A stretch of 32,000 nucleotides of DNA, taken from NCBI GenBank assembly GCA_027925225.1, contig AP027131.1, positions 450,001 through 482,000 of the forward strand, read 5' to 3'. The DNA is from Candidatus Saccharimonadota bacterium (GTDB lineage: Bacteria; Bacillota_I; Bacilli_A; Mycoplasmatales; Hepatoplasmataceae). The position numbers and the translations under genes were made by a program. Position 1 is the first letter of the stretch; each line of letters begins with the position of its first letter. Below the pieces are notes generated by a model. It worked only from the letters and a program-made list of their open reading frames with translations, was not told where the DNA came from and searched no databases. Of the stretch, positions 1 to 32,000 are shown one piece after another.

Positions 1-1
1 T

Positions 2-271
2 ATTTTTGCTATCTCTGAAAAAGGAAGATTATTAAAAGCATTATCAGTTTTTAGACCTAATGCAAATATTATTGGGCTAACAACTAGCAAAAATTTAAGA
101 CATAAATTAAATCTTGAATATGGAATTAATGTTAAATTAATCAAAAACAAAAATATTTATGATAACAATGAAAAAATTAGTGCTATTGCAAAAGAAATTG
201 GTCTTGTAAAAAATACTAAAATAATTGTTGCAGATAAAAAAAATTACAGAGAAATGTTAGTAAAATATTAA
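2..271 (+). CDS. pyk: Pyruvate kinase, C-terminal fragment (5' end lies outside the window)
   Basis: The frame is open from the window edge to TAA at 269-271. The translation IFAISEKGRLLKALSVFRPNANIIGLTTSKNLRHKLNLEYGINVKL...IGLVKNTKIIVAD fits the C-terminal domain pattern of pyruvate kinases. A hairpin terminator follows. Confidence 0.75.
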   Translation: MFAISEKGRLLKALSVFRPNANIIGLTTSKNLRHKLNLEYGINVKLIKNKNIYDNNEKISAIAKEIGLVKNTKIIVADKKNYREMLVKY

Positions 272-304
272 TTTAAATTAAATAAAGAAATAATATAATA
301 AAAA

Positions 305-333
305 AAAGTCTTAATTTTAAAGACTTTTTTTTA
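305..333 (+). terminator. Rho-independent terminator after pyk
   Basis: Stem AAAGTCTT (305-312) pairs with AAGACTTT (320-327), followed by a T-run to 333. Confidence 0.7.
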
Positions 334-432
334 TCATATTATTTCTTATAAATCTTAATTTACTATAATGAATATATAACTTGTTAAAAATTGATAAGAA
401 AATTTAGATGAATAATAAATAATCACGGGGAA

Positions 433-1155
433 ATGATAATGAATTTTATTGATTGATTAAAAAAAATAGAAATAAAAGCAATTAATAAAAAATATAAAGA
501 AGGTTTAAAGAATTATGATTTTGATTCATTAATTAAAGATTATATTTCTAAAGATTTAGAAATAGAAAAAAATAAATTAGAAGAAACTATTAAAAAAATA
601 AATTTGAATAAAGAAATAGAAGATAAAAATATTTTAATTTTGAAAGACTGATTAATTGATTTATATGACATTTTATGTTTTTTTAGTGAAGAAAATATGA
701 AATTTAACAAAGTTTGAAAATATAAAATTCTTTATTTTATTTATGGAGGATTTATTTATTATCAAGAATATTTAAAAAAATATTTTGAAAAAAGGGGATT
801 TAAAAAAAGAAAAAATTTTAATTTTTTTATAAATGAAGAAAAAATAAAATGATTTGCTTTTGAAAAAGGCCCAATAACTAACCATTATAAATTTTTAGGA
901 AAGGATGAATCAATAAATATTAATATTGAAAAAAATGATATTGAAACAAAAGAAATTTTGGAAGATTTTTATTTAATTTTAAAAAAAAATTCTCTTGAAA
1001 CCCTTATAGAAGAAAGCCACAAAACAGATCCATGAGAAAAAGCTTTTAAAAAAAATGAAAAAGAAAGACCAAAATGGCAAGAAATTAAAGGAGAAGAAAT
1101 AATAAGTTATTTCAAAGAAAATATTCCTTTTTATTTAGAAAAACCAGATGAATAA
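433..1155 (+). CDS. Panacea (DUF4065, SocA/GepA-like) domain protein, putative PanA-type antitoxin, 240 aa
   Basis: The frame is continuous with 5 in-frame TGA codons read as Trp. Motifs KVWKYKILYFIYGGFIYYQ, KWFAFEKGPITNHYKFL and ESHKTDPWEKAF resemble the DUF4065 core (KLqKLLYf..g, W.yGPV...y, tHk..pW). The alternative start at ATG 439 has better spacing to GGGGA. A paralog lies at 25132-25788. Confidence 0.6.
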
Positions 1156-1570
1156 AATAAAAAAAATCAATCAAAAAAAAATAATTATTTGTTATATATT
1201 ATTTTTAGTATTATTTTTAGTATTTAGTTTTATAAATGGTAGTGAGTGGTTAGTATTTTGATGTTCGGGTGTTTTGCCAATTCCAATTTTTATTTATACC
1301 TATATAATTTCTAAAGAACAAAAACTTATACTAAAAAATATTCTTTTTAAAATTGATAAAGAATCAAAAAAAGATTTTAATGAAAAAATAAAACCAGCTA
1401 ATAAATTACCTAAAAAAAACACTAAAATTAATTTTATTAATAAAATTAAAATAAAAGAAAAGAAATCTGAAAAAATATATAAAATGAAATTGCAAAAACC
1501 TAAAGATAAAAATAATGTAAAAGAAATAATTAATTTAGAAAAAAATGAATTTAATCAAAAAAAAATATAA
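1148..1570 (+). CDS. Small two-TM membrane protein with a Lys-rich tail, 140 aa; candidate toxin partner of the Panacea gene
   Basis: Its ATG at 1148 overlaps the upstream stop (ATGAATAA). The N-terminus is basic, with two hydrophobic helices (IIICYILFLVLFLVFSF and VLPIPIFIYTYII), then ISKEQ and a Lys-rich tail. It is paralogous to 24762-25127, which shares FIYT...ISKEQ. Confidence 0.55.
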
Positions 1571-1581
1571 ATATTTGTATT

Positions 1582-2472
1582 TTAATTAATAATTTTATTT
1601 AATTTTCTCCCATAAAAAGCAAATGCTAATCCAGCAATAACTTGTGCTAATAAATAAAATGGAATTCAAATAGTATACATTATATCTCCATTAACTCCAG
1701 TTACACTGGACATAACATCATAAGCAACAGCAGAACCAATAATTGTTGCTGAATTTATTGAATTATTTGCAGTTCTTGCTCCTAAAACAACTGCTATTCA
1801 AACTCCACATCCTACAACAATTGGTCTTCAAAAATGTGTAACATTTTTAAATAAAAAAACTCCGCCTATATAAATAGTTGTATATAAAATTTCTAAAAAA
1901 AATGAAAATGTAACAAATAGACTTCCAAATTCCATATTTTTATAACTCTGTGTATAATACAATGCATTATTATAATCTATTTCTCCTCAGTTATATCTTG
2001 TTCAAGTAGGATAAGCAGAATTTAAGGTTGATGAATAATTTGCAGGATTATCATTTCCATTTCACAATCCCATTGAATCAGAAATTAAATAGGCAATAAA
2101 CCCTGCAGAAATTCCCCCTAAAATTTGAAATATAATTTTTAGTGATCCAGACTTTAAATTATCTTTTCCATAACCAATTCCAGCAATAGTAACAGAGGAA
2201 TTTAAATTAGCAGAAACAAACCTAAAAAAATAAGATGTAAAAATAATAACAAGAGCAACTCAAAATGCTTTCATAAATATTAAACTTCATATGTCTGATC
2301 AAACATTTCAAAAATCTTGGTTATTTTGATGTGCAACAGGTGTTGTAAAAGCCATTGCACTTGGAAGAATAATTAAAAGTACACGTATTAAAGTTCCTAA
2401 AAATTCTGAAATTAGAATAGCTCAAATATTTTTATTTCAACTTTTTTTGTGTGTTTTTTTGATTTTATTCAT
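1582..2472 (-). CDS. MIP/aquaporin-family channel paralog with both NPA boxes degenerate (NSS and NSA-T), 296 aa
   Basis: I checked the full frame codon by codon under code 4 and found no TAA or TAG. It is collinear with and similar to 2683-3603. The first box reads NLNSSVTIA (2194-2202) and the second reads SINSATIIG (1744-1755). Confidence 0.7.
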
Positions 2473-2644
2473 ATTTTTAAAAAGAACAAAACTTTAAATA
2501 AATTAGTAATAAAAAATATTATTGACTTTTTTTAATAAAATATTTATTTAATTTTTAAATGCACAAATATTATATTTATTATGTTTTAAAAAAATAAATT
2601 TTCGTTTTCTTAAGAATTAATTATTAATTTATTAAAATATAAAA

Positions 2645-2666
2645 AAATCTCTAATATTAGAGATTT
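2645..2666 (-). terminator. Hairpin terminator (bidirectional geometry) after the downstream MIP gene
   Basis: AAATCTCT (2645-2652) pairs with AGAGATTT (2659-2666), with an A-run on one side and a T-run on the other. Confidence 0.6.
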
Positions 2667-2682
2667 TTTTATATTTATTTTC

Positions 2683-3603
2683 TTAACTTATCATTGGCGC
2701 TAATTTATTATTAACTATTTTCTTATTAATTTGTTTTCTTCCATAAAATGCAAAACTAAGTCCAGCAATAATTTGAGCTATTAAATAGAATGGAATTCAA
2801 ATTGTGTACATTACATCTCCGTTAACTCCAGTTACACTAGACATAACATCATGAGCAATAGCAGGTCCCATCATTCTTGCAGGGTTAATTGAAATGTTTG
2901 CACTTCTTATTCCTAAAGTAACTGCTAATCAAACTCCAACACCTACAACAATTGGTCTTCAAAAATGTGTAACATTTTTGAATAAAAATACTCCCCCTAT
3001 TAAAATACCAGTATATAAAATTTCTAGAAAAAATGAAACTGTTACAAATAGTCCGCCTAAATCCATTTCATCATAACTTTTTGTAGCATATAAAGCAGTA
3101 TTATAATCAATATCTCCTCAATTATAACTTGTTCAAACCGGATAAACTGCATCTAATGATGTCTGATAACTTGCTGCATTATCAGCTGAATTTCATAATC
3201 CCATTGAATCAGAAATTAGATAAGCAAAAAAACCAGCGGAAATTCCACCTAAAATTTGAGCCCCAATTTTAAGAGACCCAATTTTTAAAGTATCATTTCC
3301 ATAACCAATTTCAGCAATAGTAACAGCCGGATTTAAGTTAACAGAAATAAATCTTAAAAGATAAACTATAAAAACAACAAATAATGCTGCTCAAAGAGCT
3401 TTCATAAACATTAAGCTTCATATATTTGATCAAGCAATTCAAAAATCTTGATTATTTTGATGTGCGGCAGGCGTTGTAAAAGCCATTGTACTTGGAAGAA
3501 TAATTCAAAGAGTAAGAGCAATAGTACCTAAAAATTCTGAAACCAAAATGGCTGAAATACTTTTATTTCAACCTTTTTTTTCTACTTTTTTAATTTCTTT
3601 CAT
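2683..3603 (-). CDS. MIP-family channel (glycerol facilitator/aquaporin type) with canonical NPA boxes, 306 aa
   Basis: I checked the full frame under code 4. The motifs are SEFLGT near the N-terminus, NLNPAVTIA (NPA at 3325-3333) and SINPARMMGPA (NPAR at 2875-2886). Confidence 0.8.
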
Positions 3604-3656
3604 AGTTTTTTACCATAAATATTTTTTAAAAATTTGAATAATTTATTAATAAAAAA

Positions 3657-4670
3657 CTATTTAAATAAATTATTTACTAATTCTTTACCACTTAAAGCAT
3701 TATTTAAATTTTCAAATGAAACTTCTATTGTATTTTTTAATGCTTCAAATGTTACAGCACCAACATGTGGTGTTACTAAAAATCTAGGATAAAGATTACC
3801 AACTTCTTTTAAAATTGAAGGAATATTATTTTTATCATATTTTTTAAAAAATAATTCTTCCTCTCCTTCAATTACATCAGTACCATAAGTAGCTTTAGGA
3901 TTTGCTTTTAAAAATGTAATCATATCTTTTGTATCAGTTAATGCTCCACGCCCGGCGTTTATAATTACAACATCATCTTTTACTTTATCTAAATTTGCCT
4001 TACTGATAATATGTTTTGTTGAATCCATTAATGGACAGTGTACTGAAATAATGTCTGATTCTTTTAATAATTTATCTAATGAAACATATTCAATTAAATT
4101 TTTATAATTTTCATTTGGATAAGGATCATAACCAATTATTTTTGCACCAAGACCTTTATAAAGTTCAGCAGTAACATATCCTATTTTTCCTGTACCTAAA
4201 ATTCCAACAACACTTTTTCTAACTTCTTTTGAAAGCATTATATCTGTAATAGTATAATCTCCATCTTTTGCTCTATCTGCAGTATATTGAACTTTTCTTA
4301 ATAATGTCATTCCTAACGCAACTGATAACTCAGCAATAGCATTTGGTGAATAAACAGGAACTCTTTGTAAAGAATAAAAACCTAATTCTTGCGCTGCTTT
4401 AATGTTAATATGATCAAAACCAGCTGTTCTTGTTAATAAATATTTAACACCCATTTCTTTTAAAACTTTAAGATGTTCTTCTTTTAGAAAAACATTTTCT
4501 CTAACCATGATAGCATCACAGCCTTTTGCTAATTTTAAATTATTTTCATCTATTTTAAAACTATCTACAAAAACAAGTTCATAACCATAAGGTTTATTTA
4601 ATTTATTAAAATATTCTCTTTCATTTTCTCTAACACCATAACAGATGATTTTAGCTTTTTTTATATTCAT
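3657..4670 (-). CDS. ldhA: D-lactate dehydrogenase / D-isomer-specific 2-hydroxyacid dehydrogenase, 337 aa
   Basis: The ORF is intact in the track. The motifs are RVPVYSPNAIAE, GILGTGKIGY (NAD-binding fold), IINAGRG and TPHVGAVT. An AAGAGG Shine-Dalgarno sequence lies upstream of the ATG. Confidence 0.8.
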   Translation of the reverse strand: MNIKKAKIICYGVRENEREYFNKLNKPYGYELVFVDSFKIDENNLKLAKGCDAIMVRENVFLKEEHLKVLKEMGVKYLLTRTAGFDHINIKAAQELGFYSLQRVPVYSPNAIAELSVALGMTLLRKVQYTADRAKDGDYTITDIMLSKEVRKSVVGILGTGKIGYVTAELYKGLGAKIIGYDPYPNENYKNLIEYVSLDKLLKESDIISVHCPLMDSTKHIISKANLDKVKDDVVIINAGRGALTDTKDMITFLKANPKATYGTDVIEGEEELFFKKYDKNNIPSILKEVGNLYPRFLVTPHVGAVTFEALKNTIEVSFENLNNALSGKELVNNLFK

Positions 4671-4689
4671 TTTATATACCTCTTTCTAT

Positions 4690-6222
4690 TTATTTTTTAA
4701 CAACAACTGAATCTTCAGTCATTTCACTTGGTTTTTTTATCTCTAAAATATCTAACATAGTTGGAGCTAAATTACTTAATTTAGCTATTACTTCTTTTTT
4801 ATATTCTTTTTTAAAATCAAAATCTTTTGAAACAAGATAAAATCTAACTTTATTTGTGGTATGAGCAGTATTTGGACTACCATCATAATTTAACATCTTT
4901 TCACAATTACCATGATCAGCAATTACAATCATAATTCCATCTAATTCTTTAACAATTAAATCATATAATCTTTCAAGCATTTGATCAACTGTTTCTACTG
5001 CTCTTATACCAGCTGATAAAACTCCAGTATGGCCCACCATATCAGGATTTGCATAATTAATAATTGAAACCTTGTTTTTTGGGATTTCATTTAATAATTT
5101 ATCAGTAAGTTCAATTGCTGACATTTCTGGTTTTAGATCATAAGTCGCTACTTTTGGAGAAGGAACAAGAATTTTTATTTCATTTTTTCTATCAAGTAAT
5201 TTTCCACCATCCATAAAAAATGTAACATGAGGATATTTTTCTGTTTCTGCTGCTCTAATTTGACTTATATTATTTTTTTCTAAAACATCACCTAAAGTAT
5301 TTTTTATTTCTTTTGTTTCAAATAGAACATTCGAATTTATGTTTACCATTTCTTTTAGAGAAACTAAAAAAATATTTTTTAGTTTATTTTTATTTTCATA
5401 ATCATATCCTGAAGATTTATCGTTTAAGAACATATATGAAATTTCACGTATTCTATCAGACCTAAAATTAAAAATTAAAATTACATCTCCATCTTTAATT
5501 TGTCCTTTAATTTCCTCATTAAATCCAGGAACAATAAATTCATCAGTTACATTATTTTGATAACTTTCTTCAATAAATTTTACCGGATCAGAAAAGCTTT
5601 TTCCTTTTCTATTAACAATTACATCATAAGCTAACTGAATTCTTTCTCATCTTCTATCTCTATCCATTGCATAATATCTACCAGAAATAGAAGCAACATT
5701 AATTTTTTCAACATTTATTGCTTTTTTAATAAGATCTAATGCAGATTTTGGATCTGTATCTCTCCCATCAGTAAAAGCATGTAAAAAGAAATTAATATTT
5801 TCTTCATCAAGTTTATTCTTTAAATCATAAAAATGATCTAAACTTGAATGAACTCCACCCTCAGAAAAAAGTCCTAATAAATGTAAATTAGAATTATTTT
5901 TTCTTAAATGCTTAATTGCATTTTTAAAAACTTCATTTTTAAAGAATTTTTTATCATTTAGTTTTTCTTTAATTTCTAAAATTGATTGTTTAACAATTCT
6001 TCCTGAACCAATATTTAAATGACCAACTTCAGAATTACCCATTTGCCCTTTTGGTAATCCAACTCATTCTTCACTAGCATTCATTAATATTGAAGGATAA
6101 TTTTTTTTAAGAAAATTTAAGAATGGGGTGTTTGCTAATTTTAATGCATTACCATAAATTTCTTTTCTTTCACCAGCACCATCCATTATTATTAAGGATA
6201 AATGTTTTAAATCTTTATTCAT
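4690..6222 (-). CDS. gpmI: 2,3-bisphosphoglycerate-independent phosphoglycerate mutase, 510 aa
   Basis: Track fragments 4690-5433 and 5647-6042 join in one frame through TGA codons. The N-terminus reads LIIMDGAGER...LPKGQMGNSEVGHLNIGSGRIV, and ADHGN lies in the C-terminal half. Confidence 0.9.
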
Positions 6223-6979
6223 TTTTTAAAATCGAAATAAATTTATGAGATTCTAATGCTACTCCACCTATTAATAATCCATCTATTAAATTACTATTTA
6301 AGAAAAGCTTGTAATTTACTTCATTTACTGAACCACCATAAATTAATTTTGAAATATTCACATCCTTTCCTTTAAATTTTGATTTTAATATTTCTTTTAT
6401 TATTAAAAAAATCTCTTCTATTTCTTTAATAGTTGGTATTTTCCCTGTACCGATTGATCAAATTGGTTCATAAGCAAAGATAAATCTTTCTAAATCTTCA
6501 AAAGTAATTTCGCTTATTAATTTTTCTAAAAATTCTTTTATGATATTTTCTAAATTACCTTTTTTTCTTTGTTCTAATGTTTCGCCGAAAATAAATACTA
6601 TTTTTGCATTAGAATTTTTAAGTGCATAAAGTGCTTTTTCTATAGCGAATTGATTATTTTCATTAAAGAAAAGGCGTCTTTCTGAATGACCAACAAGTAA
6701 ATAATCTAATGTATTATCTTCAAACATTTTAATGCTTATTTCACCAGTAAAAGCACCTTTATCTTTTGGATAAAAATTTTGAATACCAATTTTTACTCAA
6801 TTATTAATGTTATTTTTTTTAAGATATTTTTTTATAGAAATTATTAAAGGAGCAGGGGGAATTATTGCAAATTCATGAACAAAGTGATTGTTATTTTTTT
6901 TAATTTCATCAAAAAATGTATATGAATCACTTTCGTTCATATTCATTTTTCAGTTTCCTATTATTAATTTTTTATTCAT
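6215..6979 (-). CDS. tpiA: Triosephosphate isomerase, 254 aa
   Basis: The sequence runs MNKKLIIGNWKMN...VGHSERR...YEPIWSIGTG...LIGGVALE. I checked the frame under code 4. Its stop overlaps the gpmI start by 8 nt. Confidence 0.9.
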
Positions 6980-6980
6980 A

Positions 6981-8186
6981 TTAGATATCCTCAATGAGTT
7001 CTAATGAAGGCATTTCTTTATTTTCTAAAAATTTTAAAGAAGCTCCTCCACCTGTTGAAATGTAGCTTACTCTTTTTTCAAGTCCTAATTTTTTAGTCAT
7101 TAAACCCGAATCTCCACCACCAATTACTGTAAAAACATTTTTTAAATTTACAATACTATTTAAAATTTCCTTTGAACCATTTGAATATTTATCATTTTCG
7201 ATAATTCCTAAAGGTCCATTTCAAAAAATTGTTCGAGCATTTTTTAGAGAATCTTGAATTAACTTAATTGATTTTTCACCAAGATCAACACCCATATAAT
7301 CATCTGGTATTTCTTCGTATGATTTCAATTCTTGATTTTTATCATCATTTATTTCTTTTACTGCAATAGAATCAAAAGCAACTATTATTTTTTCACTGTT
7401 ATTTTTTAAAATATTTTTTGCATATTCTATTTTTGATTCATCAATTAAAGATTTTCCAACTAAATGATTAGTTGCAAGTCTAAATGTATAAGACATCGCA
7501 GGTCCAATAATAACTTTATCAGCTATTTTTAACATTGAATCAATAACACCAACTTTATCTGATATTTTTGCTCCGCCCAAAATTACAACAAAAGGTCTTT
7601 CTGGGTTCATTTTAATTTTTTCAAGTACTTCTAATTCTTTTTTAACTAAGAAACCTATTACTTTTTCTTTTATGTTTATTGAAATTCCATAATTTGAAGC
7701 ATGTTTTCTATGTAAAGTTCCAAATGCATCATTAACAAATACATCTCCTAATGAAGCTCAATATTTGCTTAATTCTCCATCACAACTTGATTCATATTTT
7801 GTTACTTTTTCATTTATAAAATCTTCAAATCTTGTATTTTCAACTAAAAGAACATCACCTTTTTTTAAAGAATTTATTTTATTTTCTAATTCTTTACCTC
7901 TGGTTTTTTTTACAAAAATAACATTTTTATTTAAAAGTTTACTTAATTCTTCACCAACAATTTTTAGTGATTTTTTTTCTTTATCACTTTCACTCTTTAT
8001 TCTTCCAAGATGTGAAAAAATAATAATTTTTCCACCTTTTTCAATAAGATAGTTTAATGTTGGTAGTGATTGAATAATACGATTATTATCAACAATCTTT
8101 TTATTATCTATAGGAACATTTAAATCTAATCTAACTAAAATTTTTTTATTTTCTATATCTTTTAGATTTGTAATTGTTTTTTTCAT
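6981..8186 (-). CDS. pgk: Phosphoglycerate kinase, 401 aa
   Basis: The track fragments join through TGA. The motifs are VRLDLNVP, NDAFGTLHR, VILGGAKISDK, FWNGPLG and STGGGASL. Confidence 0.9.
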
Positions 8187-8196
8187 TTTTTAATTT

Positions 8197-9186
<990 letters not shown>

Positions 9187-9230
9187 TTTTCTAAAATTAC
9201 CATACCTTTTCTTTTTTTAAAAATCAACTA

Positions 9231-9264
9231 ATATGAATGTTTGAATTTAAAAAAACACTCATAT
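9231..9264. promoter_or_regulatory. Inverted repeat upstream of the gap operon, candidate operator
   Basis: ATATGAATGTTT (9231-9242) and AAACACTCATAT (9253-9264) are reverse complements at 11 of 12 positions, separated by 10 bp. The repeat lies 45-78 nt upstream of the gap ATG. Confidence 0.25.
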
Positions 9265-9306
9265 TAATAATATAATATTTAAAGGCTTAAATTTTAAAAA
9301 ATTGAT

Positions 9307-9339
9307 AAAAAATGAGACATAATTTGTCTCATTTTTTTT
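9307..9339 (-). terminator. Rho-independent terminator after the PTS EIICB gene (bidirectional geometry)
   Basis: AATGAGACA (9311-9319) pairs perfectly with TGTCTCATT (9325-9333) around a 5-nt loop, flanked by A and T runs. Confidence 0.75.
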
Positions 9340-9357
9340 AATCATTAAAATGTGATT

Positions 9358-11577
9358 TTATTTATAAAGTTCTTTTTTTATATCATTAAGTTCTGATCTA
9401 TAAATATCTGCTTCTCCACCAAAAACAATATGAACATTAAAACCTCTTTTAATTATTCCTGAAGGTTTTAATTCATTTTTTATTTTTTCTTCATCAATTA
9501 TATCTAAATCTACGACAACAAGTCTAAGTTTTGTAATACAAGATGTAATACTTTTTAAATTTTCAAATCCTCCAAGATAAATTATAATTTTACGAACCTT
9601 TTCTCTTCTGCCCTCTGGTAAAGCATTAAATTTAATACTTAAATCTAATTGGGCATTTATCTCTTCTGGTGTTTTGAATCCCTCTTTAGTATTTAAAGCA
9701 AATTCAGTTGCTACAGCTCCACCATCAGAGGAACCAACTCCTGATTTAGCGGCTTTATATTCGGCTTTACTTACTAAATGAATATCTTCTCCCTCAGATG
9801 TTCTACCTGGTGTTTTAACATCAAATCTTTTTATATATCAATAGAATAAGAAGTAATAAATTGGCATTAAAACTACTCCAAATGCTACAAGTCATCATCA
9901 TCCTACACCTGATATACCTGTTGCTCATGGTAATATTCCATATAAAGAAAGATCTATAATTCCCCCTGAGAATGTCATTCCAACAGATGCTTGCATCGCA
10001 TCAGCAAATCAGAATGAGAATCCACATAAGAAAACATGGAAAACATAAAGCATTGGAGCAATAAATAAGAATGTAAATTCTAGAGGTTCAGTAACTCCTG
10101 TTAAGAAAGTTGTAAGCATTGCTGCTCCTATTATTGAAAATGCTACTTCTCTATTTTCTTTTTTTGCAGCCATAATCATTGCAAAACCAGCAGCAGGAAG
10201 ACCAAAAATCATAAATGAATATTTTCCTTGCATATATTCACCAGGATTTGTACCTGATGTCATTACAAAGTAATAACCTTGATCCGAAGGACCAAAACCA
10301 CTATCCATTGACCCAGTACCTAAAGCTGAAGGGTCATAAATTACTCAACCTTGATCATATCAATTACTTCAACTACCCTGTGTTAAACCAGAATTGGCAG
10401 CAAATTGACTTGAAAAGTCATATCAATAATTATCAGAAAGAAGAGAATTAAAATCCAATGTATAATTATTAATTGCAAATCAAATACTTTCTGAACCAAA
10501 TGCACTAGTAACAACATTTCCTTGTTGATCTAATACAAAAAATGAACCACCTGCTGATGTAAATCATAATGGTGTATAAAAAGCATGATGAAGACCAAAT
10601 GGAACTAATGCTCTTTCGACAACACCAAAAACAAAAGCATCTGTACCATAAGGCATATCTCCAAGAGCTTTACCAAGACTTTCTAAACCTTTTCCAAGTG
10701 GAGGTCAAGTGAAAAGAAAGAAAAATGAAATTATTGGTATAAATAAAAATGTAATTATAGGAACTGATTTTGTTCCACTAAAAAAACCAATTGATTTTGG
10801 TAATTGTAATTTATAAAATTTATTATAAATTCATGCAACAAAAAGTCCAACAACAATACCACCAAAAACTGATGTTTGCATTGATTGAATACCACAACTA
10901 GTTGTAACAACTGAAGTAGGAACAGTATCATAAAATAAAATATTATAATAATTACCATATGATATTGTATTACCTGTTAAATCACCTACAAATTGAAAAA
11001 AACTATCTAAATCAGTTTGAGTAAGTGAAATTGTTTCCCCAGTTGTTGTATTTGTTACAACAACTCAAGAATTTACTTCATTAATATCAATATATCCATT
11101 ACCATCTAAATCAAGAAGTTTTAAATCATCAATACTATTTATATCTGTAACAGTACTAAAATTTAAACCTTGTGCAGGCATATACTCTGATATATATTGA
11201 CTTCAATCTGTTTGATTTATAACATCAAAATTTGAAGAACTAATTAACATCCCGCTTTGATCTCAAATAAATACATCTTGAACAACACAAAAAACTATCC
11301 AACCTATAAAAGCAGAAAATGCCGCCACCCCAGCATCCTCAGTGAATGCAATTGCCAATGCAATTGCAAATAAAACTGCAAGATTTGAAAATACAATATT
11401 TCCAATCTCTGTCATTAAATCAGGGATTATATATCATGGACTTGATGCATCAACACCAACAGTATTCATTATATTAGAAATCCCTGAACCAACTCCTAAA
11501 AATAACCCAGCAATTGGAAGAAGAGCTATGGGTAGCATTAAACCTTTTGAAAGTTTAGATATCGCTCCCCCCCCCAC
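9358..11577 (-). CDS. ptsG: PTS glucose/N-acetylglucosamine-family EIICB permease with large loop insertions and no EIIA domain, about 739 aa
   Basis: I verified the frame as open from 9361 to 11589 under code 4. The motifs are LSKGLMLPIALLPIAG, GVTEPLEFTFLFIAPMLY and a C-terminal EIIB with SCITKLRLVVVD. The called start is GTG 11577, 8 nt after AGGAAA. Alternatives are ATG 11538, or ATG 11608 if the poly-G tract changes length. Confidence 0.8.
11567..11575. repeat. Homopolymeric C9 (G9 on the coding strand) tract at the 5' end of ptsG
   Basis: The run was counted directly: atcgct ccccccccc actac. It stands out as a long G/C run in this very AT-rich window. Confidence 0.95.
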
Positions 11578-11611
11578 TACTATTGTTTCCTAATCTTTTA
11601 TTTTTCATAAC

Positions 11612-12064
11612 TTATTTATTTCTTCTTAAATTATTATTAACAGATTTATTTTTTATATGTTTCTCTTTTGCATCTGCTATTCTTGCGGCCTTTTTATTTT
11701 CTTTTATTTCTCTTTTTTCTTCTCTTATTTTTGCTTTAATCTCTTTTGTAAGATCATTTCACTTTGAAAAGTAGAATCACATTAAATAAGATAAAATAAG
11801 AAAACCTCAAAAAAACCCTATAATCAAACTAAATGCTAAATCACTAAAAATAACATCGCCACCCTGAACATAGTTATATGAACTTATTCCGATTGCAAGT
11901 GTAATAATTGGAAGTCCAATAAGAAGTAAAAAAATACTCATTCTTCTTGAAAATGTATACATTTTTTTACCAAAATTTGGATCAACCTTAGCATCCATTT
12001 TGTTTATAAAATTACCTATTGGTTTTTTTATTTTATTACTATAAAAAACTTTTATTTTATTCAT
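11612..12064 (-). CDS. Hypothetical membrane protein with hydrophobic helices and a Lys/Arg/Glu-rich tail, 150 aa
   Basis: Track ORF 11807-12064 extends through three TGA codons to TAA at 11612-11614. I recognised no family. Confidence 0.5.
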
Positions 12065-12135
12065 ATATAACCAATTAAATTATTTTTTTGTCTCGAACAC
12101 TTTTATTATAAATATCTTAAAATGGAAAAAAAAAA

Positions 12136-12387
12136 TTAAATTAATAAATTTATGCCTAATATTAAAAGTGCAATAAAAATAATTAAAAAAACGTATGCTA
12201 AATAAATGACAATAGTTCATTTATGCTTTTGTCAAAAGCCAACATATGAACCTTCTATCATTTTTTCTTTGTAAAATTTATCTTTTGCCCTTCATCTTCT
12301 TGTTGAATTTGAATAATACATTATCATAAATCAACCTGAAAGAGCTAAAAATATTATTGCTGCTACTATATAAAATCAACCAAACAT
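12136..12387 (-). CDS. Hypothetical small two-TM membrane protein, 83 aa
   Basis: The frame runs from ATG 12387 to TAA 12136-12138 with 6 in-frame TGA codons. The sequence MFGWFYIVAAIIFLALSGWFMIMYY...WTIVIYLAYVFLIIFIALLILGI gives two hydrophobic helices. Confidence 0.45.
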
Positions 12388-12621
12388 AAGAAATTAAATA
12401 TTAATGCTCATTATTTATTTTAATATTAAAATATAAAATTAACATTTTTTATTATTGAAAAAAGATAAAATATTAATAAAAAAATAAAAAATTATTTATT
12501 ATTTTATATTATATATTTGTATAAAATAAATAATTTACAATAATCAAATAAATAAATAAAAATACACAAAAAATAAATAAATAAATTTACACAAGAATAA
12601 ATAATGAAAAAAGCATAAAAT

Positions 12622-15099
12622 ATGAAAAAAATACTGTGAATATTCCCAATAATACCAATTATTTTAGTTAGTCAATTTTATAATTTTGGTTTTAAAAATT
12701 CTATAAACTTAGAAGAAGATGCTTTATATCCATATTTTGTTGATTCATCTAATATGATAAATGTAATAGCAGAATCTTCTACTCTTGATTCCTTCATTTT
12801 TGAGATGGATGTTATAGATAATACAAATAATGATTTTTATAATAGTGCAACATCTTCAGATAATGATTTTAATGTTTCAGTAAGAAATACAGAAGAAGTA
12901 AATGATATTCCAGTTACTTTTCTTTTAAATCAAAGTAATCCAGAAGAAAATGAATATAGATTTCTTGTTGATCTTAGTGATTTGAGTGATTTAGATGAAT
13001 TTGAAAATGGATATATTGATACAATAAATAATTTTGGTATTTCAGTTGACGGAAATTCAGAACCAGCAAAAAGATTGGTTGCAATAGGAAATAAAGATTA
13101 TGAATTAAAAAGTTCATCTACAACAGACTTTAATGTAATTGATAGTAATAATAATATTAAAAATAAAAAACTTATAATTGATGATTCTTATGAAGGACAT
13201 TCAGATAATGTTAAATTTTATCTTCCGATTGAAAATATAGGAGAAAATGCAAATACGCCTTCTACTATTGAAATTTCCCTTCAAGATATGAGCGATACTG
13301 ATGAAAAAACAAATACCAAAACTTATAATGCAAATCTTATAGATGACAATAATTTAAATGGAAAATACTATCAAATTGAAGGATTAGATGCAAGTAAACC
13401 TTATAAATTTTTATCAATAAATAATTCTAATTTAACAATTGATAATATTTTTTCATATAATCCCAATAATAATATTTTCTTTGAAGAAGATTTGAGTTAT
13501 TCTGAATCAGATTTAACTTTTAATACAAATCCTTACATTTTGGATGACGGAAGTGCTTTTACTATTAATAACGATTCTTCCACAATAAATTCAATAGAAT
13601 TTAGCATTAATGTTATTGATAATTCAGCAAATGATTTTTACAATAATTTATCTGCAAATGAAAATAAAATAGAAATAACTTTAAATAATTCTAATGGTGA
13701 AAAAACAAATATAAATGAAGCAACATATATAGGAAAAAATGAGCCCGAAGATGGAGTTTATATATTTAAAATTGAAGGATTAGAATCAAATACATCATAT
13801 GAACTAGTCTCATTAAATAACACAAATCTTTCAATAGGAAATGGAATTAATCCAACAAGTTCAATAATTACATTAGAAGAAATAGGAATCACAAATACTA
13901 CTTTTACAACAACAATGCAAACACCATTTATTGAAGAAGAAAGTTTTTCAATAACAAATGTTACATATGATTCTTTAATTTTTGAAATGAAAATAAATAG
14001 CACAGTAGATATAAGCTATGAACCCAAAGATATGAAAATAAAAATTGAAGATTTAAATGAAATATATCATGACACAACAGCTTATTATTCACCAGAAAAT
14101 AGTGATATTGAAAATTCAATTTATGCATTTGAAGTAAATGAACTTGACTCAACGACTCATGAAGAATTTAAAAGAGGAACTGAATATAAAATTTATTCAC
14201 TAGAAAATACTGGTCTTGCAATTGGAAATTCAGGAGCAGAAATAGATAATAGCATAATAATAGAAGATGATTTAAATGAAAATGGTAGTTTTACAACAAC
14301 AGGGAATCCGTATATTGATTCTAATGATGGATTTAAAATTACAAAAACATCAAAAGATTCAATTCAATTTCAACTTAAAATAATAGATGGTTATAACAAT
14401 AATTATGTTCCTCTTGAACAAATTGATGTAACAATAAAAGATTCAAATGAAAAAGAATATCAGACAATAGCAAAATATCTTTATTCAGATGAAGAATCTA
14501 ATTATATTTTTGAAGTAACAGAACTCGACTCAACGACTCATAATGGTTTTGAAACTGAAAAAAGTTATGAAATTTATTCTTTAAATAACATAAATCTTGC
14601 AGTAGGTGATGATTCTGCAGAAATACAAAATACAATTTTAACTTCTGATTTAGTAACAAATGAGAATCAAATGTTTTTTGAAATTAGTGAAAATAATTGA
14701 ATATGAATTTTAGTTTTATTAATTTTAATTATCCTTGTTATTATTGGAATTTTCATTATTTGAAAAATTATACGTAGAAAAGACAATGATACAATAATTG
14801 GAAAAATTGAGAAATTAATAGAAACAAAAGAAGAAAGTATTGAAAAATTAATTGAAAATGCCCCAATAAGTAAAATAGAAAATAATTATAAAAAAATAAA
14901 TAACAAAAAACTTAACACAAGCAAAAAAGACATAAAAAATAATATAAATGAAGAAAAAATAAACACAAATATTTCAGAATTAATAAAAGGTATTTCAGTA
15001 AAAAAAATAGAAAATAATAAAAAAATTAAAGAAATTAACAAAGATGAAGAAAATGAAAAAAACATAGAAGATGAAGAAATAAATGATCCAATAGAATAA
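12622..15099 (+). CDS. Large surface protein, 825 aa: N-terminal signal/anchor, five ~130-aa repeat modules, C-terminal TM helix and a charged tail
   Basis: Track ORF 12754-14700 extends upstream to ATG 12622 (MKKILWIFPIIPIILVSQF) and downstream through TGA codons to TAA 15097. The TM helix is WIWILVLLILIILVIIGIFIIW. Modules start near 12757, 13130, 13555, 13945 and 14330. Confidence 0.75.
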
Positions 15100-15139
15100 A
15101 AAATACTATAAAAATTTATTTTAAATAATTTAATTATAT

Positions 15140-15865
15140 TTATCTAATCTGTCTAATTGAAGTAACAACAACATCTCAAATTATTACATCTTGGGGTTGT
15201 TCTAAAACAAATTTTGTAACATTTGCAATATCTTTTGAAGTAACATAAGCTCTATCTTTATCTCTTCATTCTAAATATGGTTTTAAATATTTATTTTCAG
15301 TTTCCCCATTTTTTGCTAAATCAGTATAAACAGCTCCTGGCGAAACTATAGAAACTCTTATATTATATTGAGCTAATTCTTGTCTCATTGTTTTAGTAAA
15401 TCCTCTTACTGCATGCTTTGTTCCACAATATACAGCATGATTAACATAAGCATATCTTCCAGCCGTAGAAGCAATATTTATAATTGTTCCTTTTTTATTT
15501 CTTTTCATAGAATCAATTACTAATTGAGTTCCATTTATAACACCCAAAATATTAGAATTAATCATTCTTTCAATTAAATTATCTTTTTGTTCTTCTAAAT
15601 TTGCTAAATTCATTTCTCCTGCATTATTTATAATTGCATCTATTTCGCCATATTTTTCAATAATTTCACTAATTATCCTTTTAAAATCTTCTTTTATTGA
15701 AACATCACATAAATAGAAAAAGATATTTTTAGATTCTTTAATTTCTTTTAATTCTCTTTTATCAATAAGAAAAATATTGTCATTACCATTATTTAATATT
15801 TTTGCTATTTCTGCTCCAATTCCTTCTGAAGCGCCTGTAATAATTATATTTTTTTTCATTTCCAC
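15140..15865 (-). CDS. Short-chain dehydrogenase/reductase (SDR) family oxidoreductase, 241 aa
   Basis: The motifs are TGASEGIG (cofactor-binding), NNAG and the catalytic YCGTK. The track ORF extends through two TGA codons to TAA at 15140. Confidence 0.85.
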
Positions 15866-15930
15866 CCCTTAACAAAGTAATTATATTTCTTATTTTAATA
15901 TAAATTTTTTAATTAATTGAAAAACTTATA

Positions 15931-15959
15931 TTGCAATAAAAAAAAATGATTTTTAATAT
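15931..15959 (+). promoter_or_regulatory. Candidate sigma-70-type promoter for the coiled-coil gene
   Basis: TTGCAA (15931-15936), a 17-nt spacer, then TAATAT (15954-15959), about 60 nt upstream of ATG 16020. Chance matches of this kind are common in AT-rich DNA. Confidence 0.25.
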
Positions 15960-16019
15960 TAAAGAAATGAGAAATTAATAAATTAAATTTATATATTAAT
16001 AATAAATTAAGGGTCAAAT

Positions 16020-16451
16020 ATGAGAATTAAATTTATTTTTAAAAAAGAACAGAATTATATAAAAGAAAGAGTTTTTAAATTAGAACAAAAAAATGAAACA
16101 CTTAAAAATATTGTCATAAATGATGTTAAAAAGGATGTTTCGGATCTAAAAACGGATGTGTCGGTTTTAAAAAAAGATGTTTCAGAACTAAAAACAGATG
16201 TGTCAGTCTTAAAAAAAGATGTTTCAGAACTAAAAACAGATGTATCGGTCTTAAAGAAAGATGTTTCAGAACTAAAAACAGATGTATCGGTCTTAAAGAA
16301 AGATGTTTCAGAACTAAAAACAGATGTATCGGTCTTAAAAAAAGATGTTTCAATTTTAAAGAATGATATGTCAGAATTAAAAAATGATTTTAAAATTTTA
16401 ATTTCAAGATTTGATAATTTTGAAAAAAATTTCTATAATAAAGAAATATAG
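16020..16451 (+). CDS. Heptad-repeat coiled-coil protein, 143 aa; longest member of a four-copy family in this window
   Basis: The ORF is intact, with an AAGGG Shine-Dalgarno sequence upstream. Twelve consecutive heptads of the DVSxLKx type sit between a conserved head (IKFIFKKEQN...NIVINDVKK) and tail (DFKILISRFDNFEKNFY). Confidence 0.75.
   Translation: MRIKFIFKKEQNYIKERVFKLEQKNETLKNIVINDVKKDVSDLKTDVSVLKKDVSELKTDVSVLKKDVSELKTDVSVLKKDVSELKTDVSVLKKDVSELKTDVSVLKKDVSILKNDMSELKNDFKILISRFDNFEKNFYNKEI
16131..16384 (+). repeat. In-frame 42-bp tandem repeat (two 21-bp heptad subunits), about 6 units
   Basis: Units start at 16131, 16173, 16215, 16257, 16299 and 16341 (the last is degenerate). The central units are near-identical (aaagatgtttcagaactaaaaacagatgtatcggtcttaaag). 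Confidence 0.9.
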
Positions 16452-16496
16452 AAGAATAAATATATTTAATTTTAAATATATACAAATAATTAGGCA

Positions 16497-20244
<3,748 letters not shown>

Positions 20245-20423
20245 CAGATTTATTTATTTTTTGTTTATTACATCTCACAAAGTCATTATATTAGTATCTT
20301 TTTTTGAAGAAAAAAATATTTAAAAAGAATTTTAAATATTTAATTTTAATAAAATAAATATAATAAATAATCAATGTTTATGATATTAATTTAATAATAA
20401 TATATTAGAAATGTGTGGTAAAT

Positions 20424-21344
20424 ATGAAATTAAATGTTACTGAAAATTTAAATACAAACAAAATTAAAGAATCAAAAAAGTGATCTAATTTTTTTAAAAA
20501 AAAATATCTTGGATTAATATTTATATTTGTATTAATATTAACGTTAATTTTATCTCTTTCTTTAACACTCACAAAAAGAAAAGATGAAGCAAATAATTTT
20601 TATACATATGGTGAAAATTGTCCATATGTAATAGATATAGAATCAGAGCAATATGTTGGATATGGAAGAATTGGAATGGATGTAGCTTTTCAACTTGAAC
20701 CAGGTTATGTGCCATCTGATTATGTATATGTTTTTGAAACTTCAGAAAATTTAGAAGAAGAAACTTTAGTAGCTGAAGTGCCAATAAAATATGATTATGA
20801 TGAAGATGTAAATTCTCCTTATCATCAAAAATATCCTTATGGTGTTTATAGTGCTTACCAATATATTCCTTATAACTTTAGCAATCATATAAAAACATAT
20901 TCTATTCAAGTACAGTTAAAAGATAAAAATGAAAATAATGTTGGAATTGTAGAACTCGATACTTTTTCACTTTATGATAATCGAAAACCTAATGGTTTTA
21001 CAATAAGTCCATTTGTTAATATTCTTAATTATCAAAATATAAATTGAATGTATGGAAATTGCTATTTACATTATGAATTATTTTATCCTGAAGGAAGTGG
21101 AAAAATTAAAAATGTTTTACTTGTAGATGAATATGGAAACATTGTAAGCAGCAGCAAAGCAATAACTGGTAAAAATTTTGAATATGATTATAGAGGTATT
21201 TTATATCTTCCTGCAAATTACACATCCAAACCAATTACATATCATATAGATGTAGTTTATTCGCATAATGTTCTTCCATATGGAGATTTTACAAAAACTT
21301 TTAGAACAGAAATTTATGACAACATTACAGTTTATCCTTCTTAA
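20424..21344 (+). CDS. Hypothetical N-terminally anchored surface protein, Tyr/Asn/Asp-rich, 306 aa
   Basis: ATG 20424 joins track ORFs 20676-21047 and 21048-21344 through TGA codons. The TM segment is YLGLIFIFVLILTLILSLSL. I checked the frame and recognised no family. Confidence 0.65.
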
Positions 21345-21448
21345 AAAGAAATTTGATTTAACTAATTATTTTAAATTTAATTAATAATATAAAAATGAGA
21401 AAATTTAAGCTTTGTTAAACATACTTATAATTAATAAAGGATATTAGT

Positions 21449-21583
21449 ATGTGAATTAAATTAGTATTTAAAAAAGAACAAAATCAAGTAAATGAAAAAA
21501 ATTTAGAATTAAATCAAAAATATGAAATATTTGAAAACATTGTTAAAAAATATATAAAAGAATTAAAAATAATTTTAAATTAA
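21449..21583 (+). CDS. Truncated or degenerate member of the coiled-coil family, 44 aa
   Basis: The sequence is MWIKLVFKKEQNQVNEKNLELNQKYEIFENIVKKYIKELKIILN. The head is identical to 24210-24425, but it has a 12-nt deletion and an early stop where the Abi-like gene abuts. Confidence 0.4.
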
Positions 21584-22627
21584 ATTATTAAAAAAAGAAT
21601 TAATGTTTTTTTCTTTATAAGGATAAATTGAAATTAATTCTTCTTTTAAATTTGAAATTAATTTTTGTAATTCTGGTCTTAAACCCAGCGCAGATGATGA
21701 ACCATTAACAAATGAAATCTTATATAAAGAATTAATACTTTCCTTTAAATTAAAATTATCAATTGATTCAATTAATTTTAAATAACCTTTAAAAATAATT
21801 GTTTTTCTATGAGAAATTTTATTTCTTAAAAGTTTAATGTTTTCCATTTCTTTTAGAAACTTATCTTTAAAAATATGAAGAACATCTTCATCATTTTTAT
21901 TTAAACCAAAAATAGATAAAAAATCAATATTTATTTTATTAGAGTTCGAATAAAATATTTTCATTAATTCTTCAAAATCTTTATCTTTAATTTTATCTTT
22001 AATAATATTGATATAATCTTGAAAAACCATTTCTTCAAAAATTATTTCAAAACACTCATTACTTCTTAAATCTTTACCTGCATCTTTAAAAGACTTTTTA
22101 AAATTAATAGAATATTCATCTTTTTTTCTTAAAAATATGGGTTCGTAATTAATGCTTTCTTCAGTTAAATTTTTATCTAATTTTCTTAAAAAAATTTTCA
22201 AAATATTTCTTAAAGAAGATTCAAATGTGTCAATAAAATCATTTATTTTAATTCTTATAGAAAATTGAAAATCATAAAATTTTCTTAATACTATAAAATC
22301 TATTTTTTCCTTTTTTCTGTCTATATTTAATACATCATTAAATATATATTTCATAAAATCATAACTAATAGTATTAGCTCAAGTATAAAAATCAAAAATA
22401 TATTTTATTTTTATGTCTAAAGAAATAGGTTCTTCTTCAAATTCTTCAATTTTTTGAATGCTTAATAAGTCCCAAACTTTAAGGTAATACTTATTATTTT
22501 TAATAACTTTTGTTCACTCTAAAAGTCTTTTTTTCATTTCAATTTCATTTTTTTTAATTAATGAAACAATATTTAATAATATTGTTTCATTAGTTTGTCT
22601 ATCATAAAAATTATTATTATCATTCAT
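21575..22627 (-). CDS. Abi_2 (AbiD/AbiF-like) abortive-infection family protein, 350 aa
   Basis: Track ORF 21575-22354 extends through TGA codons to ATG 22627, with a GGTGA Shine-Dalgarno sequence upstream. The pattern is Abi_2-like: an NNKYYLKVW segment near the N-terminus, ESSLRNIL, FEIIFEEMVFQDYINII and LLRNKISHR. Its size is the same as lactococcal AbiD1/AbiF. Confidence 0.45.
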
Positions 22628-22650
22628 TTATTATCACCATTACTAAGTAT

Positions 22651-22680
22651 AAAAAAGACATTAATTAAATGTCTTTTTTT
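22651..22680 (-). terminator. Duplicated copy of the 23S rRNA terminator hairpin
   Basis: AAAAGACATT pairs with AATGTCTTTT, flanked by A and T runs. It is near-identical to 25848-25880. Confidence 0.6.
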
Positions 22681-22738
22681 ATTTTATTAACTCTCTAAAA
22701 GCTATATATTTCCATTCTTAAAAATTTAAATTAGGATC

Positions 22739-22951
22739 AATTAATAAATCATTCGTTTAATTATTACTGGATTACTATACACTTGCGTATCCAACCATCA
22801 ACCTCATAGTCCTATAAGAAGAACTTATCTCATAAATGAGTGGGATATCTTATCTTGAAGTTTGCTTCCATACTTAGATGCTTTTAGTATTTATCAATTC
22901 CATATATATCTACTCAGCAATACTCTTGGTAGGACAACTGAGACATCAGAG
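22739..22951 (-). pseudogene. Decayed fragment of the 3'-terminal ~215 nt of 23S rRNA
   Basis: It aligns with 25938-26159 (for example cttatctcataaatgagtgggatatcttatcttgaagtttgcttc is identical). It carries many G/C to A/T changes in the helices near the 3' end. Confidence 0.85.
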
Positions 22952-22981
22952 CCTTCTTCACTTGATAAAAAAATAAGTTCT

Positions 22982-23004
22982 GTTTTTATCTTTTGAGAGT
23001 TCAT
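22982..23004 (-). pseudogene. Orphan copy of the treB start codon plus about 7 codons, fused to the 23S fragment
   Basis: atgaactctcaaaagataaaaaca matches the first codons of treB at 20244 downwards. Homology ends near 22982. Confidence 0.7.
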
Positions 23005-23183
23005 CAGATTTATTTATTTTTTGTTTATTACATCTCACAAAGTTATTATATTAGTATCTTTTTTTGAAGAAAAAAAATATTTAAAAAGAATTTTAAATAT
23101 TTAATTTTAATAAAATAAATATAATAAATAATTAATGTTTGTGATATTAATTTAATAATAATATATTAGAAATGTGTGGTAAA

Positions 23184-24105
23184 TATAAAATTAAATGTTA
23201 CTGAAAATTTAAATACAAACAAAATTAAAGAATCAAAAAAATGATCTAATTTTTTTAAAAAAAATATCTTGGGTTAATATTTATATTTGTATTAATATTA
23301 ATGTTAATTTTATCTCTTTCTTTAACACTCACAAAAAGAAATGATGAAACAAATGATTTTTATGCATATGGTGAAAATTGTCCATATGTAATAGATGTAG
23401 AATCAGATCAATATGTTGGATATGGAAGAATTGGAATGGCTGTAGCTTTTCAACTTGAGCCTGGTTATGTTCCATCTGATTATGTGTATGTTTTTGAAAC
23501 TTCAGAAAATTTATAAGAAGAAACTTTAGTAGCTGAAATTCCAATAAAATATGATTATGATGATGACGTAAATTCTCCTTATCATCAAAAATACCCTTAT
23601 GGTGTTTATCGGAGCTTATCAATATATTCCTTATAACTTTAGCAATCATATAAAAACATATTCTTTTTAAGCGCAGCTAAAAGATAAAAATGAAAATAAT
23701 GTTGGGATTGTCGAACTTGATAATTTTTCACTTTATGATAATCGTAAGCCTAATGATTTTACAATAAATTCATTTACTAAAATTCTTAATTATCAAAATA
23801 TAAATTAAATGTATGGAAATTGCTATTTACATTATGAATTATTTTATCCTGAAGGAAATGGAAAAATTAAAAATGTTTTACTTGTAGATGAATATGGAAA
23901 CATTATAAGTAGCAGCAAGGCAATAACTGGTAAAAATTTTGAATATGATTATAGAGGTATTTTATATCTTCCTGCAAATTACACATCCAAACCAATTACA
24001 TATCATATAGATGTAGTTTATTCGCATAATGTTCTTCCATATGGAGATTTTACAAAAACTTTTAGAACAGAAATTTATGACAACATTACAGTTTATCCTT
24101 CTTAA
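23184..24105 (+). pseudogene. Inactivated duplicate of 20424-21344; the last 98 codons (23809-24105) remain an intact ATG-initiated ORF
   Basis: Relative to copy 1, the start ATG has become ATA (23184). The A9 run is A8, giving a frameshift. GAA has become TAA at 23514-23516, and there is a further frameshift near 23610. A TAA lies at 23668-23670, and the TGA (Trp) has become TAA at 23806-23808. Confidence 0.8.
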
Positions 24106-24209
24106 AAAGAAATTTGATTTAACTAATTATTTTAAATTTAATTAATAATATAAAAATGAGAAAATTTAAGCTTTGTTAAACATACTTATAATTAATAAAG
24201 GATATTAGT

Positions 24210-24425
24210 ATGTGAATTAAATTAGTATTTAAAAAAGAACAAAATCAAGTAAATGAAAAAATCTTAAAATTAGAACAAAAATATGAAATATTTGAAAATG
24301 TAATTATAAATGATATTAAAAAAGATATATCAGAATTAAAAATAGATTTTAAAATCTTAATTTCTAGATTTGATAATTTTGAAAAAAATTTTTATAATAA
24401 TCAAATTAGAAAAATGTTTAATTAG
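24210..24425 (+). CDS. Coiled-coil family protein, short form (1 heptad), 71 aa
   Basis: The sequence is MWIKLVFKKEQNQVNEKILKLEQKYEIFENVIINDIKKDISELKIDFKILISRFDNFEKNFYNNQIRKMFN. AAAGGA lies 8 nt upstream of the ATG. Confidence 0.65.
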
Positions 24426-24481
24426 ATTTTTAAAAAAATATAAAATTAAATCCTTTTATTCTTAATAAAATGAGGGATAAC

Positions 24482-24730
24482 ATGTGAATTAAATTGATTT
24501 TTAAGAAAAAAGAAAATCAAATAAAGAAAGAAATTTTAGAATTAAAGCAAAAATATGAAAGAATTGAAAATATTGTTATAAATGATGTTAAAAAAGATAT
24601 ATCAGAATTAAAAATAGATGTAAAAATTCTAAAAACAGACATAACAGAATTAAAAACTGATTTTAAAATTTTAATTTCTAGATTTGATAATTTTGAAAAA
24701 AATTTTTATAAAAATAAGACCTTAAATTAA
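24482..24730 (+). CDS. Coiled-coil family protein, intermediate form (3 heptads), 82 aa
   Basis: ATG TGA at 24482 gives MWIKLIFKKKENQ...INDVKKDISELKIDVKILKTDITELKTDFKILISRFDNFEKNFY. A GAGGGA Shine-Dalgarno sequence lies upstream. The track ORF at 24494 is the same frame. Confidence 0.7.
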
Positions 24731-24761
24731 ATTATTTAAAAAATAAATTTAAATAAAAATT

Positions 24762-25127
24762 TTATAAATCATTTTTATAAAGGTTTTTATTTAATCTTTC
24801 TTCAAGTTTATCCTGAGATTCTTTTAAAATATTTGCTTCGTTTTCTTTGGAAGAAAAAAATTTTGTTAAATTTATTATTTCTTTTTTATATTCTTCAATT
24901 TTATTTTCTAATTTATTATTTTGCTCTTTACTAATAATTTTTTGTTTTGTGTATATAAAAATAGCAATTAAAAAAATTAATAAACTTAAAATCCCTGAAA
25001 TAAACATTAATCTATCATCTTTTAAATCAGAAGCAACAATAAGTCAAACATCCACAATAAAAAAAGAAATAATTAAGAAAATATAGAAATAATTAAAAAG
25101 ACATTCCTTAAATTTCTTCTTTTTCAT
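24762..25127 (-). CDS. Small two-TM membrane protein with a charged coiled-coil tail, 121 aa; paralog of 1148-1570
   Basis: Track ORF 24762-25007 extends through one TGA to ATG 25127. The sequence runs MKKKKFKECLFNYFYIFLIISFFIV...ISGILSLLIFLIAIFIYTKQKIISKEQ. It starts 4 nt after the upstream Panacea-like stop. Confidence 0.55.
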
Positions 25128-25131
25128 AAAA

Positions 25132-25788
25132 TTAATCAATCTTTCTCATATAAAAAGGTGGATTATTTTTAAAATAATTAATTATTTCTTCTTTTTTTAT
25201 TTCATTTCATTTTATATTTGAATTATAAACACCTTTTCAAGGCTCCGTTTCATGACTTTTATTAATAAGAAATTCTACACTAAAAAATTCCTTAATTGTT
25301 AAATAAAAATCTTCTAAACTTTCCTTTATTTTATTATTCATTTTTTCAAAATCAATTTCTATTAATTTGTCTTCTTCTAAAAATTTATAATGATTAGTTA
25401 CAGGCCCGTTTTTAAAAGCAAATCATTTAACTTCTTTTTCATTAATGAAAAAAGTAAAATCGTCTTTTTCTAAACCTTTTTTTATAAAATATTCTTTCAT
25501 ATAAATAAAACCAGCATAAAGGAAATAAAGTATTTTATATTTTCAAATTTTATTGTATTTAATATTATTTTCACTAAAAAAATTTTCAATTTCAATCAAA
25601 TTTTCTAATCAATCATTTTCCAAAGAATTAAGATCTAAATTTTTAGAGGCAAAATCTTTTAATTCCTTAAAAGTTAAAAACAAACATTTTTCTTTAAGAG
25701 ATTTAGAAATATTATTATCATTATTTAATTTATTTATTTCAATTTCTTTAAGTCAAAAAGTAAATTCATTGTTTTCCATTCTTTTCAT
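25132..25788 (-). CDS. Panacea (DUF4065)-like protein, paralog of 433-1155, 218 aa
   Basis: I verified the frame as open under code 4, with an AGGAAAG Shine-Dalgarno sequence upstream. NKIWKYKILYFLYAGFIYMKEY, KWFAFKNGPVTNHYKFL and KSHETEPWKG parallel the motifs of the first copy. Confidence 0.6.
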
Positions 25789-25847
25789 TTCTTTCCTATT
25801 TACATTATAATGTTTTAAAAATATTATTTTTCTTAATTTTTTGATAT

Positions 25848-25880
25848 AAAAAAAGACATTATATTGATGTCTTTTTTTTA
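25848..25880 (-). terminator. Rho-independent terminator downstream of 23S rRNA
   Basis: AAAAGACAT (25851-25859) pairs with ATGTCTTTT (25867-25875), flanked by A and T runs. Confidence 0.65.
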
Positions 25881-25937
25881 TTTTATTAACTCTCTAAAAA
25901 CTATATATTTCCATTCTTAAAAATTTCAATTAGGATC

Positions 25938-28881
<2,944 letters not shown>

Positions 28882-29263
28882 ATTAAGTAATTACGCATAA
28901 GTATCAATTTAATTTGTAATTAAACAGAATATCCTAATTAAAATCTTATTCTAATTAAGAAATATATAGTTTTCAAAGAGCTAATTTAGCAAATTAAGAA
29001 ACAACAAAGTACACAAAACACACTTATAACTATTAACAAGTAGTAAATTGTATAAAATTTAAAACTTAATTGCTATAACTATTATAAGGAAAGAAATAAA
29101 AAAATAAAAAATTTTTCTTTCTTTTTTTATTTTCAAAATCTCTTAATTTTATTTTTAAATAATCAAAAAGTATAATTTTAAAGTACTAAAGAAATTTTTA
29201 CATTAAAATTAATTAAAAAAATTGTTTTTTACGCACAAAAAATATAAGGAAATTTTAAAAAAA

Positions 29264-29833
29264 ATGAAAATTGAGGAAAATAAGAATAATCAAAAAATAG
29301 AAAAAAATAAACCAAATAAAAATAATTATTTTTTTATTACATTTCAAAAAGCAATAGAAGAAATTAAAAAAATAGAAAAAGAAGTTCAAGAAAAGATGAA
29401 AGAAAAAGAAAAAATAATTATTAAAATTTTTGAGCTTAATGGCATTTTAAAATTAGAGAAAAGTGAAGTTGTTTTTATGAAAGAAATTATTTCAGAAAAA
29501 GATATTGATGATAAAAATTCCAATAATAAAAAACAAAAAAAATCTTTTAATTTTTCTCTTGATGATTTAAATAAAAAAACAAAAAAATTTTTAAGAAAAT
29601 TTAAAACAAGATGAAAACTTAATACACTTGCAAGAGATCTTTTAGATAATGAAAAAATGAAAGAAGGTTTAACAGAAGAAATAAATAAGATTAATATAAA
29701 TAAACCAAAAAATAAAGGTATTTTTTTAAAACTAGAAAAAAAATACAAAAAACTTAATTTAGAAATAAAAGAAGAAATGAAAAAAATTGTAAGTATTTTA
29801 GAAGAAGTTGAAAAAAAACTAAGTAAAAAATAA
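29264..29833 (+). CDS. Hypothetical Lys/Glu-rich (probably coiled-coil) protein, 189 aa
   Basis: Track ORF 29222-29614 extends through one TGA to TAA 29831. I prefer ATG 29264 as the start, with AAGGA 13 nt upstream. Composition is low-complexity and I recognised no family. Confidence 0.4.
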
Positions 29834-29964
29834 TCTATTTTTTACTATATTTTTAATATGATTTTAAATTATCTTTATATGTAAAATTAATTTTTAAAAA
29901 ATTAATATTTTTTATCTTTTTTTTATATTTTATTTTCTAAAAATTAAACAATATAATTAATCAA

Positions 29965-30324
29965 ATGGAATGATACTTTATTCTTTTAATACTTATTGCT
30001 TATGGGGTCGGAGAATTTATAATAGGTTTCTTTTTTAACTATAAAATTTTTATGATTTCAAAAGAAAATTTTAGAGTTGCTGCCTTCATGGGGGCAATTT
30101 CTACAATACTTTATGCAATTCTTATTTCTAGTTCTGCTTTTATTGCCGGAACTTCGCTTGATGGAGCTTATTGATTTGTTGTTGTCTCTGCTTTTACAAT
30201 GGGAATTGGTAATTTCTTTGCTGCAATTCTTGTTCCTGTAATTTCTAAAAAACTTGGACATTTTAAAAATGAAGAAGAAAATAAAATAATAGTAGAAGAA
30301 TTAAAAAGTGAGGAAAATCATTAA
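29965..30324 (+). CDS. Small three-TM membrane protein, possibly DUF5698 (UPF0316 N-terminal domain)-like, 119 aa
   Basis: I checked the frame under code 4. NYKIFMISKENFRVAAFMGAISTILYAIL resembles the TxRxIxxxKGxRxxAA...Y core of UPF0316 proteins. This is a weak assignment. Confidence 0.45.
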
Positions 30325-30654
30325 ATGGAAACATTTTTAATTATTCTTTTTATTATTTTTATGTTTTTATTTAATTTATTAGTACAGTGAATGTTTAGCT
30401 ATAAAGTTTACCTAATGGGAAAGAGAAAATTTTTAAGAGCAGCAGTCTATGGAGGTTTTTCTACAATGTTTGGTGCACTTTTTATTGGAATTATTTCCTT
30501 ACAATTTTTAATAATGGATGAAATTTGAGCTCCTATAGTTGAAATTTTTGCTTTAACAATAAGCACATATATTGGAACAATAATTACACCAAAGGTAGAT
30601 AAATATTTAATTAAAAGAAAAAAAGATAAAGAAAAATATAAAATTAAAAAATAA
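30325..30654 (+). CDS. Small three-TM membrane protein, paralog of 29965-30324, 109 aa
   Basis: It begins immediately after the upstream TAA in the same frame (CAT TAA ATG). SYKVYLMGKRKFLRAAVYGGFSTMFGALF parallels the upstream gene. Confidence 0.45.
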
Positions 30655-30785
30655 TTTATATTTAAAAAAATTAGAGGTAAATTATTTTAAAACCAAAGTA
30701 AAAGATGAATTAAAGAATTTGAAATTAATTTAAATAACAATTTTAAAAAAGTAATGAAAAATAATAAATATTTTAATTAAAGTAA

Positions 30786-32000
30786 TTAAACATAAAAATA
30801 ACTATTTCATCCTATCTCAATATTACTAATATCCAATCAAAATGGATATGCTCGATATGCATTACTACCTTCTGGGTAAGACATTGCATAAATAACTTCT
30901 TTATCTTTTAGAGTCATTGTATTTCTATCTATTCCATCATATTTAATAATAGAAGTTCTACAAACGCCCACTCCATAATCACTAAAATTTGTATCGTCGT
31001 AATTATTTTCTGGTGAAAAAGTACAAACATAATTATCATCATCTATTGTATAAAAAAGAACATCTCCTTTAAAATCTGCTCGAGGTATTTCTTCATTTAC
31101 AATAAGTTCAGCACTAAAATCATTTTCGTCTACTGCAACAACTTTTAAAAATGATTTTTTATTTTCAAATCCTGAATTAATATCATAGGGATTACTTCCA
31201 TTAGAGTGTTCAGAAAAAATTGAATTTGAGGGATTATGATTATCAAACATTGAATAATAACTTAAATTAGGATCATAATTTGGAAAAACATTAAGATAAT
31301 TAGGAATACTTTCAATATAGTTATTTAAATATCTAACAAAATGTTCGCCAGCAAAAGCGGCACTTGAAGGTAAATTCATTATAGAATTAGGGTTATTTTT
31401 ATCTAAATCATTATAATCATATTTTATGTCTCCAACTTTATATGTATTGATAGTTTTAGATTCTCAATTTTTATTCATAGTAGGAGTATAAAAGGGATTT
31501 TCAATATATTCTCCAACTTCATATATAATGGGTGTTTCTCCATTGCTATCTAACATACTGTAATAATAATTATAGGGCGTTCCAGAGAAAACTCAATTTA
31601 ATGTCGGAACATAATTTTCAGTAAAAATTCCCTCAGTAGAAATTGCAAATATCATTCCAAAATTTCTTGAATTTACGATAATTTCATTATATTTATCATT
31701 ATATTCTAATGAATTACAATGAAAAGGACTATGATAAGGATCAGTAAAACTATTCCCTTCTAATTGAAAAATGGAATATCGTAAATTATTGCCTTCATCT
31801 AAATAATAAAAATCATCTGCTTTGTATCCTAAAACATCAGAAATAGAAATATATTCTGTTCTGGGATTTTCTAAAGTATCATTACTATCTTCAAGAAAAA
31901 TGCCATTATTTAAAATTCCTTTTGAATAATTAGCTGAATCTTCATTAGAAGCAACAAAAGTATTATAAATGCCATTACTTGTCATTCCCATTTCATGATG
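30786..32000 (-). CDS. Hypothetical Asn/Tyr/Asp-rich protein, 3' part (5' end lies outside the window)
   Basis: Track ORFs 30837-31379 and 31593-31991 share a frame and join through TGA codons. The frame continues past TGA to TAA at 30786-30788. I recognised no family. Confidence 0.55.

Follow-up and report, generated by a model that had tools for sequence, protein, structure and literature searches.

In the type VI SocA–SocB system of Caulobacter, the soluble toxin SocB binds the DnaN sliding clamp and thereby blocks replication; the degradation of SocB by ClpXP is promoted by SocA. Antitoxins with the Panacea domain of SocA (PanA) are paired with many unrelated toxins (PanT), three of which have been validated as membrane-depolarizing proteins; among the 25 predicted PanAT systems tested in E. 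coli by Kurata et al., nine were validated (PMC8832971). Membrane toxins are encoded by the PanATs of E. coli STEC O31 (T3), Bartonella apis (T12), and Helicobacter sp. 13S00482-2, and PanT-D11 of B. choladocola is a further membrane-targeting PanT (PMC8832971, PMC10440598). A standalone Panacea protein neutralizes a transmembrane (TM) toxin directly and needs the conserved His of its SH..PW-type motif to do so (PMC10440598). PanA proteins of the PAD1–Panacea type have an N-terminal PAD1 domain with conserved histidines and are associated with toxSAS toxins, the toxin being encoded first (PMC8832971). Among Mollicutes, Dataset S1 of Kurata et al. lists Spiroplasma citri and the Mycoplasma mycoides/feriruminatoris/yeatsii group (toxin cluster T1 of that dataset, antitoxin gene before toxin gene), as well as one phytoplasma with 25 Panacea genes (PMC8832971).

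Organization of the two loci

Two loci of a related type are present in the window, i.e., the whole analyzed stretch of 32,000 nucleotides, which originates from Candidatus Hepatoplasma vulgare. This obligate isopod-gut symbiont is a wall-less mycoplasma of the Mollicutes with a single membrane, a genome of 662 kb, and TGA read as Trp. The PanA-like gene of each locus is designated A and its membrane partner T; the features of the loci are as follows:

2–271, + strand: 3′ end of pyk, pyruvate kinase C-terminal domain (PF02887 PK_C, E-value = 5.1 × 10−8)
285–347: long AT-rich hairpin, arms of 28 nt with 96% complementarity, T-runs, likely the pyk terminator
364–369, + strand: TATAAT, candidate −10 box of the A1–T1 transcript (direct sequence reading)
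433–1155, + strand: A1, divergent PanA-like protein, 240 aa (ORF, table 4, TGA = Trp)
1148–1570, + strand: T1, small membrane protein HPAVJP_3800, candidate toxin, 140 aa (ORF, table 4)
24762–25127, − strand: T2, membrane partner, 121 aa, two hydrophobic helices
25132–25788, − strand: A2, PanA-like protein HPAVJP_4040, 218 aa
25848–25878: hairpin with 12-nt arms (100% complementary) and T-run flanks, between the 23S rRNA 3′ end and A2

Under table 4, the ORFs were recovered as first described, and the same two-gene architecture was found again at 25788–24762 on the minus strand. At a stop probability of 0.0685 per codon, the probability of 140 codons remaining open is about 5 × 10−5 and that of 240 codons about 4 × 10−8; thus, the A1 and T1 ORFs are not due to chance. 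A1 contains five in-frame TGA codons read as Trp. In GenBank, A1 corresponds to HPAVJP_3790 (238 aa), which begins at the second ATG (439), and this start fits the GGGG at 427–430 better than the ATG at 433. According to the initial annotation, the stop of A1 overlapped the start of T1; indeed, the T1 ATG (1148) precedes the A1 stop codon (1153–1155), with an overlap of 8 nt (junction ...GATGAATAA). A gap of 4 nt separates the A2 stop from the T2 start.

The reported proximity to pyk agrees with the PF02887 match of the ORF at 2–271, and pyk is the upstream neighbor of A1–T1, outside the module. The hairpin at 285–347 is likely the pyk terminator, by which the A1–T1 module would be insulated; no terminator was called by the consensus scan, because the latter requires G+C-rich stems. 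The hairpin at 25848–25878 is likewise likely to be a terminator upstream of the A2–T2 module. The TATAAT at 364–369, which was absent from the promoter scan output, may represent the −10 box for A1–T1.

Both partners of the two loci had been regarded as paralogous. For A1 and A2, paralogy is solid (identity = 48%, E-value = 2 × 10−57), whereas for T1 and T2 it is only probable, since their similarity is weak (identity = 36% over 61 aa, pairwise E-value = 1 × 10−5). Three A paralogues, namely, HPAVJP_3790, 4040, and 4410, are encoded in the H. vulgare genome, and all members of the A family are at present annotated as "hypothetical protein".

Panacea domain of the A proteins

The A proteins consist of an N-terminal helical region and a C-terminal region with motifs of the Panacea type, which are located as follows:

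433–693, + strand: A1 family-specific N-terminal helical region, about 85 aa, without a Pfam match
694–1143, + strand: A1 Panacea (SocA/DUF4065-type) domain
715–753, + strand (aa 95–107): KYKILYF helix of A1, WKYKILYFIYGGF
850–888, + strand (aa 140–152): W.AF..GP hairpin of A1, WFAFEKGPITNHY
1015–1044, + strand (aa 195–204): SH.T.PW motif of A1, SHKTDPWEKA
about 25566–25140, − strand: A2 Panacea domain

The three motifs on which the initial annotation was based were all found in A1 and were aligned by hhalign with those of PF13274 proteins. Throughout the A family, the K(L/I)LYF helix, the aromatic-x-x-GP(V/I) hairpin, and the S-H-x-T/E-x-P-W motif show little or no variation, and they match the motifs of PF13274. 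It should be noted that A1 and A2 gave no match to Pfam PF13274 (gathering threshold 25.7 bits), either as full-length proteins at E ≤ 1 or as isolated domains at E ≤ 10. The absence of a significant DUF4065 hit had been named beforehand as an outcome contradicting the assignment, and to the letter it does so; the homology is nevertheless real according to the profile evidence given below. Four relatives (P0010, P0013, P0014, and P0016) had sub-threshold PF13274 matches (16.5–18.7 bits, E-value = 0.004–0.017). The NCBIfam scan of A1 and A2 revealed just a faint match to SocA_antitoxin NF047745 (15.4 bits, with the cut-off at 190, E-value = 0.011, residues 166–229). Neither protein matched the PADLOC models; in PHROGs, only phrog_1281 was found, for A1 alone (E-value = 0.0011), and the sequence-profile search of PDB produced chance matches only (E ≥ 0.16).

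A six-sequence family profile was searched against 1.84 billion proteins and gave 52 matches: about 29 clusters forming a small family and, after them, a tail that included 25 PF13274 proteins. Among the 17 tail matches in the alignment, 16 passed PF13274 at E < 0.001 (best E-value = 4.5 × 10−22). Comparison of the A family with the tail Panacea proteins using hhalign yielded a probability of 99.6% (E-value = 2.4 × 10−24, 127 aligned columns, A1 residues 86–235). The HMM constructed from the Panacea tail only (16/17 PF13274-positive) scored A1 at 57.9 bits and A2 at 58.8 bits, and all 11 members of the A family examined with it were within 47–79 bits. Thus, the profile comparisons show that the C-terminal part of A1 (about 150 residues) is a strongly diverged Panacea (SocA/DUF4065) domain, and the protein is predicted to be cytoplasmic.

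The AF2 model of A1 was confident, with a pLDDT of 80 and a pTM of 0.82. Foldseek found nothing for this model in PDB, and the best matches in BFVD were unnamed proteins of about 147 aa (E-value = 0.15). In the N-terminal region, the first helix, F..W[LI]K.IE...L, is nearly invariant in the A family and was modeled with a pLDDT of about 90 in A1; it is followed by a variable helical stretch of low confidence.

Membrane partners and conservation of the pair

The hydrophobic segments and tail of the T proteins were located as follows:

1181–1309, + strand: two hydrophobic helices of T1, aa 12–29 and 34–54 (Kyte–Doolittle hydropathy)
1310–1567, + strand: Lys-rich tail of T1
25100–24951, − strand: hydrophobic helices of T2, aa 10–32 and 40–59 (hydropathy)

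The description of T1 as a protein with a basic N-terminus (MNKIKKINQKK), two TM helices, and a Lys-rich tail was corroborated by hydropathy and by the AF2 model; the tail of 87 aa contains 28 Lys residues against 11 Asp and Glu. The model is all-helical, with a pLDDT of 77–87 over the TM hairpin, low confidence in the tail, and overall values of 64 (pLDDT) and 0.28 (pTM). T is a small membrane protein in which a short basic N-terminus is followed by a two-helix hydrophobic hairpin and a long, charged tail of helical structure; the positive-inside rule would place both ends in the cytoplasm.

The homology of the T proteins to each other was evaluated by comparing leave-one-out profiles with 300 architecture-preserving shuffles. 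Seven of the 11 T proteins outperformed 299 or more of the shuffles, and T1 was reached by 6 of the 300; for T1 and the partners from loci L001, L003, and L007, homology to the other partners was weak or undemonstrable. The partner had not been recognized as a described toxin family, and no described family was matched in Pfam, NCBIfam, PADLOC, PHROGs, or with the T-family profile, the homologue search with which returned the input proteins only. In PADLOC, T1 had no match, and T2 matched only TM or coiled-coil models (E ≥ 0.01). Weak PHROG matches of T2 were to a holin, a spanin-like family, and an unknown phage family (E-values from 4 × 10−5 to 0.04); being weak and limited to T2, they do not identify T as a holin or spanin, and the likeness is retained as a functional analogy only. 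Identity with the SLATT two-TM effectors was also rejected, because none of the nine other scanned partners (T1 and eight from other loci) matched SLATT, and T2 alone gave sub-threshold matches (SLATT_4, E-value = 0.006, 16.7 bits against 27; SLATT_5, E-value = 0.41).

Conservation of the pair as neighbors across Mollicutes genomes had been named as a check. The genes are neighbors in 11 of the 11 loci examined, which were drawn from at least six samples or assemblies, all with TGA = Trp and very AT-rich: an ORF of 110–172 aa directly follows the A gene on the same strand. The gap from A to T ranges from −38 to +9 nt in nine loci, and in the two others A and T are adjacent. According to hydropathy, 9/11 partners have a charged tail preceded by two hydrophobic segments near the N-terminus, while those of L003 and L010 have one segment. 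Across loci, identity is 31–64% for A and 13–50% for T; the two loci with the most similar A proteins (64%) also have the most similar T proteins (50%), and the Mantel test gave rho = 0.28 (p = 0.04). No third conserved gene was found beside the pair in the 11 loci, and the flanking genes differ at every locus, as illustrated by the following:

L001: flanked by gmk and PP2C
L002: beside GmrSD/Fic
L005: beside a phage integrase
L006: flanked by infA and rpmJ
L007: flanked by a kinase and rpmF
L010: between type I R-M genes

The behavior of the cassette is that of a mobile accessory unit: at least three copies occur in a 662-kb genome, and the insertion site differs in every locus examined. Poly-A tracts located just past the T start codon are frameshifted in 2 of the 11 loci, L006 and L011, which may reflect assembly error, a real frameshift, or phase variation. 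When GTDB genomes were scanned with the first six family proteins, 313 pattern matches were obtained, of which none could be confirmed, and the Hepatoplasma genome is evidently absent from this collection. The degenerate DNA pattern for KYKILYFxY yielded 71 loci in the GTDB genomes, none with a Panacea-like ORF in either genetic code, and the controls worked. Members of the subfamily have so far come exclusively from contigs of the Hepatoplasma/Mycoplasmataceae type that are very AT-rich and have TGA = Trp.

Relationship to known systems and interpretation

The loci share with the PanATs encoding membrane toxins the Panacea motif series, the tightly coupled bicistronic operon with the antitoxin gene first, a small TM partner, and the neutralization-linked His of the SH..PW motif, which is kept in the A family. 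They differ in that the Panacea domain scores lower than Pfam and NCBIfam require and is preceded by the family-specific helical N-terminus of about 85 residues, and in that the host is a wall-less Mollicute with TGA = Trp. In T3 and T12, the N-terminus is charged and the TMs are C-terminal, and in the Helicobacter toxin, a coiled coil at the N-terminus is combined with C-terminal TMs; by comparison with these published descriptions, the build of T is reversed, with N-terminal hydrophobic helices and a C-terminal charged tail. The PAD1–Panacea type, likewise compared by description, is distinguished from the A family, whose N-terminal region has no conserved His, whose partner is a membrane protein, and whose gene precedes that of the partner.

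With the Mollicutes PanA loci listed by Kurata et al., the loci have in common the organism class and the A-then-T order. The PGAP-annotated SocA-domain protein of the S. citri plasmid pScpLB319-2 (locus L012) was matched by the A-family HMM (E-value = 1.8 × 10−14), and its C-terminal motif, ..SHKTEPW....I.NKEIKKWFEKDVP, corresponds to SHKTDPW....I.GEEIISYFKENIPF of the family under study. Unlike the A family, the S. citri protein is a plain Panacea of 163 aa ("noNTD") that passes the curated models, and its downstream partner is an ORF of 67 aa without clear TM helices. The name "Hepatoplasma" is absent from the supplementary files of Kurata et al., and the Hepatoplasma-type family lies beyond the reach of the Pfam HMM used in that work. 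In build, T resembles the HokB/TisB peptides and S21-type class II holins, which are small and have a two-helix hydrophobic hairpin and a highly charged cytoplasmic C-terminal tail; by analogy, membrane depolarization would be the expected common effect. However, T has no sequence relationship to these proteins, its antidote would be a protein rather than an antisense RNA, and it has no lysis-cassette context.

On this basis, each pair is regarded, with moderate confidence, as a bicistronic, translationally coupled PanA/PanT-type (type II-like) toxin–antitoxin (TA) cassette with a putative membrane-acting toxin. The loci show the gap of ≤100 nt, the occurrence in at least two species, and the absence of a conserved operon longer than three genes that Kurata et al. 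(2022) used for in silico prediction of PanATs (PMC8832971). According to the proposed mechanism, modeled on the validated membrane PanTs and holin-like toxins, free T would oligomerize in the single membrane of the wall-less cell and depolarize or permeabilize it. The PanA-like protein, translated first from the shared mRNA, would bind the cytoplasmic parts of T and keep it inactive, either through the Panacea core itself, as known for standalone PanA with a TM toxin, or through the N-terminal helical region by "linear neutralization", as in multidomain PanAs. T would be set free if A were lost or inactivated, for example, owing to cassette loss or to a phage or stress cue. Counted against this explanation are the position of A1 and A2 below all curated thresholds, the fruitless fold searches of the A1 model, the weak or undemonstrable homology of four of the T proteins to the rest, the validation of no more than nine of the 25 PanATs tested by Kurata et al., and the absence of charge complementarity between the A N-terminal region and the T tail (rho = −0.22, p = 0.5).

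The stronger conservation of A relative to T, atypical for type II pairs, also counts against the TA reading and, together with the nearly invariant N-terminal helix, would suit a conserved two-gene operon of another kind, in which T is a harmless anchor or signaling partner and A a membrane-recruited sensor or regulator, for example, a phage-defense or stress sensor with its effector elsewhere or a component with a lineage-specific housekeeping role. Such an operon is possible, if rather doubtful. Panacea has been proposed to be primarily a sensor (Ernits et al., PMC10440598), many predicted PanATs were non-toxic on testing, and about 1000 Panacea proteins have no TA-like partner (PMC8832971). 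However, strict adjacency, often with overlap, in all 11 loci without a third conserved gene argues against it, as does the multicopy occurrence at a new site in each locus, which is typical of selfish or defense modules and unlike housekeeping genes; moreover, the small, fast-evolving T has the build of a holin or membrane toxin.

A type VI system of the SocA/SocB kind is very unlikely; in it, A would be an adaptor passing T to a protease and would not block T by binding. In Mollicutes, this protease would be FtsH or Lon, because ClpXP is generally absent, and a membrane substrate might suit FtsH. SocA is the founding Panacea protein (PMC8832971), and the only signal of a curated model is the faint SocA_antitoxin match; nevertheless, 15 bits against the 190-bit equivalog cut-off places A1 and A2 outside SocA and reflects the shared domain only. 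The partner is a membrane protein without similarity to SocB or any soluble toxin family, and all nine validated PanATs of Kurata et al. form direct complexes (PMC8832971). The PHROG matches of T2, the phage integrase adjoining L005, and the position of the S. citri Panacea gene between phage portal and terminase genes could point to a remnant of phage lysis or superinfection exclusion, with T as a class II-like holin and A as its inhibitor or an unrelated "GepA-like" phage gene. This origin is hardly credible: tblastn of A1 against 50,697 phage records gave no match, no phage structural or lysis genes lie beside either copy in the window or most other loci, and the PHROG matches are sub-significant, restricted to T2, and fall on TM/coiled-coil sequence of low complexity.

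A more specific form of the TA reading, namely, a lineage-specific module for abortive infection or addiction that is adapted to cells without a wall, is unlikely on present evidence. In such a module, the enlarged N-terminal region of A would be a new neutralizing or sensing element gripping the cytoplasmic tail of T, and T would be a previously undescribed holin-like family with two hydrophobic helices that, once released, kills the single-membrane cell directly, without a lysin; the poly-A tracts at the T starts could be phase-variable switches of toxin expression.

Thus, the initial observation is confirmed, and its interpretation as a PanA/PanT-type module is supported: the pair is most likely a TA system of a known kind that has been overlooked by the standard domain databases. 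The Panacea domain reaches into a Mollicutes subfamily unseen by Pfam, NCBIfam, and PADLOC; consequently, HMM surveys undercount PanATs in AT-rich TGA = Trp organisms. The partners are a candidate new toxin family of undescribed small membrane proteins in which the arrangement of the validated membrane PanTs is inverted. Should T prove toxic, the finding would extend a known system incrementally and introduce no new principle. If the abortive-infection reading is true, the cassette would provide a minimal, tractable model for Panacea control of membrane toxins, and a 0.66-Mb obligate symbiont would maintain several active conflict modules. The presence of at least three copies in the 662-kb genome of an obligate symbiont bears on the question of why reduced genomes retain conflict or addiction modules.

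Organization of the two gene pairs

The G+C content outside rRNA was 15–30%, so very AT-rich, and long ORFs appeared only when TGA was read as Trp. Since ORF calling with table 11 fragmented both genes of the pair, table 4 was used for all translations. The 240-aa product of the first Panacea-like gene (A1) matched HPAVJP_3790 of Candidatus Hepatoplasma vulgare (662,108-bp contig) with 100% identity. The features of this pair, A1 and the small membrane-protein gene T1, and of the second pair, A2 and T2, are as follows.

Features of the two pairs
285–347: hairpin with T-runs and 28-nt arms, after pyk, just upstream of A1-T1
364–369: TATAAT, read from sequence
433–1155, + strand: A1, table 4 ORF, 240 aa
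1148–1570, + strand: T1, table 4 ORF, 140 aa
25127–24762, − strand: T2, table 4 ORF, 4 nt from A2
25788–25132, − strand: A2, table 4 ORF
25848–25878: hairpin with T-runs, after 23S rRNA, just upstream of A2-T2
25939–28881, − strand: 23S rRNA (Rfam), complete gene, standing alone

The two-gene layout with overlapping stop and start codons described in the initial annotation was reproduced in these ORFs: A1 ends with GAT GAA TAA, and the T1 ATG at 1148 lies within GATGAATAA, giving an overlap of 8 nt. Two in-frame ATGs, at 433 and 439 (ATGATAATG), are available to A1; the second, which is the GenBank start (238 aa), is more likely, because the spacing of GGGG at 427–430 fits it better (8 nt, versus 2 nt from ATG 433). 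As A and T leave no space for a separate promoter or terminator, we infer that they are co-transcribed and translationally coupled; consensus promoter and terminator scans were uninformative at this base composition. The probability of a 140-codon ORF arising by chance at the composition of the window was ~5 × 10−5. T1 had the build attributed to it earlier, namely, a basic N-terminus, two hydrophobic segments (aa 12–29 and 34–54, by hydropathy), and a Lys-rich tail of 87 aa with 28 Lys versus 11 acidic residues. The proposed paralogy of the two pairs held fully for the A proteins (identity = 48%, E-value = 2 × 10−57), whereas for the T proteins it was limited to 36% identity over 61 aa (E-value = 1 × 10−5), with T1 marginal in the homology test of the partners.

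Two tandem MIP-family paralogues (PF00230; glycerol-facilitator/aquaporin-like), at 1582–2472 and 2683–3603 on the − strand, converge on T1, the nearer being 11 nt from its stop. Beyond them, at 3657–11538, lie a glycolysis cluster (2-hydroxyacid dehydrogenase-like, gpmI, tpiA, pgk, gap) and then a PTS permease. A2/T2 begin ~150 nt downstream of the 23S rRNA 3′ end; 5S and 16S rRNA were absent from the whole 32-kb window (Rfam), so the rRNA genes appear unlinked. A ~1.3-kb segment (20222–21562) is duplicated 2,760 nt downstream (22982–24323; identity 86–96%); the first copy encodes an intact 306-aa membrane-anchored protein (20424–21344), and the second, which adjoins T2, has decayed to fragments (23301–23516 and 23809–24105). 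A family of small coiled-coil proteins is encoded at 16020–16451, 24210–24425, and 24470–24730 (+ strand), with a fragment at 21449–21562; the members have common ends (N-terminus M.IK..FKKEQN, C-terminus FKILISRFDNFEKNFY), separated by 21/42-nt repeats (DVSVLKKDVSELKT) that vary in number, and matched only generic coiled-coil models, no specific family, in Pfam.

The A protein as a diverged Panacea domain

The Pfam check suggested earlier gave no match: hmmscan detected no PF13274 in A1 or A2, even when the C-terminal 150 residues were scanned separately at E ≤ 10. The NCBIfam model SocA_antitoxin matched the A protein faintly at residues 166–229 (E-value = 0.011, 15 bits versus a cut-off of 190). 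A word-indexed search of 5.8 billion proteins returned only six relatives, none with a Pfam domain. A profile of these six, run exhaustively against 1.84 billion cluster representatives, matched 52 proteins at E ≤ 1 × 10−3, and a Pfam scan of all 52 found PF13274 (SocA_Panacea) in 25 of them (best E-value = 4.5 × 10−22). The best 29 of the 52 (E < 1 × 10−10) were mostly 190–260 aa, with several shorter fragments, and had the same architecture; near members of the A family mostly gave nothing against PF13274, or sub-threshold scores of 16.5–18.7 bits. The tail of the matches (P0032–P0054; E-values from 1 × 10−8 to 5 × 10−4) consisted mostly of proteins of ~145–190 aa, with some shorter fragments, covering profile positions ~67–215; 16 of the 17 aligned tail proteins carried PF13274 at E < 0.001.

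Profile–profile comparison of the 25-sequence A family with these 17 Panacea proteins gave a probability of 99.6% (E-value = 2.4 × 10−24) over A1 residues 86–235, a span including all three motifs quoted in the initial annotation, which were located at aa 95–107, 140–152, and 195–204. An HMM built from the 17 tail proteins alone gave 57.9 bits for A1, 58.8 bits for A2, and 47–79 bits for every other member of the A family, and a Spiroplasma citri plasmid protein (PGAP "SocA domain-containing antitoxin") matched the A-family HMM with E-value = 1.8 × 10−14. The Panacea identity proposed for A1 was thus borne out at the profile level. At the level of sequence, it can be regarded as settled that the A family is homologous to Panacea proteins and is a diverged subfamily beyond the reach of the curated models.

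The AF2 model of A1 was confident (pLDDT 80, pTM 0.82). Residues 3–20 formed a very confident N-terminal helix bearing the family-conserved F..W[LI]K.IE...L, residues ~21–60 a variable helical stretch of low confidence, and the rest the Panacea core, with a long KYKILYF helix, a W.AF/GP beta-hairpin, and a helical C-terminal half. Foldseek found nothing in the PDB; the best BFVD matches were three unnamed phage proteins of ~147 aa (probability 0.66–0.94, E-value 0.15–0.54). With no Pfam family matched by its ~85 residues and no conserved histidines in the family alignment, the N-terminal region is not PAD1 as described in the literature.

Conservation and settings of the pair

Eight further contexts of the A family (L001, L002, L003 (= L004), L005, L006, L007, L008 (= L009), and L010), and then L011, were translated with table 4; the loci had ~20–27% G+C, and their A genes contained 3–7 in-frame TGA codons each. 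The distribution of the family is known only from metagenome/SRA assemblies and two MAGs; two scans of a GTDB-representative collection, from which the Hepatoplasma genome is absent, gave chance matches only. In the neighbour check suggested earlier, the adjacency was kept: in every locus, A was followed at −38 to +9 nt by a same-strand ORF of 110–172 aa, whose product has an N-terminus that is short and usually basic, then two hydrophobic segments (a single one in L003 and L010 by the hydropathy threshold used) and a long charged tail. The pair is established as a conserved bicistronic unit in which the gene for a Panacea-domain protein precedes that for a small membrane protein.

In L006, where the A stop and the T ATG share the sequence TAATG, and in L011, T was missed or truncated by the gene caller; in these two of 11 loci (L006 3738–3760, L011 ~2911–2930), a 1-nt frameshift lies in a poly-A run right after the ATG. 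Because the two loci derive from a single sample (ERR14127475), a homopolymer assembly error is the simplest explanation, although the frameshifts could also reflect toxin pseudogenisation or a phase-variable tract.

The flanking genes differed in every locus, and at least three A paralogues (HPAVJP_3790, 4040, and 4410) occur in one genome; the A–T unit is established as multicopy and variably located.

Genes flanking the A–T unit
A1-T1: pyk / MIP-family (GlpF-like) channel gene
A2-T2: 23S rRNA / coiled-coil genes
L001: gmk / PP2C
L002: GmrSD/Fic
L003: MatE / ABC transporter
L005: phage integrase
L006: infA / rpmJ-rpsM
L007: Ser/Thr kinase / rpmF; DNA otherwise syntenic
L010: type I R-M genes

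L001 and L007 belong to related genomes with a common block coaD-gmk-PP2C-kinase; L001 has the cassette between gmk and PP2C, with an overlap of the gmk stop and the A start, and in L007 it follows the kinase. In L006, it lies inside the infA-rpmJ-rpsM ribosomal protein cluster.

Identity was 31–64% among A proteins and 13–50% among T proteins; the pair from A2-T2 and L011 was the closest for A and T alike, and the two identity matrices were weakly correlated (Mantel rho = 0.28, p = 0.04). In a leave-one-out HMM test against 300 shuffles keeping N-terminal, TM, and tail composition, homology was supported for seven of 11 partners (reached by 0–1 of 300 shuffles), marginal for T1 (6 of 300), and unsupported for those of L001, L003, and L007. 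A T-family profile search of a large protein database returned the input proteins only. In the initial annotation, the partner was not recognised as a described toxin family; scans of Pfam, NCBIfam, PADLOC, and PHROGs gave only scattered sub-threshold TM or coiled-coil matches, and the T family is undescribed. A SLATT lead for T2 was absent from the other partners scanned and was rejected. The AF2 model of T1 was all-helical and confident for the TM hairpin alone (pLDDT 77–87; 64 overall).

Toxin–antitoxin interpretation

PanAT systems with membrane toxins are already known. PanA proteins form direct complexes with the toxins that they neutralise, and these are unrelated and number in the dozens; three validated PanTs are small TM proteins that depolarise or permeabilise membranes (PMC8832971). 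Among Mollicutes, Dataset S1 of that survey (Kurata et al.) includes Spiroplasma, the Mycoplasma mycoides group, and a phytoplasma with 25 Panacea genes (PMC8832971), whereas the Hepatoplasma-type domain is too diverged for the survey's HMM. The A family further differs in ~85 family-specific N-terminal helical residues ahead of the Panacea domain, and the build of T (N-terminal hydrophobic helices, C-terminal charged tail) is the reverse of that described for published membrane PanTs. The nearest annotated Mollicutes relative, the S. citri plasmid locus (pScpLB319-2, 16057–16732), has a plain 163-aa PanA with an overlapping 67-aa ORF without clear TM helices, located between phage portal and terminase genes in a plasmid-borne prophage-like region.

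By analogy, T would act as a holin-like membrane toxin that A may keep inactive via either the Panacea core or the helical region at its N-terminus. A standalone Panacea domain touches the cytoplasmic segment beside the TM region of the toxin and requires conserved core residues, the motif His included, whereas multidomain PanAs rely for neutralisation on additional elements at the N- or C-terminus (PMC10440598). No charge complementarity favouring the N-terminal region of A as the neutraliser of T was found.

Under the in-silico definition of Kurata et al., the loci classify as PanATs, and the PanA/PanT-type interpretation is supported as a candidate by the profile-level evidence, not by the Pfam test. 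Because experiments in that study confirmed only nine of 25 predicted PanATs (PMC8832971), we consider it moderately probable that the A–T cassettes are toxin–antitoxin systems. Conserved operons are a notable place of insertion for a putative toxin module.

Follow-up and report, generated by a model that had tools for sequence, protein, structure and literature searches.

Organization of the locus

The genes described here lie in a stretch of 32,000 nucleotides (the window, AP027131.1:450001-482000; positions are counted from its first letter) from the genome of Candidatus Hepatoplasma vulgare, a symbiont of the woodlouse hepatopancreas whose genome comprises 662 kb and 597 genes. The window has a GC content of 25%, and its genes use TGA as a tryptophan codon (genetic code 4). 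The locus, denoted here as pair 2, consists of a gene for a larger protein (A2) and a gene for a small membrane protein (B2), both located downstream of the single 23S rRNA gene on the same strand. Its features are listed in the order in which they follow each other on the minus strand.

28881..25939, minus strand: 23S rRNA gene (rrl), identified with Rfam
25848..25879, minus strand: AU-rich hairpin with a stem of 12 bp and a loop of 7 nt, AAAAAAAAGACAU-CAAUAUA-AUGUCUUUUUUU (fold z = -2.5)
25804..25809, minus strand: TATAAT, a -10-like hexamer 15 nt upstream of the A2 ATG
25791..25797, minus strand: Shine-Dalgarno-like AGGAAAG, 2 nt before the A2 ATG
25788..25132, minus strand: A2 (HPAVJP_4040), 218 aa, predicted cytosolic (table-4 translation)
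25128..25131, minus strand: A2-B2 spacer TTTT, 4 nt, in the context TAA-TTTT-ATG (table-4 translation)
25127..24762, minus strand: B2, membrane protein of 121 aa, putative membrane toxin (table-4 translation)

A2 and B2 are read correctly only with translation table 4. In an ORF listing made with table 11 both are split at TGA, since the host reads this codon as tryptophan (six such codons are found in the A2 coding sequence), and translation with table 4 restores both. The 218-aa product of A2 obtained this way is 100% identical to HPAVJP_4040. In GenBank, all genes concerned are annotated as hypothetical proteins.

A2 is composed of a helical N-terminal extension of ~75 aa and a diverged Panacea (SocA/PanA, PF13274-type) core that covers approximately residues 74-216; its AlphaFold2 model reaches a pLDDT of 83 and a pTM of 0.84. 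B2 shows a basic N-terminus, a first transmembrane helix (TM1), a short acidic loop, a second transmembrane helix (TM2), and a Lys/Glu-rich helical C-terminal tail. The GenBank version of B2 (HPAVJP_4030) comprises 97 aa starting from an internal GTG and loses the basic N-terminus together with TM1; comparison with other family members favors the ATG at 25127 as the true start. At the base composition of the window, a stop-free run of 121 codons has a chance probability of P ~1.5e-4 and one of 218 codons of P ~1e-7. The distance of 4 nt between the two genes, already noticed in an earlier reading of the sequence alone (hereafter the sequence-only reading), points to a single operon.

A2 starts 150 nt past the 3' end of the 23S rRNA gene and 59 nt past the AU-rich hairpin, in agreement with the distance of about 60 nt from an rRNA terminator, in rrl direction, that the sequence-only reading had given. 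The 23S rRNA gene stands alone, with no 16S rRNA, 5S rRNA, or tRNA gene adjoining it within the window, and a dedicated search for a 5S rRNA or tRNA between rrl and A2 found none. The 3' stem arm of the hairpin is a U-run, and the element looks like an intrinsic terminator of rrl. A consensus terminator scan of this region, which demands three G-C pairs, returned no terminators; the hairpin was missed because it is too GC-poor. The TATAAT hexamer is a candidate for the own promoter of pair 2. No good -35 element was found for it, and the sole entry of the promoter scan is a weaker alternative further upstream (TTTATA-16-AATAAT, 25850..25823). The rRNA regions of the H. vulgare metagenome-assembled genome (MAG) were patched by hand (PMC10928387). 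In an independent assembly of a sister species of Hepatoplasma, the 3' end of the 23S rRNA gene (L001 positions 1-327) also lies upstream of the orthologous pair, and an ORF of 575 aa with no assigned function is placed between the two.

A second pair in the same window

A paralogous pair (pair 1) is found close to the beginning of the window, on the plus strand, behind a pyruvate kinase gene (pyk) that was recognized by its PK_C domain (E = 5e-8) and whose stop codon occupies positions 269-271.

300..332, plus strand: AU-rich hairpin past the 3' end of pyk, with a T-run, in the same layout as upstream of pair 2
439..1155, plus strand: A1 (HPAVJP_3790), paralog of A2, 238 aa when started at the ATG at 439, or 240 aa when started at the in-frame ATG at 433, as in the sequence-only reading
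1148..1570, plus strand: B1 (HPAVJP_3800), 140 aa, two transmembrane helices and a Lys-rich tail

A TATAAT (364-369) follows the hairpin here as well, and the end of A1 overlaps the start of B1 by 8 nt. A2 and A1 align with 48% identity (BLASTP, E = 2e-57) and are, on this comparison, unambiguous paralogs; every motif that had been quoted as common to the two large proteins is indeed present. At the DNA level, the alignment of the two pairs is confined to the AT-rich hairpins and to the coding part of the Panacea core (71% over 510 nt). The duplication is therefore regarded as old, and mobile-element borders common to both pairs were considered and rejected on the same alignment. That two copies in so small a genome are unusual, as had been remarked, understates the situation if anything: H. 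vulgare encodes three A paralogs (HPAVJP_3790, HPAVJP_4040, and HPAVJP_4410).

The large protein as a diverged Panacea-domain protein

Searches with A1, A2, B1, and B2 against Pfam, NCBIfam, and PADLOC gave no significant match. The Pfam model PF13274 (SocA_Panacea) does not match A1 or A2 even at E <= 1, so that its gathering score is not reached, and at E <= 0.01 it recognizes only four of 31 close members of the A family. A1 shows a weak match to the NCBIfam model SocA_antitoxin (E = 0.011; 15.4 bits at a cut-off of 190), and A2 shows none. A search of the PDB sequences with the A-family profile yielded nothing at E <= 10, and a word-indexed search of 5.8 billion proteins retrieved just a handful of A relatives.

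Profile-level comparisons led further. A first profile search of the A family already brought up P0006, a PF13274 protein. An exhaustive search of 1.84 billion representative proteins with a profile HMM built from five A-family sequences returned 61 matches, which fall into two groups. About 30 are close relatives of 160-260 aa; the other 32 are weaker (E 2.8e-9 to 1e-3), have ~100-200 aa, and align to the C-terminal two-thirds. Nearly all of these weaker matches (30 of 32) carry PF13274 on their own, with a best E of 5.7e-21. When the 31-member close family was compared with the 32 weaker matches by hhalign, a probability of 99.7% and E = 1.5e-25 were obtained over A2 residues 74-216. Since profile search, Pfam assignment of the matches, and profile-profile comparison agree, A is classified as a strongly diverged Panacea-domain protein whose membership is established by transitive, profile-level comparison. 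The description of the large protein as Panacea-like in the sequence-only reading is borne out by this route and not by Pfam directly.

The motifs of the A family and of the Panacea set correspond one-to-one: a K-x-K-x-LYF helix, W/F-A-F/W-x-x-GPV...Y, and ST..L[IV]..SH.T.PW...I....I..YF. In A2, the invariant or nearly invariant residues are K83-Y84-K85-x-L87-Y88-F89, G128-P129, Y134, and S178-H179-x-T181-x-P183-W184, to which the Panacea consensus aligns. The core motif sites kept in the A family are those of Y56 and H120 in PanA of B. choladocola, residues described as functionally important (PMC10440598). The N-terminal extension of ~75 aa has no known relative; its first 22 residues are conserved (F9, W12, I16, I18, and N22).

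The small membrane partner

Twelve A-family loci were compared: the two pairs of the window, four loci from one organism in run ERR14127475, two from SRR24015491, two from GCA_040777225.1, and one each from Mycoplasma sp. Bg1 and H. crinochetorum Ps. In eleven of them, a small membrane ORF follows right downstream of A on the same strand, overlapping it or separated by no more than 10 nt, even where the A proteins have diverged down to ~30% identity. The order A-then-B is conserved. These B ORFs encode 99-221 aa. At the N-terminus, a short basic stretch precedes one or two hydrophobic helices, and the remainder is a long helical tail rich in Lys, Glu, and Asn. The model of one family member (P0065) shows a helical hairpin whose second helix runs ~50 residues further.

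The architecture of B is constant across the family; the alignment contains no invariant columns, and most pairs of B proteins are indistinguishable from shuffled sequences. B1 and B2 have in common two hydrophobic segments followed by a charged tail, and a junction of the form IFIYT..(K)IISKEQ (IFIYTYIISKEQ in B1, IFIYTKQKIISKEQ in B2), so that the two-helix layout and the junction proposed earlier are both found. In a single BLASTP comparison, B2 and B1 align over 61 columns with E = 1e-5. Against a control in which membrane part and tail were shuffled separately, the similarity corresponded to z = 4.4, and its score was reached by one of 300 shuffles. The sequence relationship of B1 and B2 is hence marginal, suggestive but not conclusive.

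No B relatives were detected beyond the examined loci, and the B family has no consistent match in Pfam or PADLOC. Weak matches of B2 to SLATT_4, MAG1210_fam, CARF_2M, AI-2E, and others were rejected as compositional because they are absent from other B proteins.

Distribution and genomic neighborhoods

The named sources of the A family are H. vulgare, H. crinochetorum, a MAG labeled 'Mycoplasmataceae bacterium', and Mycoplasma sp. Bg1, all of them Hepatoplasmataceae or related arthropod-associated mollicutes. A search of genome contigs with a five-member alignment found nothing, probably because both search patterns contain tryptophan, which is encoded by TGA here; a DNA pattern allowing TGR found Mycoplasma sp. 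Bg1 only. The module can occur in several copies. Besides the three A paralogs of H. vulgare, at least four A copies (P0002, P0003, P0007, and P0017) are present in the ERR14127475 organism.

The insertion sites vary. Some copies neighbor core genes (behind pyk, behind rrl, between infA and rpmJ, and before rpmF), others neighbor defense genes (behind GmrSD near a Fic gene, and upstream of genes for a PIF1-type helicase and GmrSD), and further copies are found behind MatE, ABC transporter, and AP endonuclease genes. At one further site, a DpnII-type methylase/restriction gene lies ~1.7 kb upstream of the copy and is separated from it by a hypothetical gene. Insertion beside highly expressed genes is seen at three to four of the twelve loci; given a genome of only ~600 genes, we do not regard this number as different from a chance result. 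At two loci, homologous Abi_2-like genes follow the pair. In the window itself, an ORF of 350 aa (21575-22627) was considered as Abi_2 on account of an LRNKISH motif and found no support from Pfam, PADLOC, or BLASTP.

H. crinochetorum harbors an orphan A copy without B. In two B genes of the ERR14127475 organism, among them the sister-species ortholog of B2, an A7 tract comes directly behind the ATG and puts the membrane ORF out of frame (-1). In comparison with the orthologs of the sister species, dN/dS is ~0.5 for both A2 and B2. Judged from these genomes, the occurrence of several copies, the variable sites, the orphan A, and the frameshifted B fit an accessory toxin-antitoxin or defense module better than a housekeeping pair.

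Relationship to known systems

The closest known counterparts are the PanA/PanT systems (Kurata et al. 2022, PMC8832971; Ernits et al. 2023, PMC10440598). As in these, two tightly coupled genes encode a large protein with a Panacea-type core, including the LYF helix and the GPV...Y and SH..PW motifs, and a small partner with predicted transmembrane helices, comparable to the validated PanTs of E. coli, Bartonella, and Helicobacter (PMC8832971). Multiple copies, some beside defense genes, are a further likeness. Several features differ. The core is too diverged here for Pfam and is preceded by the conserved N-terminal extension described above. The antitoxin gene comes first at every locus, whereas 78% of PanATs are arranged toxin first (PMC10440598). 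In B, the transmembrane helices are N-terminal and the charged coiled coil is C-terminal, the reverse of the validated membrane PanTs (PMC8832971), and B has no sequence relatives outside its own family. Finally, the host is a mollicute, a group absent from the main text of PMC8832971.

SocA/SocB, a type VI toxin-antitoxin system of Caulobacter, is related through SocA, on which the domain family shared with A (Pfam SocA_Panacea) was founded. Direct similarity is limited to the sub-threshold match of A1 (E = 0.011). B differs from a soluble SocB-like toxin in being a membrane protein with two transmembrane helices, and a mollicute is unlikely to use the ClpXP-adaptor mechanism.

The SLATT effectors, which are associated with SMODS and SLOG proteins, resemble B in having two N-terminal transmembrane helices followed by a helical cytoplasmic region, and they are predicted to act as membrane-perturbing suicide effectors. 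Only B2 shows matches, and these are weak (SLATT_4, E = 0.006, with 16.7 bits at a cut-off of 27; SLATT_5, E = 0.41). None of the other eight B proteins matches SLATT, the weak matches scatter over unrelated membrane families, and no nucleotide-signaling partner is encoded at the pair.

Proposed function and alternative explanations

Taken together, the pair is probably a lineage-specific module of the PanA/PanT type, with a toxin that acts on the membrane and a type II-like role in toxin-antitoxin control or abortive infection. Dozens of toxins that are unrelated to each other have been described as partners of PanA antitoxins, which neutralize them via direct complexes; among these toxins are small membrane-disrupting proteins shown to depolarize E. 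coli (PMC8832971). In multidomain PanAs, the extra domain neutralizes the toxin, and Panacea has been proposed to be a sensor (PMC10440598; PMC11782079).

On this basis, the following mode of action is supposed. A2 and B2 would be translated from one transcript, probably started at their own promoter just past the rrl hairpin. B2 is predicted to form a small hairpin in the inner membrane, with both ends in the cytoplasm according to the positive-inside rule, and its long charged cytoplasmic helix would continue TM2. Free B2 may oligomerize in the sole membrane of the wall-less cell and depolarize or permeabilize it. A2, acting as a cytosolic antitoxin with its conserved helical N-terminal extension and its diverged Panacea C-terminal two-thirds, would bind the juxtamembrane region or the tail of B2 on the cytoplasmic side and hold it inactive. 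If multidomain PanA proteins are taken as a guide, neutralization may be the task of the conserved N-terminal helix, and the Panacea core may sense a trigger such as infection by a phage or mobile element. Infection or loss of A2 would set B2 free.

Some observations speak against a toxin-antitoxin module of this type, namely the missing direct PF13274 match of A1 and A2, a B without detectable relatives outside the family, the antitoxin-first order, and the reversed layout of B. Several copies are also located in or beside housekeeping operons (rrl, pyk, infA-rpmJ, and rpmF), which fits a non-toxic lineage-specific function too. The pair might accordingly encode a membrane complex in which B is an anchor or regulator and A its Panacea partner, with a housekeeping or host-interaction role in Hepatoplasmataceae. 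This explanation, unlikely in our view, draws on copies that neighbor core genes in the same orientation (also a tRNA synthetase and an AP endonuclease gene), on B matching no known toxin family, and on the apparent restriction of the family to one symbiont lineage. Several diverged copies per tiny genome at variable sites, the orphan A, the frameshifted B, and fast evolution (dN/dS ~0.5) are, however, typical of accessory or selfish modules, and in the studies cited here Panacea has been characterized solely as an antitoxin or a sensor (PMC8832971; PMC10440598). Part of the same evidence, i.e. the dN/dS value, the sister-species B ortholog out of frame at its A7 tract, the orphan A of H. crinochetorum, and B sequences diverged nearly past recognition, could instead indicate a decaying remnant, acquired as a functional toxin-antitoxin module by an ancestor of the Hepatoplasmataceae and now drifting in H. 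vulgare after its function was lost. We consider such a decay improbable: all four ORFs of the window are intact despite chance probabilities of P ~1e-4 to 1e-7 for such stop-free runs, the core motifs of A are invariant across the family, and the tight or overlapping A-B junctions have been kept.

The manner in which A would control B and the control of the pair itself also admit other explanations. A could be a proteolytic adaptor that delivers B to a protease, as in SocA/SocB, and not a binding inhibitor. The shared domain family and the weak A1 match to SocA_antitoxin are consistent with this mechanism, which we nevertheless hold to be very improbable. The A1 score stays far under the curated cut-off (15 vs 190 bits), the partner is a two-helix membrane protein, and mollicutes, to our knowledge, generally lack ClpXP. 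Moreover, validated PanAs form complexes directly with their toxins (PMC8832971). As to control, the sequence-only reading had given functional weight to the place behind rrl, where read-through would enter the module. In this explanation, the rRNA promoter would drive or tune the pair and couple it to the growth rate. The pair does lie on the rrl strand, 150 nt past its 3' end and behind an AU-rich hairpin that may leak; the orthologous locus of the sister species is downstream of a 23S rRNA gene too, and another paralog resides within the infA-rpmJ ribosomal protein operon. That weight could not be upheld, and a functional coupling of this kind appears rather unlikely. Hairpin, TATAAT, and Shine-Dalgarno-like site separate rrl from A2, the same hairpin-TATAAT layout recurs behind pyk for pair 1, the 575-aa ORF intervenes in the sister species, and most other copies are found behind unrelated genes, away from those for translation. 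By their layout, the modules resemble small operons in their own right, each situated directly past the terminator of whichever gene lies upstream.

All in all, pair 2 most likely adds a new lineage-specific member to the PanA/PanT class, one whose membrane partner of two transmembrane helices had not been described before. A more far-reaching scenario, which is speculative and as a whole doubtful, can be sketched from the family features. Hepatoplasmataceae might harbor an expanded lineage-specific Panacea clade in which the N-terminal helix (F-x-x-W-L-K-x-I-E-I-x-x-L-N) neutralizes instead of the core. The toxin, a two-helix membrane hairpin that ends in a coiled coil, would represent a new class and act on the one membrane that a wall-less cell possesses, and the poly-A tracts encoding the basic N-terminus of B could be slippage-prone on/off switches. 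The modules would settle past the terminators of highly expressed genes (rrl, pyk, and infA) and receive low-level read-through from them.

Implications

The classification of A extends the Panacea family to a clade that is invisible to Pfam, and the small two-helix membrane protein is a simple, testable candidate for a new family of membrane-acting PanTs. In genomes using genetic code 4, tools that assume table 11 miss such modules. The genome paper on H. vulgare names restriction-modification and CRISPR-Cas9 as the only defenses; the genes of the pairs go unmentioned, no antitoxins are named, and the family is said to seem devoid of toxins (PMC10928387). The presence of three Panacea-type modules in a genome of 662 kb and 597 genes adds a likely toxin-antitoxin or abortive-infection layer to this heavily reduced symbiont.

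Genomic surroundings of pair 2

The second copy of the gene pair (pair 2) in Candidatus Hepatoplasma vulgare, consisting of A2 (a diverged Panacea-domain protein) and B2 (a small membrane protein with two transmembrane helices, putative toxin), lies behind a solitary 23S rRNA gene and among several open reading frames, some of which are present twice.

Features around pair 2 in the window
16020-16451, + strand: coiled-coil ORF, longer paralog
24470-24730, + strand: coiled-coil ORF, shorter paralog
20415-21344, + strand: 309-aa membrane-anchored protein
21575-22627, - strand: 350-aa ORF, ~2.1 kb downstream of B2
25939-28881: 23S rRNA gene, solitary

The longer coiled-coil ORF contains tandem DVSELKTDVSVLKK repeats and gives Pfam matches of the LPP/leucine-zipper type; the shorter one is convergent with the 3' end of B2, with 31 nt from stop codon to stop codon. 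About 2 kb from the gene of the 309-aa protein, a second and apparently fragmented copy is found (window about 23281-24105), whose C-terminal ORF encodes 98 aa (23809-24105). A homolog of this protein also adjoins the A/B pair at locus L001 of a sister Hepatoplasma (3372-4361). An LLRNKISH motif prompted the consideration of the 350-aa ORF as Abi_2-like, an assignment supported by neither Pfam nor PADLOC, and BLASTP against the Abi_2-like neighbors of other loci returned nothing.

No 16S rRNA gene was found in the 3.1 kb upstream of the 23S rRNA gene, and neither 5S rRNA nor tRNA genes were found downstream. Since the 23S rRNA gene lacks adjoining 16S and 5S genes, the rRNA genes of H. vulgare are unlinked; the genome is described to harbor three rRNA genes in total (PMC10928387). 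At L001, a 575-aa ORF (445-2172), which is missing from the window, is located between the 3' end of the 23S rRNA gene and the A2 ortholog. It shows neither precomputed Pfam domains nor PADLOC matches.

The window further contains two tandem gene duplications, the second of which yielded no Pfam matches.

Tandem duplications in the window
1582-2472 and 2683-3603, - strand: MIP (aquaporin/GlpF-like) genes, immediately downstream of pair 1
29965-30324 and 30325-30654, + strand: small multi-pass membrane protein genes, upstream of the 23S rRNA gene

A/B copies at other loci

In the sister species, one pair (L006 4001-5390), made up of P0007 and an ORF for a small protein with two transmembrane helices, splits infA from rpmJ within the ribosomal protein operon. 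The family member of Ca. Hepatoplasma crinochetorum Ps (P0018, UniProt A0A0G7ZNK1; L010 3001-3909) is an orphan A, as no B-type ORF fits into the 182 nt preceding rpmF. At two loci from different samples, mutually homologous Abi_2-like genes (BLASTP E = 1e-39) directly follow the 3' end of the pair, with Pfam Abi_2 matches under the cut-off (E = 1e-4).

Abi_2-like genes
L003 4154-5011
L011 4160-6207

Other copies are flanked by genes for GmrSD, Fic and PIF1-type helicases (L002, L003).

Start and reading frame of the B genes

B2 is annotated in GenBank as a 97-aa protein starting at an internal GTG (HPAVJP_4030), so that the first of its transmembrane helices and the basic N-terminus ahead of it are missing. 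Read from the ATG located 4 nt past the A2 stop codon (window 24762-25127), it comprises 121 aa and agrees with the family layout. Two B genes of the sister Hepatoplasma (ERR14127475) carry an A7 tract immediately 3' of the ATG, and their long membrane ORF sits in the -1 frame.

B genes with an A7 tract
L001, about 2900-3249
L006, about 4740-5130

In B1 of the window, an A8 tract at codons 4-7 is in-frame. The arrangement in the sister genes could reflect a frameshift that inactivates them, an on/off switch prone to slippage, or an error in the assembly.
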